Shown one piece after another: positions 1-64,000 of a DNA stretch of 64,000 nt. The stretch is taken from the NCBI GenBank assembly GCA_030246985.1, contig CP107246.1:372282-436281 (forward strand), given 5' to 3'. The notes below the pieces were generated by a model. It worked only from the letters and a program-made list of their open reading frames with translations, was not told the DNA's origin and did no database searches. This stretch comes from Candidatus Nitricoxidivorans perseverans (lineage in GTDB: Bacteria; Pseudomonadota; Gammaproteobacteria; Burkholderiales; Rhodocyclaceae). Position numbers and translations under genes: made by a program. The stretch's first letter is position 1. Each line of letters starts with the position of its first letter.

Positions 1-232
1 CCAGCAGTTCCGGCATTGCGCGGCGCCCGGCCAGCCGCAGGCAGACGCCTTCGCCCAGCAGGGCGGCGAGCACGGTGACGAGCCAGAGGTCGATGGCCGG
101 CCAGCCGTAGAGCCAGAAACCGTAAAGCGTGGCGGGAACCAGCGTCGCGACGACGGTGAGCATGATGCGCGGGACGCTGTTGCCCGCGATGGCGTGCGGC
201 GCCGTGGGCGGTGCGGCGGTGGGCGGGGTCAT
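1..232 (-). CDS. rnfD: RnfD (electron transport complex subunit D), 5' part only; gene runs off the left edge
   Basis: Not in ORF track (open at window edge). Reverse-strand ATG at 232 gives [52 protein letters not shown]..., a hydrophobic RnfD/NqrB-like N-terminus. ATGA overlap (229-232) with the rnfC stop. Expected position in rnfABCD order. Confidence 0.7.
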   Translation of the reverse strand, partial: MTPPTAAPPTAPHAIAGNSVPRIMLTVVATLVPATLYGFWLYGWPAIDLWLVTVLAALLGEGVCLRLAGRRAMPELL

Positions 233-1716
233 GCGGCGGCTTTCTGGGCCGCGCGCTCGGCCTTGCGACGCGCGGCGGCGGCGGCCTTCTCCCTCGCTTC
301 GCGCTCCTGCCGTTCGATGCGGGCGGCGGCAAGGCGCCTGGTCGCGTCCATTTTGAGCCGGGCCCTTTCCCGCGCCCGGAGTTCGCCCTTGGCATGGGTG
401 AAGTACTGCACCAGCGGGATGCGGGAAGGGCAGATGTAGGCGCAGCAGCCGCAGGAGATGCAATCGCCAAGACCGATCGCCTCGGCGCCGGAAAGGTCGT
501 CGACGCGCACGCGGGCGACCATTTCCAGCGGCAGGAGGCCGATGGGGCAGGCGCGGATGCAGTTGCCGCATCGGACGCAGGGGCTGGCGTCGGGCGTGGC
601 GATTTCACCCTCGGCCAGCGCCAGGATGCCGGCCGTGCCCTTGACGATGGGTACCCGGGAATGGGGCAGCACGGCCCCCATCATCGGCCCGCCCATCAGC
701 AGGCGGGCCGGCTCGCTCTTGAGGCCGGCGAAGGCCAGCAGGTCGGACGCCAGCGTGCCGACCGGCGCGAGGATGTTGCCCGGCTGCCAGACCGCGCCGC
801 CGTTCATGGTGACGATGCGGCGGATCAGCGGCTCGCCCAGACGAATGGCGCGATGCACGGCGTTGGCGGTGCTCACGTTATTCACGATCACGCCGACGTC
901 GGCGGCGCGGCAGTCGGCGGGCACTTCCTTGCCGGTCAGCGTCTCGATCAACTGCCGGTCCGATCCCATCGGGTAGCGCGATGGCACGGGCCGCACCCTG
1001 ATTTCGGAAAATGGCGCGGCGGCCTTTCTCATGGCGGCGATGGATTCCGGCTTGTTGTCCTCGATGCCGACCAGCGCCTCACGCGCGCCGATGGCGTGCA
1101 TCATCAGGCGCACGCCGTCGATGACGCCGGCGGCGAAGTCCCGCATGACGCGGTCGTCGCAGGAGAGATAGGGCTCGCATTCGCCGCCGTTGACGATCAG
1201 CGTGGCGACGGCGGTGCGCTTGCCAAGGGCAAGCTTTACCGAGGACGGGAAGGTGGCGCCGCCCAGGCCCACCACGCCGGCCGCGGCGACGCGCTCGGTG
1301 ATTTCTTCGGGTGAAAGCGCGAAGGGATCGGCGGGCACGTCGGCATCGGCGGCCTTGTCCGCACCGTCGGATTCGAGGGTGATGGCATGGAAGGGCAGGC
1401 CCGACGGATGCGGCGCGGTGATCTCGCCGATGGCGGCGACGATGCCCGAGGTCGGCGCGTGGATGGGCGCGGAGACTTTGCCACGAGGTTCGGCGATCAA
1501 CTGGCCTTTCAGCACCTTCTGCCCGACCAGCACGATGGGCCGCGCCGGCTGGCCGGCGTGCTGCAAGAGCGGCACGTAAAGACGTGGCGGCATCGGCAGC
1601 GTGCGCAGGGGCGCGTCGGCGGCCGGCCGTTTTCGGTCGTCCGGATGCACCCCCCATTTCGGCGGGGCGGATCGGTGCAGGATTCTTTCAATCAGTCCCA
1701 TCGTCGCGTGCCTCAT
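229..1716 (-). CDS. rnfC: RnfC (electron transport complex subunit C)
   Basis: ORF 229..1815. RnfC-like sequence ([11 protein letters not shown]..., GGATFPS..., [11 protein letters not shown]). Two ferredoxin motifs: [12 protein letters not shown] and [12 protein letters not shown]. Start set at ATG 1716, which forms an ATGA overlap with the rnfB stop (ATG 1701 is an alternative). Confidence 0.9.
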
Positions 1717-2240
1717 GCCATCGCTGGCTTCGGCCAGACCCAGTGTTGCAGCGCCACCGGCACCGGCTTCAGGGTCACGGCTTCTGTCGGGCAGCGATCG
1801 ACGCAGTTGCCGCAACCGGTGCAGGCTTCACGGATCACGTTGTGGATCTGCCTGGCGGCGCCGACGATGGCGTCGGTCGGACAGACCTTGATGCAGCGGC
1901 AGCAGCCGATGCAGATTTCCTCCCTTACCTCCGCAAGCCTGGGGCCTTCGTCGACCACGGAAGCCAGGTCCAGCGCGACGCCGATCCTGGCGGCCAGCGC
2001 CGCGGCCAGCGCCTTGCCGCCGGGCGGACAGCAGGTGACGGCGGCCTCGCGCGCGGCGATGGCGCGGGCGGCGCCGGCGCAGCCGGGCAGGCCGCACTGG
2101 CCGCAGTTCGAGCCCGGCATCAGCGCCTCGATTTCGCCGATCAGCGGGTCGGTTTCGACGGCGAACTTGCGCGCGGCGATGCCCAGGGCCAGGCCGAGCG
2201 CGGCGCCGAGGAGGGTGAGGCTGGCAATGGCCGCGATCAT
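1713..2240 (-). CDS. rnfB: RnfB (electron transport complex subunit B, Fe-S)
   Basis: Last 175 aa of ORF 1713..2744: [16 protein letters not shown]... N-terminal TM helix, CGQCGLPGC motif, then [12 protein letters not shown] and [12 protein letters not shown] 4Fe-4S motifs. ATGA overlap with the rnfA stop at 2237-2240. Confidence 0.9.
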
Positions 2241-2821
2241 TTGAAGTTCAATCCGGAAAATCCCATGAAGGCGAGCGACATCAGGCTGGCCAGCACGAAG
2301 GCGATGGGAGCGCCGTTGAATGCGGCCGGCACCGCTGCCCGCGCCAGCCGTTCGCGCATGCCGGCGAACATCACCATCGCCAGCGTGAATCCGATAGCGG
2401 AGCCGAAGTCGTAGACCATCGTGGTGACGAAATTGTGTTTTTCCTGCACGTTGATCAGCGGCAGGCCCAGCACGGCGCAGTTGGTGGCGATCAGCGGCAG
2501 GTAGATGCCGAGCATCCGGTGGAGGTCGGGCGCCATCTTGCGAATCGCGAGCTCGACGAACTGCACGGTCGCGGCGATGACCAGGACGAAGGTCATGATG
2601 CGCAGGAAGCCAAGCCCCAGCGGCGCCAGCAGCCAGTGTTCGAGGATCCAGCTCATGGCGGCGGCCAGAACGATGACGAAGCTGGTGGCCAGGCCCATGC
2701 CCAGCGCGCCGTCCAGGCGCCTGGACACGCCCATGAAAGGACACAGGCCGAGAAATTTCACCAGCACCACGTTATTCACGAGCGCGGTGGTCACCAGCAG
2801 GATCAGGAATTCGCCCATCAT
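2237..2821 (-). CDS. rnfA: RnfA (electron transport complex subunit A)
   Basis: [33 protein letters not shown]... is colinear from residue 1 with RnfA/RsxA as remembered. Polytopic membrane protein. The upstream part of ORF 2237..2953 is discarded. Confidence 0.9.
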
Positions 2822-2833
2822 GCCGTTCCGACA

Positions 2834-2848
2834 GCAGGGTTCATGCCA
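2834..2848 (-). promoter_or_regulatory. sigma54-type -24/-12 motif upstream of rnfA (TGGCAT-N5-CTGC)
   Basis: The reverse strand reads CCTGGCATGAACCCTGCTGTCGGAACGGCATG. The -12 C (2834) lies 13 nt before the A of the rnfA ATG (2821). A NifA-type UAS lies about 90 bp upstream. Confidence 0.4.
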
Positions 2849-2936
2849 GGCTGAAAATTGCCCCCGTGACCGGCAAGCCCGCACCGGAATGGGGGTTCCG
2901 GGCGCATCGCATGCACTTCGACGGCGCAGCAATGAT

Positions 2937-2952
2937 TGTCGCAACTCCGACA
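2937..2952. promoter_or_regulatory. NifA-type upstream activator sequence TGT-N10-ACA in the rnfA/nifL-like divergent intergenic region
   Basis: TGTCGCAACTCCGACA read directly. It lies between the two divergent sigma54-like motifs. Confidence 0.5.
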
Positions 2953-3002
2953 ATCGGGGGGAATCGCAACAGAAAGGCCGCGGATCGGCGGTCGTGAGCC
3001 CA

Positions 3003-3017
3003 TGGCACGGAATCTGC
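3003..3017 (+). promoter_or_regulatory. sigma54-type -24/-12 motif upstream of the nifL-like gene (TGGCAC-N5-CTGC)
   Basis: TGGCACGGAATCTGC read directly. The -12 C (3017) lies 14 nt before the ATG at 3031. Confidence 0.4.
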
Positions 3018-3030
3018 GTAGTGCCTGCTC

Positions 3031-3767
3031 ATGGAAACCAAACTCTCCGAAGCGATGCTGTTGGCCGGGCTGGCCGAGGAATCGCGCGTGGACGATCTGA
3101 GGGAAGCGCTCTCGGCGGCCGTCTTCCAGATGGAAGGCCCGGTCAATGTGATGGCCTCGGTGCTGGCCACCATGGAACGGCGCGGATGCTGCCATGGCGC
3201 CGGCTTCGCCATTGGCGAAGCCCTGGCCGCCGCCCGTGCCGCGGTGGCCACGCTTCGCGGCGCCATACCGGAACACCGGTGGGAAGCGCCGACGGCGGTC
3301 AATCTCAACGATATCCTGCGGGACGTGCTGCAACTGTCCACGTCGCGCCTTCTGGCCACCGGCATCACGGTCACCTGCCAGCCCCAGCCGGTGCTGCACT
3401 CCGTGGCCGGCTACCCCAACCGCCTGCGGGCCATGGTCAAGGCATTGGTGGACAACGCCATCGAGGCCATGGACGGCCGCGGATGGAAAACGCGGGAGCT
3501 GTTTCTCGCCACCGCCGCGGAGGATGGCCGCATCGAGCTGGTGATCGAGGACAGCGGGCCGGGCATTCCGCCCGCCCTGCGCCTGAAGGTTTTCGAGCCC
3601 TTCTATTCCACCCGCAAGGACGGCGGGCATCTCGGCACCGGCCTGGCCACCGCCCGCCAGATCGCCCTGGACCACGGCGGCGGCATCGATCTCGAACCGC
3701 GCGAGGCGGGCGGTTGCCGTGTGCGAGTGACGCTGCCCCTGCGCAACACCGTCGGGGATGGCGAATC

Positions 3768-3771
<4 letters not shown>
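3031..3771 (+). CDS. nifL: NifL-like anti-activator, short form (H-domain-like helix plus GHKL ATPase domain, no PAS domains)
   Basis: 246 aa. LREALSAAVFQMEGPVNVMASVLATMERRG resembles the NifL central helical region. GHKL motifs: VDNAIEAM (N box), EDSGPGI (G1), GTGLATARQIA (G2). ATGA overlap with the downstream nifA-like gene. Only 210 nt separate it from the divergent rnfA start, so upstream PAS domains cannot be encoded. Confidence 0.65.
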
Positions 3772-4694
<923 letters not shown>

Positions 4695-4753
4695 GGCTTT
4701 GACCGCCGCGGCGAACGGGCTATAGTTGTTGCTCTTCGGCATCCATTCGGGAT

Positions 4754-6757
4754 ATGCGGCCGAAACGGGGGGCGAACGGTGCGATGAACCCGAAGCTTGG
4801 AACCATCCTGCACAGCGAGGCGACGGCCTGGAGCGTCCTGGCCGTCTCCATCGTCATAACGGCCATGGCGTGGTTCGTTTCGAACACCTTCCTGGAGCGG
4901 GACGCCGAGGAACGGTTCAACGCCGCCGTCCAGCGCGCCCGGCACAACATCTCCGAGCGGATGACGGCCTACCAGGAGATCCTCCGGGCGGGCGCCGGGC
5001 TCGTCGACAGCAGCGAGCATGTGACGCGCGGGGAATGGAAGGCCTTCGTCGAGGCGCTCCAGATCGACAGGACCTATCCGGGCATCCAGGGGCTGGGTTA
5101 CGCCGTCATGGTGCCTCCGGCGCGCAAGGCCGCGCTGGAGGCCTCGGTCCGTGGGGAGGGCTTCCCGGATTTCGCCATCTGGCCGGCGGGACGTCGCGAT
5201 CCATACAGCGCCATCGTCTATCTGGAACCCTTTGACTGGCGCAACCGGCGGGCCTTCGGCTACGACATGTTCTCGGAGCCGGTGCGCCGGGAGGCCATGG
5301 AGCGCGCCCGCGACACGGGCCAGATCGCCATGTCCGCCCGCGTGATCCTCGTTCAGGAGACCGGGCGCGACGTCCAGATGGGAACGCTGCTCTACATGCC
5401 CATCTACCGCGGCGGGCAGCGCCCGGCCACGGTGGCGGGCCGGCGCGCCGCGCTGGAGGCTTTCGTATACAGCCCGTTCCGGATCGGGGACCTCATGCGC
5501 GGCATCCTGGGGTTGGGCCTTCCGCAGCTCCATTTCGAGCTCTATGACGGCGCACCGGGCGACGATGCCCTGATGTACCGCTTCGAGGCCCTGATGGAGC
5601 GGAACAACGGCAGCCTGCCGGCGCGCACGCGGCACCGGCCGCGCTTCACCGCCGACATCCCGATCGACGTGGCCGGCAGGCGGTGGACGGCCCGCTTCAC
5701 CAGCAGCACCCATTTCGAGGAGGCCGTCTCCAGCGCGCAGCCCGCCCTGATCGCCGCGGGCGGCCTGCTGGCGGACCTGCTCCTGTTCGCGACGCTGTTT
5801 TCGGTTTCCCGGAGCCGGCGCATTCTGGCCTGCGAGCGGGAGCGGTTCCACGCGGCCGTCGAGGCCGCGCCGGTGGCGATGCTCATGGTGGATGCCGAAG
5901 GCCGCATCGTGCTCGCCAACGAAAACGCGGAGCAGTTGTTCGGCTACGCGCGAGAGGCGTTGATCGGGCGAAAGATCGACATGCTGATACCGGACGACGC
6001 GCGGGAACGGCACGCCGCCTTCGTCCGAGGCTTCATGACCGAATGCGGCGCGCGGCGCATGGGGGCGGGGCGGGATATCTTCGGCCGGCGCAAGGACGGC
6101 ACGAACGTGGCCGTGGAGATCGGCCTGGGCAGCGTGGAGACCGACGCGGGGCGTTTCGTCATCGCGGCCATCACCGACATCACCGAGCGGAAGGCGTTCG
6201 AGGCGGAGCGGGCCCGTGCGGAAGAGACGATCCGCGACATGGCTTTTCACGACTCCATGACCCAGTTGCCCAACCGGCGGCTGCTGTCCGACCGCATGCG
6301 GCAAGCCATGGCGGCGGCGCGGCGCACCCGGCGGCACGGCGCCCTGCTGTTCATCGACCTGGACAACTTCAAGTCGCTCAACGACAGCCTGGGACACGAC
6401 ATGGGCGACAAGCTGCTGGTGGAGGTGGCGCGGCGCCTGGAGGAATGTGTCCGCTACGGAGACACGGTGGCGCGGCTGGGCGGCGACGAGTTCGTGGTCA
6501 TGCTGACGGGGCTGTCCGAAGAGGTTGCGGAAGCCACGGCACAGGCACGGCAGGTCGGCAGAAAGATTCTCGACGCGCTCAACGAGCCCTACCGGCTCGA
6601 TGCGCATGTCCATCGCAGCTCCCCCAGCATCGGCGCCACCCTCTTCATGGACGATCGCGAGGACATGGACGCCATTCTCAAGCGGGCCGACGCGGCCATG
6701 TACCAGGTCAAGGCGTCCGGACGGAACGCCCTGCGCTTCTTCGACGCCGACGGGTGA
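4754..6757 (+). CDS. CHASE-PAS-GGDEF diguanylate cyclase (membrane sensor)
   Basis: 667 aa. N-terminal TM helix, periplasmic CHASE-like region (GIQGLGYAV..., YLEPFDWRNRRAFGYDMFSEP), a second TM helix, and a PAS domain (VAMLMVDAEGRIVLANENAEQLFGY). GGDEF domain with intact RLGGDEF and an RxxD I-site (RYGD) 5 residues upstream. ATG 4784 is an alternative start. Confidence 0.85.
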   Translation: MRPKRGANGAMNPKLGTILHSEATAWSVLAVSIVITAMAWFVSNTFLERDAEERFNAAVQRARHNISERMTAYQEILRAGAGLVDSSEHVTRGEWKAFVEALQIDRTYPGIQGLGYAVMVPPARKAALEASVRGEGFPDFAIWPAGRRDPYSAIVYLEPFDWRNRRAFGYDMFSEPVRREAMERARDTGQIAMSARVILVQETGRDVQMGTLLYMPIYRGGQRPATVAGRRAALEAFVYSPFRIGDLMRGILGLGLPQLHFELYDGAPGDDALMYRFEALMERNNGSLPARTRHRPRFTADIPIDVAGRRWTARFTSSTHFEEAVSSAQPALIAAGGLLADLLLFATLFSVSRSRRILACERERFHAAVEAAPVAMLMVDAEGRIVLANENAEQLFGYAREALIGRKIDMLIPDDARERHAAFVRGFMTECGARRMGAGRDIFGRRKDGTNVAVEIGLGSVETDAGRFVIAAITDITERKAFEAERARAEETIRDMAFHDSMTQLPNRRLLSDRMRQAMAAARRTRRHGALLFIDLDNFKSLNDSLGHDMGDKLLVEVARRLEECVRYGDTVARLGGDEFVVMLTGLSEEVAEATAQARQVGRKILDALNEPYRLDAHVHRSSPSIGATLFMDDREDMDAILKRADAAMYQVKASGRNALRFFDADG

Positions 6758-6758
6758 T

Positions 6759-6774
6759 TGTGCGATTGGCGACA
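6759..6774. promoter_or_regulatory. NifA UAS (TGT-N10-ACA) upstream of nifB
   Basis: TGTGCGATTGGCGACA read directly, about 50 bp upstream of the nifB sigma54 motif. Confidence 0.6.
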
Positions 6775-6814
6775 ATCGCCTCGCGCACCCCAGCGCAATC
6801 AATGCGTTAGCCGC

Positions 6815-6830
6815 TGGCACAGGCGTTGCT
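6815..6830 (+). promoter_or_regulatory. sigma54 promoter of nifB (TGGCAC-N5-TTGCT)
   Basis: TGGCACAGGCGTTGCT is a consensus -24/-12 motif. GGAGA RBS at 6852-6856 and GTG start at 6863. Confidence 0.75.
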
Positions 6831-6862
6831 CCGGGAGAGTAAACCTCTTGCGGAGAAACGAC

Positions 6863-8323
6863 GTGGCGTTCCAGACGGTCACCCCCATCGCGGTCAAGGG
6901 CGGTTGCGGCGCAACCGGGTGCGGCGCATCGGACGGGCGGACGGGCGCGCTGCCCGACCACGTCCGCCGCAAGGTGGAAGACCATCCCTGCTATTCCGAG
7001 CGGGCGCACCACCACTTCGCGCGCATGCACCTGGCCGTGGCGCCGGCCTGCAACATCCAGTGCCACTACTGCAACCGCAAGTACGACTGTTCGAACGAAT
7101 CGCGCCCCGGCGTCGTCTCCGAACTGCTCAAGCCCGGCCAGGCCGCCCGCAAGGCGCTCGCCGTCGCGGCGGCGATCCCGCAGACGAGCGTGGTGGGCAT
7201 CGCCGGCCCCGGCGACCCCCTGGCCAATCCGGCGCGCACCTTCGCCACCTTCCGCGCCATCGCGGAAAAGGCACCCGACCTCAAGCTGTGCGTCTCCACC
7301 AACGGGTTGGCCCTGCCCGACCATGTGGATGAACTCGCGCGGCTCGGCGTGGACCACGTGACCATCACCATCAACTGCATCGACCCGGACGTGGGCGCGA
7401 AGATATACCCGTGGATCCTCTGGAAGCGCAAGCGCGTGTTCGGCCGCGAGGCGTCCGAAATCCTGGTCGCGCGGCAGTTGCGGGGGCTGGAGATGCTCGC
7501 GGCGCGCGGCATCCTCGCCAAGGTCAATTCGGTGATGATCCCCGGCATCAACGACCGGCACCTCGTCGAGGTGTCGAAGGCGGTCAAGGCGCGCGGCGCA
7601 TTCCTGCACAACGTGATGCCGCTGATCGCCGACCCCGCGCACGGCACGTACTACGGCCTCGCGGGCCGGCGCGGACCGACGCCCGCCGAACTCAAGGCGC
7701 TCCAGGACGAGTGCGAAGGCGACATGGCGATGATGCGCCACTGCCGCCAGTGCCGCGCCGACGCGGTCGGCATGCTCGGCGAGGACCGCGGCGCCGAATT
7801 CACCATGGACAGGATCGATGCCATGGAGATCGACCACGCAGCCGCCATGGCGCGCCGCGCCGCGTTCCGCGCGGACGTCGGGCAGCAGGCACGCGCCCCG
7901 GCGCCGCAACCCGTCGCGCTGCATCTGCCGGCGCGACGCGATGCAGGCCGGCCGGTGCTGATGGCGGTGGCGACGCGCGGGCAGGGCCTCGTCAACGAGC
8001 ACTTCGGCCATGCGCGCGAGTTCCTGGTCTACGAGGCGACGGCAGCCGGCGCGCGGCTCGTCGGCGTGCGCAAGACCGAGCTTTTCTGCGGCGGTCAGGA
8101 GACCTGCGGCGACGACGAGGACCTGCTCGCGCGCAACCTGCGCGCGCTCGAAGGCTGCGAGGCCGTGCTGTGCGCGCGCATCGGCCTCGAACCCTGGCGC
8201 GAGCTGGAGGCCGCCGGCATCCGGCCCGACAGCGCGCATGCGATGGAGCCGATCGAGGAGGCCGTCATGGCCCTCTGGCGCGCGATGCGTCCGATGGAGC
8301 AGCGCGAGATCGCGGCGGCGTAA
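6863..8323 (+). CDS. nifB: NifB (FeMo-cofactor biosynthesis radical SAM protein with C-terminal NifX-like domain)
   Basis: ORF 6758..8323. HPCYSERAHHHFARMHLAVAPACNIQCHYCNRKYDC radical SAM motif. C-terminal NifX-like domain (LMAVATRGQGLVNEHFGHAREFLVYE). Start proposed at GTG 6863, downstream of the promoter and 6 nt after GGAGAA. Confidence 0.9.
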   Translation: MAFQTVTPIAVKGGCGATGCGASDGRTGALPDHVRRKVEDHPCYSERAHHHFARMHLAVAPACNIQCHYCNRKYDCSNESRPGVVSELLKPGQAARKALAVAAAIPQTSVVGIAGPGDPLANPARTFATFRAIAEKAPDLKLCVSTNGLALPDHVDELARLGVDHVTITINCIDPDVGAKIYPWILWKRKRVFGREASEILVARQLRGLEMLAARGILAKVNSVMIPGINDRHLVEVSKAVKARGAFLHNVMPLIADPAHGTYYGLAGRRGPTPAELKALQDECEGDMAMMRHCRQCRADAVGMLGEDRGAEFTMDRIDAMEIDHAAAMARRAAFRADVGQQARAPAPQPVALHLPARRDAGRPVLMAVATRGQGLVNEHFGHAREFLVYEATAAGARLVGVRKTELFCGGQETCGDDEDLLARNLRALEGCEAVLCARIGLEPWRELEAAGIRPDSAHAMEPIEEAVMALWRAMRPMEQREIAAA

Positions 8324-8326
8324 GCC

Positions 8327-9214
8327 ATGATCCTCCGCGCCGAGGCCGCCTGGCTCGGCCTGGCGCTGGGCGACGCGCTGGGCGCCACGGTCGAGTTCAT
8401 GACGCCGCGCGAGATTCAAGCCCGGCACGGCATCCACCGGGAGCTGCGCGGCGGCGGCTGGCTGCGCCTGCGGCCCGGCCAGGTCACGGACGACACGACC
8501 ATGAGCCTGGCGCTGGGCGATGCCATCCTCGCCGACGGCGGGCGCGTCGAGCCGCTTTCATGCGCCCGCGCATTCGACGCATGGATGCGCGCCAAGCCCG
8601 TCGACATCGGCAACACGGTACGCCGCAACCTGATCCGGTTCCGCCGTACCGGCGAACCCGAGGCGCCGCCCTCGGAGCACGACGCCGGCAACGGCGCGGC
8701 GATGCGCGTGCTGCCCGTGGCGCTGGCCACGCTGGGGCGCGGCGAGAACGAAGTGCGCGCCGCCGTGCGCGCCCAGGCGCATGTCACGCACCACAACCCG
8801 GACTCCGACGCCGCCTGCGCGTTCCTCGCGCTCGCCGTGCGGGACGCCGTGCGCGGCGCGCGCCTGCCGGAGCTCTACCGACGGCGCATCCGGCCGTTCG
8901 TGGAAGCGCATCCGGGATTCGCCTTTCGTTCACGCCGCCGCGAGAATCCGAGCGGCTGGATCGTCGAGACGATGCAGGCCGTGCTCCAGGCCCTGCTCGA
9001 CACCGGCGGTTTCGAGGAATGCCTGACCGACGTCGTCAACCGCGGCGGCGACTCGGACACCACCGGCGCCATCGCCGGCATGCTCGCCGGCGCGCTCTAC
9101 GGCCCGGAAGCCCTGCCCCCGCGCTGGCTCAGGACGCTCGACGCGGGGATACGGGAGAATTGCCGCCGGCAGGCGCGGGAGTTGGTGTCAGGCGGGCTGA
9201 AGCGTTCAACGTGA
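8327..9214 (+). CDS. draG: DraG (ADP-ribosyl-[dinitrogenase reductase] glycohydrolase)
   Basis: 295 aa. LGLALGDALGATVEFMTPREIQARHGIHRELRGGGWLRLRPGQVTDDTTMSLALG, DAGNGAAMRVLP and GGDSDTTGAIAGMLAGALYG match DraG as remembered from Rhodospirillum. It starts 3 nt after the nifB stop. Confidence 0.85.
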   Translation: MILRAEAAWLGLALGDALGATVEFMTPREIQARHGIHRELRGGGWLRLRPGQVTDDTTMSLALGDAILADGGRVEPLSCARAFDAWMRAKPVDIGNTVRRNLIRFRRTGEPEAPPSEHDAGNGAAMRVLPVALATLGRGENEVRAAVRAQAHVTHHNPDSDAACAFLALAVRDAVRGARLPELYRRRIRPFVEAHPGFAFRSRRRENPSGWIVETMQAVLQALLDTGGFEECLTDVVNRGGDSDTTGAIAGMLAGALYGPEALPPRWLRTLDAGIRENCRRQARELVSGGLKRST

Positions 9215-9257
9215 TAATGACCACCCCCGCATATTCCGGATTGGCGTAACAGAACCC

Positions 9258-9815
9258 ATGGCGCTGAAATCAACCATCTTCAAGATCGAGCTGCAACTGG
9301 CGGACCTGGACCGCAACCGCTACCAGACCCATTCCCTGACCCTCGCGCGCCATCCCTCCGAGACCGACGAGCGGATGATGGTGCGGCTGATCGCCTTCGC
9401 CCTGCATGCAGATCCCGCCCTGGAATTCGGCAAGGGATTGTCAGCGGACGACGAGCCCGACCTGTGGCGCAAGGACCTGACCGGGACGATCGAGCAGTGG
9501 ATCGAGATCGGCCTGCCCGACGAAAAGCGGCTGCGCAAGGCCCGCGGCCGGGCCGCCGAAGTCTGCGTCGTGTCGTATGGCGGGCGCGCCGCCGATCTGT
9601 GGTGGGAACAGGGCCAGCCTGCGCTACGCAAGCTCGACAAGCTGTCGGTCATCAACCTGCCCGGTGATCAGACGAAATCGCTCGCGAGCCATGCGGTTCG
9701 CACCATGTCGATCAACTGCACGATCCAGGAAGGCGATCTCCTCCTGGTCATGGGCGAAGAGACGTTCCACCTCGTTCCCGAGTACCGATTGCGCCCATCG
9801 GGGTCGCGTCGGTAA
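9258..9815 (+). CDS. yaeQ: YaeQ family protein
   Basis: 185 aa. MALKSTIFKIELQLADLDRNRYQTHSLTLARHPSETDERMMVRLIAFAL... is the typical YaeQ N-terminus. Confidence 0.8.
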   Translation: MALKSTIFKIELQLADLDRNRYQTHSLTLARHPSETDERMMVRLIAFALHADPALEFGKGLSADDEPDLWRKDLTGTIEQWIEIGLPDEKRLRKARGRAAEVCVVSYGGRAADLWWEQGQPALRKLDKLSVINLPGDQTKSLASHAVRTMSINCTIQEGDLLLVMGEETFHLVPEYRLRPSGSRR

Positions 9816-9867
9816 TCGAACCGGATGGGCATTGCATCAAAGCGGCAGAAGGAAATGCCGCGCTTCG

Positions 9868-9945
9868 CTCCGGTACCGCCAGCCCCGACTCCGCCCGCTT
9901 GAGCGCGTCCATGATCTGGCTGTCCGTGAATTTCGACTTCTTCAT
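9868..9945 (-). pseudogene. IS3-family transposase orfA remnant (about the first 26 codons only)
   Basis: Within ORF 9748..9987. MKKSKFTDSQIMDALKRAESGLAVPE matches the conserved N-terminus of IS3-family OrfA (HTH). The sequence loses similarity afterwards, and no orfB or inverted repeats were seen. Confidence 0.55.
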
Positions 9946-10083
9946 GTAGAGAACTTCCCCTTTCGAGAAAATTCTACTTCCGACCACCTCTATTTGCCGG
10001 GGGGATTACCCATCTCCGCCACCCCGAGGGTGTGGCGCTTCTCGTCCCAGGTCGACATGGTGCTATCACCCCCGACAAAACCA

Positions 10084-10527
10084 TTAGCCATCGTCGTCCC
10101 CATCAAGCGATGCCATGGCTTCTTGTACCTGGGCCACAAGGCAGTCGGTCGCGGCGAGCAACTCGGTCAGCAACGCTTCGTCCACGTCCATATAGCCTTC
10201 GTATTCCGCCAGATTGCGGCGTTCATGGCACAGCGCAAACATCCGAACCTGGGCCTTGCTTGCGTCGATCGTGTGTATCAGGCACTGGAACACCAGATAG
10301 CGCCTGTCCGAACGGTAGCCTTGCAGGCGCAGCGCCGTCAGCGCCAGAGCATGGGCAGCGTTGTAGGCCAGGTCGAAACGGCTGGCGAAAGACAGTGCCG
10401 GGCTGTGGGCATCCTTCAGCCGGTCAATGGCGGAACGCAGCAAACCTTCGCACTCCTTGCGATCAGGTGGCTCCGTGTTGAGGCCACCGCTGCGCATCAG
10501 GTTTTCCAGGTTGTCTTTACCGCTCAT
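10084..10527 (-). CDS. HEPN-domain protein (putative toxin of a HEPN/MNT pair)
   Basis: 147 aa, helical, with an ERRNLAEYEG motif (R-x4-Y/H type HEPN signature). It overlaps the upstream nucleotidyltransferase gene by 11 nt. Confidence 0.55.
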   Translation of the reverse strand: MSGKDNLENLMRSGGLNTEPPDRKECEGLLRSAIDRLKDAHSPALSFASRFDLAYNAAHALALTALRLQGYRSDRRYLVFQCLIHTIDASKAQVRMFALCHERRNLAEYEGYMDVDEALLTELLAATDCLVAQVQEAMASLDGDDDG

Positions 10528-11122
10528 TGCCGGGTTCCCCTGGCGGCGGCCCGCCGATCAGGTCGATCCTGTCCTGCCCTGACACCCGCACGACGAAGCT
10601 GTTGCCGGCGGCCTTCTTCGCCAGCCAGTCGACCGGAGTGTAGATCGTCGGGTTGATGCTGCGCCCCAAACGCTCTTCCGCAGGCAACAAGGTTTCCACC
10701 ACGTCGCCGTAGCCGATGTCCTCGCCGATCAGCATCAGGTCTATATCGCTGCCGGCATGATCCGATCCCTTGGCGATGGAGCCGTAGACGAAGGCCCACA
10801 CCAACTGCCTGGCCAAGGGCGCCAACGCGGCGCGCAAAACCTCGCCGATACCGAAGGTCTTGCGTACGATGCCCAATAGTTCCCCAAAGATCGGGCATTC
10901 GGGATTGGCCTGGTAATGGGTCTGGTTGCCCTGACGGCTCATGGTCAGCACGCCGGCTCTATGCAGCCGGTCCAGCTCGCGCATCAGGCTTCCCTTGCCG
11001 ACCTGTGCCCAGCGAGCGATTTCGTTGACGTAGAAGCTCTGATCGGGCTTGCCATAAAGCAGGCCCAGCACCTTCTGCTGTGTCCCGGTGAACAAGGCGT
11101 CACTGAGCGGCTGTGTTTTCAT
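10517..11122 (-). CDS. wHTH-fused minimal nucleotidyltransferase (MNT-type putative antitoxin)
   Basis: 201 aa. N-terminal winged-helix segment (SFYVNEIARWAQVGKGSLMRELDRLHRAGVL). NTase motif VYGSIAKGSDHAGSDIDLMLIG (GS-x9-11-DxD). Confidence 0.65.
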   Translation of the reverse strand: MKTQPLSDALFTGTQQKVLGLLYGKPDQSFYVNEIARWAQVGKGSLMRELDRLHRAGVLTMSRQGNQTHYQANPECPIFGELLGIVRKTFGIGEVLRAALAPLARQLVWAFVYGSIAKGSDHAGSDIDLMLIGEDIGYGDVVETLLPAEERLGRSINPTIYTPVDWLAKKAAGNSFVVRVSGQDRIDLIGGPPPGEPGNER

Positions 11123-11243
11123 GGCGTCATCAACAAGTCCCCGGATGGGAATGATAAGTCCCTTTCAGGGAATCATCAAGCTATTGAAAGATCACAGTTG
11201 ATTTCCGTTGCCGGCGAGAACGTCTCCATGGGCCTGGCCTCGA

Positions 11244-12128
11244 CTACAGCGTCCCGACCGCGACCTCGTAGGCGCCGCCGATGACCAGGTGCTCGCCCTC
11301 GCCCTTGAGCACGCCGGGCGTCAGCCCGCAGTGGAAGAAGACCTTGGCCGTCGGCACATCGGCCTCGATGATCCAGTCGCCGAATTCGCCGGCGCGTTCG
11401 CGCGAGCTGGTGAATGAGGCGAGGTTGTTGAACAGGACGACCTGGCGCCTGCCGTTTCCGCTCAGGACTTCGTGTTCGTCGATGCGGTTGATGCCGCGAT
11501 ACAAAGTCAGCCGTGGCTGCGCGCCGAGCCGTGCGAACTCGCGCTGGCACCAGGCGTAGAGCAGGTCGAGCTGGCCCTCGATGGCGTTGGTGCCGCTGAC
11601 GCCGGCCGCGCGCATGCTCTCGTAGCGATGCCAGGCGGGGCCGGTGAAGTCGCGCAGCGGATCAATGTGGAAGCGCGGCACGAGGCCGAAGCGCGACTCC
11701 ACCCAGCCCTTGAGCGCGGCGCCCTCGCGGCTGTCCGAGTCGAAGCTCCAGCCGCGCAGCATGCGCAGCCAGTTGGCCTTGGCGCGTTTATGCGTGTGCG
11801 CGTCGAGGCCCGCGTCTTCCAGGCTGTCCAGGCAGAAGTGCGCGGCGAGCCCCTCGCGGAACAGCCGCGCGCGCTCGTGCGCGTCGTCCTCGCGATCGAG
11901 CAGCGCGAAGAGCCCCGCGTGCAGCTCCTCGACGCCGTCGAGCCTGAGCGCGGTCGGGTGCCGCTGGAAGGTGACGCTGCCCAGGATCACCGCCGGCAGG
12001 TTGCAGCGGTTGATGGGCAGGCGAGCCCAGGAAGGCAGCGAGGGGGCCGGATTGTCGGGACTGTGACAAACGCCGGGCGCTTTGTCGGATGCGGACGGAG
12101 GGGGCGGCTCGGCGTTTAGTTCTGTCAT
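11244..12128 (-). CDS. draT: DraT (NAD+--dinitrogenase reductase ADP-D-ribosyltransferase)
   Basis: 294 aa. NLPAVILGSVTFQRHPTALRLDGVEELHAGLFALLD and the C-terminal GEGEHLVIGGAYEV match DraT as remembered. Divergent from nifH, as in Azospirillum and Rhodospirillum. Confidence 0.8.
   Translation of the reverse strand: MTELNAEPPPPSASDKAPGVCHSPDNPAPSLPSWARLPINRCNLPAVILGSVTFQRHPTALRLDGVEELHAGLFALLDREDDAHERARLFREGLAAHFCLDSLEDAGLDAHTHKRAKANWLRMLRGWSFDSDSREGAALKGWVESRFGLVPRFHIDPLRDFTGPAWHRYESMRAAGVSGTNAIEGQLDLLYAWCQREFARLGAQPRLTLYRGINRIDEHEVLSGNGRRQVVLFNNLASFTSSRERAGEFGDWIIEADVPTAKVFFHCGLTPGVLKGEGEHLVIGGAYEVAVGTL
12053..12068. promoter_or_regulatory. NifA UAS (TGT-N10-ACA) upstream of nifH, inside the draT 5' coding region
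   Basis: TGTCGGGACTGTGACA read directly, about 100 bp upstream of the nifH -24/-12 motif. Confidence 0.65.
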
Positions 12129-12156
12129 TTCAACGGGTTGTCATTGTGCTGGCGCA

Positions 12157-12172
12157 TGGCACGCTCCTTGCC
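12157..12172 (+). promoter_or_regulatory. sigma54 promoter of nifH (TGGCAC-N5-TTGCC)
   Basis: TGGCACGCTCCTTGCC. About a 50-nt leader to the nifH ATG, with a GGAGA RBS. Confidence 0.8.
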
Positions 12173-12217
12173 ATTCCCTTGGCGAACACGGGATTCGCCA
12201 TTCACATAGGAGACTGA

Positions 12218-13111
<894 letters not shown>

Positions 13112-13121
13112 GGAGAATGAC

Positions 13122-14570
13122 ATGCCCGCATTGACCCGCGAGGAAACCCAGGCCCTCATCGAAGAGGTGATCGAGGTCTATCCCGAGAAGGCGAAGAAGG
13201 ACCGCGCCAAGCACCTGATGGTCAACGACGTCACGCTGGAGTCGTCGAAGAAGTGCATCACCTCCAACCGCAAGTCGCTGCCGGGCGTGATGACCATGCG
13301 CGGCTGCGCCTACGCCGGCTCCAAGGGCGTCGTATGGGGCCCGATCAAGGACATGATCTCGATCTCCCACGGCCCCATCGGCTGCGGCCAGTACGCCCGC
13401 GGCGGGCGCCGCAACTACTACGTCGGCGCCACCGGCGTCGACGCGTTCAGCGAGCTCAACTTCACCTCGGATTTCCAGGAGAAGGACATCGTTTTCGGCG
13501 GCGACAAGAAACTCGCCAAGCTCATCAACGAGATCGAGACGCTCTTTCCGCTGAACAAGGGCATCTCGGTGCAGTCCGAATGCCCCGTCGGCCTGATCGG
13601 CGACGACATCGAGGCGGTGTCGAAGAAGGCCGCCGCCGAGATCGGCAAGCCCGTGGTGCCCGTGCGCTGCGAGGGCTTCCGCGGCGTTTCGCAGTCGCTC
13701 GGCCACCACATCGCCAACGATTCGGTGCGCGACTGGATCCTCTCCAACCGCGACGGCCGGCCGTTCGAGAAGACGCCCTACGACGTGGCCATCCTCGGCG
13801 ACTACAACATCGGCGGCGACGCCTGGGCTTCGCGCATCCTGCTCGAAGAGATGGGTCTGCGCGTCGTGGCGCAATGGTCGGGCGACGGCACGCTGGCGGA
13901 GATGGAGAACACGCCCAACGTCAAGCTCAACCTCCTCCATTGCTACCGCTCGATGAACTACATCAGCCGGCTCATGGAGGAGAAGTACGGCATTCCCTGG
14001 CTCGAATACAACTTCTTCGGCCCGACCAAGATCGCCGAAAGCTTGCGCGCCATCGCCGCCCGCTTCGACGACCGCATCAAGGAAGGCGCCGAGCGCGTGA
14101 TCGAGAAATACACGCCGGCGATGGACGCGATCATCGCCAAGTACAAGCCGCGTCTGCAAGGCAGGAAGGTGATGCTCTACGTCGGCGGCCTGCGCCCGCG
14201 CCACGTGGTCGGCGCCTACGAAGACCTGGGCATGGAAGTGATCGGCACGGGCTACGAGTTCGCCCACAGCGACGACTACGACCGCACGATCAAGGACGTT
14301 GGCGACGCGACGCTGATCTACGACGACGCCACCGGCCACGAGCTCGATGAGTTCGTGAAGGCCATGAAGCCCGACCTGATCGGCTCCGGTATCAAGGAGA
14401 AGTACGTCTTCCACAAGATGGGCTTCCCGTTTCGCCAGATGCATTCCTGGGACTACTCGGGGCCTTACCACGGCTACGACGGCTTCGCGGTCTTCGCCAA
14501 GGACATGGACCTGACGCTCAACAACCCGTGCTGGAAGATGCTCGCGCCGCCGTGGAAGAAGGCCGCCTGA
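13122..14570 (+). CDS. nifD: NifD (Mo-nitrogenase MoFe protein alpha chain)
   Basis: 482 aa. [66 protein letters not shown] and HCYRSMNY (FeMo-co Cys context). Confidence 0.97.
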
Positions 14571-14623
14571 GCAGACCCCGTGCCCGCCACGATGTTCGAT
14601 TCCACACCATAAGGAGAAACACC

Positions 14624-16537
14624 ATGAACGGTTCCTCGGATGCCCGCGTCGTCGAAGCCGCCGGCGCCAGTTGCGGCAGTGTCCACGCCTCGGTGCGCGA
14701 GATGGCCATGTTCCTCGACACGCGCAATGTCCGCACCTTCCTGCAGCGCAACGCCGAGCAGGGAACCTGCAAGCACGGGGAGCTGGGCGTCTGCTGCACG
14801 CTGTGCCCCGACGGCCCCTGCCGCATCCGCGAAAACGCGACCCGGGGCCGCTGCGGCATCGACGCCGACGGCATCGCCGCGCGCAACCTGCTGCGCCTGG
14901 TGAACCAGGGCGGCGCGGCCTACACCCACGACTTCAAGCACAGCATCGCCACGCTGCGCGCGGCCGCCCGCGGCGAGGGCGGCTTCCGCCTGCGCGACGA
15001 GGCCAAGCTGCGCTGGTTCGCCGGCGTCCTCGGCGTGGCCGGCGAGGGCCTGGGCGCGGCCGAGCTGGGCCTGCGCGTGGCCGATGCGCTGGAAGACGAA
15101 TTCCGCAAGGACGTGCATCAGCCGCTCGACCTGGTGCGCAACCTCGCGCCGGCGAGCCGTCTGCAAGTGTGGCGGACGCTGGGCGTCGTGCCCGGCGGCT
15201 ACCTGCACGAGGCGCACGAGGCCGGCGCCAAGGTGATGCCGAACATCGACACCGACTACGTCGACCTCTCGCTGACGGCGCTGCGCCTGGCCATCTCGGC
15301 CGGCTTCCTCGGCAACATCGCCACCTCGGTCATGCGCGACATCGTGCTCGGCTCGCCCGACATCACCGAGGGCGAGGCCGACCTCGGCGTGCTCGATCCG
15401 GCCTGCGTGAACATCATCCTGCACGGCCATGTGCCCTGGATGGGCGCAACCGTCGGCCGGCTGGCCAGGGAAGAGCGATTCCAGGCGCGGGCGCGCGCCG
15501 CCGGCGCCGCCGGCATCAAGGTCTACGGCAGCCTGTGCACCGGCCAGGAGCTGGCGCAGCGGCCGGACACCGCCCAATACCTCGACGGTCAGGTGGGCAA
15601 CTGGCTCTCCCAGGAATTCGTCGCCGCCACCGGCGTCGCCGACCTGTTCGTGATGGAGAAGAACTGCTCGGCGCCGGGGCTGCCGGCGGTGATCGAGCAG
15701 CTCAAGCTGCACACCCGGCTGGTGCCGGTCAACCCGGCCGTGCGCCTGCGCGGCGTCGCCGCCGACGCGTCCCTCGACTATGCGCCGGAGCGGGCGGAAG
15801 CCCAGGCGGAAAAGCTGATCGCCATGGCGATCGAGGCCTACGGCCGGCGCGATCCGGCCTATGCGCCGCGCGTGCCCGCCCACAAGACGCCCTACATCGC
15901 CGGCTTCGGCGTCGAGAGCGTGCTCAAGGCCCTCGGCGGCAGCCCGCAGCCGCTGCTGGACGCCATCGGCAACGGCACCCTCAAGGGCGTCGTCGGCCTG
16001 GTGAGCTGCGTCACCGCCAAGACCGGCGCCGGCGGCTTCCTCACCCGCTTCCTCGAGGAACTGCTGGCCCAGGACGTGCTGGTGCTGGTGGCCGGCTGCG
16101 CCTCCTCCACCGCCCAGATCGAAGGCTTCATGAACGGCGCGGCGGTGGAACGCTACGCCGGGCCGGGCCTGAAACAGGTCTGCCAGGCGCTCGGCATCCC
16201 GCCGGCGCTGAACTTCGGCTCCTGTCTGGACACCGGCCGCATGGCGCTGTTGATCCTCGCGCTCGCCGATTACCTGAAGGTCGATCCGACCAAGCTGCCG
16301 GTGGTCGCCGCCGCGCCCGAGTATTACAACAACGACGCGCTGATCGACGGCCTGCTGGCGGTGTCGCTGGGCATCAACACCTACGTCAATCCGGTTCCCC
16401 CCGTCACCGGCGGCGCCGACCTGACCAAGCTGCTCACCCAGGACCTGGACGGCCTGCTCGGCGCCCGCTTCCTGGTGGAGGCGGATCCGGTGCTGGCGGC
16501 CGGCAAGGTGGTGGAAGCCCTGTCGGCCCGCCATTGA
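14624..16537 (+). CDS. cooS: CooS-family (anaerobic Ni,Fe CO dehydrogenase catalytic subunit-like) protein encoded between nifD and nifK
   Basis: 637 aa, taken from ATG 14624 (AAGGAGA RBS) within ORF 14528..16537. It is colinear with C. hydrogenoformans CODH-II as remembered. N-terminal C-x7-CC-x2-C-x4-C...C (CKHGELGVCCTLCPDGPCR...RCG). Also NIILHGHVP, GIKVYGSLCTGQE, VMEKNCSAPG, LVSCVT, LVAGCASS, NFGSCLDTGR and LPVVAAAPE. Confidence 0.85.
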   Translation: MNGSSDARVVEAAGASCGSVHASVREMAMFLDTRNVRTFLQRNAEQGTCKHGELGVCCTLCPDGPCRIRENATRGRCGIDADGIAARNLLRLVNQGGAAYTHDFKHSIATLRAAARGEGGFRLRDEAKLRWFAGVLGVAGEGLGAAELGLRVADALEDEFRKDVHQPLDLVRNLAPASRLQVWRTLGVVPGGYLHEAHEAGAKVMPNIDTDYVDLSLTALRLAISAGFLGNIATSVMRDIVLGSPDITEGEADLGVLDPACVNIILHGHVPWMGATVGRLAREERFQARARAAGAAGIKVYGSLCTGQELAQRPDTAQYLDGQVGNWLSQEFVAATGVADLFVMEKNCSAPGLPAVIEQLKLHTRLVPVNPAVRLRGVAADASLDYAPERAEAQAEKLIAMAIEAYGRRDPAYAPRVPAHKTPYIAGFGVESVLKALGGSPQPLLDAIGNGTLKGVVGLVSCVTAKTGAGGFLTRFLEELLAQDVLVLVAGCASSTAQIEGFMNGAAVERYAGPGLKQVCQALGIPPALNFGSCLDTGRMALLILALADYLKVDPTKLPVVAAAPEYYNNDALIDGLLAVSLGINTYVNPVPPVTGGADLTKLLTQDLDGLLGARFLVEADPVLAAGKVVEALSARH

Positions 16538-16554
16538 TTGCAAAGGAGAGAGAG

Positions 16555-18123
16555 ATGCAAACCGCAGAAGAGATCAAACCGTGCTTCCCGCTGTTCCGGG
16601 ACGACGACTACAAGGACATGATCGCCCGAAAGCGCGAGACGTTCGAGGAAGTCCACGGCAGGGACAAGATCGCCGACACATTCGCCTGGACGACCACGAA
16701 GGAATACCAGGAGCTCAACTTCAAGCGCGAGGCGCTGACCGTCAACCCGGCCAAGGCCTGCCAGCCCCTCGGCTCCGCCCTGTGCGGCTTGGGATTCCAC
16801 AAGACCCTGGTGTACATCCACGGCTCGCAGGGTTGCGTCGCCTACTTCCGCACCTACTTCAACCGCCATTTCAAGGAGCCCATCGCTCTCATCGCCGACT
16901 CGATGACGGAAGACGCGGCGGTTTTCGGCGGCCAGAAGAACGTCCATGAAGGCTTGGCCAACGCCAAGGCGCTCTACGGAGCCGAGATGATCGCGATGTC
17001 GACGACCTGCATCGCCGAGGTCATCGGCGACGACCTGAACGCCTTCATCGGCAACGCCCGCAAGGAAGGCCACGTACCCATGGACTTCCCGATCCCCTTC
17101 GCCCATACGCCGAGCTTCGTCGGCTCCCACGTCACCGGCTGGGACAATATGGAGGAGGGCATCCTGCGCTATTTCACGCTGAACGGCATGGAGGGCAAGG
17201 CGCCGGGATCGAACGGCAAGATCAACCTCGTGCCGGGCTTCGAGACCTACCTGGGCAACTACCGCGTGATGAAGCGCTACATGAAGGAGATGGGCGTCGA
17301 CGCCACGATGCTCTCCGATCCCGAGGAAGTGCTCGACACGCCGGCCGACGGCGAATTCCGCATGTACGCCGGCGGCACGACGCAGGAAGAGGTCAAGGAC
17401 GCGCCCAACGCCCACACCACCTTCCTGCTCCAGCCGATGGGCCTCGACAAGACCAGGAAGTTCGTCGAGGGCACATGGAACCACGAGGTGCCCAAGCTCG
17501 ACATCCCGATGGGCGTCGAGTGGACCGACGCGTTCCTGATGAAGGTGTCGGAAGTCACCGGCAAGCCGATCCCCGCTTCGCTGGCGCTGGAGCGCGGCCG
17601 CCTGATCGACATGATGACCGACTCCCACGCCTGGCTGCACGGCAGGAAGATGGCGCTCTACGGCGATCCGGACTTCACGCTGGGCATGGTCAAGATGCTC
17701 ATGGAGTTCGGTGTCGAGCCGACGCACGTCGTCTGCCACAACGGCGGCAAGAAGTGGGCGAAGGCGATGGAGAAGCTGCTGGCTTCCAGCCCCTACGGCG
17801 CTTCCGGCCGCGCGTATCCGAGCGCCGATCTGTGGCACCTGCGCAGCCTGTGCTTCACCGACAAGCCCGACTTCCTTATCGGAAACAGCTACGGCAAGTT
17901 CATCCAGCGCGACACGCGGCACAAGGGCCCGGAGTTCGAGGTGCCGCTGATCCGCATCGGCTTCCCGATCTTCGACCGGCACCATCTGCACCGCCAGACG
18001 ACGCTGGGCTACGAAGGCGCGATGCAGGTGCTGACGACGCTGACCAACGCGGTGCTCGATCGCCTGGACGACCAGACGCGCGGCATGGGCACCACGGACT
18101 ACAACCACGATCTGGTGAGGTAA
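16555..18123 (+). CDS. nifK: NifK (Mo-nitrogenase MoFe protein beta chain)
   Basis: Last 522 aa of ORF 14671..18123. MQTAEEIKPCFPLFRDDDYKDMIARKRETFEE..., ACQPLGSALCGLGF, IHGSQGCVAYFR and C-terminal TDYNHDLVR. GGAGAG RBS upstream. Confidence 0.97.
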   Translation: MQTAEEIKPCFPLFRDDDYKDMIARKRETFEEVHGRDKIADTFAWTTTKEYQELNFKREALTVNPAKACQPLGSALCGLGFHKTLVYIHGSQGCVAYFRTYFNRHFKEPIALIADSMTEDAAVFGGQKNVHEGLANAKALYGAEMIAMSTTCIAEVIGDDLNAFIGNARKEGHVPMDFPIPFAHTPSFVGSHVTGWDNMEEGILRYFTLNGMEGKAPGSNGKINLVPGFETYLGNYRVMKRYMKEMGVDATMLSDPEEVLDTPADGEFRMYAGGTTQEEVKDAPNAHTTFLLQPMGLDKTRKFVEGTWNHEVPKLDIPMGVEWTDAFLMKVSEVTGKPIPASLALERGRLIDMMTDSHAWLHGRKMALYGDPDFTLGMVKMLMEFGVEPTHVVCHNGGKKWAKAMEKLLASSPYGASGRAYPSADLWHLRSLCFTDKPDFLIGNSYGKFIQRDTRHKGPEFEVPLIRIGFPIFDRHHLHRQTTLGYEGAMQVLTTLTNAVLDRLDDQTRGMGTTDYNHDLVR

Positions 18124-18134
18124 AGGAAGACATC

Positions 18135-18332
18135 ATGGCAATGAAAATCGTACAAGCGGAATGCTCGTCCTGCGGCGACTGCGTGCCGGTATGCGCCACA
18201 AAATCGATCACCGACAAGGGCGGCGTCTTCAAGATCAACAAGGAGACCTGCACCGAGTGCGAGGGCGAGGCCGACTCGCCCAAGTGCGTCGATGTCTGCC
18301 CGGCCGGCGATGCCTGCATCGTCTACGTCTGA
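18135..18332 (+). CDS. Small 2x[4Fe-4S] ferredoxin co-transcribed with nifHDK
   Basis: 65 aa at the end of ORF 17475..18332. MAMKIVQAECSSCGDCVPVCA... with a CxxCxxCxxxC motif and CTECEGEADSPKCVDVCP. It starts 11 nt after the nifK stop. Confidence 0.8.
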   Translation: MAMKIVQAECSSCGDCVPVCATKSITDKGGVFKINKETCTECEGEADSPKCVDVCPAGDACIVYV

Positions 18333-18341
18333 GGAGGCGCC

Positions 18342-18746
18342 ATGCGCGGATCGATCCTTGCCGCCTGCGCCTCGAACGAAGGTGAAATGCTCGACGGCCA
18401 TTTCGGTTCCTGCGAGCGGTTCCTGATCTACGAGGTCGGCGCGGAGGAATCGCGGCTCGTCGCCGTGCGTCCGGCGCCCGGTGACGACGGCACCTCCGCG
18501 CGCGTCCGGCTCGTCGCCGACTGCCAAGTGGTGTTCCTCCAGTCCATCGGCGGGCCGGCGGCGGCGAAGGTGGTGCGCGCCGGCGTGCATCCGGTGAAAG
18601 TGCCGAAGATCGGGCCGGCGGCGGAAACCCTGGCGAGGCTCCGGGAGTCGCTGAAAAGCCCGCCGCCCTGGCTGGCCAAGGCCATGGGCGTCGAGGCGGC
18701 CTCGCTCGCGCCCTTCCGCGAACTCGCCGGGGCCGGACCGGCGTGA
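18342..18746 (+). CDS. NifX/NifY/NafY-family (dinitrogenase FeMo-cofactor-binding domain) protein
   Basis: 134 aa. ILAACASNEGEMLDGHFGSCERFLIYEV...VFLQSIGGPAAAKVVRAGVHPVKV is the pattern of the NifB/NifX-type cofactor-binding fold. Its position after nifK matches nifY. Confidence 0.7.
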   Translation: MRGSILAACASNEGEMLDGHFGSCERFLIYEVGAEESRLVAVRPAPGDDGTSARVRLVADCQVVFLQSIGGPAAAKVVRAGVHPVKVPKIGPAAETLARLRESLKSPPPWLAKAMGVEAASLAPFRELAGAGPA

Positions 18747-19606
18747 ATGCCGCCGTGCCGGAAGAGGCCTTCCGCGAAGTGCTCGTGCGCGGCGGCTGGT
18801 ACCGGCTCGGCGGCGTCGTCGATGCCTCCGGCCGGCGCATCGCCGACGATATCAAGCGATGGGCCGAGGCGGAACTCGCCGCGCGGGACGACGACATGCA
18901 GGCGCTGGCCGACGATTTCGCCGGCCGGGGCCTGCGGGCAACGCGGTTCAACGGCAAGACCCACTACCGGGTGGCGGCGACCGGCGACGGCCCCACGGAT
19001 TTCCTGCAACTCGAAATCGAGGAATTGCAGGAGGTGGCCTGCCACCCGCTCTTCGCCGGCGACGCCCCGCCGTCCGACATCGAGGAGATCGTCGATCCGG
19101 CCGGACCGTGCGATGGCCAGGATCCGCTTGGCGCGCCTTTCCTCGTGGAGCGCCGGATCACCGACATCGCCGACTTTCTCGCCCGGATGCGCGCGCAGAG
19201 GCCCGAGCCCCAACCGGTTCACCGCTTCGTCGAGGATTGGCGCCGGAGCGGCGCCGGCGCCGCGACCCCGTTCGCCAGCCATTGGGTATTCGCGGTGCGC
19301 GAGCATCTCGACCGCTACCGGCAGTGCGTCCTGAACGCCACGCCCGTGGCGACCCTGAACGGGCCGCCGCCGCGATTCGAAAGCGTCTTCGGTGCACAGG
19401 GGCTGGCGCTCCATGAGGCATTGAAGCGTTTCGACTGCCAGGCCGGCTACCCGATGGCCTGGTTCTTCCACATGCTGACGACCAAGACCGTGCCGCACGC
19501 CGTCGCCAGCGCGGCGATCGAAGACGTGCAGGCTGGATTCCGCTACCTGCCGGATCGCGACGTTCAGGTGGTCAGGGACTGGCTGCACCGTCCCTACGGG
19601 TTTTAA
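18743..19606 (+). CDS. Uncharacterised 287-aa protein, last gene of the nifHDK transcription unit
   Basis: ORF with a GTG start overlapping the upstream stop (GTGA, 18743-18746). Protein-like composition. No motif recognised. Confidence 0.55.
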   Translation: MNAAVPEEAFREVLVRGGWYRLGGVVDASGRRIADDIKRWAEAELAARDDDMQALADDFAGRGLRATRFNGKTHYRVAATGDGPTDFLQLEIEELQEVACHPLFAGDAPPSDIEEIVDPAGPCDGQDPLGAPFLVERRITDIADFLARMRAQRPEPQPVHRFVEDWRRSGAGAATPFASHWVFAVREHLDRYRQCVLNATPVATLNGPPPRFESVFGAQGLALHEALKRFDCQAGYPMAWFFHMLTTKTVPHAVASAAIEDVQAGFRYLPDRDVQVVRDWLHRPYGF

Positions 19607-19618
19607 AGGGGGCTAATT

Positions 19619-19921
19619 TCAACGTCCTTCTCCCCGCTTCAACCGTCCCTGCGCCTTGCGATACACCGCGCTGTCCTCGCGTTTGCCGATGGCGACGACC
19701 ACGACCACCACGCGTGCGTCAAACACCTGATACACCAGCCGGTAGCCGGCGGCGCGCAGCTTGATCTTGTAGCAGTCGGGCATGCCGGCAAGCCGCGCGG
19801 ATTCGACATGGGGATTTTCCAGGCGTTCGGCCAGGCGGGCCTTGAACTGCTCGCGCATGCCCCGGTCGAGCTTCTGCCACTCCTTCCAGGCGCTGTCGCG
19901 GAATTCGAGGCTATAGCGCAT
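19619..19921 (-). CDS. relE: RelE/ParE-family toxin
   Basis: 100 aa. MRYSLEFRDSAWKEWQKLDRGMREQFKARLAERLENP...YRLVYQVFDARVVVVVVAIGKRE is typical RelE/StbE. It overlaps the antitoxin gene by 11 nt. Confidence 0.85.
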   Translation of the reverse strand: MRYSLEFRDSAWKEWQKLDRGMREQFKARLAERLENPHVESARLAGMPDCYKIKLRAAGYRLVYQVFDARVVVVVVAIGKREDSAVYRKAQGRLKRGEGR

Positions 19922-20171
19922 CGAGCGCGACTTCCACCGTCGGTTCGTTTTCGCGCTCCTTGACCAGCCGGGCGAGTTCGTAGTCGTCGAGCTTTTCCAT
20001 CAGGGCCTCGAAGGCCGCAGAGGGCACGAGATAGGCCGCCGGCCTGTTGCGATTGAGCACCGCGACGGGAAAACCGTCCGCCTCTTCGATCACGGCGGAG
20101 GGGTTCTTCTTCAGCTCGCTGATGCTGATCGAGGCGTTGGTATAGAGCAGTTCCATGATCGCGTCCCTCAT
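19911..20171 (-). CDS. Phd/YefM-RelB-type antitoxin
   Basis: 86 aa. ISISELKKNPSAVIEEADGFPVAVLNRNRPAAYLVP is a Phd/YefM-type N-terminus. Located directly upstream of relE. Confidence 0.8.
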   Translation of the reverse strand: MRDAIMELLYTNASISISELKKNPSAVIEEADGFPVAVLNRNRPAAYLVPSAAFEALMEKLDDYELARLVKERENEPTVEVALDAL

Positions 20172-20216
20172 GACCGATTAAACGGTCTCTATTGTAGTCT
20201 CGCCAGGCGACCGGCG

Positions 20217-20660
20217 CTACAACCTCCTTCGCCGTACCGTCATGGCCGATTTTTCGAAGCCCAGCCGCTCGTAGAAGGCCAGCGCAGGCGCGTTATCGCG
20301 GTCGGCGAGCAGGGTGACGCGCGGCATGCCCTCGGCCTTCGCCCATTCGCAGACGTGTTCGACCAGCTTGCGGCCGAGGCCCTTGCCGCGATGGGCGCGG
20401 CTCACGATCACGTCCTCCAGCAGCAGTACGCGGCAGCCCTCGGCGGTGCTGACGGTGAAGAGGGCGTTGGCCATGCCCGCGACCTTCCCGCCGACGCGCA
20501 GCACGAAGAGCCGGCCGATGCCGGGATCGTCGAGGATGAGGCGCAGCCCGGCGAGCTGCTTCCCACGGTCGGGGGCGAAGTCGCTTTCGAGGGCGAAGAG
20601 TTCGCGGAGCAGGTCGGCCAGAGCCGGCAGGTCCGCTTCCGTGGCGGGGTCGATGGTCAT
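20217..20660 (-). CDS. GNAT family N-acetyltransferase
   Basis: 147 aa from MTIDPATEADL... (ATG 20660 within ORF 20217..20723). Acetyl-CoA motif RAHRGKGLGRKLVE and ...AFYERLGF. Confidence 0.8.
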   Translation of the reverse strand: MTIDPATEADLPALADLLRELFALESDFAPDRGKQLAGLRLILDDPGIGRLFVLRVGGKVAGMANALFTVSTAEGCRVLLLEDVIVSRAHRGKGLGRKLVEHVCEWAKAEGMPRVTLLADRDNAPALAFYERLGFEKSAMTVRRRRL

Positions 20661-20759
20661 TCCGGGGCGAAGTATAGGTCGGCGAGCACGATGTCGGAAA
20701 TCGGCGTCCACACGGACGTGCATGCGCTGCTGGCCGCAGCCCCTGCCCCGGATACTTTT

Positions 20760-20775
20760 TGTCGTAAACCCGACA
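20760..20775. promoter_or_regulatory. NifA UAS (TGT-N10-ACA) upstream of nifE
   Basis: TGTCGTAAACCCGACA read directly, about 45 bp upstream of the nifE -24 element. Confidence 0.55.
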
Positions 20776-20818
20776 AGCCCGCAATCCGTATTTCCTTTTC
20801 CTGTCAGTCAGTTGTAGG

Positions 20819-20833
20819 TGGCACGGCGCTTGC
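20819..20833 (+). promoter_or_regulatory. sigma54 promoter motif of nifE (TGGCAC-N5-TTGC)
   Basis: TGGCACGGCGCTTGC is consensus. The -12 C (20833) lies only 13 nt before the nifE ATG (20846). Confidence 0.65.
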
Positions 20834-20845
20834 GATGGGATTGGC

Positions 20846-22240
20846 ATGAAGAAATCCGCCGACATCGCCGTCCTTCTGAACGAACCCGCCTGCGCGCACA
20901 ACGGCGCGAAGGAGAAATCAGGATGCGCCCGACCCAAGCCGGGCGCCACGGCCGGCGGCTGTTCGTTCGACGGCGCGCAGATTGCGCTTCTGCCCATCGC
21001 CGATGTCGCCCACATCGTGCATGGCCCGATCTCCTGCGCCGGAAACTCCTGGGACAACCGCGGCACCCGCACCACCGGCCCGGCGCTCTACCGCATCGGC
21101 ATGACCACGGATCTCACCGAGCAGGACGTCATCATGGGGCGCGGCGAGAAGCGGCTGTTCCACGCCATCAGGCAGGCCATCGACGAGTACAGGCCGGCGG
21201 CGGTGTTCGTCTATGCCACCTGCGTCACGGCGCTGATCGGCGACGACCTGGAGGCCGTCTGCAAGGACGCCGCCGCGCGCTGGGTCGTGCCGGTCGTGCC
21301 CATCGACTGCGCAGGTTTCTACGGCACCAAGAATCTCGGCAACCGCCTGGCCGGCGAGGCCATGCTCAAGCATGTGATCGGCACGCGCGAGCCCGATCCG
21401 GTGCCGATCTCGGCGCGGCGTGCGCTCGCACCCGGAATCGTGGTGCACGACGTGACACTGATCGGTGAGTACAACATCGCCGGCGAGTTCTGGCATGTCG
21501 CGCCGCTATTCGACGAACTCGGCCTGCGCATCATCGCCACGCTTTCGGGCGACGCGCGCTTCGGAGAGGTGCAGACCATGCACCGCGCGCAGGCGAGCAT
21601 GGTCGTCTGCGCCAAGGCGCTGCTGAATGTCGCGCGCAAGGTGGAGGAGGGCTGGGGCGTGCCATTCTTCGAGGGCAGCTTCTACGGCGTGGCCGACACC
21701 TCGCAGGCCTTCCGGGATTTCGCGCGGCTCCTGGACGACGCGGACCTGGCGGCCCGCGCCGAGGCGCTGATCGCGCGCGAGGAAACGAAGATCGACGCCG
21801 CGCTCGAACCCTGGCGGGCGCGGCTCAAGGGCCGGCGCGCGCTGCTCTATACCGGCGGCGTCAAGTCGTGGTCGGTCGTCTCCGCGCTGCAAGACCTCGG
21901 CATGGAGGTTGTCGCCACCGGCACGCGGAAATCCACCGAGGAGGACAAGGCGCGCATCCGCGAGCTCATGGGCGAGGACGCGAGGATGATCGACGACGGC
22001 AGCCCGACGGCGCTGCTTTCAACCTACCGGGAATGCGGCGCCGACATCCTGATCGCCGGCGGCCGAAACCTCTACACGGCGCTCAAGGCGCGCATCCCTT
22101 TCCTCGACATCAATCAGGAGCGTGAATTCGGCTATGCGGGCTATGCGGGCATGGTCGAACTCGCGCGCCAACTGGCGCTGACGATCGAAAGCCCGGTGTG
22201 GGAACAGGTGCGGAAACCCGCGCCGTGGGCGGGACGCTGA
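20846..22240 (+). CDS. nifE: NifE (FeMo-cofactor scaffold)
   Basis: 464 aa. [64 protein letters not shown] is colinear with Azotobacter NifE from the first residues. Confidence 0.97.
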
Positions 22241-22242
22241 CT

Positions 22243-23625
22243 ATGGCTGAAATCCTCAAGCGCGCAAAACCCATGGCGGTGAATCCGCTCAAGGCCAGCC
22301 AGCCACTCGGCGCGGCGCTTGCCTTCCTCGGGTTGCGCAACGCCATCCCGATGCTCCACGGATCGCAGGGCTGCACGGCCTTCGGCAAGGTGTTTCTCGT
22401 GCGCCATTTCCGAGAGCCGATTCCGCTTCAGACGACGGCCATGGACCAGATATCGACGGTGATGAATGCCGACGAGAACGTCATCGAGGGCCTTAAGACG
22501 ATCTGCGAGAAGAACCGGCCGGACGTCGTCGGCCTGCCGACCACCGGATTGTCCGAAACGCAGGGAACCGACATTCGGCGCCTGGTGCGCGAATTCCGCG
22601 CCAGGCATCCGCGGTTCGACCACGTCGCCGTGGTGCCGGTGAACTCGCCGGACTATGCCGGCTGCCTCGAAACCGGTTTCGCGCTGGCGGTCGAGGCGAT
22701 CATCGACGCGCTGGTGCCCGAAACCCGCCATGCCGGCCGCCGGAAGAGGCAGGTCAATGTGCTGGCCCCGGCGATGCTGACGCCGGGCGACATCGAGGCC
22801 GTCAAGGAGTGGATCGAGGGCTTCGGCCTGCGGCCGGTCGTGCTGCCGGACATCGGCGATTCGCTCGACGGGCACCTGGTCGAAGCCGAGACGACGCCGC
22901 TGACGCTGGGCGGAACGCCGCGCGGCGAGATCGAAGCCATGGGCGAGTCCGTCGCCACGCTGGTGATCGGACGCTCGCTTCACCGCGCCGCCGACCTGCT
23001 GAAGTCGCGCACCGCCGTTCCGGATTTCCGCTTCGACCACCTGATGGGGCTGTCGGCTTGCGATGGCTTCACCCAGGCGCTGGCGGATATTTCGGGCCGG
23101 CCGGTGTCCGACCGGCTGGAGCGGCAGCGCGCCCAGTTGCGGGACGCGATGGTCGACACGCATTTCATGATGGGCTTCACGCGCTTTGCGCTGGCGCTCG
23201 ATCCCGATCCGCTGCTGGGATTCTCGCAATTTCTCGCGGGCGTCGGCGGCGACATCGTCGCGGCGGTATCCCCGGTGCGAAGCGACTCGCTTGCCGGCAT
23301 GCCCTGCGCCACGGTGCGGGTCGGCGATCTCGAAGACCTCGAACGCCTTGCGCGGGCGGGCGGGGCGCAGATGGTGATCTCGAACTCGCACGCCGTGCAG
23401 TCCGCGCGGCGCCTAGGTTTGCCCATCCTGCGCGCCGGCTTTCCGCAATACGACCGGGTCGGCGGCCATGCGCGGCCCTGGGTTGGCTACCGCGGCGCGC
23501 GGCAGGCCCTGTTCGACATCGCCAACCTTTTCATGGGACAGCACCATGACATCCCAGCCTACCGTTCCATCTTCCGCGCCGAATCCGCCGGTGCGGAAGC
23601 TGGCGCTGGCGTGGTCCGCCACTGA
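22243..23625 (+). CDS. nifN: NifN (FeMo-cofactor scaffold)
   Basis: 460 aa from [50 protein letters not shown] lies 2 nt after the nifE stop. Confidence 0.95.
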
Positions 23626-24049
23626 CCGGGCGCCGGCCGTGTTCAGGGTCGCCTTCGCCACCGACGATCGCGTCTCGGTGAACCAGCACTTCGGCGCCGC
23701 GACCGGATTCGCGATCTACGCGCTCGACGCCGGGCGCGCCAGCCTCGTCCAGGTGGTCGGGTTTCCGGAGGAGGCGATGGACGGCAACGAGCACAAGCTC
23801 GACGCCAAGATCGACGCGCTCTCCGGCTGCGCGGCCGTGTATTGCCTGGCGGTGGGCGGTTCCGCCGTGCGCCGGCTGCTGGCCGGCGGCATCCAGCCCG
23901 TGCGCATGGACGGCGAGGCGGCCATCGAGCCGATATTGCACCAGCTTCGCGCGGCCATCAGGGACGGCGGCATTCCCTGGGTCGACAAGCATGTAAATCG
24001 CGACATGAACCGTTTCGACCGCATGGCGGAGGAGGGCTGGCAAGAGTGA
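23546..24049 (+). CDS. nifX: NifX
   Basis: [28 protein letters not shown]...[31 protein letters not shown]...[14 protein letters not shown] matches NifX. ATG 23546 overlaps nifN by 80 nt. GTG 23639 ([10 protein letters not shown]) is a non-overlapping alternative. Confidence 0.85.
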
Positions 24050-24098
24050 GGCCCGAGTGTGAAACCCCGTTCGACCACTTCTCAGAAAGGATAGACCG

Positions 24099-24386
24099 AT
24101 GTCGGCAGCGACCGCTGTTACCCGGGGCGGGAGGCCCTGGGCGCCCCAGTACGTGGAGGCGATCAATCCCAAGATCTGCATCGGCTGCGGCCGCTGCTTC
24201 AAGGTCTGCCCGCGCGACGTGCTGACGCTGGTCGACCGCGGCGAGGACGACGACATGGACGAGGATGACTGGGACGACGAGGACGCCAAGGCCATGATGA
24301 CGGTCAAGGACCCGATGGACTGCATCGGCTGCGGCGCCTGCGGACGAACCTGTCCGAAGGGCAGCTTCACCTTCGTCGCCGGCTGA
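24099..24386 (+). CDS. Nif-specific ferredoxin III (2x[4Fe-4S] with acidic insert)
   Basis: 95 aa. YVEAINPKICIGCGRCFKVCPRDVL, an acidic insert DRGEDDDMDEDDWDDEDAK, then DCIGCGACGRTCPKG. The pattern and its position after nifX fit ferredoxin III. Confidence 0.8.
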   Translation: MSAATAVTRGGRPWAPQYVEAINPKICIGCGRCFKVCPRDVLTLVDRGEDDDMDEDDWDDEDAKAMMTVKDPMDCIGCGACGRTCPKGSFTFVAG

Positions 24387-24441
24387 GGCCGATCGCGCGG
24401 GTATCGGGTTTCCGCTTTCGGGGAAGTGATAGCATTTCCCG

Positions 24442-25689
24442 ATGATGCGGATCCCCCGAACCCGATCCGGCAGGCATCGGCTGATCGCGGCCCTCCTGCT
24501 CGCGGCGGCGCCCGTCGTCCAGGCCGGGCCGCGGGTGCTGCTGCCCCACACGGGCCTGACGGCCGACCAGCTGGCCGTCATCGTCAATGACGATGACCCG
24601 CTGTCGCGGCAGATCGGCGATTACTACCGCCATGCGCGGCGAATCCCCGCCGGCAACGTCATCCGGGTGCGCTTCCCGCCGGGTCGCGCCGCGCTGCCGG
24701 CCGACGAGTTCAAGGCCCTGAAGGCCCAAATAGACGGCGCCACGCCGGCGCACGTGCAAGCCTATGCGGTCGCCTGGACGCAACCCTACCGGGCCGGCTG
24801 CATGTCCATGACCTCGGCGCTCGCTTTCGGGTTCGACCCGGCCTATTGCTCCACCGGCTGCGGCCCGACCCGGCCGAGCGGCTATTTCGATTCCCCCAGC
24901 CGCTACCCGGCCGTCGACCACGGCCTGCGCCCGGCCATGATGCTGGCCGGCGCCGATCTGGAGCGGGTGAAGGCCCTGATCGATCGCGGCGTCGCCGCCG
25001 ACCGCGGCTTCCCGGCCGGCCGGGCCTACCTGCTGAACACGCCCGACAAGGCGCGCAGCGTCCGCGCCGCCCATTTCGAGCGGACCGCCGAAGCCATGGC
25101 CGGAGTCTTCCCCGTCGAGATCGTGGAGGCCGAGGCCATCGCCGACCGCGACGACGTGATGTTCTACTTCACGGGCCTGCCCAGCGTGCCCCGGCTCGAC
25201 TCCCTGGGTTTCCTGCCGGGGGCGCTGGCGGACCACCTGACCTCCTTCGGCGGCCAGCTCACCGATTCCCGGCAGATGAGCGCGCTGCGCTGGATCGAGG
25301 CCGGCGCCACGGCCAGTTACGGCACCGTCGTCGAGCCCTGCAACCATCCGCAGAAATTCCCGCTCCCGGCCATCGCGCTGTTCCACTACGCCGCTGGCGC
25401 CAGCGCCGTCGAGGCGTATTGGAAGAGCGTCGCCTGGCCGGGCGAGGGGGTGTTCGTCGGCGAGCCGCTGGCGCGGCCCTACGCCCCCGACCTGCGCGAA
25501 ACGGAGCCGGGGCGCTACGAGCTGAAGGTATTTTCGCCGCGCCAGGGGCGCCTGCGGTTCGAACACGCCGAATCGCCCATGGGGCCGTTCAGGCCCCTGC
25601 CGCCGGGGCCCGCCCTGCGGCGCGGCCTCAACGTGCTGCGCTTCGCCCTGCCGGAAGCCGCGGGCGGCTACGTGCGCCTGAAATGGTAA
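24442..25689 (+). CDS. Uncharacterised secreted protein (415 aa)
   Basis: Signal-peptide-like N-terminus MMRIPRTRSGRHRLIAALLLAAAPVVQAG. LAVIVNDDDPLSRQIGDYYRHARRIP is reminiscent of the TIGR03790-type conserved hypothetical family (memory only, unverified). Confidence 0.6.
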   Translation: MMRIPRTRSGRHRLIAALLLAAAPVVQAGPRVLLPHTGLTADQLAVIVNDDDPLSRQIGDYYRHARRIPAGNVIRVRFPPGRAALPADEFKALKAQIDGATPAHVQAYAVAWTQPYRAGCMSMTSALAFGFDPAYCSTGCGPTRPSGYFDSPSRYPAVDHGLRPAMMLAGADLERVKALIDRGVAADRGFPAGRAYLLNTPDKARSVRAAHFERTAEAMAGVFPVEIVEAEAIADRDDVMFYFTGLPSVPRLDSLGFLPGALADHLTSFGGQLTDSRQMSALRWIEAGATASYGTVVEPCNHPQKFPLPAIALFHYAAGASAVEAYWKSVAWPGEGVFVGEPLARPYAPDLRETEPGRYELKVFSPRQGRLRFEHAESPMGPFRPLPPGPALRRGLNVLRFALPEAAGGYVRLKW

Positions 25690-25697
25690 AAGTAAAA

Positions 25698-25728
25698 GCG
25701 CGCGATGCCGACCGGCGGCATCGCGCGC
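25698..25728 (-). terminator. 13-bp GC-rich hairpin between convergent genes; U-tract on the minus strand
   Basis: GCGCGCGATGCCG-accgg-CGGCATCGCGCGC. On the minus strand it is followed by TTTTACTTTTA, downstream of the PEP-CTERM gene ending at 25760. Confidence 0.6.
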
Positions 25729-25759
25729 CCTCACGGCGCACCGAGAGCGAAAGGCGCCG

Positions 25760-26323
25760 TCAGGCCGGGTCGGAGGCCGCGCGGCGGCGGCGCGCGATCG
25801 TCCCCATCAATCCCAGGCCGGCCAGCAACATGGCATAGGTCTCGGGCTCGGGCACGTGTGCCGCCGTGAGGTACACATCGGCCATGCCGGGACCGCCGGC
25901 CACCAGTGCGAACGTGTAGTGATCCCAGTGCGGGCTATGAGCCACCGTCCCACTGGAAGTGGAGGTTGACCCGGAAGTGGCCGCCAACGTGCTGCTGAAG
26001 GTTGCAGCGGCTCCGTCACCTGGATGCGGCGGAATGGACGCATGAACGGCACCGCTGAGGCCTGCGAGATCCACTAGGAAGGTTCCGTAAGGAGTGGGGA
26101 TGGAATAATCAACCGTGGCACCGAGGGAGCCTATGTCCCAATACGTACCATCCTTTGTGATGGAAAAGCTGCTCCCGCCAACCGTATCGACGTGCCACGA
26201 TGCCACCAGGGAATAGGCATCCTCGATCCAGCTGGTCTCAGTCAGAGACGCATTGGCCATCCCGACCGTGCCGGCGAGCGCGATGCCGGTAATCGCTTTC
26301 GTCAATGTATTGATTTTAATCAT
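25760..26323 (-). CDS. PEP-CTERM sorting-domain protein (exosortase substrate)
   Basis: 187 aa from MIKINTLTKAITGIALAGTVGMANA (signal peptide; GAGAGGAG RBS). C-terminus VPEPETYAMLLAGLGLMGTIARRRR = PEP motif + TM helix + Arg cluster. Confidence 0.85.
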   Translation of the reverse strand: MIKINTLTKAITGIALAGTVGMANASLTETSWIEDAYSLVASWHVDTVGGSSFSITKDGTYWDIGSLGATVDYSIPTPYGTFLVDLAGLSGAVHASIPPHPGDGAAATFSSTLAATSGSTSTSSGTVAHSPHWDHYTFALVAGGPGMADVYLTAAHVPEPETYAMLLAGLGLMGTIARRRRAASDPA

Positions 26324-26395
26324 AATAATCTCCTCTCTCGTTAGGCCGTCGTTCCGCGGGCGGCGCGAAAACCAGAACTGCTGAAACTGCAAAAA

Positions 26396-28417
26396 TTGCT
26401 GAAAACGATGGCAGCATCCTCCCATGCAAATACCATCGTCAATGGCCCGAATGGGTCATGGCCCGAACGGGCTATTGCCATATGCCGATCAGGTAGTAGG
26501 GTGTGTCCGGGTCGGACAATCGGGAGAACCGCCATAAACTACACTTTCAAGGGCCGCCTGTGCGGTTACATCTGTCCGGAATGTCCGGAGCCTCTGGCCG
26601 ACGTCGTGGTGCGGCTCTACCGCAGCAGCCAGCCGAACGTCACCGCCCTGGCGGTGGCCAGCCCCAAGGAGACGTTCGCCATCCTCTCCGACGCGGAGGT
26701 CGCGGCGAAGGCCGGACGCCTGATCGCCGAGGCCGTCACGGATTCCCAGGGCGGTTTCGTCTTCGAATTGGGCGATGCGCAGAAATACGGAGGCGAGGCG
26801 TTCGACATCGACGTCTATTGCGGCACCGTGCCGCCGCGCCCGCCGAGGCCGCGCCCGGTCCAGTTTTCGGTCACCACGCTGCAACCGCAATGGCGCCAGG
26901 CCGAGCGCGGCCGGGTCGCCGCCTGGGAGTACTGCGTTCCGCAACGAAACTGGTGCGCCGTGCGCGCGCGCTTCGACGCATGGACGATCTGCGGCCGCGT
27001 CACCGTGTGCGACACCCGGCAGGCCGTCATGGGCGTGCGCGTGCTCGCCTTCGACGTCGACTGGCTCCAGGACGACCCCCTCGGCAGCGCCATGACCGAC
27101 GCGTCGGGACATTTCCGCATCGACTACTCCAGCGCCGATTTCCAGCGCACGCCCTTCTCGCCGTCGATCAACCTGGAATGGACGGGCGGGCCGGACGTGT
27201 ATTTCCGCGTCGAGGCCGCCGACGGCACGCCGCTGCTGATCGAGCCGCCCTCGCGGGGGCGCACGCCGGGGCGCGAGAACGTCGGACACTGCCTCTGCGT
27301 CGATTTGTGCCTGAAAGAGCCGCCGCGGCAGAATCTGCCCACCATCCCGCTGTTCACCAATGTCGGCCAGTACCGCGTCGACCCGGTCTACGGCGATTTC
27401 ACCGCCGCGGGCCTGACGACGGCCGGCGATTACGCCTTTACCGACACCATTCCGCTGATCGGCATCCTGCCCGACGGCCAGGCGCCGGCCGACATGGAAT
27501 ACCGCTTCCGCGTCGCCGAGTACGACGCCACCGCGACGATACTCGGGGCCGTCATGGACGTGGATGCCTCCATGGTGAGCGCGACGATCATCGGCAAGCT
27601 CCAGTATTGGAGCTGGAACGGCGCGCTCACCGCGTGGGAGATCAAGGCCGCCGATTATTTCGTCAACAACCCCGGCGCCACGGTCAACATCCCGCAGCCG
27701 GTCGGGCCGGCCCTGACGGTGGGCGTCAACAAGGACGTGGGCCCGGGCGGCTGGATACGGGTGCCGCGCGAGAACGGCTTGTTCCCCGGCGGCGTCGGCC
27801 GTTTCATCCCGCAGGGGGGCCTGGTCAACCTCGTGACCACGAAGCTGACCGACGAATCCCGGGACCTCACGGTGCCCGCGCCGGGGACGGCGGCCGGCGA
27901 AAGCGTGCCGGCGGGCAAGAAATCGCGTGCCCACACCTTCAAGCTGTTCTTCGAGGCGCGCGACGTCGGCGCCCTCGCGCTGTCGCCGGGCAGCAACGCG
28001 CTCGACAAGATCGTGTTCAGCAACACGCATTACACCTACCGCCGCCACCCCGCGTGGGCGGGCAGCACGCCGACGACGCGGGGCGTGGTGTCGCTGGACA
28101 TCCTCGAACTGTCGGCGCCGGGCGCCGGCTGCGGAAAGCTGACCGACGCGCTGCACGCCCTGTTCACGGTCTATCACCCGTTCGTGGGCGGCGCGCGGGT
28201 CTATTTCGAAGGCAACCCGGTGTTACCCGCGGAATTGCCGCTGGCCATCGTCGGCGGCGAGGCCGTGTCGTCGCCGGCCGGGCACCTGTTCGACATCTCG
28301 GCCCTGCAACCCTGCGCCTACATCCTGTGGCTGGAGGCGACGCTGAATCTCACCGCCGGGTGGGGGCGCATCCCCTACGCCACGACATGGGATCACATCG
28401 CCTTCTGCAAGGGGTGA
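26396..28417 (+). CDS. Uncharacterised large Cys-rich protein with carboxypeptidase-regulatory/transthyretin-like beta modules
   Basis: ORF of 673 aa. The start is uncertain (ATG 26408 or GTG 26501 are alternatives). CGYICPECPEP near the N-terminus. Modules such as VVRLYRSS...DSQGGFVFEL and GRVTVCDTRQAVMGVRVLAFDVD...DASGHFRIDY resemble CarboxypepD_reg-like folds. No signal peptide seen. Confidence 0.6.
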   Translation: MLKTMAASSHANTIVNGPNGSWPERAIAICRSGSRVCPGRTIGRTAINYTFKGRLCGYICPECPEPLADVVVRLYRSSQPNVTALAVASPKETFAILSDAEVAAKAGRLIAEAVTDSQGGFVFELGDAQKYGGEAFDIDVYCGTVPPRPPRPRPVQFSVTTLQPQWRQAERGRVAAWEYCVPQRNWCAVRARFDAWTICGRVTVCDTRQAVMGVRVLAFDVDWLQDDPLGSAMTDASGHFRIDYSSADFQRTPFSPSINLEWTGGPDVYFRVEAADGTPLLIEPPSRGRTPGRENVGHCLCVDLCLKEPPRQNLPTIPLFTNVGQYRVDPVYGDFTAAGLTTAGDYAFTDTIPLIGILPDGQAPADMEYRFRVAEYDATATILGAVMDVDASMVSATIIGKLQYWSWNGALTAWEIKAADYFVNNPGATVNIPQPVGPALTVGVNKDVGPGGWIRVPRENGLFPGGVGRFIPQGGLVNLVTTKLTDESRDLTVPAPGTAAGESVPAGKKSRAHTFKLFFEARDVGALALSPGSNALDKIVFSNTHYTYRRHPAWAGSTPTTRGVVSLDILELSAPGAGCGKLTDALHALFTVYHPFVGGARVYFEGNPVLPAELPLAIVGGEAVSSPAGHLFDISALQPCAYILWLEATLNLTAGWGRIPYATTWDHIAFCKG

Positions 28418-28424
28418 ACCGGCG

Positions 28425-36805: not shown

Positions 36806-37303
36806 ATGAAACATGCATGGGCTTTGATCTGGCTGGGACTGCTCCTGCTATTGGCGGCGAGCGCGGCCAGCCGCGCAGCGGACAACGACGTCAAGCGGCT
36901 CGAAACCCTGGGCGCCTATGAAGCGGCGCTCGACACCGCCGTGGCGCAGCCGCCGGCTCCCGCCATCGACACGCAGGCGCAGGCGGACAAGCTCACCCAC
37001 GAGTTCAAGATGCGCCGGGAAGAAGTCAAGCTGTACGAAATCGCCATCCTGAGCGCGCTGGCCCTGGTCTCCCTGTTCATCGTGCTGCGCTTCATCACCG
37101 CCGAAGCCGCCTACTCGGCATCCCACATCGTGAACGCGACCGGGCTGGTTTTCATCATTTTCGGCACCATCCTGCTCGTGCTCTTGGCGGACACCGATGA
37201 GCAGCTGACTGCCCCGATCGGCATTCTGGGCGCGGTGGCCGGCTATCTGTTCGGCTCCATCAACCGGGGGAAATCCGGCACCGAAACGGGCGGGGAAAAA
37301 TAG
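36806..37303 (+). CDS. Membrane protein (165 aa; signal peptide plus C-terminal TM helices)
   Basis: MKHAWALIWLGLLLLLAASAASRA signal. Hydrophobic segments ILSALALVSLFIVLRFI, GLVFIIFGTILLVLLA and GILGAVAGYLFG. Confidence 0.6.
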   Translation: MKHAWALIWLGLLLLLAASAASRAADNDVKRLETLGAYEAALDTAVAQPPAPAIDTQAQADKLTHEFKMRREEVKLYEIAILSALALVSLFIVLRFITAEAAYSASHIVNATGLVFIIFGTILLVLLADTDEQLTAPIGILGAVAGYLFGSINRGKSGTETGGEK

Positions 37304-37339
37304 GGGAAATAGGGGACGAGGGGAAATAGGGGACAGAGC
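37291..37339. repeat. Degenerate tandem repeat, core GGGGAAATAGGGGAC x2 (17-bp period)
   Basis: GGGGAAAAATAG-GGGAAATAG-GGGACGAG-GGGAAATAG-GGGACAGAG read directly. Perfect 15-mers at 37303-37317 and 37320-37334. Confidence 0.8.
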
Positions 37340-37388
37340 ACGGTTTTCTGTTAAATTCCGCAGGGTCGAGTTCCTCCGCTTTCTCTCC

Positions 37389-37513
37389 ATGCCCCGCCGC
37401 GCTCGCCTGATTCTGCCCAATGTCCCGCTCCATCTGATCCAGCGCGGCAATAACCGCCGGGCGCCCTGATGAAGGCGCTGGGACAGCGGTATGTCCAGCA
37501 TGCCAATCGCGCC
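37389..37513 (+). pseudogene. Remnant of a REP-associated tyrosine transposase (RAYT / IS200-like Y1 transposase)
   Basis: MPRRARLILPNVPLHLIQRGNNRRAP-stop (37389-37469), followed in another frame by KALGQRYVQHANRA. These correspond to the conserved N-terminus and the later LGQRYVQ block of RAYT proteins. The catalytic core between them is missing. Confidence 0.55.
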
Positions 37514-37579
37514 ATGCTTCGGTTTTCTTCCGGTTTTCCTTTCGGCCAGCCGCTAGGCCGGCGATTACTTTCCAAGGAC

Positions 37580-37927
37580 ATGATGATTCGCATATTGAGT
37601 TTGCTGGCGGCGCTGGGGATGGTTGCCGCCTTGTTCGCGGGCGGCGCGCAGCCGGCGGCGGTGGGGTTGTTCGCGGCGCCGTGGGACAAGCTGGCGCACG
37701 CGGGCTTCTTTCTGGCGCTGACGATCCTGCTGCTTCAGGCATGGCCCCGCCCGTGGTGGCTGGCGCCGCTGCTGGCGGTGCTGGTGGGCATGGGCGACGA
37801 GTGGCATCAGTTTTACCTGCCCGGCCGCATGGCGGGGTGGATCGACCTGGTGGCGGACGCGGTGGGAGTGGCGCTGGCGGCGGGCCTGCACGAAGCCGCG
37901 AAAACCGCGGATCGGTCGGCTCAGTAG
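37580..37927 (+). CDS. VanZ-like family membrane protein
   Basis: 115 aa from MMIRILSLLAALGMV... (within ORF 37469..37927). WDKLAHAGFF and DEWHQFYLPGRMAGWIDLVADAVG are VanZ-type motifs. Confidence 0.7.
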   Translation: MMIRILSLLAALGMVAALFAGGAQPAAVGLFAAPWDKLAHAGFFLALTILLLQAWPRPWWLAPLLAVLVGMGDEWHQFYLPGRMAGWIDLVADAVGVALAAGLHEAAKTADRSAQ

Positions 37928-39348
37928 GCGTTCTTCCGCCCCGCCAGGACCCAGACGGTCTTGAGGATGATGTAGATGTCGAAACGCAGCGACCAGTTGC
38001 GCAGGTATTCCAGGTCATATTCGACGCGCTTCTGCATCTTGTCGACGGTGTCGGTTTCGCCGCGGTAGCCGTTGACCTGGGCCCAGCCCGTGATGCCCGG
38101 CTTGACCTTGTGGCGGATCATGTAGCCTTTGATCACCTTGCGGTACACCTCGTTGTGGGCGACCGCGTGCGGCCGGGGGCCGACGATGCTCATCTGGCCC
38201 CGCAGGACGTTGAAGAACTGCGGCAGCTCGTCGAGCGAGCTCTTGCGCAGGAAGCCGCCGATCGAGGTCAGGCGGGAATCGTTCTTCTGCGCCTGGCGAA
38301 TCTCGCCGTCGTCCTCGCAGACCGTCATGGAGCGGAACTTGTAGACGTGGATCTCATCCCCGTCCAGGCCGTAGCGGCGCTGCTTGAAGATCACCGGCCC
38401 GGGCGAGGTCAGCTTCACCGCCAGTGCGATGGCCAGCATCGCGGGCGACAGCAGCAGCAGGATGAGCACCGACAGCACGACGTCGCTCACCCGCTTGAGA
38501 ACGCCGTTCCAGCCCCGGAACGGCGTCTCGCACACCGACACCACCGGCATGCCGCCGACCGTGTCCATGCGCGCCTGGATCAGATCGGTCACGAACATGT
38601 CCGGCACGAAATAGGTTGACGCCGTGGTGTCGCGCAGGCCGCTCAGCACCCTCAGGATGCGCGGCTGCGAGGCCATCGGCAACGACAGGTAGATGGTGTT
38701 GACCTGTTGGCGCTTGACGTATTCCGGCAGCTCGTCGATGCGGCCGAGCAGCAGATAGTCGCCGCCGTCATCCAGGCGGCCGCGGGCGCGATCGTCGAAG
38801 AACCCCAGGAAATCGACGTGGTGGTACGGGCTGGCCAGCATCCGGCGCGCCAGCTCCATGCCTTGCGGATTGGCGCCCGCCACGACCACCCGCCTCGGCG
38901 CCCCTTCCATGACCTTGAGAAAAGGCAGCGCCTGCCGGAACAGCAGATGGCCGCCCAGCACCGCGAATGGCGTGATCAGCAACCACAGTCGCAGCGCGTC
39001 GGCGTCGAAATACTGAATGAAGCGGCTCGCCCACAGGAACACCAGCACCAGGCCGGCCAGCAGCGTCCAGCCGGCGAATATCTTGACCGACATCGCGAGG
39101 GTGGTGGAGGTCAGGCGGTTGTGCCCAGGGTAGGTCAGGGCGAACATGGCCAAGGCCAGCAGCATGTAGTGCGGGGGGATCTCGCCCTGGAAGTATTCCA
39201 CCGAGAAGGCCAGCGACAGCACCACCATCATCGGCTCGATCATCTGTTCGAGGCTGGCCATCAGGCGGCCGTCGCCGCTCCGGCCCAGCGAGGGCAGGCT
39301 GGTGGACTTGGCGCTTTGGCCGGCGAGGATGTCCCGGTTCATCGTCAT
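37921..39348 (-). CDS. Undecaprenyl-phosphate hexose-1-phosphate transferase (EPS priming glycosyltransferase, PEP-CTERM-locus type)
   Basis: 475 aa from MTMNRDIL (ATG 39348, 1-nt overlap with the epsA stop). KRVSDVVLSVLILLLLSPAMLAIALAVKLTSPGPVIFKQRRYGLDG...DELPQFFNVLRGQMSIVGPRPH is bacterial sugar transferase family. Confidence 0.9.
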   Translation of the reverse strand: MTMNRDILAGQSAKSTSLPSLGRSGDGRLMASLEQMIEPMMVVLSLAFSVEYFQGEIPPHYMLLALAMFALTYPGHNRLTSTTLAMSVKIFAGWTLLAGLVLVFLWASRFIQYFDADALRLWLLITPFAVLGGHLLFRQALPFLKVMEGAPRRVVVAGANPQGMELARRMLASPYHHVDFLGFFDDRARGRLDDGGDYLLLGRIDELPEYVKRQQVNTIYLSLPMASQPRILRVLSGLRDTTASTYFVPDMFVTDLIQARMDTVGGMPVVSVCETPFRGWNGVLKRVSDVVLSVLILLLLSPAMLAIALAVKLTSPGPVIFKQRRYGLDGDEIHVYKFRSMTVCEDDGEIRQAQKNDSRLTSIGGFLRKSSLDELPQFFNVLRGQMSIVGPRPHAVAHNEVYRKVIKGYMIRHKVKPGITGWAQVNGYRGETDTVDKMQKRVEYDLEYLRNWSLRFDIYIILKTVWVLAGRKNAY

Positions 39349-40115
39349 CAGGCGCGGATCATCAGGGCGTACTTCGCCACCGCCTGGGCGCGGCAGGTGA
39401 CGTTCAGCTTCTGGAAGATGCGCTTCAAATGGTTCTTGACGGTATTGGGGCTGATGTTGAGGATGAGGCCGATCTCCTGGTTGGTCTTGCCGGAGGTCAC
39501 CCAGTCCATGATCTCCTGCTCGCGCTCGCTGATCATCTCCGGCGGGGCGCCCGGCGCGACGCCTTCCGGCTCGACGGGCGCCAGGCATTCGACCCGGCGC
39601 AGGGCCGAATCTATGTGCGGCACCAGGATGTTCAGAGTCGCCGGATCTGGCTTGATCGGCGTGTCCTTGGCGAAGAAGGCGTACAGGCAATCGTTCCCGC
39701 CGCGCCGGTCGCGGATGCCATGCACCAGCACCGACCGCATCCGTTCCAGGGCGTTGATGCAGCCCTGGGCCGGGATGTCCGCGCCGGCCGGCTTGTGGCG
39801 ATCCAGCACGAACCAGTTCTCGTCGCCGTCCAGCCAGCGGCGGTGCAGATCCCGCATCAGCGGGTCGACGTCGCAGCCGGAAACGACTTGCTGGGTGCGG
39901 ATTTCCGGGATGTTGGAAGCGACGTCGTAGTTCAGGTGGCCGGACGTGAAATCACCCCAGACCGCGACCAGAACGTCATGCGGCAGGAAGGCGCTCACCT
40001 CGTCCTGCAACCAGCGAAAAAACTCGACGTGCCTGACGATGCCGAACGATCCCTCGACGACCGTCAGCAATTCCTCTCTGTCGCGTATCTTGATGCGTGA
40101 CCTCATGGGTCTCAT
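39348..40115 (-). CDS. epsA: EpsA-type LuxR-family regulator (XrtA/PEP-CTERM system associated)
   Basis: 255 aa. C-terminal LuxR HTH ISEREQEIMDWVTSGKTNQEIGLILNISPNTVKNHLKRIFQKLNV. The N-terminal domain and locus position match the EpsA family (TIGR03020, from memory). Confidence 0.75.
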   Translation of the reverse strand: MRPMRSRIKIRDREELLTVVEGSFGIVRHVEFFRWLQDEVSAFLPHDVLVAVWGDFTSGHLNYDVASNIPEIRTQQVVSGCDVDPLMRDLHRRWLDGDENWFVLDRHKPAGADIPAQGCINALERMRSVLVHGIRDRRGGNDCLYAFFAKDTPIKPDPATLNILVPHIDSALRRVECLAPVEPEGVAPGAPPEMISEREQEIMDWVTSGKTNQEIGLILNISPNTVKNHLKRIFQKLNVTCRAQAVAKYALMIRA

Positions 40116-40159
40116 GGGTAGCGTCTAGTGGTTATGCGCGGCCGGCGCGATGCGGAGCG

Positions 40160-42099
40160 CATTATAACCCGACTTTGACACTTTCGAGGCACATTTCAGA
40201 CCGACACCCATCAACCATGCGGGTTTCCGAGCGTCGAATCGCAAAACGCCTAGATACATGGATTGTTGATTATCGCCCCGGAAGGCCGCTACGATACGGG
40301 CCATGTACCTACGCGAGAGCAAACAACGGCGAGCGGATGGCAGCGTCGTGACCTATCTGCAACTGGCGGAGAACGTCTGGGATGCCGCCAAGGGAAGGTC
40401 GCAAGCCAGCATCGTGCATAACTGCGGGCGCGCCGACGATCCCGACGTTGTCGAGCGTCTGCGCAGGCTGGCCAAAAGCATCCTGCGCCGCTGCTCGCCG
40501 GAAGAGATCGTCGCTGCCGATGGCGACTGGCGCCTGATCTGCGCCTGGCCCTACGGCGACCTCTACGTCCTCGAAGCCATCTGGAAGCAACTCGGCATCG
40601 ACGCCATCGTGCGACAGCAGGCCAGCCCGCGGCATCTCGGGTTCGACGTCGAGCGCGCCCTGTTCGCTCTGGTCGCCAATCGTGCCTGCGCGCCGGCCTC
40701 GAAACTCTATTGCCATGAACAGTGGCTCAAGGAAGACGCGCATATCGACGGGACGCAGGGATTGAAACTGCACCAGCTGTACCGCGCCATGGACTTCCTG
40801 GAAGCGAACAAGAACGCCATCGAGCACGCCATCTTCCACCGGGTGGCCGACCTGCTCAATCTCGACGTCGAGGTGATCTTCTACGACACCACCTCGCTGC
40901 ACTTCGAGACCGATGAGGAAGACGAAGGCGACAAGAACGGAAACGTCCAGGGCAGCCAGGCGGCCGGCAAGAAAGTCTATGCCGCTCCTCGCAAGCGCGG
41001 CCACAGCAAGAACGGCCGCAGCGATGCGCCGCAGATCATCGTCGGTATGGCCGTCACCCGGGATGGCTTTCCGGTGCGTCACTGGGTCTTCCCCGGCAAC
41101 ACGGTCGATGTCACCACCGTTGCCCGGGTCAAGGAAGACCTACGCGGCTGGCAACTCACGCGCTGCCTCTTCGTCGGCGATGCCGGCATGGTCTCGCAGG
41201 CCAACTTGCAGACCTTGTCCAAGGGCGGCGGCAAGTACCTGCTGGCGATGCCAATGCGCCGCGGCGACGAGGTCACCGAGGACGTGCTATCGCGACCGGG
41301 CCGCTATCGCACTGTCGCCGAGAATCTGGAGGTGAAGGAAGTCATCGTCGGCGAGGGCGAGCGGCGGCGACGCTATGCGGTCTGCTTCAATCCGCTGGAA
41401 GCCAAACGCCAGAAGGCACATCGGGAGGAACTGCTGAACGAACTGGAGGCGGAACTGGCCAGCCTGTCCGATCTGGCCAAGGTGAGTCACACGAAACGGG
41501 TCTGCGCCTTGCGCAGCAGCGCCCGCTACGGGCGCTTGCTGAAGGAAACGAAGCGGGGCTTGGCGATTGATCGCCAGGCGGTCGCCGAACTGGAGCGTTT
41601 CGACGGCAAGTTCGTGGTGCATAGCAACGACGACACGCTCACGGCCGAGGACATGGCGCTGGGCTACAAACAGCAGCAGCGGGTGGAAGAGGCCTGGCGG
41701 ACGATGAAGAGCGGATTGAAGATGCGTCCGGTGTTCCACTGGGCGCCCCACCGCATTCATGCCCACATCGCCATCACCGTTCTGTCGCTCTTGCTGGAGC
41801 GCACCATCGAGCACGCGTGTCAGGATACCTGGCGCACTATCCGGGATGACCTGAAGCGCATCCAGTTGGCGCTATTGTCCAGCCCCCACGGTCGTGTCTG
41901 GCAGGTGACCGAGCCTTCGCCGGATGCCGCTAACCGATTGAAGGCATTGAAAATAAAGCCGCCGAAGCCGATCCTGAATCTGGATTGACCGCCTTCCCCG
42001 CCTAGATACACACCGATTTCGGCTGTCTCGCCGAATGCTTTGCGCCATGCGGCTTTCCGTGGGGCGTGTTACTTGGCGGTGTCAAAGTCGGGTATAACG
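40160..42099 (+). mobile_element. IS1634-family (IS4-like) insertion sequence, apparently complete
   Basis: Imperfect terminal inverted repeats CATTATAACCCGACTTTGACAC (40160-40181) and GTGTCAAAGTCGGGTATAACG (42079-42099), with a 14-bp perfect core. Single transposase ORF inside. No clear target duplication seen. Confidence 0.8.
40303..41988 (+). CDS. IS1634-family transposase
   Basis: 561 aa. MYLRESKQRRADGSVVTYLQLAENVWD... is the characteristic N-terminus of IS1634-family transposases. DDE-type region follows (IFYDTTSLHFE..., CLFVGDAGM...). Confidence 0.85.
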   Translation: MYLRESKQRRADGSVVTYLQLAENVWDAAKGRSQASIVHNCGRADDPDVVERLRRLAKSILRRCSPEEIVAADGDWRLICAWPYGDLYVLEAIWKQLGIDAIVRQQASPRHLGFDVERALFALVANRACAPASKLYCHEQWLKEDAHIDGTQGLKLHQLYRAMDFLEANKNAIEHAIFHRVADLLNLDVEVIFYDTTSLHFETDEEDEGDKNGNVQGSQAAGKKVYAAPRKRGHSKNGRSDAPQIIVGMAVTRDGFPVRHWVFPGNTVDVTTVARVKEDLRGWQLTRCLFVGDAGMVSQANLQTLSKGGGKYLLAMPMRRGDEVTEDVLSRPGRYRTVAENLEVKEVIVGEGERRRRYAVCFNPLEAKRQKAHREELLNELEAELASLSDLAKVSHTKRVCALRSSARYGRLLKETKRGLAIDRQAVAELERFDGKFVVHSNDDTLTAEDMALGYKQQQRVEEAWRTMKSGLKMRPVFHWAPHRIHAHIAITVLSLLLERTIEHACQDTWRTIRDDLKRIQLALLSSPHGRVWQVTEPSPDAANRLKALKIKPPKPILNLD

Positions 42100-42205
42100 T
42101 CGAACTAACATCCAACAGGGTTTCCCGGAAGAGGCATGATTTGCTGAATATGAAAAATGTTTGCTAGTATAGCCGGCATAATCTTGCGAGGACTGACGGC
42201 CGGCC

Positions 42206-43447
42206 ATGGGTGATCTGATCGGAAAAATCTTCAAGCTGGGTCTGCTGTCCACGCTGTCGGGCAGCATCGGCGCGCTGGCCGCCCAGGTCGATGCCAGGGC
42301 CGCCGCCTCCCCCGTCCCGTCCGACGTGTTCAGCCTCTACGCCAGCGCCGGCCAAACCCATGACAGCAACCTGTTCCGCCTGCCCGGCGGCGTGGATCCG
42401 ACGCCGCTGGTCGGCAAGGCCGATCGCTCCGACGACATCCGGACCGTCAACGCCGGGTTCAGGATAGAAAAGCCGATCAGCCAGCAGCGATTCAAGCTCG
42501 ACGCCTCGGTCACCGAGAACACCTACGGCAACCATGGCTTCCTCGACCACGACACCTACCAGTACGACGGCGCCTGGTACTGGCACCTCACCCCGCGCAT
42601 TTCCGGCGTCATCGGCGTTTCGCGCACCGAGGCGCTGGTCGGGTTCGACAACCTCAACGTCTACGACCAGAAGATCCGCGTCACCACCGAAAAACGCTTC
42701 GAGGCCAATTTCTGGCTGGCCAGCAACTGGCACGCCCTGGCCGGTTTCCTCCTGACAAAGCAGACGACCAGCAGGAGCTTCCAGCAGGAGCGCGACCTCG
42801 AGCAGCGCGGCTGGAACGTCGGCGCGCGCTACGACCGCGGCGCCGGCCGCACGCTGGAATTCCGCTACATCGAGCGGGACGGCAAGTTCAACGACCGGCA
42901 GATCGATCCGGTCGCCTACATCGACGACGCCTTCAAGCAGCGCGATTACGAAGCCCGGCTTGCTTACGCCGTCAGCGACAGGACCCGCGTCGAAGGCACC
43001 GTCGCCTTCGTCGATCGCAGCCATCCCCATGTCCCGCAACGCGATTTCGACGGCTGGCGGGGCAAGGCCGGCCTGAGCTGGATGGCCACCGGCAAGATCG
43101 CCATCCGGGCCGATTACGAGCGCCGGATCCAGTCCTGGCAGGACGTCAGCAGCAGCTATTACGTCAGCGAGACCGTGACGGTCGGGCCCCAGTGGTCAGT
43201 GACCGCCAAACAGGCGCTCGGCGCCAGCGCCGTGTTCGGGAAGACCCGGTACGAAGGCGCGCCGCCCACCTGGACCGGCCCCCTGCGCGAAGATAAGAGC
43301 AGGGCGCTGGCCTTCAACTGGGCCTGGGAGCCGCACCGCGCCGTCAGCGTCAACGCCACCGTGCGCCGGGAAATACGCGACTCCAGCCTGGACAACCACG
43401 ATTTCGCGGACACCACCGTCGGGCTCAACCTCCGGCTGCTGTTCTAA
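42206..43447 (+). CDS. PEP-CTERM-system-associated outer-membrane beta-barrel protein (TIGR03016-like, from memory)
   Basis: 413 aa. Signal-like N-terminus. Alternating beta-strand pattern throughout. C-terminal ...VGLNLRLLF with terminal Phe, typical of OMPs. Confidence 0.6.
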   Translation: MGDLIGKIFKLGLLSTLSGSIGALAAQVDARAAASPVPSDVFSLYASAGQTHDSNLFRLPGGVDPTPLVGKADRSDDIRTVNAGFRIEKPISQQRFKLDASVTENTYGNHGFLDHDTYQYDGAWYWHLTPRISGVIGVSRTEALVGFDNLNVYDQKIRVTTEKRFEANFWLASNWHALAGFLLTKQTTSRSFQQERDLEQRGWNVGARYDRGAGRTLEFRYIERDGKFNDRQIDPVAYIDDAFKQRDYEARLAYAVSDRTRVEGTVAFVDRSHPHVPQRDFDGWRGKAGLSWMATGKIAIRADYERRIQSWQDVSSSYYVSETVTVGPQWSVTAKQALGASAVFGKTRYEGAPPTWTGPLREDKSRALAFNWAWEPHRAVSVNATVRREIRDSSLDNHDFADTTVGLNLRLLF

Positions 43448-43614
43448 CCGAAACGGAATCCCGCCAAAATCGCCCATGGGCTTGCCAGGCCTTTGTTTCA
43501 AGAATGTGCATAAAATGCAAAAATCATTAGCCCGATTGGGCTATTGATAAAATCGCTCCGGATTTGCTTTAATGCGAACAAGCAGAACCAGTTTGCCCAA
43601 CGGAGATGACAATC

Positions 43615-44283
43615 ATGAAAATCAAACATGCAATGACGAGCCTGGCGCTTGGCATGACGCTGGCGGCGGGCAATGCGCAAGCGGCGTTGCACGACTGGGG
43701 CGGCGGGTTGATCTACGATGACGTGCTCGACGTGACCTGGCTTTCGGATGCCAACTACGCCGAGACTTCGGGTTACGATGCCGACGGCAAGATGACTTGG
43801 GCCGGTGCTACGGCTTGGGCGGCCGCCCTCAGCTACACCGTAGGTGCCGTAACCTATACCGACTGGCGGCTGCCCACCGCGCTCAATACGGATGGTTCGG
43901 GCCCGTGTTCCGGCTCCTGTAACGACAGCGAGATGGGGCACCTGTTTTATGTCGACCTGGGCGGGTCATTCGGTTCCCCCATATCGACCAGTGTCGACCC
44001 CGACCTTTCCAAGTTCCAAAATATCAAGGACGGCGTCGGCACCTTGAGTGGCGGGTATTACTGGTCGAGTACCGAATATTCCGTTTTCCCTGGGTTGATG
44101 GCATGGAATTTCGATATGGGAAGCGGCAATCAACAAGATTGGAGCCTGAAGTCCAATGCTTATTACGCCTGGGCGGTGCGTGACGGCGCCCCCATCCCCG
44201 AGCCCGGTGAATGGGCCTTGATGCTTTCTGGTTTGGGTTTGGTCGGGTTCATGGCGCGTCGGCGTGCGGCAAGATTGGCATGA
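43615..44283 (+). CDS. PEP-CTERM protein with DUF1566 (Lcl C-terminal-like) domain
   Basis: MKIKHAMTSLALGMTLAAGNAQA signal. VTWLSDANYA...DWRLPT...GHLFY...YWSST are DUF1566 hallmarks. C-terminus IPEPGEWALMLSGLGLVGFMARRR. Confidence 0.8.
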   Translation: MKIKHAMTSLALGMTLAAGNAQAALHDWGGGLIYDDVLDVTWLSDANYAETSGYDADGKMTWAGATAWAAALSYTVGAVTYTDWRLPTALNTDGSGPCSGSCNDSEMGHLFYVDLGGSFGSPISTSVDPDLSKFQNIKDGVGTLSGGYYWSSTEYSVFPGLMAWNFDMGSGNQQDWSLKSNAYYAWAVRDGAPIPEPGEWALMLSGLGLVGFMARRRAARLA

Positions 44284-44331
44284 TCTGATTTGTTTTCATT
44301 TTTGCGGTTTTTTTCTTCTTGGGAGGTTTGT

Positions 44332-44835
44332 ATGAACGTTCAAAAGACTCTGGCCGCGGCGCTGTTCGGCGCGGGAATTTTCGCGGCCGGCCTGGCCCAG
44401 GCCACTACCGATCTGGGCACGCTCGGCTCGGCGCCGACCGGCGGGAGCAATGGCTATGGTGCCAGCACGCCCTTCGCCGATGAATACAAGTTCAGCATCG
44501 GCACTCTGTCCACCGTGAGTGCTTGGGTCGGCGAAGTCAACTTCTTGGGCCTTGATCTGTTGCCCGGCTGGACGGTCGATCTGATGGACTCCACCCATAC
44601 TTCGCTGGTCGGCGGCCCTTACGCTCCCCCCGGCACTTCGGCCAGCGGCTCCTGGACCCTCGGCAGCGGCGACTATTACGTCGAAATCGCCGGCACCACC
44701 GGCGCCTCGGGCGGCGGTTATTCCTACTCCCTGTCCGCCGTTCCCGTCCCCGAGCCGGGCGAGCTGGCCCTCATGCTTTCCGGCATGGGCCTGATGGGCT
44801 ACATGGTTCGCCGTCGCAAGAACGGCGCGGCCTGA
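44332..44835 (+). CDS. PEP-CTERM sorting-domain protein
   Basis: 167 aa from MNVQKTLAAALFGAGIFAAGLAQA (GGGAGG RBS). C-terminus VPEPGELALMLSGMGLMGYMVRRRK. Confidence 0.85.
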   Translation: MNVQKTLAAALFGAGIFAAGLAQATTDLGTLGSAPTGGSNGYGASTPFADEYKFSIGTLSTVSAWVGEVNFLGLDLLPGWTVDLMDSTHTSLVGGPYAPPGTSASGSWTLGSGDYYVEIAGTTGASGGGYSYSLSAVPVPEPGELALMLSGMGLMGYMVRRRKNGAA

Positions 44836-44850
44836 TCGGCTTTTCGTCCG

Positions 44851-44884
44851 AAAAAGCGAGGGGGATCGCCCCCCTCGCTTTTTA
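44851..44884 (+). terminator. Rho-independent terminator
   Basis: AAAGCGAGGGGG-atcgc-CCCCCTCGCTTT, a 12-bp stem (44853-44881), followed by extra T residues. 16 nt after the stop of the PEP-CTERM gene. Confidence 0.8.
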
Positions 44885-44932
44885 GTTGTTTACGCGCACC
44901 GGAACCCAATACGCAAGCCTGACTCTGACTGG

Positions 44933-45811
44933 ATGAATCGCATGCCGCTCCCCGTGTCGCAACGCCTGGCCGTCCTGGCCGTCCTGGCCCTCGCCGGCCC
45001 GCTCCTCCTTTCCGGTTGCGGCAAGAAGGATGGCGGCGACAAGCCCGCCAGCCAGGTTCTGGCCAAGGTCAACGGGGACGACATCTCCGTGCACCAGCTC
45101 AACCACGTCTTGGCGCGCCAGCCCGGCCTCGCCAACGCCCCGGAGGAAGCGCGCAGGCAGGTGCTCGAAAAGCTGGTGGAGCGCCAGCTGATCTACCAGC
45201 AGGCCGTCAAGGAGGAACTCGACCGCACGCCGGACGTGATGCTGGCGATGGACGAGGCCCGGCGCGACATCGTCGCCGGCGCCTACCTCCGGAAGATCGG
45301 CGGCGGACAGCCGGCGCCGGGCGAAAAGGAGGCGGCCCGCTACTATGACGAACACCCCGTGCTCTTCGCCCAGCGCAAGATATACCGCCTGCGCGAGATC
45401 GCCCTGCCGGCCGGCGCGCCGCAGGCCGCCGAGGTGAAGGCCGCCGTCGCCCAGGGACAGAGCTTCGAGGCCATCGTCGCCCACCTGAAGTCGCGGGAAG
45501 CCCGCTTCGAATCCAACGCCGCCGTGCGCGCCGCCGAGCAGCTGCCCCTCGACGCCCTCGCCCTGCTCGCCGGCGCCGCCGAGGGACGCCTGGTCGTCTT
45601 CGAAACCCCCAGGGCCCTGGTGGTCTACCAAGTGCTGGAATCCCAGTCGAAGCCGGTCGACCAGGCCGCGGCGATGCCCAGCATCAAGGGGTTCCTGGCC
45701 AATCAGCAGGCGGCGAAGGCCGTCGCGGCCGAGGTCAAGCGCCTGCGCGAAACCGCCCGCGTCGAATATCCGGGCGAGGCGGACAAGGCCGTTTCTTCTG
45801 GGCTAAAATGA
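44933..45811 (+). CDS. epsD: EpsD-family peptidyl-prolyl isomerase-like lipoprotein
   Basis: 292 aa. Lipobox LLSGC. SurA/PpiD-like N-terminal pattern (AKVNGDDISVHQLNHVL...). Position ahead of epsE/F/G as in exosortase A loci. Confidence 0.7.
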   Translation: MNRMPLPVSQRLAVLAVLALAGPLLLSGCGKKDGGDKPASQVLAKVNGDDISVHQLNHVLARQPGLANAPEEARRQVLEKLVERQLIYQQAVKEELDRTPDVMLAMDEARRDIVAGAYLRKIGGGQPAPGEKEAARYYDEHPVLFAQRKIYRLREIALPAGAPQAAEVKAAVAQGQSFEAIVAHLKSREARFESNAAVRAAEQLPLDALALLAGAAEGRLVVFETPRALVVYQVLESQSKPVDQAAAMPSIKGFLANQQAAKAVAAEVKRLRETARVEYPGEADKAVSSGLK

Positions 45812-45869
45812 CGCCCGCGTCTCGAGCATGACACCGTTTTACATTCAAAACCAATAAAGGAGTCCGGAT

Positions 45870-46673
45870 ATGCCGCGTCAATTCCTCCGTCTGCTTTTCG
45901 CGCTCATGGTGATGGTGGGCGGGCCGGCCCGCGCGGCCGACGCGACGCCCGACTACACCCTTTCCGCCGGCGACGTCATCAAGATATCGGTGTTCCAGAA
46001 TCCCGACCTGACCCTTGAAACGCGGGTGTCCGAGAGCGGCTCCATCTCCTATCCGCTGATCGGCGAGGTCAACGTCGGCGGCCGTTCCGTGGCCGAGAGC
46101 GAAAAGGCGATCGCCAAGGGCCTCTCCGACGGCGGCTTCATCAAGCAGCCCCACGTCACCATCACCCTGCTGCAACTCCGCGGCAACCAGGTATCCGTCC
46201 TGGGCCTGGTCAACCGGGCCGGCCGCTACCCGCTGGAAACCGCGAACATGCGCCTCTCCGAGGCCATCGCCGTGGCCGGCGGCGTTTCCGCCACCGGCGC
46301 CGATATCGCCATCCTGATCGGCACCCGCAACGGCAAGCCCTACCGCGTCGAGGTCGACATCCCGTCCATATACCTCGACGCCAAGCCCGGCGCCGACATC
46401 CAGGTGGCCGGCGGCGACAGCATCTACGTGCACCGCGCCCCGATGTTCTATATCTACGGCGAGGTGCAGCGGCCGGGCGCCTATCGCCTGGAACGCGGCA
46501 TGACCGTCATGCAGGGCCTGGCCCAGGGCGGCGGCCCCACCCTGCGCGGCAGCGAGGGTTCGCTCAGGGTCATGCGCCGCGCCGCCAATGGCGCGGTCGA
46601 ATCGCTGGAGCCGGCCAACTCCGACGCCCTGCGCACCGACGACGTGATCTACGTCCCGGAAAGCCTGTTCTAA
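45870..46673 (+). CDS. epsE: Polysaccharide export protein EpsE (Wza-like periplasmic protein)
   Basis: 267 aa. Signal peptide. YTLSAGDVIKISVFQNPDLTLETRVSESGSISYPLIGEVNVGG (Poly_export motif) plus SLBB-like repeats. Confidence 0.85.
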   Translation: MPRQFLRLLFALMVMVGGPARAADATPDYTLSAGDVIKISVFQNPDLTLETRVSESGSISYPLIGEVNVGGRSVAESEKAIAKGLSDGGFIKQPHVTITLLQLRGNQVSVLGLVNRAGRYPLETANMRLSEAIAVAGGVSATGADIAILIGTRNGKPYRVEVDIPSIYLDAKPGADIQVAGGDSIYVHRAPMFYIYGEVQRPGAYRLERGMTVMQGLAQGGGPTLRGSEGSLRVMRRAANGAVESLEPANSDALRTDDVIYVPESLF

Positions 46674-46692
46674 CCGACCCGGAGCCCCGCCG

Positions 46693-48054
46693 ATGAATTT
46701 CCCGACCTTTCTCGCCATCCTGCACGCCAGGCTCAGGCTGATCATTCTGGTGCTGGGCGCCACCGTCGCCACCGCGGCCATCGTCAGCCTGCTCCTGCCC
46801 CCCGTCTACAAGGCCACCACCACGGTCATGGTCGACGCCAAGAGCAAGGATCCGGTCACCGGGGCCATGCAGCCGATCTCGCTCATGGTCGTGGCCGGCT
46901 ACGCCGCCACCCAGGTCGACATCATCTCCAGCCACAACGTCGCCGCCAAGGTGGTGGATGCCCTCAAGCTGGCCGAGTCGCCGCAGGTCAAGGCCGACTT
47001 CCTGGAAGAAACCGAGGGCAGGGGCAGCATCCGCGACTGGCTGGCCGACAAACTGCTCGAAAAGCTTACGGTCACGCCCTCGCGCGAATCCAGCGCCATC
47101 GACATCGACTTCAAGGCGCCCGATCCCCGCGTCGCCGCCGCCGTCGCCAACGCCTTCGCAACCGCCTACATCGACACCAGCCTGGAACTGCGCACCGAGC
47201 CGGCGCGCCAGGTTTCGACCTGGTACGAAGGCCAGCTCAGACAGCTGCGCGGCAATCTGGAAAAGGCCCAGATACAGCTTTCCGAATACCAGCGCGCGCG
47301 CGGCCTGGTCGCCTCCGACGAGCGTCTGGACGTCGAGACCTCCCGCTTGTCCGAGCTGTCCAGCCAGCTGGTGGCGGCCCAGTCGAGCAGCTACGACGCC
47401 ACCTCCCGCCAGGGCAGCGAGGGCGCCGACGTGATGAACAGCGGCGTGGTCCAGCAGTTGCGCACCGACCTCGCCCGGCGCGAGGCCGAGCTGGCGCAGT
47501 TCGGCCAGAACCTGGGCCAGAACCATCCGCAATATCAGCGCACCAAGGCCGAGGTCGAGACCCTGCGCGCCAAGCTGGAAGCGGAGAAGGGCGCCGCCAC
47601 GCGGGTCGTCTCGAGCACCGCCAGTTCGGCCCGCCAGCGCGAAGCCAGCCTGCGCGCCGCCATGGCCAGCCAGAAGGAACGCGTGCTCGACCTCAAGAAG
47701 CAGCGCGATGAGCTCTCCGTGCTGGCGCGCGACGTCGAGAACGCCCAGCGCATCTACGACAGCGCCCTCCAGCGCTACAGCCAGAGCCAGCTCGAGGCCA
47801 AGAACACGCAGACCGAGATCGCCATCCTCAACCCCGCCGTCGCGCCCATCGAAAAGGACAGCCCCAAGCTGCTGCTGAACCTGGTCGTGGCCACCTTCCT
47901 GGGCGGCATGCTGGCCCTCGGCGCCGCCCTCCTGATGGAAATGATCGACCGCCGCGTGCGCGGCGCGCAGGACATCATCAGCCTGCTCGGCATCCCGGTG
48001 CTGAGCGTGCTGGCCCCCGAGCCGCGCCCCTGGTTCGCGCGCAAGACGGCCTGA
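46693..48054 (+). CDS. epsF: Chain-length determinant protein EpsF (Wzz/PCP family)
   Basis: 453 aa. N-terminal TM helix + PPVYKATTTVMVD (Wzz motif), a long coiled-coil periplasmic region, and a C-terminal TM helix. Confidence 0.85.
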   Translation: MNFPTFLAILHARLRLIILVLGATVATAAIVSLLLPPVYKATTTVMVDAKSKDPVTGAMQPISLMVVAGYAATQVDIISSHNVAAKVVDALKLAESPQVKADFLEETEGRGSIRDWLADKLLEKLTVTPSRESSAIDIDFKAPDPRVAAAVANAFATAYIDTSLELRTEPARQVSTWYEGQLRQLRGNLEKAQIQLSEYQRARGLVASDERLDVETSRLSELSSQLVAAQSSSYDATSRQGSEGADVMNSGVVQQLRTDLARREAELAQFGQNLGQNHPQYQRTKAEVETLRAKLEAEKGAATRVVSSTASSARQREASLRAAMASQKERVLDLKKQRDELSVLARDVENAQRIYDSALQRYSQSQLEAKNTQTEIAILNPAVAPIEKDSPKLLLNLVVATFLGGMLALGAALLMEMIDRRVRGAQDIISLLGIPVLSVLAPEPRPWFARKTA

Positions 48055-48071
48055 CCCCGGAGAACGAAAAC

Positions 48072-48938
48072 ATGAACGCCCCCATGACGGTCGCCAATTC
48101 CACCAACATCGGCGCCTCGCTGTTCGACAGCGGCAAGATCACCGCCAACCAAGTGGTGCAGATCCTGCACTACCAGAAGCAGAACAAGACCCGCTTCGGC
48201 GAGGCCGCCGTGGCCCTCGGCTTCGTGACCGACGCCGATATCCGCCAGGTGCTGGCCCAGCAGTTCGACTACCCGTACCTGCAAAAAGGCGAGGCGACCA
48301 ACCTCAGCGAGGAGCTGGTGGCCGCCTACGCGCCGTTCTCGCACGAGGTGGAAAACCTGCGCGCCCTGCGCAACCAGCTCATGCTGCGCTGGCTCGACAA
48401 GGAGGAGGATGTCGGCACCACCGCCCTGGCCATCGTCAGCGCCGGGCGCGGCGAAGGCCGCAGCTGGCTGGCCGCCAACCTGGCCATCGTCTTCTCCCAA
48501 CTCGGCGAGCACACCCTGCTGGTCGATGCCGACCTGCGCAACCCGCGCCAGCACATCCTGTTCGGCCTCGACAACCGCGAGGGCCTGTCTCAGCTGCTGG
48601 CCGAACGGGCGGTGGAAAGCACGCTCAACAAGGTGCCCAAGTTCCGCGACCTCACCGTGCTCACCGCCGGCCCCATGCCGCCCAACCCGCAGGAACTGAT
48701 CTGCTGTTCCACCTTCCAGTCGCTGATGAACCAATGGCAGCGGCAATACGACGTCGTTCTGATCGACACGCCGGCCATGAGCCAGGCGGTCGACGGCCAG
48801 TCCGTCGCCGGCCGCTCCCGGGGCGCCCTGCTGGTCGCCCGCAAGGATCACACCCGGCTGGGCGACCTGACCGGATTGCAGGAAATGCTCGAAGCCGCCG
48901 ACGCCAAGATCGTCGGCGCCGTCATGAGCCAGTTCTGA
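48072..48938 (+). CDS. epsG: EpsG-like P-loop ATPase (BY-kinase-like) with N-terminal MshEN-type motif pair
   Basis: 288 aa. Walker A-like SAGRGEGRS, Walker A' LLVDADLRNP, Walker B VVLIDTPA. N-terminal NIGASLFDSGKITANQVVQILHYQ-KQNKT-RFGEAAVALGFVTDADIRQVLAQQ. Confidence 0.8.
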   Translation: MNAPMTVANSTNIGASLFDSGKITANQVVQILHYQKQNKTRFGEAAVALGFVTDADIRQVLAQQFDYPYLQKGEATNLSEELVAAYAPFSHEVENLRALRNQLMLRWLDKEEDVGTTALAIVSAGRGEGRSWLAANLAIVFSQLGEHTLLVDADLRNPRQHILFGLDNREGLSQLLAERAVESTLNKVPKFRDLTVLTAGPMPPNPQELICCSTFQSLMNQWQRQYDVVLIDTPAMSQAVDGQSVAGRSRGALLVARKDHTRLGDLTGLQEMLEAADAKIVGAVMSQF

Positions 48939-48969
48939 TCGACGAGGAACCCGCCGGCTCCGTACTCCC

Positions 48970-50667
48970 TTGGAATCCCTCATCCCGCCCTACGGCGACC
49001 GGCTCGTCGAGCTCCTGGCCACCCCGGACCGCGCCGCCGCGATCCGCGAGGAAGCGCTGGGCATGCCCTCCCTGGATCTGACCTGGACGCAGATCTGCCA
49101 GCTGGAACTGCTCCTCAACGGCGCCTTCTCTCCCTTGCAAGGCTTCATGGGCCGCGCCGACCTGGAAAGCGTCCTGAAGACCCTGAAGCTGGCCGACGGC
49201 CGCTGGTGGCCCCAGCCTGTCGTGCTGGCCGTCGACGAAAAGGCGGCCCAGGCCCTGCGGCCCGGCCAGGCCGCGGCCCTGCGCGACGGCGAGGGCTTCA
49301 TGCCCGCCATCCTGCACATTTCGGAAACCTGGCCGGCCGACCCCGAAGCCGAGATCGCCCTGGCCGAGGCCGCCGGCGTGCCCCTGAGCCAGCCTCTGGC
49401 CCAGCCGGGACAGCATTACGTCGCCGGCCGGCTCGAAGGCGTCGCCCTGCCGCCCCGGCACGATTTCCCCGCCGCGCGCCTCACCCCGCGCGAACTGCGT
49501 GAACAATTCACCCGCCGCGGCTGGCGCCGGGTGCTCGGCTGCCAGCCAGGCCAGCCCATGCACCGCCCCCAGCTCGAATTCATCCAGCGGGCCGCCATTC
49601 GGCACGAGGCCAACCTGTTCATCCAGCCGACCGCCGGCTCCGACCCGGTGCTGGAATCCAGCCACGTCGCCCTGGTGCGGGCCTGCCAGGCCCTGTTGCC
49701 GCGCCTGCCGGCGGCGACCACCTTCTTCGCCCTCAGCCCCATGATTCCCCTGCCGGCCGGGCCGCGCGAGACCCTGCTGCGCGCCGTGACCGCCCGAAAT
49801 TACGGCGCCTCCCATCTGGTCGTCGGCGGCGAAACCATCGACGACGGCATGCGCCGGCGCGGCCAGGACCATACCGGCCTGGCCGGCGAGGCGTCGGTCG
49901 GCGACTGCGTGGCGAGCATCGGAGTCGCCCTGGTTTCCTTCCCGCGCATGGTTTACCTGGAGGACAGCGACGAATACCTCCCCCAGGAAGAGGCCCCGGC
50001 CTACAGCCGCAAGCAGGTCATGGGCGGCCGGGAACTCAACCGCCGCCTGACGCTGGGCCTGAAGATTCCCGATTGGTTCAGCTATCCCGAAGTGATCGAG
50101 GAACTGCGCCGTTTCCATCCGCCGCGCAGCCGACAGGGCCTGACGGTGTTCTTCACCGGCCTCTCCGGCGCCGGCAAATCCACCCTGGCCAAGGCCCTGG
50201 CCGTCAAGCTGACGGAAATGGGCGGCCGCCGCGTCACCCTGCTCGACGGCGACATCGTCCGCAAGAACCTCTCGTCGGAACTGGGCTTCTCCAGGGAACA
50301 CCGCGACATCAACATCCGCCGCATCGGCTTCGTCGCCAGCGAGATCACCAAGCACGGGGGCATCGCCATCTGCGCGCCCATCGCGCCTTACCGGAACACG
50401 CGCCGCGACGTGCGCCGCATGATCGAATGCTGGGGCGGCTTCATCGAAATCCACGTCTCGACCCCCATCGAGGTTTGCGAAGGCCGCGACCGCAAGGGCC
50501 TGTACGCCAAGGCGCGCGCCGGCCTGATCCCCGAATTCACCGGCGTATCCGACCCCTATGAAATACCCGCGCAACCTGAATTGGCTATAGATACGTCACG
50601 CTACAGCGTTGACGAGGCCGTCCAGAGCGTCATCCTGAAACTTGAGCATGAGGGGTTCCTGCGTTGA
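48970..50667 (+). CDS. cysC: APS kinase (CysC) with N-terminal ATP-sulfurylase-like domain that has degenerate active-site motifs
   Basis: 565 aa (TTG start). C-terminal GLTVFFTGLSGAGKSTLA...LDGDIVR...APIAPY = CysC. The N-terminal sulfurylase fold has QPGQPMHRPQ in place of QTRNPMHRAH and GGETID in place of GRDHAG. Confidence 0.85.
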   Translation: MESLIPPYGDRLVELLATPDRAAAIREEALGMPSLDLTWTQICQLELLLNGAFSPLQGFMGRADLESVLKTLKLADGRWWPQPVVLAVDEKAAQALRPGQAAALRDGEGFMPAILHISETWPADPEAEIALAEAAGVPLSQPLAQPGQHYVAGRLEGVALPPRHDFPAARLTPRELREQFTRRGWRRVLGCQPGQPMHRPQLEFIQRAAIRHEANLFIQPTAGSDPVLESSHVALVRACQALLPRLPAATTFFALSPMIPLPAGPRETLLRAVTARNYGASHLVVGGETIDDGMRRRGQDHTGLAGEASVGDCVASIGVALVSFPRMVYLEDSDEYLPQEEAPAYSRKQVMGGRELNRRLTLGLKIPDWFSYPEVIEELRRFHPPRSRQGLTVFFTGLSGAGKSTLAKALAVKLTEMGGRRVTLLDGDIVRKNLSSELGFSREHRDINIRRIGFVASEITKHGGIAICAPIAPYRNTRRDVRRMIECWGGFIEIHVSTPIEVCEGRDRKGLYAKARAGLIPEFTGVSDPYEIPAQPELAIDTSRYSVDEAVQSVILKLEHEGFLR

Positions 50668-51575
50668 TGGCACTGGATTCCAGGCATTTCCAAAGGCATT
50701 CCGCGCTGCTCGCGTGGGGCTCGATCGCGGTCGGCCTGGCCTTCCTTTACGCCCCCAGCTTCCTCGACCTCTTCCGCGGCATCTGGAGCACCGACGAGCA
50801 GGCCCACGGCCCCCTCGTGCTCGGGGTTTCGTGCTGGCTGGCCTGGCGCAACTGGCCCGAGATGTGGCGCCGCAGCGAGGGCAAGCCGACGTCGGCGGCG
50901 GGTTGGCCCGTCTTCGTCGTCGGCCTCCTGCTGTACGTCGTCGGGCGTTCGCAGGACATCCTCCTGTTCGAGATCGGCTCGCTGATCTGGCTGCTGACCG
51001 GCATCCTGCTCCTGACGCGGGGCGGCGCGGCGGTCAGGGCCCAGTGGTTCGCGCTCTTCTTCATGCTCTTCATGATCCCGCTGCCCGGCCCGGTGGTGGA
51101 TACCGTGACCATGCCGATGAAAATGGCCGTGTCCTACGTCGCCGAGAACATCCTCTTCGCGGCGGGCTACCCGATAGCCCGCACCGGCGTCGTGCTCCAG
51201 ATCGGGCAATACCAGCTGCTGGTGGCGGACGCCTGCGCCGGCCTGCACACCCTGTTCTCGCTCGAGGCGCTGGGCCTGCTCTACCTGAACATCGTGCGGC
51301 ACGACTCGCTGTTCCGCAACGTCACCCTCGCCATCTTCATCGTGCCGATCTCCTTCACCGCCAACGTCATCCGCGTCATGGCGCTGACGCTGATCACCTA
51401 TCACTTCGGCGACGAGGCGGGGCAGGGCTTCCTGCACGGCTTCGCCGGCATCGTGCTGTTCCTCACCGCGCTGCTGCTGATCATGGGGGTGGATTCGCTG
51501 CTGCAGGCGGGGGGGCAGTTGTTGCGCCACGAATCCAACCCGCATAAAGCCGACGCGGGCGGGGCCGCGCCATGA
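50667..51575 (+). CDS. xrtA: Exosortase A (XrtA/EpsH)
   Basis: 302 aa. Polytopic. WSTDEQAHGPLV, LLVADACAGLHTLF (catalytic Cys), FTANVIRVMALTL (Arg), YHFGDEAGQGFLHGFAG (His). TGATG overlap with the cysC-fusion stop. Confidence 0.9.
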   Translation: MALDSRHFQRHSALLAWGSIAVGLAFLYAPSFLDLFRGIWSTDEQAHGPLVLGVSCWLAWRNWPEMWRRSEGKPTSAAGWPVFVVGLLLYVVGRSQDILLFEIGSLIWLLTGILLLTRGGAAVRAQWFALFFMLFMIPLPGPVVDTVTMPMKMAVSYVAENILFAAGYPIARTGVVLQIGQYQLLVADACAGLHTLFSLEALGLLYLNIVRHDSLFRNVTLAIFIVPISFTANVIRVMALTLITYHFGDEAGQGFLHGFAGIVLFLTALLLIMGVDSLLQAGGQLLRHESNPHKADAGGAAP

Positions 51576-51745
51576 ACTCCCTGGTGCGCACCGGCATCCT
51601 GCTCGCCGCCCTGATGTTCGGGGCGACCGTGCTCGCCGTGGTGTTCTGGCTCGTCGGGCGGCAGGGCAGGGGGGCAGCCTCAACCGACTGGCCAGCGCAA
51701 AACTTGCCGCTTGAACCTTGCCCCTCTCGCCTCGCAACGCAATAA
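51572..51745 (+). pseudogene. Truncated 5' copy of epsI (57 codons), left behind at the xrtA junction
   Basis: ATGA overlap with the xrtA stop. MNSLVRTGILLAALMFGATVLAVV then diverges. The first about 24 codons duplicate the start of the intact epsI at 53243. Confidence 0.65.
51585..51643. repeat. 59-bp perfect direct repeat, copy 1 (partner at 53259-53317)
   Basis: TGCGCACCGGCATCCTGCTCGCCGCCCTGATGTTCGGGGCGACCGTGCTCGCCGTGGTG is identical at both positions. Weaker similarity extends about 15-30 bp upstream. Confidence 0.95.
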
Positions 51746-51778
51746 TTATCCTTACAAAGAAGACGAATAAATAACATA

Positions 51779-53110
51779 ATGTCCTTGATGGAAAGCCAAT
51801 ATAGGGAAATTGTCCGGCAAAAGATTGTCGACAGCCTGGTCGCGCCCCAACCCGCGCTGACCCGGCGGGACATTCGTTTGCCCGCAATTCCCGGCAAGGC
51901 GGTCACCGTCATTGGCATGCGGCGTGCGGGGAAAACCAGCTTTCTCTGGCAACAACTGGCGGACCGCCATGCAGCGGGAACCGACCGGGACGGGCTGCTG
52001 TATTTCAGCTTCGAAGACGAACGGTTGGCCGACCTGTCGGCACGCGACCTCAATCTCGTCGTCGAGGAATACTACCGGCTGCAACCGGAATGGCGGGATC
52101 GGCGCCGCGCCACGTTCTTTCTCGACGAAATACAGGTCGTTCCCGGCTGGGAAGCCTTTGCGCGCCGCCTGCTCGACAGCGAGCAGATCGACCTGTTCCT
52201 TTCCGGTTCCTCGGCCAAGCTGCTTTCCCGCGAAGTCGCCACCAGCATGCGCGGGCGAGCCGTCGAAGCCGTGGTTTACCCCTTCGGCTTTCGCGAATAT
52301 CTCCGCCATCATGGCCGCGAACCCGACAAACCGTCGGAGCGTCTGACCAAGGCCGATCGCTCGTCGCTGGCAAAAGCCTTGCAGAGCTACCTCGAAGCGG
52401 GCGGCTTTCCCGAAGCCCAGGGTCTCGATGCGCGCACCCGGCACGAACTGCTCAAGAGCTATGTCGATGTCGTGCTGCTGCGCGATGTCATCGAGCGCCA
52501 CGCGGTATCCCATCCGATCGCCCTGCGCTGGATGGTGCGCCATCTACTCGGCAATCCCGCCGGCTCCTTCAGCGTGAACAAGTTTTATGGCGACCTCAAA
52601 TCCCAGGGCATTGCCGTCGCCAAAGACACCCTGCACGGCTACCTGGGGCATCTGGAAGACGCCTTTCTCGTGCGCATGATCTCGATCGCCACCGATTCGG
52701 AACGTCGCCGCATGGTCAATCCGCGCAAGGTTTATCCGATCGACCCCGGACTGATCCCCGTTTTCGACCGCTCCGGCAAGGCCAATCTGGGTCATGCCCT
52801 CGAAACCAGCGTATTGCTGGAGCTGGAGCGACGCGGTGCGCAGGTCAGCTACGTGCATACCCCTGAAGGGCACGAAGTGGATTTTCTGGCCCGCTACCCG
52901 ACCGGAAAAGAAGAACTGATACAGATTTGCGCCAGCCTCGACGACCCCGCCACGCGCGTGCGAGAGATACGGGCCTTGACCGAGGCCGCGCCGCACCACC
53001 CGCAAGCCGCGCGCAGCCTGATCGCGATCGACATCCCCACAACCGTGGTGGACATCCCTGCCGGAATCACCCTCCATGGCGCAACAGACTGGATGCTCAT
53101 GCATGAGTAA
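51779..53110 (+). CDS. AAA+ ATPase of the AAA_14/DUF4143 type
   Basis: 443 aa. Walker A GMRRAGKTS, Walker B FFLDEIQ, then the DUF4143-like C-terminal half (VDVVLLRDVIERH..., HEVDFLA). Preceded by an AT-rich stretch. Confidence 0.8.
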   Translation: MSLMESQYREIVRQKIVDSLVAPQPALTRRDIRLPAIPGKAVTVIGMRRAGKTSFLWQQLADRHAAGTDRDGLLYFSFEDERLADLSARDLNLVVEEYYRLQPEWRDRRRATFFLDEIQVVPGWEAFARRLLDSEQIDLFLSGSSAKLLSREVATSMRGRAVEAVVYPFGFREYLRHHGREPDKPSERLTKADRSSLAKALQSYLEAGGFPEAQGLDARTRHELLKSYVDVVLLRDVIERHAVSHPIALRWMVRHLLGNPAGSFSVNKFYGDLKSQGIAVAKDTLHGYLGHLEDAFLVRMISIATDSERRRMVNPRKVYPIDPGLIPVFDRSGKANLGHALETSVLLELERRGAQVSYVHTPEGHEVDFLARYPTGKEELIQICASLDDPATRVREIRALTEAAPHHPQAARSLIAIDIPTTVVDIPAGITLHGATDWMLMHE

Positions 53111-53129
53111 GCTTGCCCCTCGTCCCCCC

Positions 53130-53194
53130 GTAGGAGCCAGCTTGCTGGCGATGCCCCTCGCGGCCGCCGCCATCGCGACCAAGGTCGCTCCTAC
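53130..53194. repeat. REP doublet in inverted orientation (REPIN-like)
   Basis: GTAGGAGCCAGCTTGCTGGCGATG (53130-53153) and the reverse complement of GTAGGAGCGACCTTGGTCGCGATGG (53170-53194). Each unit contains its own palindrome (GCCAGC-TT-GCTGGC; GCGACC-TT-GGTCGC). Confidence 0.6.
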
Positions 53195-53242
53195 CCAAAC
53201 CCGCCGCGCAAAACTCTGCGCTGGCAAGGCGGCCCCATGCCC

Positions 53243-53929
53243 ATGAAATCCCCCCTCCTGCGCACCGGCATCCTGCTCGCCGCCCTGATGTTCGGGGCGA
53301 CCGTGCTCGCCGTGGTGATGCGCCCATCGCACAAGATTGCCGATCAGGGGCAGAAGATCGATCTCGAAGCCATGATCCCGAAGCGGTTCGGGGAGTGGCG
53401 GATGGTGGAAGAGCGGGATCGCCAGATGATCAGCCCGGAAGTCCTGGCGAAGCTGGACCGGATCTACAACCAAATCCTGTCGCGAATCTACGTCGATGGC
53501 AAAGGGGCGCGCGTGATGCTCTCCATCGCCTACGGCAGCGATCAATCCGACAGCATGAGCGTGCATTTGCCCGAGGTCTGCTATCCGTCGCAGGGATTTG
53601 AAATGCTGAAGAAAAGCACAGGCCGCCTCGGTCTGGGCGACGCGTCCATCCCGGTAAAGCGCCTGGTGGCCAGGCAGGGCCGCCGGATCGAGCCCATCAC
53701 TTATTGGATCACCGTGGGGGATCGGGCGGTCGCCGGCCGCCTGGACAGAAAGCTGGCGCAAGTGCGCTTCGGCCTCACCGGCAGCGTGCCGGACGGCATG
53801 CTGGTTCGGGTGTCGAGCATCGATGCCGACAGCGAGACCGCCCATGCCATGCACGCGGGATTCATAAAGGACATGTACGCCTCCATGGGCCGGGTGGAGC
53901 GAGACCGCCTGTTCGGCGTCAACGGATAA
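53243..53929 (+). CDS. epsI: EpsI-family exosortase-associated protein
   Basis: 228 aa from MKSPLLRTGILLAALMFGATVLAVV (ATG 53237 is an alternative). N-terminal TM helix, then IPKRFGEWRMVEE...SIAYGSDQSDSMSVHLPEVCYPSQGF, typical of EpsI/transmembrane exosortase partner proteins. Confidence 0.8.
   Translation: MKSPLLRTGILLAALMFGATVLAVVMRPSHKIADQGQKIDLEAMIPKRFGEWRMVEERDRQMISPEVLAKLDRIYNQILSRIYVDGKGARVMLSIAYGSDQSDSMSVHLPEVCYPSQGFEMLKKSTGRLGLGDASIPVKRLVARQGRRIEPITYWITVGDRAVAGRLDRKLAQVRFGLTGSVPDGMLVRVSSIDADSETAHAMHAGFIKDMYASMGRVERDRLFGVNG
53259..53317. repeat. 59-bp perfect direct repeat, copy 2
   Basis: Identical to 51585-51643. It lies in the 5' end of the intact epsI. Confidence 0.95.
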
Positions 53930-53943
53930 CGGGAAGAACCAGA

Positions 53944-55470
53944 ATGCGCTCCGCAGCCTTCGCTCCCGCCTTGCCGGGCAAACATGCCCGGCAACACAAC
54001 GCCGCTCTTGCCTACGCCGGCATCGCGTCCGGAGCCGTCCTGCTCGCCGTGCTGTTCGGGCTCGTCGCAGTGACGGCCAATCCGATCTTCATCGGGTTGG
54101 CCGTCGGGCTGCTGGCGGGCGTCTTGCTGCTGGGCAATGTCAGCTGGACGATCTGGTCGATATTCGGGCTCGGGTTGTTCGTCGTCGGCGTGTTGCCCCT
54201 ATGGGTGGAGGGCTATGCCTCCAAAGCGGTTTGGGGCGTTTCCCTCCTGGGCCTGCTGCTGTTGGCCGGCACCCTGCTCAGGGCGCTGGCCAACCCCGCC
54301 GTCACGCGCGGCGCCCCGCCCTTCGTCTGGTTGGCTCTGTCGTTTCTCATTTACGCCTCGGCCGACGGCCTGGCCCACTGGGGCGGTCCGACGCAATTTT
54401 TCAGCGGTTTCAAGAGTTATTTCCAGGTCTTTGGCCTGATCTTCGCGCTGGCCTGGTTGCGCGTGGACGAGGGAAACGTCCGCCAGTGGCGCAAACTGTT
54501 CGTCATTCTCGCCCTCGTGCAGTTGCCCTGGGCGATCTACGAGCTGATATGGCTGGTGCCCATCCGCGAGGGGCTGCGCCACGCCTATCCCCTGCTCGTG
54601 CCCATCGACGTCGTCGCGGGCACCTTCGGGGCCAGTCTCCATGCAGGCGGGGCCAATGGCGAGATGGCGGCCTTCCTGATCATCGCCCTGGTATTCCTGC
54701 TGGCGCGCTGGCGCGAAAAGGCGCTGACCGCGCGTCGGGTGATGTTGTTCGCCCCGATCATCCTCGCCCCGCTGTTCATGGGGGAGACCAAGGCGGTCGT
54801 GGTCATGCTGCCCCTGGCGTTCGCCACGCTGTATCGGCGCGAGTTGCTGGCCCGTCCGCACTACGCGCTGGCGGGCCTGCTGGTGGGTGCCTTGCTGACC
54901 GTCGCGGCGGGTTATGCCTACTTGAGTCAACAGAAGAAGACGCTCGAACAGTATGTCGCAGGTACGCTTTCCTACAATGTCTATGAGGGGGGTTATGGCG
55001 GTCGCGAATTGAATCGCACCACGGTGCTCACCTTCTGGGCGAAACAGCACGGGCTGCACGACCCGGTCGGCACCGTGTTCGGCCATGGCCTCGGCAGCAC
55101 GAGCGAAAACGCCGGGGGGCAGATGGCGAGGCGCTACGCCGGCAAAGGGATCGGCCTGACCGCCGCCTCCAGATTGCTATGGGAACAAGGGCTGGGCGGA
55201 ATGCTGTTGTTCCTGTCCATCCTGCTCGCCGCCTGGCGGGCGGCGGGAAGACTGTGGCGCCAGACCGGCGATGCCGCGATTCGGGCCGACGCCGCCGCCA
55301 TTCAGGCCGCCCTGCCGGTGTTCGCCTTTTTCCTGGTCTATCGTGCCGCCTTGGTGGAAGGCAGGGTCTTTCAGATCGTCTTCGCAGCCATGCTCGGCTA
55401 CCTCGCCTGGTTGTGCCGCCAACAAGCGGATGCCGGCCCCGGCCCTCTTTCCGCCCGGCATGAAGGCTAA
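53944..55470 (+). CDS. O-antigen ligase/polymerase-like membrane protein (exosortase A-associated putative O-glycosylation ligase type)
   Basis: 508 aa from MRSAAFAPAL (within ORF 53704..55470). Many TM helices. Position after epsI as in other XrtA loci (TIGR03097, from memory). Confidence 0.6.
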   Translation: MRSAAFAPALPGKHARQHNAALAYAGIASGAVLLAVLFGLVAVTANPIFIGLAVGLLAGVLLLGNVSWTIWSIFGLGLFVVGVLPLWVEGYASKAVWGVSLLGLLLLAGTLLRALANPAVTRGAPPFVWLALSFLIYASADGLAHWGGPTQFFSGFKSYFQVFGLIFALAWLRVDEGNVRQWRKLFVILALVQLPWAIYELIWLVPIREGLRHAYPLLVPIDVVAGTFGASLHAGGANGEMAAFLIIALVFLLARWREKALTARRVMLFAPIILAPLFMGETKAVVVMLPLAFATLYRRELLARPHYALAGLLVGALLTVAAGYAYLSQQKKTLEQYVAGTLSYNVYEGGYGGRELNRTTVLTFWAKQHGLHDPVGTVFGHGLGSTSENAGGQMARRYAGKGIGLTAASRLLWEQGLGGMLLFLSILLAAWRAAGRLWRQTGDAAIRADAAAIQAALPVFAFFLVYRAALVEGRVFQIVFAAMLGYLAWLCRQQADAGPGPLSARHEG

Positions 55471-56983
55471 TCCATACTCCGGCGCCGCTCTCCGGCGCAG
55501 CGCCTGGCACTTCCTGAGCGGCAAGGGAATATCGGCCCTGCTCACCCTGGCCTTGCTGCTGTGGCTGGTGCGTCTGCTGCCCGTCGCGGAGTATGGCGCG
55601 TACGTCACGCTGGTTGCGGGCATGGAAATCATGTTGGCCGTCGCGCGCATCGGCCTGCCCTGGATGGCCTCGCGCTACCTGCCGGAATATCGCCTGCATG
55701 CGCCCGGCGTGCGCATCGCCGGTCTGGTGGCTCAATTCGTCTCCTTGCATGCCGGGGCACTGACGGGTTTCGCTTTGCTGTTCTGGCTGCTGCTGCCGCC
55801 ATACCTTGCCTGGGCCGGGCTCGGCGCCTATGACGAAGCGTCCCGGCTCTATCTCCTGGTGCTGTTGGCCGAAGGGATTGGCAGCTTTGTGCGCGAGCCG
55901 ATTCTGGGGCTGCTCATGCAGCAGGGTGTCGGACGCGCCAGCCTGGTGCTGCGCCAGCTGTCCTTTCTGACGTTATTGGCGGGTCTCGCGCTCGAAGGTC
56001 AAGTGCATCTGATCGACGTTGTCCGGGCCGAACTGGCGGCTTCCATCGTCGGAAGCCTGGTCGCCCTTGCCGGTCTCGGCCGCCATGTTTCCACCTTGCG
56101 CGCGCTTCCCGGCCAGCCGGCATGGCGCGAACCCCGCTGGCCCGAGATGTGGCGCGTGGCCTGGAACATGCACGCCGCCCATATGCTCACCCTGCTATAT
56201 AGCCCTCAGATATTGACCGTGCTCATTCAACGCGCGCTGGGGGCGGAGGCCACTGCCGTGTTCGGCTTCATGCGCAATCTCTATCAGCAGATTGCCCATA
56301 ATCTTCCCGCGCAACTGATGATCAGCCTGGTGCGACCGAAGCTGGTGGCGTCCTACGTGAGCGGCGGCATCGGCGAACTCACCCGCAACGCCAATCTCGT
56401 CGGCAAGCTGAGCCTGTTCATCGTTTTTCCATTGCTGGCCGTCGCGGGCCTCGGTTCCGAAAACATCATCGCGCTGCTGTCCGGCGGCAAGTTCGGCCAT
56501 ACCGGCTGGCTGTTTTTCGGTTTCATGCTGACGCTCGTTCCGTTGAGCCAGCAGCGAATACTGGAGACCGTCGCAGTGGCCAGCGGGCAAAGCAATCTCT
56601 GTACTTGGGCAGCCGCCAGCGGGGTGCTGATACTGCCCGTTATGCTCGGCCTTATGCAAGCTGGACTCGGCCTTTGGTCGGCAATCATCGCGCTGCTCGT
56701 CGGCCAAACCCAGTTCAACGCGATCCTGCTTACTGGATTGGTCCGTGCCACCGATTACCGGCCGGACATGATCGCCCCGCTCAAGATGACAGCATCATCG
56801 GTTGTCGCATATTTAATCACGGCCAATTCCCTCGGTTGGATCGGCGACGGCATGTTTCTGTTGTTTGTTCAGATGGCTGTAATTTCGATGTGTTATCTGC
56901 TGATGGCCATGCTGACGAAACCGTTCGGCGAGGACGAGCGTAAGCGGCTCAATTCGTTGCTAAGGGGGAGGCTTTTTGTCTGA
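55460..56983 (+). CDS. Polysaccharide flippase (Wzx/MOP superfamily)
   Basis: 507 aa from MKANPYSGAALRRSAWHFLSGKGISALLTL. Polytopic. 11-nt overlap with the upstream gene. Confidence 0.7.
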   Translation: MKANPYSGAALRRSAWHFLSGKGISALLTLALLLWLVRLLPVAEYGAYVTLVAGMEIMLAVARIGLPWMASRYLPEYRLHAPGVRIAGLVAQFVSLHAGALTGFALLFWLLLPPYLAWAGLGAYDEASRLYLLVLLAEGIGSFVREPILGLLMQQGVGRASLVLRQLSFLTLLAGLALEGQVHLIDVVRAELAASIVGSLVALAGLGRHVSTLRALPGQPAWREPRWPEMWRVAWNMHAAHMLTLLYSPQILTVLIQRALGAEATAVFGFMRNLYQQIAHNLPAQLMISLVRPKLVASYVSGGIGELTRNANLVGKLSLFIVFPLLAVAGLGSENIIALLSGGKFGHTGWLFFGFMLTLVPLSQQRILETVAVASGQSNLCTWAAASGVLILPVMLGLMQAGLGLWSAIIALLVGQTQFNAILLTGLVRATDYRPDMIAPLKMTASSVVAYLITANSLGWIGDGMFLLFVQMAVISMCYLLMAMLTKPFGEDERKRLNSLLRGRLFV

Positions 56984-57012
56984 CGCGGTGGGAGTGGGAA
57001 TAGGAGAAACCG

Positions 57013-57639
57013 ATGATCGAGCACACTATTAAATGGCGCGTGAAACATTTTTGTACGAAGTGGTGCCCCACTCTTTATTTTCTAATTAAATATTCGAGAG
57101 CTGCTCGGCGACTGGGAGGAATGGAATTGCGGCAGCGCGAGGCTTTCAGGTTATTCTTGAGCAACGCTGCAAAGCAGGAAGCTTGTCTCCAGATCGGCGT
57201 AAAGGATGAGTTTGGAGGGAAGTTCGGCGCTAATTGGGTGAGCGTCGATAAGTATGATACGCGGCCCTTCATCGATTTCCAGCAGGACGTCCAGTCGCTC
57301 CAGTTTGAGGACGATCGCTTTGGTGCGATAGCTTGTATCGCTGTGCTCGAAATGGTTGAAGATCCACAAAGGGCCATACAGGAACTCTACCGAGTATTGA
57401 AACCGGGTGGCGAGATATGGATCCAGCTTCCTTTTAATTTCCCGTATATGGGAGGGACTGATAAGACGCTGCGCGACTACTGGCGAGCAAGTCCGGATGG
57501 CCTGCGTTTGTGGATGAGGGGCTTCGAGGAAATATGTTGTGGAAACTTTCAGCACGTACGCAGTTCGTTGGTGAATTCGACGTTTTATTATGGCAGGAAG
57601 CCACAGAAGGAATGCGACTCAGGTTCCCTACAGGAATAG
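57013..57639 (+). CDS. Class I SAM-dependent methyltransferase
   Basis: 208 aa. FEDDRFGAIACIAVLEMVEDPQRAIQELYRVLKPGGEIWIQ is the Methyltransf_11-type post-I/II region. Low-GC gene. Confidence 0.65.
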   Translation: MIEHTIKWRVKHFCTKWCPTLYFLIKYSRAARRLGGMELRQREAFRLFLSNAAKQEACLQIGVKDEFGGKFGANWVSVDKYDTRPFIDFQQDVQSLQFEDDRFGAIACIAVLEMVEDPQRAIQELYRVLKPGGEIWIQLPFNFPYMGGTDKTLRDYWRASPDGLRLWMRGFEEICCGNFQHVRSSLVNSTFYYGRKPQKECDSGSLQE

Positions 57640-57665
57640 AATCCGCCTTGCTACGGGTAAGGACG

Positions 57666-58601
57666 ATGCCGCGGCTTCGCGAGGAAAGCGCCAATCCGCT
57701 GGTCAGGCTTGCCGCGCGGGCTCAACGTAGGCTGTTCTACCGGAATCAGTGGTTCATCCATCTGGACAGACATGGAGCCGAGCCGCTCCGTGCGATATCC
57801 GGGAATGATGGCTTTGATCTGTTGCCGCCACCGGACAGATTCTGGGCCGACCCTTTTCCTTGGACGACCAGCGACGGAAGAAACTATGTCTTCGTCGAAG
57901 AACTGCCATTCAGCACCGCCAAGGGCCACATCAGCGCGCTGGAATTCAGCCCAACTGGTGAACTGCTGGCCAACACGCCGGCGATCAGCCAGCCATGGCA
58001 TCTTTCCTACCCGTTCATCTTCGAATGGCATGGCGAGCGCTGGATGCTGCCGGAGGCGGGTGCCAGCCGGCAGCTAACGCTTTACCGTTGCGCCGACTTC
58101 CCGGGACGTTGGGTTGCCGAGAAGAACCTGCTCGACAATCTGCGTTATGCCGACCCTACTTTGGTCGAGTTGGATGGCAGATGGTGGCTCTTCGTCACCG
58201 TCGCCGGTCCAAGCGGGAGCATCCACGAATATCTGCACCTTTACTATGCCGATACACCGTTGGGGCCGTTCGAGCCGCATCCAGCCAATCCGGTCCGCCG
58301 GGGTGGAGTCGGTGCGCGCCCGGCCGGCAAACTCTTCCATCACGGAGGGGAGCTCTATCGACCAGCGCAGGATTGCTCTCGTGTTTATGGCCTGCGCACG
58401 GTGATCCAGCGGATTGATCGCATTTCCGTTACCGAGTATGGCGAAACGACCTGTGGTGCGATCGATCCCGGCTGGCACCCCGCTGTATTGCGCACTCATA
58501 CCCTCAATATTCAGGGCGGGTGGCGTGCGGTGGATGCCTTGCGCTGGATCCCCCGTAAAGCCCCCTTCTCTATTCGCGATACGCTGGAGTCGCCCGCATG
58601 A
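57666..58601 (+). CDS. Uncharacterised protein (possible beta-propeller carbohydrate-active fold)
   Basis: 311 aa from MPRLREESANP (AAGGA RBS; within ORF 57510..58601). FWADPFPW...GRNYVFVEE...KGHISA...YPFIFEWHGERWMLPE pattern. No confident family assignment. Confidence 0.45.
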   Translation: MPRLREESANPLVRLAARAQRRLFYRNQWFIHLDRHGAEPLRAISGNDGFDLLPPPDRFWADPFPWTTSDGRNYVFVEELPFSTAKGHISALEFSPTGELLANTPAISQPWHLSYPFIFEWHGERWMLPEAGASRQLTLYRCADFPGRWVAEKNLLDNLRYADPTLVELDGRWWLFVTVAGPSGSIHEYLHLYYADTPLGPFEPHPANPVRRGGVGARPAGKLFHHGGELYRPAQDCSRVYGLRTVIQRIDRISVTEYGETTCGAIDPGWHPAVLRTHTLNIQGGWRAVDALRWIPRKAPFSIRDTLESPA

Positions 58602-59404
58602 AGATGCTCAAGAAGCTCAAAAGAAAACTCACATCTAGTCCATGGCCCGAATTCGCCTATCAAGTCAGGGGGACGCAGGAAAAGCTGCTCATCCGGCTCG
58701 ACGACTTTCCCGATTCCGTATTGGTCACGGGCTGCCAGCGTTCAGGCACGACCATGCTGGCTCGGATAATCACGCAGAGCGACGGCATGGCCGATTACTG
58801 GTTCAGCCACGACGACGAGCATGACGCGGCATCCATTCTTGCAGGTCGCGTGCCGCATGCACCCAAGGGGCGCTATTGCTTCCAGACCACCTACCTTAAT
58901 GAGCGATATCCGGAATATGCCGAGCATCCGGGCCACTATCTCGTCTGGGTATTGCGCAATCCCGCCTCGGTGGTGCATTCGATGCTCTACAACTGGAAGG
59001 ACTTCGCCCTGAACGAGTTGTTTCTGGCCTGCGGCTACAATTGGATGGATCATGCCGACCGGGTGCGCTTTCTGCGGTCGGGCTTGGCCGGTATTCCGCG
59101 CATCCGCCGCGCGGCCTATGCCTACAACGGCAAGGTGAGCCAACTTGCCGAAGTGAAGCGCAATTATCCCTCCGAGCGCATGGTGATTCTCGAATACGAC
59201 GAACTTGTCCGGGAAAAGGAGGTGCTGCTGCCCAGGCTTTACGAGCGCATCGCCCTGCGTTACCGGCCGGAGTATGCGGCGTCGATCCGTGCCGGCAGCC
59301 TGAAGAATAAAGACGGACTGAGTCAGGATGAGGCCCGCCAAGTGGAAGCGATCTGCACTCCGGCGTATCAGAACGTCCTGCCCCAGCTGACATTGACGCG
59401 ATGA
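58598..59404 (+). CDS. Sulfotransferase family protein
   Basis: 268 aa. VLVTGCQRSGTTMLARII = 5'-PSB loop-like motif. ATGA-type overlaps with both neighbours. Confidence 0.6.
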   Translation: MKMLKKLKRKLTSSPWPEFAYQVRGTQEKLLIRLDDFPDSVLVTGCQRSGTTMLARIITQSDGMADYWFSHDDEHDAASILAGRVPHAPKGRYCFQTTYLNERYPEYAEHPGHYLVWVLRNPASVVHSMLYNWKDFALNELFLACGYNWMDHADRVRFLRSGLAGIPRIRRAAYAYNGKVSQLAEVKRNYPSERMVILEYDELVREKEVLLPRLYERIALRYRPEYAASIRAGSLKNKDGLSQDEARQVEAICTPAYQNVLPQLTLTR

Positions 59405-60669
59405 AGTGCAAGCTGCGCCTCCTGTTCTTCACCGCCGAGCCTTGGCCGACCTTCCGGGCCGATGTCGCGGTGCTGTTCGGCAAGGAGCTACCGAGGCAGG
59501 GTATCTGCGCCGATCTGGTCGCGCTGAAGGCGGCTGACGGCGATGAAGTGGAATGGGGGGGCGGCAAGGCGCGCTTGTGCGCCGCGAAGGGCGGCAAGCT
59601 GCGGCGGATGGTAGCGGCATGGCTGCACCGCTGGCGCTGTCTGGCAAGCGTCCGCGCGGTTAACTACCAAGCGATCCAGGTCCGGGATCTACCTATCTTC
59701 GCGGCATTTGCCGGATTTGTCGCCCGCTGGAAGGACATCCCGTTTTATTATTGGATGTCCTACCCGATTCCCGATGGGCAAATGGAGTTGGCTCGTGCGC
59801 GCGGGCTTTCCGCTGGAGTCGTAAAGTGGGCTTATAACCTGTTGTCCGGCATGCTGGGGCGCTGGCTGCTTTACGGCCATGTGCTGCCACGGGCCGACCA
59901 CGTTTTCGTGCAATCCGACCGGATGCGCGACGATCTCGTGACCATCGGCATCGACCGGGAAAAGATGACTCCGGTGCCGATGGGCGTCGACTGGCCGGCG
60001 ATCAGCCGGCTGGCAAACCAGCCGCCGGCCGACGCCCCGCGACTGCGCGACCGTCGGGTGCTGATCTATCTCGGCACCCAGGTCAGGCCGCGCCGCCTCG
60101 AAGTCCTTTTCGAGATGCTGGCCCTGGTGCGGCGACAGATTCCGGAGGCGTTGTTGGTGCTCGTGGGCGACGTCGACGATCCCGAGCATCGCGCATGGTT
60201 GCGGAAGCAGGCGGAGGAGGCTGGCGTCGCCGAGCACGTGGTCTGGACTGGCTGGTTGCCGATGGAGGAGGGGTGGCGCTATATCCGCGCTGCCGAGGTC
60301 GGGCTGTCGCCTTTTCCCCGTAGCTATCTGCTCGATAGCGCCTCGCCGACCAAGGTGCCGGAATACCTGGCCTTGGGCGTTCCCGTGGTGTGCAACGATA
60401 ATCCGGATCAGGCCGCGATGCTCGCGGCTTGCGATGCTGGGCTATGCGTGCCTTACACAGCAGAACATTTCGCCGAGGCTGTATTGAAACTGCTGGCCCT
60501 AGATGATGGGGAACGGGGGAAGTTGGTCGGTGCTGGCAGGCGATATGTAGAGAATAATCGCGATTACCGCAGACTCGGAGCCACTTTGGCGGGCACATAT
60601 TATTCATTGGCAGGGTTTCCATCGGCAAGCATGGCCATTGCTGATATTCCTAAGCAGACAAATAAATAG
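59401..60669 (+). CDS. Glycosyltransferase family 4 (GT-B)
   Basis: 422 aa. ...LVLVGDVDDPEHRAWLRKQAEEAGVAEHVVWTGWL...GLSPFPRSYLLDSASPTKVPEYLALGVPVVCND (EX7E-type region). Confidence 0.75.
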   Translation: MKCKLRLLFFTAEPWPTFRADVAVLFGKELPRQGICADLVALKAADGDEVEWGGGKARLCAAKGGKLRRMVAAWLHRWRCLASVRAVNYQAIQVRDLPIFAAFAGFVARWKDIPFYYWMSYPIPDGQMELARARGLSAGVVKWAYNLLSGMLGRWLLYGHVLPRADHVFVQSDRMRDDLVTIGIDREKMTPVPMGVDWPAISRLANQPPADAPRLRDRRVLIYLGTQVRPRRLEVLFEMLALVRRQIPEALLVLVGDVDDPEHRAWLRKQAEEAGVAEHVVWTGWLPMEEGWRYIRAAEVGLSPFPRSYLLDSASPTKVPEYLALGVPVVCNDNPDQAAMLAACDAGLCVPYTAEHFAEAVLKLLALDDGERGKLVGAGRRYVENNRDYRRLGATLAGTYYSLAGFPSASMAIADIPKQTNK

Positions 60670-60670
60670 C

Positions 60671-61561
60671 ATGCACTCAATTAACCCAGTTTTCTTGTTG
60701 GGCCCTGGTCGGTCGGGCACAACCCTTCTATATAAGATTCTGTCACTGCATCCAGAAGTTGGCTTCATCAGCAACTACGATGAGCGATTTTCAAATCACC
60801 TGCCGACACCATTGTTAAGTCGTTTATTGGCGCCCCGGCTCCAGCTTAAGCAATGGTCGTGGTTCAACGATCATGGGAATGCCTATTTCAAGTCGCGGCC
60901 ATGGCTCAGGAAGCTGATCCCTACGCCCGTCGAGGGCGAAAGGATATTCTCCCGATCCGGAATGACGCTTGCCGAATGCGATACGGCGGCGTCTGCAACT
61001 ATTACCGAGAAACTGCGTAGAAACCTAATTTGGCTTCAAAGGCATCAAGGTTCGAAAGCGTTGCTGATCAAACGCACGGCGAACAACCGGCGTATTCCTT
61101 GTCTTGCGGCCGCGTTTCCGGAGGCCAGGTATCTATTTCTATTGCGGGATGGCCGATCTGTCGCCGATTCACTAACAAAGGTGCGGTGGTGGAATGATCA
61201 CCAAGTGTGGTGGGCAAACCACCAGACCCCACTGCAATTACAGAATAAGAGCCAGAGCATGCTGGGCATCGCGGCAAGAAACTGGACAGAGGAAATGCGG
61301 TGCATACAGTTCGGGCTTCGTGGTATTAAGCCAGAGAACGTCTTAATGGTTCGTTATGAGGAATTGCTTGATCGACCGCTTGAATGCCTCCATGTGATTT
61401 TGCAGTTCATTGGAGTTAAGCCGTGTGCCGAACACGATGCCGCCATAGCCGCGCGACGGCTTGCCAATCGTCGCGAATCATGGAGAGACTGGACCGCTGA
61501 TCAACTTGACTTGGTAATGTCGATTCAGCGCGAGTATTTGAAAATTTATGGTTATGTTTAA
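60671..61561 (+). CDS. Sulfotransferase family protein
   Basis: 296 aa from MHSINPVFLLGPGRSGTTLLYKILSLHPE (PAPS 5'-phosphate loop) and RDGRSVADS (3'-PB-like). Low GC. Confidence 0.75.
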   Translation: MHSINPVFLLGPGRSGTTLLYKILSLHPEVGFISNYDERFSNHLPTPLLSRLLAPRLQLKQWSWFNDHGNAYFKSRPWLRKLIPTPVEGERIFSRSGMTLAECDTAASATITEKLRRNLIWLQRHQGSKALLIKRTANNRRIPCLAAAFPEARYLFLLRDGRSVADSLTKVRWWNDHQVWWANHQTPLQLQNKSQSMLGIAARNWTEEMRCIQFGLRGIKPENVLMVRYEELLDRPLECLHVILQFIGVKPCAEHDAAIAARRLANRRESWRDWTADQLDLVMSIQREYLKIYGYV

Positions 61562-61563
61562 CG

Positions 61564-62544
61564 ATGAGACGTGAAGCCCCTGTATTCGTTGTTGGGATGA
61601 ATGGTTCCGGAACTACCATGCTGGCGGATAGTCTTGGCCGGCATCCAGAGCTTTTCATGCTTTGGGAGGAGTCCAAGGTATTGCCTTATTATCTCAATAA
61701 CAATGGGCCAGCAATTCTATTGGATAACATTGATGCCAGAAGAAATCTAATACGTGAAATAGGTGAGACGAAAGGATTCTGGCGAACCAACGGAATGCAG
61801 CCTTTGCTTGTGCCTGATGAATATATGGATGAGCCTGGCGTGCCGGGCGTTATTAGCGCTATTTATAAATATTTGGCAGCGAAAGAAGGGAAGACGCGAT
61901 GGGGCGATAAGTCTCCGAATAATACTTTTCACATTGCAAAACTGGCCGAAGCCTTTCCCGTTGCGCAATTTGTCCACATTATTCGAGATGGCCGGGATGC
62001 CGCATGCTCTTTTCATCGCCGTTGGAAATACGATCCGCTCCACACGATTGCGCGCTGGAAAGATGCTGTCGAATCTGGCCGTCAGCACGGAAGAGCACTT
62101 GCCGCAGGAAGATATATCGAAGTCTTTTATGAGAATTTGACCAGTAGCCCTGAAAGCGAGATGAGGAAGGTATGCGACTTTCTTGGCCTGCCCTTCGATG
62201 AGAAAGTCATAGAATCCGGGATGCCCCATTTTTCGGCGCTTGGATCGGACGGCAAGCATGTCGGCAGGATGGTTGCAAATTCAGGAAAGTGGCAGCGGTA
62301 TTTCAATGCGACTCAAATTGGAAAGATGGAGCAAATTGCCGGCAAACTGCTTTCGGAATGTGGTTATCAGGTTGCTGTTCGCGGAGATGACAAACCTGGT
62401 TCCTTGCGCAGGAAATATTGGCTCGCCAAGGATGGATTTGTCTATTCGCAGGGCGTATTCGTGAAATACGGAATCCGTGTCTTGCCTAGATATATCCGCC
62501 ATGTAAAGACCGCCATGAAGCAGTGGCGCTCGAATCGTAAGTGA
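61564..62544 (+). CDS. Sulfotransferase family protein
   Basis: 326 aa. VFVVGMNGSGTTMLADSLGRHPE, WGDKSPNN and HIIRDGRDAACSF are sulfotransferase motifs. Low GC. Confidence 0.8.
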   Translation: MRREAPVFVVGMNGSGTTMLADSLGRHPELFMLWEESKVLPYYLNNNGPAILLDNIDARRNLIREIGETKGFWRTNGMQPLLVPDEYMDEPGVPGVISAIYKYLAAKEGKTRWGDKSPNNTFHIAKLAEAFPVAQFVHIIRDGRDAACSFHRRWKYDPLHTIARWKDAVESGRQHGRALAAGRYIEVFYENLTSSPESEMRKVCDFLGLPFDEKVIESGMPHFSALGSDGKHVGRMVANSGKWQRYFNATQIGKMEQIAGKLLSECGYQVAVRGDDKPGSLRRKYWLAKDGFVYSQGVFVKYGIRVLPRYIRHVKTAMKQWRSNRK

Positions 62545-62548
62545 TACG

Positions 62549-64000
62549 ATGAAATCGCGCATTGTTCGAGCATGGATGTCGGCAGGCTGGAGAGCTTTCA
62601 CAAGCTTTGGCTTGGCGATATGCCTTGTTCTTTCATGTTTGGTCATGAATGCCACACATGCCAAAGATAAACCGCAGGAAGTCTTGGATACAGACGCAGT
62701 TCGGAAAATCGATTGGGGTGCTGTCCGGCAACGCATTAACAGCGCAGAGCGCCCTCGAACTTTCCTTGGCACTCCAGAGTGGGATAGTATCAAGCGTTCT
62801 CTCCTGCGGGACACTAGATCGCCGGCCTTCGGCTTGTTATTGGCGCGCGTCGATAAGAGGATCGGGAAGGTTGTCGAAGCTGAAAGAGCCGTCATCGATT
62901 CGAGCATGCCATCCGGCATCCGGAGGGCATTACATTCCGTGGAGCTCAAGCAGAGCATTAAACCTGCAACTGTAGCTGCGCAGGAAGTGGCGTTTGCTGC
63001 GCTGATAGATCCAGCCGGTCCATGGCTGGCCGACGCAAAAGCCAAGATGCTTGCCCTGGCGCGTTTGAATCCTCGCGGTGCGACTGGAGCTTTCCAGGAA
63101 GACCTTTCCGCTCGTCATATCGTCTGGACGCTTGCGCTGGGCCTTGATTGGCTGCCGTTCGCCTGGTCGGCCGATGAGAAGGCCTTGATTCTGCGGGCGA
63201 TCAGTGCGCGCATGGATGATTTTGCCGCCAAGCTTGTTCATGGTCCCCGCGCGCTACGCAGGGATTTACTGGATTCACATGCCAACGAGGTGCTTGGGGC
63301 CCTGGCCGAAACCGCCGTGCTGCTGCTGGGGGAAACACCCGCTGCCGAGCGCTGGTTCGACGAGTTTGTTCCCCTATATGTTCAGACGACCCTGGCGTTT
63401 GCCGGAGACGACGGCGGCTATGCCAATGGCTCCAACTACGCGATGGTGGATATTGGCGAATTTTCAGTCCGGCATTGGGATACGTTACGTCGAGCGACGG
63501 GAATCGATTTGCGCCACAAGCCGTGGGCGGCCAACTTTGGCCGTTACATGGTTTACATGACGCCGCCGGGTACGCCTGCCGGAAGCTTCGGCGATGGTGC
63601 GGAGGCGGAAATGTCGCAAGCCTGGGCGCGGCATGCCAAGGTTTACTATGTCGCCCGGGTGAGGCAGCCACTTTACGATTGGTATGCGCGCCAGTGGATT
63701 GAAGAAGGAATGTCGTCGCTGCATTTCCTGCTGTCGCCCGTGGCGGATTTCAGCCAGGCGACGTTTCCAGAGGGAACGCCGCATGCCGCCGCATTCACTT
63801 CGGTGGGCGTGGCGGCGCTGCACAGCGATCTGCGCGACCGCGGGCGCGCTTCGCTGTATTTCCGCAGCAGTCCGTTCGGCTCCGCCAGCCATGGTCATGC
63901 CGATCAGAACAGCTTTGTTCTCAATGCGGGAGGGGGGCCGTTGCTGCTCGACAGTGGCTATTATGATTTCTTCGGCTCGCCGCATCACCTTGGCTGGACA
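62549..64000 (+). CDS. Heparinase II/III-like (polysaccharide lyase family) protein, 3' end beyond window
   Basis: Not in ORF track (open at right edge). I translated 484 codons from ATG 62549 without a stop: MKSRIVRAWMSAGWRAFTSFGLAICLVLSC (signal/TM) ... SPFGSASHGHADQNSFVLNAGGGPLLLDSGYYD, the hallmark heparinase II/III block. Confidence 0.7.
   Translation, partial: MKSRIVRAWMSAGWRAFTSFGLAICLVLSCLVMNATHAKDKPQEVLDTDAVRKIDWGAVRQRINSAERPRTFLGTPEWDSIKRSLLRDTRSPAFGLLLARVDKRIGKVVEAERAVIDSSMPSGIRRALHSVELKQSIKPATVAAQEVAFAALIDPAGPWLADAKAKMLALARLNPRGATGAFQEDLSARHIVWTLALGLDWLPFAWSADEKALILRAISARMDDFAAKLVHGPRALRRDLLDSHANEVLGALAETAVLLLGETPAAERWFDEFVPLYVQTTLAFAGDDGGYANGSNYAMVDIGEFSVRHWDTLRRATGIDLRHKPWAANFGRYMVYMTPPGTPAGSFGDGAEAEMSQAWARHAKVYYVARVRQPLYDWYARQWIEEGMSSLHFLLSPVADFSQATFPEGTPHAAAFTSVGVAALHSDLRDRGRASLYFRSSPFGSASHGHADQNSFVLNAGGGPLLLDSGYYDFFGSPHHLGWT

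Follow-up and report, generated by a model that had tools for sequence, protein, structure and literature searches.

A clade-D CooS-like gene between nifD and nifK of 'Candidatus Nitricoxidivorans perseverans' and its predicted capture by the nitrogenase operon

The nitrogenase structural operon of 'Ca. Nitricoxidivorans perseverans', a wastewater bacterium that respires NO, carries, between nifD and nifK, a 637-aa open reading frame (ORF) of the CooS family. The stretch analysed here, which is 64,000 nt long and is called the window below, belongs to the single closed circular contig of this organism, obtained in a study with PacBio long reads. The inserted gene appears to be a clade-D member with an undescribed pocket signature that has left an FNR/DNR-type regulon and joined the structural operon of nitrogenase. 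We consider it very probable that such an insertion and operon capture took place, and that nifH-nifD-cooS-nifK-fdx is now one transcription unit, predicted to start at the NifA/sigma-54 promoter of nifH.

Results

Locus layout

Four genes are arranged head to tail on the + strand in the order nifH, nifD, the CooS-family ORF and nifK. nifH (12221..13111) encodes a nitrogenase Fe protein of 296 aa that is identical to WIM06077 and matches TIGR01287 with 474.7 bits. nifD (13122..14570) encodes a full-length MoFe protein alpha chain of 482 aa (TIGR01282, 856.8 bits, HMM positions 1-466 of 466), and nifK (16555..18123) encodes the MoFe protein beta chain of 522 aa (TIGR01286, 844.5 bits). nifD and nifK are not adjacent: 1,984 nt with the cooS-like gene (14624..16537; WIM06079 / OHM77_01955) lie between them. 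The ORF begins at ATG 14624 and its stop codon occupies 16535-16537. It is separated from nifD by 53 nt (14571..14623, + strand), which contain the ribosome-binding site (RBS) AAGGAG at 14611-14616, and from the nifK ATG at 16555 by 17 nt (16538..16554, + strand), which contain the nifK RBS, also AAGGAG, at 16543-16548. A preliminary description had placed the end of nifD at 14570, the ORF at 14624-16537 and the start of nifK at 16555, all of which is exact, and its strong RBS corresponds to the AAGGAG that precedes ATG 14624. A longer ORF beginning at GTG 14528 was rejected, as the homologs all align from the ATG. Shortening of nifD by the insertion was also rejected, since the same short C-terminus (...PPWKKAA) is present in relatives that do not have the insert.

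Directly 3' of nifK lies a gene for a small 2x[4Fe-4S] ferredoxin (18135..18332, + strand), which is also found in relatives without the insert, and the operon continues with a gene for a nifX/nifY-like FeMo-cofactor-binding protein (18342..18746, + strand; TIGR02663, 91 bits). The ferredoxin is an ordinary component of the nif cluster, and the relative L031 has the order nifK-nifT-fdx. An rnf cluster is located in the same island as the cooS-like gene. The nif island here seems to have undergone rearrangement, with NifL and NifA truncated and nifT missing, and toxin-antitoxin and GNAT genes lie between its nif operons.

The G+C content of the insert was first described as the same as that of its neighbours. 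This is correct for third codon positions (92-94%) and incorrect for the overall value, which is 71.4% vs 63.5-64.8% in nifH, nifD and nifK. The arrangement itself was thought to be undescribed. In the literature we found no paper that discusses nifD-cooS-nifK or links a CO dehydrogenase (CODH) to nif operons, and the main text of the source paper (Garrido-Amador et al. 2023) is silent on it; the arrangement is, however, already present in the public annotation and is listed without comment in Table S5 of that paper, under 'Nitrogenase gene cluster'.

Predicted transcription unit

The nifH, nifD and nifK equivalogs stand behind a NifA upstream activator sequence (UAS; TGT-N10-ACA, 12053..12068, + strand, identified by motif scan) and a sigma-54 promoter, TGGCACGCTCCTTGCC (12157..12172, + strand), which has one mismatch to TGGCAC-N5-TTGCW and is situated 49 nt upstream of the nifH ATG. 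TGT-N10-ACA occurs only five times on the + strand of the window, and three of these sites lie a short way 5' of the nifH, nifB and nifE sigma-54 promoters; within the window, pairs of a UAS and a sigma-54 promoter precede these three genes only. The nifH promoter is the only recognisable promoter for nifH-nifD-cooS-nifK. Scans of the 53-nt gap, the 17-nt gap and the cooS-like ORF revealed no promoter of the sigma-70-like or sigma-54 type, no terminator and no NifA UAS, which upholds the earlier statement that neither a promoter nor a terminator is present in the gaps and extends it to the ORF. The only candidate for an internal nifK promoter, a sigma-54-like site with two mismatches at 16065, has no UAS and was rejected; 25 sites of this quality were found vs 27.6 expected, which is within chance expectation. 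No promoter precedes nifK itself, so that its transcription must run through the insert.

The only published transcriptome is that of an ammonium-fed culture (1 mM), in which RPKM values are 53 for nifH, 87 for nifD, 41.75 for the cooS-like gene and 88 for nifK; the cooS-like gene is thus at background, like the other nif genes. In the proteome of the ammonium-fed culture, neither the cooS-like product nor the Nif proteins were detected. The inserted protein is unlikely to be the 'missing' formate dehydrogenase of the organism, given its background RPKM and its absence from the proteome while the culture oxidised formate.

Origin of the insertion

Identical nifD/cooS and cooS/nifK junctions are present in L017, a Logan metagenome contig from SRR8426592 with 98.6% nucleotide identity to the window and 31 substitutions relative to it inside the insert. 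Because this independent contig has the same two junctions, the arrangement is not an assembly chimera, and the doubt raised earlier about the junctions is effectively removed, as both L017 and the closed genome carry them. An assembly or binning artefact with a chimeric join would be compatible with the source being a metagenome-assembled genome and with the overall G+C of the insert, which is above that of its neighbours. It is nevertheless extremely improbable, considering that L017 comes from another run, was assembled independently and covers both junctions with its own substitutions, that the window belongs to a closed circular contig from the long-read study, and that third-position G+C equals that of the neighbouring genes.

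The closest sampled relative, L031 (NifD 88% identical), has the order nifH-nifD-nifK-nifT-fdx with a nifD-nifK spacer of 64 nt, the ends of which match the outer ends of the two gaps around the insert. In the 53-nt gap, the first ~20 nt look like the 5' end of the spacer that ancestrally separated nifD from nifK, and the rest of this gap is similar to the 5'UTR and RBS of the stand-alone homologs. The 17-nt gap (16538..16554) matches the 3' end of the ancestral spacer.

The nifD-X-nifK synteny, which the preliminary description proposed to look for in related genomes, is confined to one lineage represented by two samples, and every other relative found is stand-alone and has a promoter to itself. 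The other family members, at 10 stand-alone proteobacterial, about 16 Aquificota and 2 Hydrogenisulfobacillus loci, are not linked to nif. A scan of genome contigs detected only 12 Aquificota loci, none with nif genes within 6 kb, and a scan of metagenome contigs added three loci of the Aquificota type. Eight other clusters of close homologs (P0002-P0009) have no nif flanks, which among these close homologs are seen in L017 only. Since all other members are unlinked to nif, the function of the family is not nif-specific. The homologs found do not include a further close copy from this genome that stands alone.

Nine of the ten stand-alone loci contain an exact TTGAY-N4-RTCAA box 76-84 nt upstream of the ATG, followed by the TAAAAAAAT element, and the tenth (L013), whose flanking genes are Rhodocyclaceae/Sulfurisoma-like, contains a near-match to the box. 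Boxes of the FNR/DNR type typically belong to denitrification and anaerobic regulons, and an FNR box is a signal of anaerobiosis in general, not of NO specifically. The TTGAY-N4-RTCAA box does not occur anywhere in the 64-kb window. Conservation of this regulation across phyla was rejected, as the Aquificota homologs have no FNR box and stand behind sigma-54 promoters instead.

We propose that, in the 'Ca. Nitricoxidivorans perseverans' lineage, a stand-alone clade-D CooS-like gene, which in related Rhodocyclales would be under its own FNR/DNR-type promoter, was inserted in the middle of the nifD-nifK spacer of ~64 nt. The insert would have carried no promoter and no more than ~30 nt of 5'UTR, which include the RBS. 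Because it brought no promoter, the gene would then be transcribed from the NifA/sigma-54 nifH promoter as nifH-nifD-cooS-nifK-fdx, with nifK expressed by read-through. Judged from the sequence, this promoter swap looks like a lineage-specific rewiring from an FNR/DNR-type promoter into the NifA regulon. Insertion as a mobile element was rejected: the insert has neither an IS nor an integrase, nor any meaningful terminal repeats. This GC-rich stretch contains 39 comparable repeat families that arise by chance, among them the 8-bp direct repeat GCCCGCCA at 14582-14589 and 16526-16533.

The dN/dS value is 0.20 between the two nif-embedded copies (window and L017) and 0.14-0.38 against stand-alone copies. 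The cooS-like gene is intact, and we consider it very probably under purifying selection. The N-terminal C-x3-C-x5-C motif of the stand-alone relatives is reduced to Cys17 in the window copy, and the decay of this motif in the nif-embedded copies could reflect relaxed constraint. A serious rival to any nitrogenase-related role is that the insert is a passenger, a promoter-less copy of a general anaerobic-stress gene that arrived by illegitimate recombination, is neutral or slightly deleterious, is tolerated and rides on the nif transcript. Its restriction to one lineage, the rearranged state of the nif island (truncated NifL/NifA, missing nifT, inserted toxin-antitoxin and GNAT genes), the loss of the triple Cys motif in the embedded copies and the lack of mobile-element hallmarks and meaningful terminal repeats all agree with this explanation. 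We consider it doubtful, since two diverged strains both have an intact ORF, with a dN/dS as low as that of stand-alone orthologs, all metal ligands and subclade pocket residues are kept, the insertion is tidy in that it brings a strong RBS and leaves that of nifK preserved, and the homologs found include no stand-alone close copy from the same genome.

Fold and metal ligands

The family assignment made in the preliminary description is confirmed by profile searches, which place the inserted protein in the CooS/Prismane family. Residues 19-636 match TIGR01702 (anaerobic CODH catalytic subunit) with 612.8 bits vs a cutoff of 478, and PF03063 is matched with 418.7 bits. Membership of the Hcp / hydroxylamine reductase family was rejected, with only 21.7 bits to NF003658 (cutoff 367) and 20.8 bits to TIGR01703 (cutoff 361); the matches to the Hcp profiles are local and C-terminal only. 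The AF2 model has the CODH fold (pLDDT 91.1, pTM 0.92), and Foldseek superimposes it on CooS-V, DvCODH, TcCODH, CODH-IV and CODH-II with TM values of 0.91-0.95.

All twelve ligand residues named at the outset are found at the positions given when the protein is aligned with CODH-II, the reference sequence of which was checked to be identical to PDB 1su6. The D-cluster ligands C39 and C47 of CODH-II correspond to C49 and C57, and the B-cluster ligands C48, C51, C56 and C70 correspond to C58, C61, C66 and C77. The C-cluster ligands H261, C295, C333, C446, C476 and C526 correspond to H269, C305, C348, C462, C492 and C534. The D-cluster is of type II, as in ferredoxin-reducing CODHs. With its full set of C-cluster ligands, the protein could possibly hold a Ni-containing, CO-reactive cluster.

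Substrate pocket and clade

The acid-base catalysts of CODH-II are both replaced, His93 by Tyr100 and Lys563 by Asp571. Further changes in the pocket are His96 to Asp103 and Ile567 to Asp575, both at second-sphere positions, and His561 to Asn569. The Tyr/Asp/Asn/Asp/Asp signature is invariant in 27 subclade sequences (58-100% identity). It does not match any of the 24 structural groups of Inoue 2019, Table 2 of which contains no group with Asp at the Lys563 position. Inoue 2019, citing Kim 2004 and Jeon 2005, reports that CO oxidation drops when the acid-base His or Lys is mutated.

The subclade is placed in clade D by a neighbour-joining tree, distance-based and without bootstrap, that groups it with CooS-V-like and D-3-like sequences, away from CODH-II and TcCODH; Tyr is present at the His93 position (Tyr100). 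Clade-D CooS homologs are widespread, and only one of them, CooS-V, has been characterised; it has no CO/CO2 activity, reduces hydroxylamine slowly and shows no detectable NO reduction. Members of clade D have been described as unable to interconvert CO and CO2 (PMC13056359). Since its pocket does not contain the catalytic residues of true CODHs, the inserted protein is probably not a canonical CO dehydrogenase and, to judge from these residues, probably has another protective or redox job.

Discussion

The host respires NO, and NO inactivates nitrogenase. As a tentative proposal, which we consider possible, the cooS-like protein may be a protective scavenger or reductase of a small nitrogenase inhibitor. 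The ferredoxin pool of nitrogenase would most likely supply it with low-potential electrons for the removal of a small diatomic or N-O inhibitor, for which an NO- or hydroxylamine-type species would be more likely than CO. Removal would coincide with the production of nitrogenase in an organism that lives on NO. Open to considerable doubt is the wider proposal that the Tyr/Asp3 pocket and the complete C-cluster ligands define an unrecognised clade-D 'CODH-like' group that would be hard-wired as a guardian of nitrogenase and would remove NO/N-O or, by a non-canonical route, CO.

The preliminary description had suggested a CO-scavenging enzyme, that is, a working Ni,Fe CO dehydrogenase made together with nitrogenase that would oxidise CO, a potent inhibitor of N2 reduction, and possibly pass the electrons to ferredoxin. 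That nitrogenase needs to be shielded from CO in the cell is known, CowN being an example. The suggestion stands as far as the CooS family and the intact clusters are concerned: the TIGR01702 score is above the curated cutoff, the sets of C-, B- and D-cluster ligands are complete and include Cys305 (CODH-II Cys295), which is absent from CooS-V, and the fold is near-identical to that of active CODHs (TM 0.91-0.93). The host has [NiFe] hydrogenases and so takes up nickel, and a ferredoxin gene follows nifK. The suggestion is weakened by the pocket, in which the exchange of His93 for Tyr, of Lys563 for Asp, and of His96 and Ile567 for Asp is invariant across the subclade; such an acidic pocket should disfavour a Ni-bound carboxylate intermediate. 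The reported lack of CO/CO2 activity in clade D also speaks against it, as do the stand-alone homologs, which are under FNR-type or sigma-54 promoters and have no link to CO or C1 genes. Finally, neither the 64-kb window nor the surroundings of any homolog examined contain the partner and maturation genes cooC, cooF and cooA, or genes for hydrogenase or ACS. We consider the suggestion of a working CO dehydrogenase unlikely.

The B- and D-clusters might instead serve as a low-potential electron relay or redox sensor for nitrogenase, with no catalysis on a substrate. Both clusters are intact, the type II D-cluster resembles that of ferredoxin-reducing CODHs, a ferredoxin gene and the rnf cluster are nearby in the same island, and 'redox sensing properties' of clade-D CODHs have been mentioned (eLife 2026 context study). 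This relay or sensor is very unlikely, as the pocket residues are strictly conserved across phyla, which favours a substrate site over a mere wire, the nitrogenase of close relatives works without the cooS-like gene, and the role has no precedent.

The protective scavenger proposed above would be a concrete, testable physiological hypothesis for clade D, namely protection or support of nitrogenase, and gives a defined condition, N2 fixation, under which the protein can be sought. If the guardian reading is true, it would be the first physiological handle on the clade-D CODH homologs and a hint at how an NO-respiring diazotroph might shield an enzyme that is sensitive to NO and CO. If the gene is a passenger only, it would still be a clean example of the capture of a promoter-less gene into a highly conserved operon. 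The locus also offers a rare natural case in which nifK would be expressed through a foreign gene of 1.9 kb.

Comparison with known systems

CooS-V of Carboxydothermus hydrogenoformans (clade D, group D-1; PDB 7b7q/7b9a) is the best sequence match (449 bits) and the best fold match (TM 0.93-0.95, 38-39% identity) of the inserted protein, and both proteins have Tyr in place of His93 and Asp in place of Ile567. The CooS-V gene family is typically stand-alone, without C1-metabolism neighbours, and CooS-V is not nif-linked. CooS-V has Glu for Cys295, Glu at 561, Lys563, a type III D-cluster region (S/R at C47) and an Fe-S-O hybrid cluster. In contrast, the inserted protein keeps Cys305 and the type II D-cluster and has Asn569 at the Glu position and Asp571 at the Lys position. 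Because it does not have the hybrid-cluster ligands of CooS-V and HCP (Cys not Glu at 295, Asn not Glu at 561), the analogy with HCP is weak.

The next-nearest sequences, with ~47% identity, belong to groups D-3 and D-4 of Inoue 2019 (Thermanaeromonas, Carboxydocella, Methanoperedens), none of which is biochemically characterised. They share the type II D-cluster, the complete C-cluster ligands and the Tyr for the acid-base His with the inserted protein, and relatives of the window protein carry the N-terminal triple Cys motif that defines D-3. However, D-3 and D-4 keep Lys563, His96 and Glu561, where the window subclade has Asp, Asp and Asn. The window copy itself departs from D-3 in the Lys to Asp exchange and in having a single N-terminal Cys (C17), and the other D-3 traits are present.

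The canonical Ni,Fe-CODHs (CODH-II, R. rubrum CooS, and those of D. vulgaris and Thermococcus; clades E and F) have the same fold (TM 0.91-0.93) and the same B-, C- and D-cluster ligands. Compared with these enzymes, the inserted protein has only 31-35% identity, and it retains neither the catalytic pair His93 and Lys563 nor Ile567 nor His96 of the His tunnel. None of the canonical partners CooC, CooF, hydrogenase and ACS is encoded near the inserted gene.

CowN, an accessory factor proposed to keep a gaseous inhibitor off nitrogenase, is the functional analogy behind the CO-scavenging idea. It is a small non-metalloprotein that shields Mo-nitrogenase from CO by binding to nitrogenase and does not consume CO. 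CowN is nif-regulated, is encoded outside nifHDK and is unrelated to CooS.

Genes inserted between nifD and nifK are known from several cyanobacterial species (PMC8071049), which makes the adjacency of nifD and nifK usual and not absolute. No CODH-family gene has been reported among these interruptions (PMC8071049). Compared with the cyanobacterial cases, the insertion described here is found in a betaproteobacterium, consists of a single gene and preserves the ribosome-binding sites.

Gene order and junctions

The nifH (12221–13111), nifD (13122–14570) and nifK (16555–18123) genes lie on the forward strand, and each is identified by a curated equivalog HMM (475, 857 and 845 bits, respectively). 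Between nifD and nifK sits a cooS-like ORF of 637 codons on the same strand (ATG at 14624, stop codon at 16535–16537), which matches PF03063 and TIGR01702. An AAGGAG is located 8 nt 5´ of its ATG, and nifK's own AAGGAG is retained in the 17-nt gap that follows. The ORF map and the sequence reproduce all the coordinates of the preliminary description. An exact-sequence look-up returned NifH, NifD, the CODH-like protein and NifK as WIM06077–WIM06080, and GenBank already annotates the order nifD-cooS-nifK. The G+C content of the insert, earlier said to equal that of its neighbours, does so only at the third codon position (92–94% in the insert and in nifH, nifD and nifK); overall it is 71.4% versus 63.5–64.8%.

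'Ca. Nitricoxidivorans perseverans', classed in the Sterolibacteriaceae (Betaproteobacteria), dominated an NO-respiring enrichment culture started from wastewater sludge in Bremen; CP107246 is one closed circular contig, and PacBio reads are among the study data (PMC10390337). The second nif-embedded copy (L017; Logan SRR8426592, 2,351 bp), which was assembled separately from another run, is 98.6% identical to the window and spans the nifD end, the whole insert and the nifK start, with both junctions as in the window. L017 represents a different strain, because it carries 31 substitutions within the insert. The junctions are thus genuine, and a chimeric assembly can be discounted.

The nif island shows further irregularities. 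nifT is missing at 18123–18135, and a ferredoxin gene lies directly 3´ of nifK; in L031, the nearest relative sampled that lacks the insert, nifT (L031:9203–9424) separates nifK from the ferredoxin gene. Non-nif genes on the reverse strand break up the island: a RelE/YafN-type toxin-antitoxin pair with a GNAT acetyltransferase (19619–20723) between the nifY-like genes and nifENX, and a nucleotidyltransferase-type pair (10084–11122) between draG and draT. A DDE transposase gene (PF01609; 40303–41988) separates the island from an exopolysaccharide/exosortase cluster (EpsH, EpsF), and the G+C content drops to 54–57% near the window end (~56 kb to 64 kb).

Operon structure and regulation

Across the 64 kb of the window, the forward strand holds only five copies of the NifA upstream activator sequence (UAS), TGT-N10-ACA, and three of them lie shortly 5´ of sigma-54 promoter matches on that strand, namely those of nifB (UAS 6759, promoter start 6815), nifH (12053 and 12157) and nifE (20760 and 20819). 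From the nifH promoter to the nifK end, scans of the forward strand found no further sigma-54 or sigma-70 promoter, UAS or terminator, which agrees with the earlier reading of the 53-nt and 17-nt gaps. Since this stretch holds no other promoter or terminator, nifK would lack a promoter of its own and would have to be transcribed through the insert. Expression of the operon should be confined to conditions under which nitrogenase is produced. In the only published transcriptome, from a culture on 1 mM ammonium, all nif genes including the insert were at background (42–88 RPKM; PMC10390337, Table S5), and no Nif proteins were detected in that culture (PMC10390337).

NifL (3031–3771, 246 aa) matches only positions 263–493 of the NifL model, with HATPase_c present and PAS domains absent, while NifA (3768–4694, 308 aa) contains the sigma-54 AAA+ and HTH_8 domains and no GAF domain. 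Because both proteins lack their N-terminal sensor halves, regulation of the island may be unusual.

According to its authors, no formate dehydrogenase could be identified in the closed genome, yet the culture grows on formate (PMC10390337). The insert product is an unlikely candidate for the "missing" enzyme, being at background expression and absent from the proteome while the culture oxidised formate.

Probable origin from a stand-alone gene

L017 aside, none of the eight other close homolog clusters (P0002–P0009; 10 loci, L013–L016, L018–L020 and L028–L030) is flanked by nif genes. Each of these loci is monocistronic with unrelated, often divergent neighbours; in one, the flanking genes are at least 90% identical to proteins of Rhodocyclaceae, Sulfurisoma and Dechloromonas, the order of the source organism. 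An exact TTGAY-N4-RTCAA box lies in an AT-rich promoter 76–84 nt 5´ of the ATG in nine of the ten loci (the tenth carries a one-off variant), and a TAAAAAAAT element is conserved ~25 nt 3´ of the box. This layout is that of a predicted class II FNR/DNR-dependent promoter. No FNR box was found anywhere in the window. In the alignment of the stand-alone upstream regions (A2), TGTCG...ACAA...TTGTC repeats are conserved 60–150 nt 5´ of the FNR-type box (L013, L015, L016, L018–L020, L028–L030), which suggests a second regulator of the stand-alone genes.

The Hydrogenisulfobacillus copy adjoins a divergent Crp/Fnr-family regulator. The Aquificota copies (Persephonella, Aquificaceae) are solitary too, and 14 of the 16 loci (L001–L005, L007–L009, L011, L021–L025) carry the sigma-54 consensus TGGYAY-N5-TTGCW 53–211 nt upstream, so that their expression is predicted to depend on an enhancer-binding protein. 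The orthologs are tightly regulated stand-alone genes, in hosts that are anaerobic, H2-oxidising or N-oxide-respiring.

L031, whose NifD is 88% identical, has the order nifH-nifD-nifK-nifT-fdx-nifY with a 64-nt nifD-nifK spacer. At its 5´ end (~20 nt) this spacer is similar to the beginning of the 53-nt gap in the window, and its last ~20 nt, nifK RBS included, are similar to the 17-nt gap. The ~30 nt in the inner part of the 53-nt gap look like the 5´UTR and RBS that precede the stand-alone genes. The alignments are short, and they suggest rather than prove insertion into the spacer: a promoter-less copy (UTR, coding sequence and stop codon) would have entered it, exchanging FNR-type control for regulation by NifA and sigma-54. 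Neither a transposase or integrase nor a meaningful terminal repeat was found at the insertion. An 8-bp direct repeat, GCCCGCCA, near both insert ends (14582–14589 and 16526–16533) may have served as microhomology during the insertion; statistically it does not stand out, as 2.3 kb of this GC-rich DNA holds 39 repeat families.

Protein family and active-site pocket

The insert product scores 419 bits with PF03063 and 612.8 bits with TIGR01702, 'anaerobic CO dehydrogenase catalytic subunit' (cutoff 478 bits), confirming its placement in the CooS family. Its AF2 model (pLDDT 91) has TM-scores of 0.91–0.95 against all solved CooS-type structures; sequence and predicted fold both identify it as a protein of the CooS type. 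Sequence and structure searches alike rank CooS-V of C. hydrogenoformans first (449 bits, TM 0.93–0.95, 38–39% identity). Alignment with CODH-II (identical in sequence to PDB 1su6) revealed that the D-, B- and C-cluster ligands are all kept, and the 12 ligand residues listed earlier are all at the positions claimed.

The pocket, in contrast to the ligands, is remodelled and acidic. The acid-base catalysts His93 and Lys563 of CODH-II are replaced by Tyr100 and Asp571, His96 of the His tunnel by Asp103, and Ile567 over the Ni site by Asp575. CooS-V, a clade D protein with an Fe-S-O hybrid cluster, has lost the Cys295 equivalent, whereas the insert product keeps Cys305 there; Glu at 561, a hybrid-cluster ligand in CooS-V and HCP, is Asn569. 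The Tyr/Asp/Asn/Asp/Asp signature is invariant across a monophyletic group of 27 sequences, comprising the window protein, nine Rhodocyclales-type proteins (77–99% identity), Aquificota members such as Persephonella (60–64%) and Ca. Hydrogenisulfobacillus (58%). Sequences of Thermanaeromonas and others (Inoue's D-3), which form the next tier at ~47% identity, have Tyr/His/Glu/Lys/Asp. None of the 24 structural groups of Inoue et al. 2019 (Table 2) has Asp at the Lys position. Because the protein has the fold, HMM match and ligands of the family and lacks its catalytic residues, we assign it, from sequence, as a new structural variant in clade D and not a demonstrable CO dehydrogenase.

Of the C-x3-C-x5-C N-terminal motif of the stand-alone relatives, which defines Inoue's group D-3 and has a speculated metallochaperone role, both embedded copies retain just one Cys (C17). 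Residues 1–17 correspond to 14624–14674, and DNA similarity to relatives starts at about codons 15–36, varying by relative.

Possible functions

True CODHs use Lys563 and His93 to stabilise the carboxylate bound to Ni and the hydroxide bound to Fe. A pocket with Asp and Tyr in their place is not expected to do this, and canonical CO/CO2 chemistry by the insert product is therefore unlikely. The CO-scavenging role first proposed is weakened: the CooS ligands and fold remain, but not the catalytic pair, and we regard CO oxidation via a non-canonical pocket as improbable. We tentatively propose that the insert product reduces or scavenges a small inhibitor of nitrogenase, supplied with electrons from the ferredoxin pool. 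An NO-type species is a more plausible target than CO, since NO sustains the host and the ancestral promoter belongs to the denitrification/anaerobic type. However, NO reduction by CooS-V was not detected, the hybrid-cluster ligands are missing, the FNR box is not specific to NO, and the nif linkage is limited to one lineage. A role as a redox relay or sensor seems very unlikely.

The insert might also be a neutral passenger, a reading that gains some support from the generally rearranged island (NifL and NifA truncated, nifT absent, toxin-antitoxin genes between operons); we consider it less likely than the reductase or scavenger role, but a serious alternative. The two embedded copies differ by 20 synonymous and 11 non-synonymous changes (dN/dS 0.20, inside the range of 0.14–0.38 against stand-alone orthologs), and all their ligands and pocket residues are intact.

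Comparison with known systems

The finding is unusual, real and testable, and it bears on the function of clade D, although it rests on one lineage and function is read from sequence and predicted fold. The 2023 paper lists the insert uncommented as 'Carbon monoxide dehydrogenase 1' under 'Nitrogenase gene cluster' (PMC10390337, Table S5), and its main text mentions neither nitrogenase nor CODH; nitrogenase is likewise absent from two surveys of the genomic context of Ni-CODHs. The preliminary statement that no nifD-cooS-nifK arrangement had been described therefore holds for discussion in these texts, but not for GenBank and Table S5, which list it. Adjacency of nifD and nifK is not absolute, because genes between them are known in some cyanobacteria (PMC8071049), and clade D is currently viewed as lacking CO/CO2 activity and having a single characterised member (PMC13056359). 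Here, an accessory gene is embedded in a nif operon, and its product belongs to a structural subgroup of the clade-D CODH homologs that had not been described.

Follow-up and report, generated by a model that had tools for sequence, protein, structure and literature searches.

Two residues of the CooS active site, His93 and Lys563 (numbering of C. hydrogenoformans CODH-II), hydrogen-bond ligands at the C cluster of carbon monoxide dehydrogenases (CODHs) (PMC6005268), and Tyr in place of His93 marks clades C, D and G as a whole (PMC6344411, Table 2). Low CO-oxidation activity has been reported for a clade C enzyme with the Tyr/Gln combination, clade D knock-outs have revealed no role in CO metabolism, and genes of clade D mostly stand alone or lie beside regulators (bioRxiv 10.1101/2025.09.14.676152). 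The only characterised member of clade D, CooS-V of C. hydrogenoformans, shows no CO/CO2 activity and contains no Ni, carrying a Fe/S/O cluster which rearranges with the redox state; it reduces hydroxylamine weakly (0.13 s-1) and has no NO reductase activity (PMC9311411). According to Jeoung et al., the loss of Cys295 is the main cause of this Ni-free hybrid cluster (PMC9311411). A further pattern, Y...D, has been tabulated for two Persephonella proteins, which are listed as unclassified "clade D, others" (Inoue 2019, PMC6344411, Suppl. Table 1). Here we describe a CooS of this last kind, which is encoded within the nitrogenase genes of Candidatus Nitricoxidivorans perseverans.

The stretch of DNA that was analysed, hereafter the window, comprises 64,000 nt (CP107246.1 of GCA_030246985.1, positions 372,282-436,281, forward strand), and all features given below, in window coordinates, are on its + strand. 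A perfect sigma-54 -24/-12 promoter (TGGCAC-N5-TTGC, 12157..12171) is located 50 nt 5' of nifH (12221..13111, identified by translation), and it is the sole match to the sigma-54 pattern with 0-1 mismatches on the + strand up to the end of nifK. Downstream of nifH follow nifD (13122..14570, PF00148), a spacer of 53 nt with the RBS taaggaga/AAGGAGA (14571..14623), the cooS-family gene of 637 aa (14624..16537; TIGR01702, PF03063, Foldseek), a spacer of 17 nt, TTGCAAAGGAGAGAGAG (16538..16554), nifK (16555..18123, PF00148 and DUF3364) and, straight after it, the gene of a 65-aa 2x[4Fe-4S] ferredoxin (18135..18332), which is a possible electron partner of the CooS protein. A search around cooS gave neither a terminator nor a promoter, the sigma-54 promoter being located solely upstream of nifH. 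In five family relatives nifD adjoins nifK, with spacers of 95-212 nt, and the spacer TTGCAAAGGAGAGAGAG corresponds to the nifK RBS region of relatives, GCAAAGGAGA, which places the insertion point of cooS just 5' of the nifK RBS. The GC3 of cooS (0.936) is close to that of nifH and nifD (0.93), against a genome median of 0.79. The order nifD-cooS-nifK is repeated only on a 99%-identical metagenomic contig (L023), and a literature search found no report of cooS within nifHDK. Vertical inheritance could be ruled out, as a CooS homologue is present in 0/60 family and order relatives and in 0/400 genomes of the class.

The encoded protein scores 612.8 bits with TIGR01702 (cut-off 478) and 418.7 bits with PF03063, and its AlphaFold model (pLDDT 81.7, pTM 0.87) was matched by Foldseek to 7b7q, 6t7j, 6b6w, 6elq and 1su6, with TM values of 0.92 to 7b7q (CooS-V), 0.89-0.90 to CODH-II and 0.89-0.91 to canonical CODHs. 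In a tree rooted on clade E/F structures, it falls into the clade which holds 7b7q and is split from the E/F structures with SH-aLRT 100. The sequences with both Tyr and Asp form a single clade (SH-aLRT 100, stem length 0.6), sister with a support of 97 to the CooS-V/C295E group, within what is named clade D by way of CooS-V and Persephonella (PMC6344411, bioRxiv 10.1101/2025.09.14.676152). The protein, which the sequence-only reading had left without a clade, is accordingly a clade D CooS with CooS-V as its closest solved relative. It lacks the Glu-x-Lys motif with Lys563 of groups D-1 to D-4, as well as the Cys295 to Glu exchange and the type III D-cluster of the CooS-V type (D-1), and it shows the features of "clade D, others", namely a type II D-cluster, Tyr93, complete C-cluster ligands and Asp563.

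On an alignment made by eye, the earlier reading had placed Tyr100 at His93, Asp571 at Lys563 and Asn569 at His561, and computed alignments to the solved CODH-II agree on all three. Residues 551-600 align with 1su6 free of gaps (fragment 2-47 to chain 544-589), D571 corresponding to Lys563, N569 to His561 and D575 to Ile567 in 1su6 numbering, and residues 80-129 (fragment 2-50 to chain 74-123) align with Y100 opposite His93 and with one gap only, after residue 118. In full-length phmmer alignments, Y100 is paired with His and D571 with Lys of 6t7j, 6elq and 6vwy, the partners in 7b7q being Tyr and Lys, respectively. The acid/base pair His93/Lys563 is missing, and at both sites, which are ungapped, Tyr100 (codon TAC, 14921..14923, in GGAAYTHDFKH) and Asp571 (GAC, 16334..16336, in PEYYNNDAL; codons 569/570 are AAC AAC) are found instead. 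The second sphere and channel are altered further, with Asp103 (codon 14930..14932) for His96, Asn347 for Gln332 and Asp575 for Ile567; the segment N569-N570-D571-A-L-I-D575 (16328..16348) covers the sites of His561, which is the HCP-type Glu position, Lys563 and Ile567. A shifted register with H102 or K105 at the catalytic sites, the case named in advance as fatal to the by-eye alignment, was ruled out by four solved CODHs, the alignments being gap-free near both sites. H102 corresponds to CODH-II residue 95 and K105 to residue 98, and in the modelled fold these two, located two and five residues along the helix of Tyr100, should face elsewhere. The claim that the catalytic residues are lost therefore holds for His93 and Lys563 as such, but other protic residues (Tyr100, Asp103, Asp571 and Asp575) stand in the pocket instead.

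The metal ligands, in turn, are all present in the computed alignments, as had been claimed for the B-, D- and C-clusters. The B/D-cluster motif, C49-X7-C57-C58-X2-C61-X4-C66-X10-C77 (Cys codons within 14768..14854), is that of a type II D-cluster, and the six C-cluster ligands H269, C305, C348, C462, C492 and C534 (codons spanning 15428..16225) are the equivalents of H261, C295, C333, C446, C476 and C526 in CODH-II. The Cys294-Cys295 doublet of canonical CODHs is missing, although C305 retains the Cys295 equivalent, and for this reason the protein may have a genuine Ni,Fe C-cluster.

The Tyr/Asp subgroup is monophyletic and comprises 27 sequences from Aquificota, Hydrogenisulfobacillus and one high-GC clade. 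Tyr100, Asp103, Asn569, Asn570 and Asp571 are unchanged in 27/27 homologues (at least 57% identity), which answers the question raised earlier as to whether the Tyr/Asp pair is conserved and shows that it is more than an accident of a single sequence. The pair had been described as a feature of the nif copy; it is real, but it is not nif-specific, since Tyr is clade-wide in clades C, D and G and Y...D occurs in the two Persephonella proteins. Tyr at His93 agrees with the clade D trait of Tyr (or Asn) at this site, and the exchanges specific to the subgroup include H103D, E105K, E569N, Q570N, K571D and Q238R, among others. The change of His96 to Asp is confined to the subgroup, all other groups compared having His, and in place of N569-N570-D571 the remaining clade D sequences have E-Q-K (91/91), the HCP-type Glu561 being replaced by Asn in the subgroup. 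Asp at 563 is found in 0/61 full-length representatives of a 50%-identity library, in which the subgroup is represented by one near-full-length sequence and fragments. At the N-terminus, the nif-embedded copy and its 99%-identical twin retain only C17...H21, and all other subgroup members have CxxC...H or Cx3Cx5Cx3H. No C-cluster ligand and no pocket residue specific to the subgroup varies between phyla; invariant positions make up 60/79 of the pocket segments versus 155/558 elsewhere (p = 2e-16), and the dN/dS of the nif-embedded cooS is 0.14-0.38 (0.20 against the 99%-identical metagenomic copy). The gene thus encodes a full-length, selectively maintained clade D iron-sulfur enzyme on the CooS scaffold, belonging to a narrow Tyr/Asp subgroup.

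Linkage to nif as a trait of the subgroup was ruled out, no nifH, nifD or nifK being present near 24 other loci. In four of five standalone homologues, a perfect TTGAYN4RTCAA (FNR/CRP-type) box is located 76-84 nt 5' of the ATG, as the single such box of each locus (chance 0.07-0.26% per region), and a Crp/Fnr regulator gene is divergent from the Hydrogenisulfobacillus copy. A standalone gene behind such a box is presumably responsive to low oxygen or NO. The standalone homologues have a 5' leader to which the final ~20 nt of the 53-nt nifD-cooS spacer are similar, and their FNR box has no counterpart in this spacer. The nif-embedded cooS is the sole CODH/HCP-family gene of its genome, in which neither an HCP, nor a second CODH, nor partners of the cooF or cooA type were found. 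No CooC, CooJ or CooT is encoded in the operon, and a regular-expression search of the six-frame genome translation found Cys-X-Cys in 0/6 ParA/Mrp-like P-loop proteins; some CODHs mature independently of CooC. With at least three loci for large subunits of [NiFe]-hydrogenases, the genome is able to mature Ni enzymes. CowN (PF20543) was not found in the genome. Among 14 nif+ family relatives, CowN is present in six, in one of them ~1.6 kb 3' of nifK, and missing in eight, and its absence here thus lends weak support to a CO-related role. As to a mutual exclusion, by which the Tyr/Asp protein might take the place of HCP, HCP is found in 0/14 Aquificota genomes with a Tyr/Asp gene, yet in just 4/121 Aquificota overall.

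We give about an even chance to the reading that the protein is not a canonical CO dehydrogenase but a reductase which is induced by low oxygen, acts on a small oxidant and has been co-opted as a companion of nitrogenase. At the level of the aligned sequence, the second sphere of the CO/CO2 site is rebuilt as a whole (His93 to Tyr, His96 to Asp, Gln332 to Asn, Lys563 to Asp and Ile567 to Asp). Judged from the charges at these positions, a cationic pocket, which stabilises Fe-OH and Ni-COO-, would have become an acidic one, which would disfavour carboxylate intermediates, and the Tyr hydroxyl and the carboxylates could supply protons as some small oxidant, neutral or cationic, is reduced. O2 or H2O2, NO and hydroxylamine are candidates, the choice among them being a guess, and low-potential electrons would enter via the D and B clusters. 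The cooS coding sequence with its own RBS would have been inserted directly 5' of the nifK RBS, so as to be made together with nitrogenase from the sigma-54 promoter of nifH, with a codon usage like that of nifH and nifD. The removal of an oxidant harmful to nitrogenase is the most likely role predicted. The earlier suggestion that the protein does not carry out canonical CO oxidation is probably right, given its place in clade D, the CO-inactive and Ni-free state of CooS-V (PMC9311411) and the additional replacement of Gln332 and Ile567, although Asp and Tyr could in principle serve as base or hydrogen-bond donor and allow slow CO oxidation.

CO is a potent inhibitor of nitrogenase, and the protein might instead be a working, non-canonical CO dehydrogenase, which scrubs traces of CO in the neighbourhood of nitrogenase and hands the electrons back to ferredoxin, as a functional analogue of CowN with Asp571 and Tyr100 as substitute base and hydrogen-bond donor. 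The retention of six C-cluster ligands, Cys295 among them, the Ni-handling capacity implied by the [NiFe]-hydrogenases, the position in the predicted nifHDK transcript, the ferredoxin gene past nifK, and the low CO oxidation of the Tyr/Gln clade C enzyme (bioRxiv 10.1101/2025.09.14.676152) are consistent with this. However, H93, H96, Q332, K563 and I567, all five in the second sphere of the CO/CO2 site, are changed together, no CooC-like maturase was found in the six-frame search, the sole characterised clade D enzyme is inactive with CO (PMC9311411), clade D knock-outs have no CO phenotype, and FNR-type boxes, not a neighbouring CO sensor, accompany the standalone homologues. The lack of CowN, which 6/14 nif+ family relatives possess, would fit a scrubber of CO, but it carries little weight as 8/14 lack it too. 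We therefore regard a CO-scrubbing function as unlikely, if worth keeping in view.

Clades C and D have also been proposed to provide redox or small-molecule sensors or regulators, in which case the state of the cluster would tune nitrogenase activity or expression. The mainly solitary or regulator-adjacent clade D genes (bioRxiv 10.1101/2025.09.14.676152), the redox-dependent rearrangement of the CooS-V cluster (PMC9311411) and the Crp/Fnr regulator adjoining the Hydrogenisulfobacillus copy point in this direction; yet a GC3 of 0.936 and a place in nifHDK imply a nitrogenase-like abundance, which is unusual for a sensor, and the CooS fold takes up the entire length of the protein, leaving no output domain, so that a sensory role appears quite improbable. 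The pure electron-transfer role put forward by the sequence-only reading, for which the B and D clusters might suffice as a relay, fares worst, together with the idea of a decaying passenger gene devoid of active-site chemistry, for which the lineage-specific insertion (0/60 relatives, 0/400 class genomes) might speak. The purifying selection and the invariant pocket described above argue against a mere electron relay, and the reading frame is intact and preceded by a strong RBS; we consider either form very improbable.

A bolder extension, which we put forward tentatively and hold to be rather less likely than its converse, would credit the Tyr/Asp subgroup with a third type of CooS-scaffold active site, set apart both from CODHs with their Ni,Fe C-cluster chemistry and from HCP and CooS-V with their Glu-ligated hybrid cluster. 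In this bacterium, the protein would then be a dedicated nif accessory of a new class, made from the nifHDK transcript and either supplying nitrogenase with electrons or shielding it from an inhibitor or oxidant (O2/H2O2, NO or CO). The subgroup itself is rare; two members have already been tabulated and none is characterised. With Cys295 kept and the second-sphere charge inverted, it is a natural test of the Cys295Glu idea, and its Ni binding and substrate would tell which residues set CODH versus hybrid-cluster chemistry. Clade D CooS proteins are widespread, and the nif-embedded copy gives them a concrete context, that of probable co-expression with nitrogenase in a genome with no other CODH or HCP, and a testable deletion phenotype (diazotrophic growth under O2, NO or CO), unmatched by any other clade D enzyme. 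For the subgroup, the name of the TIGR01702 equivalog, "anaerobic carbon-monoxide dehydrogenase catalytic subunit", probably claims too much about function.

Compared with known systems, the protein has in common with the canonical Ni,Fe-CODHs of clades E/F (CODH-II 1su6, CODH-IV 6elq, D. vulgaris 6vwy, Thermococcus 6t7j) the fold, the B/D-cluster motifs and the six C-cluster ligands, but lacks their His93, His96, Gln332, Lys563 and Ile567. CooS-V (CODH-V, 7b7q, group D-1) is the best match by sequence (1.9e-133) and by fold (TM 0.92), and likewise has Tyr at His93, Asn at Gln332, Asp at Ile567 and no link to genes of C1 metabolism. It differs in the exchange of Cys295 for Glu, in its type III [2Fe-2S] D-cluster and in keeping Lys563, His96 and the HCP-type Glu561, whereas the nif-embedded protein keeps Cys295 and has a type II D-cluster, Asp571, Asp103 and Asn569; moreover, genes of the CooS-V type have been described only from organisms that possess further CODHs (PMC9311411), unlike the present genome. 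HCP (TIGR01703) shares the superfamily PF03063, but its model, with a cut-off of 360.8 bits, gives only 20.8, neither of its two Glu ligands (positions 295 and 561) is present (PMC10502027), and the D-cluster motif is of the CODH dimer type. In this HCP-free genome the protein could, by analogy, occupy the niche of HCP. Control by the FNR family under low O2 is reminiscent of hcp. CowN, beside nifHDK in relatives, is a possible functional analogue, although it is an unrelated protein of ~90 aa. The nearest counterparts are those of Persephonella marina (WP_012675684) and P. hydrogeniphila (WP_097000782), which differ in being solitary genes of microaerophilic Aquificota with no nif linkage and in having an N-terminal CxxC...H, where the nif-embedded copy has only C17...H21, yet they are 61-64% identical to it, belong to the same monophyletic subgroup and share its signature of a type II D-cluster, Tyr, His, five Cys and Asp.

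The CooS-family gene of the window lies between nifD and nifK; its open reading frame of 637 residues (14624–16537, + strand) starts 53 nt past the nifD stop, carries the ribosome-binding site (RBS) taaggaga, and ends 17 nt ahead of the nifK start at 16555. The product matches TIGR01702 (anaerobic CODH catalytic subunit) with 612.8 bits against a cut-off of 478, as well as Pfam PF03063. Residue numbering was fixed by PDB searches with two 50-residue fragments of the protein. Against CODH-II of C. hydrogenoformans (1su6), residues 80–129 align with fragment positions 2–50 on chain positions 74–123, placing Y100 (codon TAC, 14921–14923, inside GGAAYTHDFKH) at His93. Residues 551–600 align gap-free, with fragment positions 2–47 on chain positions 544–589, so that D571 falls at Lys563, N569 at His561 and D575 at Ile567; codons 569–571 are AAC AAC GAC (16328–16336, inside PEYYNNDAL). 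Full-length phmmer alignments keep this register, with His and Lys opposite Y100 and D571 in 6t7j, 6elq and 6vwy, and Tyr and Lys in 7b7q. The sequence-only reading had placed Tyr, Asp and Asn at positions 93, 563 and 561 by eye, and had claimed that the metal ligands are kept. Both statements proved correct, since the computed alignments agree, alternative registers via H102 or K105 do not occur, and the D- and B-cluster cysteines (C49, C57, C58, C61, C66, C77) and C-cluster ligands (H269, C305, C348, C462, C492, C534) are complete.

The closest solved relative by sequence is C. hydrogenoformans CooS-V (PDB 7b7q, 1.9e-133), which is also the closest fold (Foldseek TM 0.92), followed by canonical CODHs at TM 0.89–0.91; the AlphaFold model of the window protein has a pLDDT of 81.7 and a pTM of 0.87. 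A maximum-likelihood tree of 121 sequences, rooted on clade E/F structures, nests the window protein within the CooS-V-containing clade, which both Inoue et al. 2019 (PMC6344411) and Böhm & Land (bioRxiv 10.1101/2025.09.14.676152) name clade D. Inside clade D, a single clade (SH-aLRT 100) on a long stem of 0.6 unites the 27 sequences with identities of 57% or more, hereafter the Tyr/Asp subgroup, whose sister is the Cys295Glu CooS-V group (support 97). It consists of a basal Hydrogenisulfobacillus sequence, 16 Aquificota sequences (Persephonella and Aquificaceae) and ten mostly metagenomic high-GC sequences, the window protein among them. Among 1.84 billion 50%-identity representatives searched, the subgroup amounts to one near-full-length representative plus fragments, and none of the 61 full-length CooS-family representatives in that library has Asp at 563. 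A different CooS-like protein of ~640–700 aa, probably another clade D group, is encoded in 23 of 121 Aquificota genomes and scores ~45–55 bits with the HCP model, above the Tyr/Asp type; true HCP is scarce there (4/121 genomes).

Both His93 and Lys563 form hydrogen bonds to the C cluster's non-protein ligands (PMC6005268). Engineered CODH-II variants among PDB entries include, by their titles, H93A, H96D, K563A and K563H. In the work of Kim et al. 2004 (Biochemistry), equivalent mutants of the Moorella enzyme reportedly lost CO oxidation. The Tyr/Asp pair is conserved among orthologues, all 27 subgroup members having Tyr93, Asp96, Asn-Asn-Asp at 561–563, Asp567 and the full ligand set. Other clade D sequences share Tyr at 93 (90/91), Asn at 332 and Asp at 567, where clade E/F structures have His, Gln and Ile; they retain His at 96 (86/91), as do the E/F structures, and read Glu-Gln-Lys at 561–563 (91/91) against Ser/His-Glu-Lys in E/F. 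Therefore, Tyr93, Asn332 and Asp567 are clade-wide, whereas Asp96, Asn561 and Asp563 are subgroup-specific. In HCP, the seventh ligand of the hybrid cluster is a Glu two residues ahead of the Lys (PMC6344411; PMC10502027); thus, neither the CODH Lys nor the HCP-type Glu survives in the subgroup. Further invariant subgroup-specific swaps are E105K, Q238R, R198H, H63D and D470G. By our own tally, net charge stays roughly constant over nine charge-changing positions, so charges seem to have shifted position instead of merely disappearing. Comparison of residues 1–22 (14624–14690) with L024, L007, L005 and L001 shows that the copy inside nif and its 99%-identical metagenomic twin lack the N-terminal Cys motif, with only C17...H21 left; every other subgroup member keeps it, as Cx3Cx5Cx3H in the high-GC clade or CxxCx3H in Aquificota.

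A perfect sigma-54 promoter match lies upstream of nifH (12157–12171), and no second good sigma-54 site, sigma-70-like promoter or terminator was found on the + strand through nifK. Downstream of nifK follow a 2x[4Fe-4S] ferredoxin and a NifX/NifY-like gene, whose stop is overlapped by a 287-aa ORF (18743–19606) with no Pfam match. In five same-family relatives nifD and nifK are adjacent, with spacers of 95–212 nt. The cooS–nifK spacer keeps the nifK RBS context of these relatives (GCAAAGGAGA), and the final ~20 nt upstream of the cooS ATG are similar to the leader found in standalone homologues; we infer that a coding sequence with its own RBS was inserted directly 5' of the nifK RBS. No CooS homologue was found in 60 family and order relatives or in 400 genomes sampled from the class. 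The host genome (2.70 Mb, 65% GC, one contig) has a single cooS copy, and neither HCP nor a second CODH was found in it. The gene is solitary and free of nif linkage at 24 other subgroup loci, the nifD-cooS-nifK order recurring only on the twin contig. Although cooS is a lineage-specific acquisition, its GC3 of 0.936 is level with nifH and nifD (0.93) and exceeds the 95th percentile (0.92) of the host's long ORFs (median 0.79), which points to long residence or to selection for strong expression.

Of the five high-GC standalone copies, four have a perfect FNR/CRP-type box, TTGAYN4RTCAA, 76–84 nt 5' of the ATG, and the fifth keeps one half-site; the positions are L007 581–594, L024 789–802, L025 1132–1145, L026 58–71 and L005 ~2860. 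The box is unique within each locus, with a chance of 0.07–0.26% in shuffled upstream regions. Conserved elements also lie upstream of the boxes (TGTCGCAAA..., TTTTGTCG..., AACAAAACAAT), including a TGT-N10-ACA match in three loci. The Hydrogenisulfobacillus copy (L003 1–7786) adjoins a divergent Crp/Fnr-family regulator and a cytochrome bd operon, with a TGTGG-N6-TCACA palindrome ~90 nt upstream of the gene. The L025 copy lies 235 nt 3' of a gene (L025 2–973) whose C-terminal part, judged by eye from the translation, resembles an assimilatory nitrate reductase. This gene ends in a BFD-like [2Fe-2S] domain, a typical feature of enzymes that reduce nitrate or nitrite for assimilation, hinting at a possible link to N-oxide metabolism. 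Beside the L005 copy, a minus-strand cluster (6200–11382) encodes a molybdopterin oxidoreductase, a 4Fe-4S subunit, a NarJ-like chaperone and a multihaem cytochrome; these make up a respiratory enzyme of the type II DMSO-reductase family. From the boxes and the L003 and L025 neighbourhoods, the gene looks low-oxygen- or N-oxide-responsive and seems to belong to microaerophiles and nitrate respirers, not carboxydotrophs. The window copy appears to have swapped FNR/CRP-type control for NifA/sigma-54 control.

From the substitutions, the sequence-only reading had envisaged a different substrate or a pure electron-transfer role, an interpretation only partly upheld. A mere relay, a decayed site or a passenger gene is very improbable: dN/dS of the window gene is 0.14–0.38 against five homologues and 0.20 against the 99%-identical copy, and in a 19-sequence subgroup alignment 60 of 79 positions in eight ligand and second-sphere segments are invariant, compared with 155 of 558 elsewhere (34% overall; Fisher p = 2e-16). 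Such purifying selection argues against the electron-transfer-only part. That the protein is a sensor or regulator seems improbable, if less so.

A non-canonical CO scrubber is unlikely, though the better placed of these alternatives. Among the P-loop ATPases of the host genome, none with the Cys-X-Cys motif of CooC was found; at least three [NiFe]-hydrogenase large-subunit loci are present, so the organism handles Ni. CowN, the known nitrogenase protector against CO, was not found in the host genome; 6 of the 14 nif+ relatives have it, and in a family relative (G010) it lies at C1:1204803–1205078, ~1.6 kb downstream of nifK (1201641–1203206). These facts keep CO scrubbing alive, yet do not favour it. 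Our preferred reading, to which we give an even chance, is reduction of a small oxidant in a predicted acidic pocket for nitrogenase protection, which would be the purpose of the nif location. An acidic, Tyr-containing pocket would disfavour the anionic intermediates of CO/CO2 chemistry and suit proton-coupled reduction of O2/H2O2, NO or NH2OH, with low-potential electrons entering via clusters D and B.

In CooS-V the Fe/S/O cluster contains no Ni and rearranges with redox state, and hydroxylamine is reduced at 0.13 s-1, properties that its authors ascribe mainly to Cys295Glu (PMC9311411). The Tyr/Asp subgroup retains Cys295, and because of this its cluster could be Ni,Fe or Fe/S/O. In Table 2 of Inoue et al. 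2019 (PMC6344411), the acid-base His is Tyr in clades C, D and G, and the Lys is replaced by Gln in clade C. Two Persephonella proteins, P. marina WP_012675684 and P. hydrogeniphila WP_097000782, appear in Supplementary Table 1 of that work as clade D 'others', both with a type II D-cluster, the residues Y, H, C, C, C, C, C, D and an N-terminal Cys2 motif (PMC6344411). Thus, the window protein is a clade D CooS whose Tyr/Asp signature had been tabulated, yet neither defined as a group nor studied, and whose genomic context is new.
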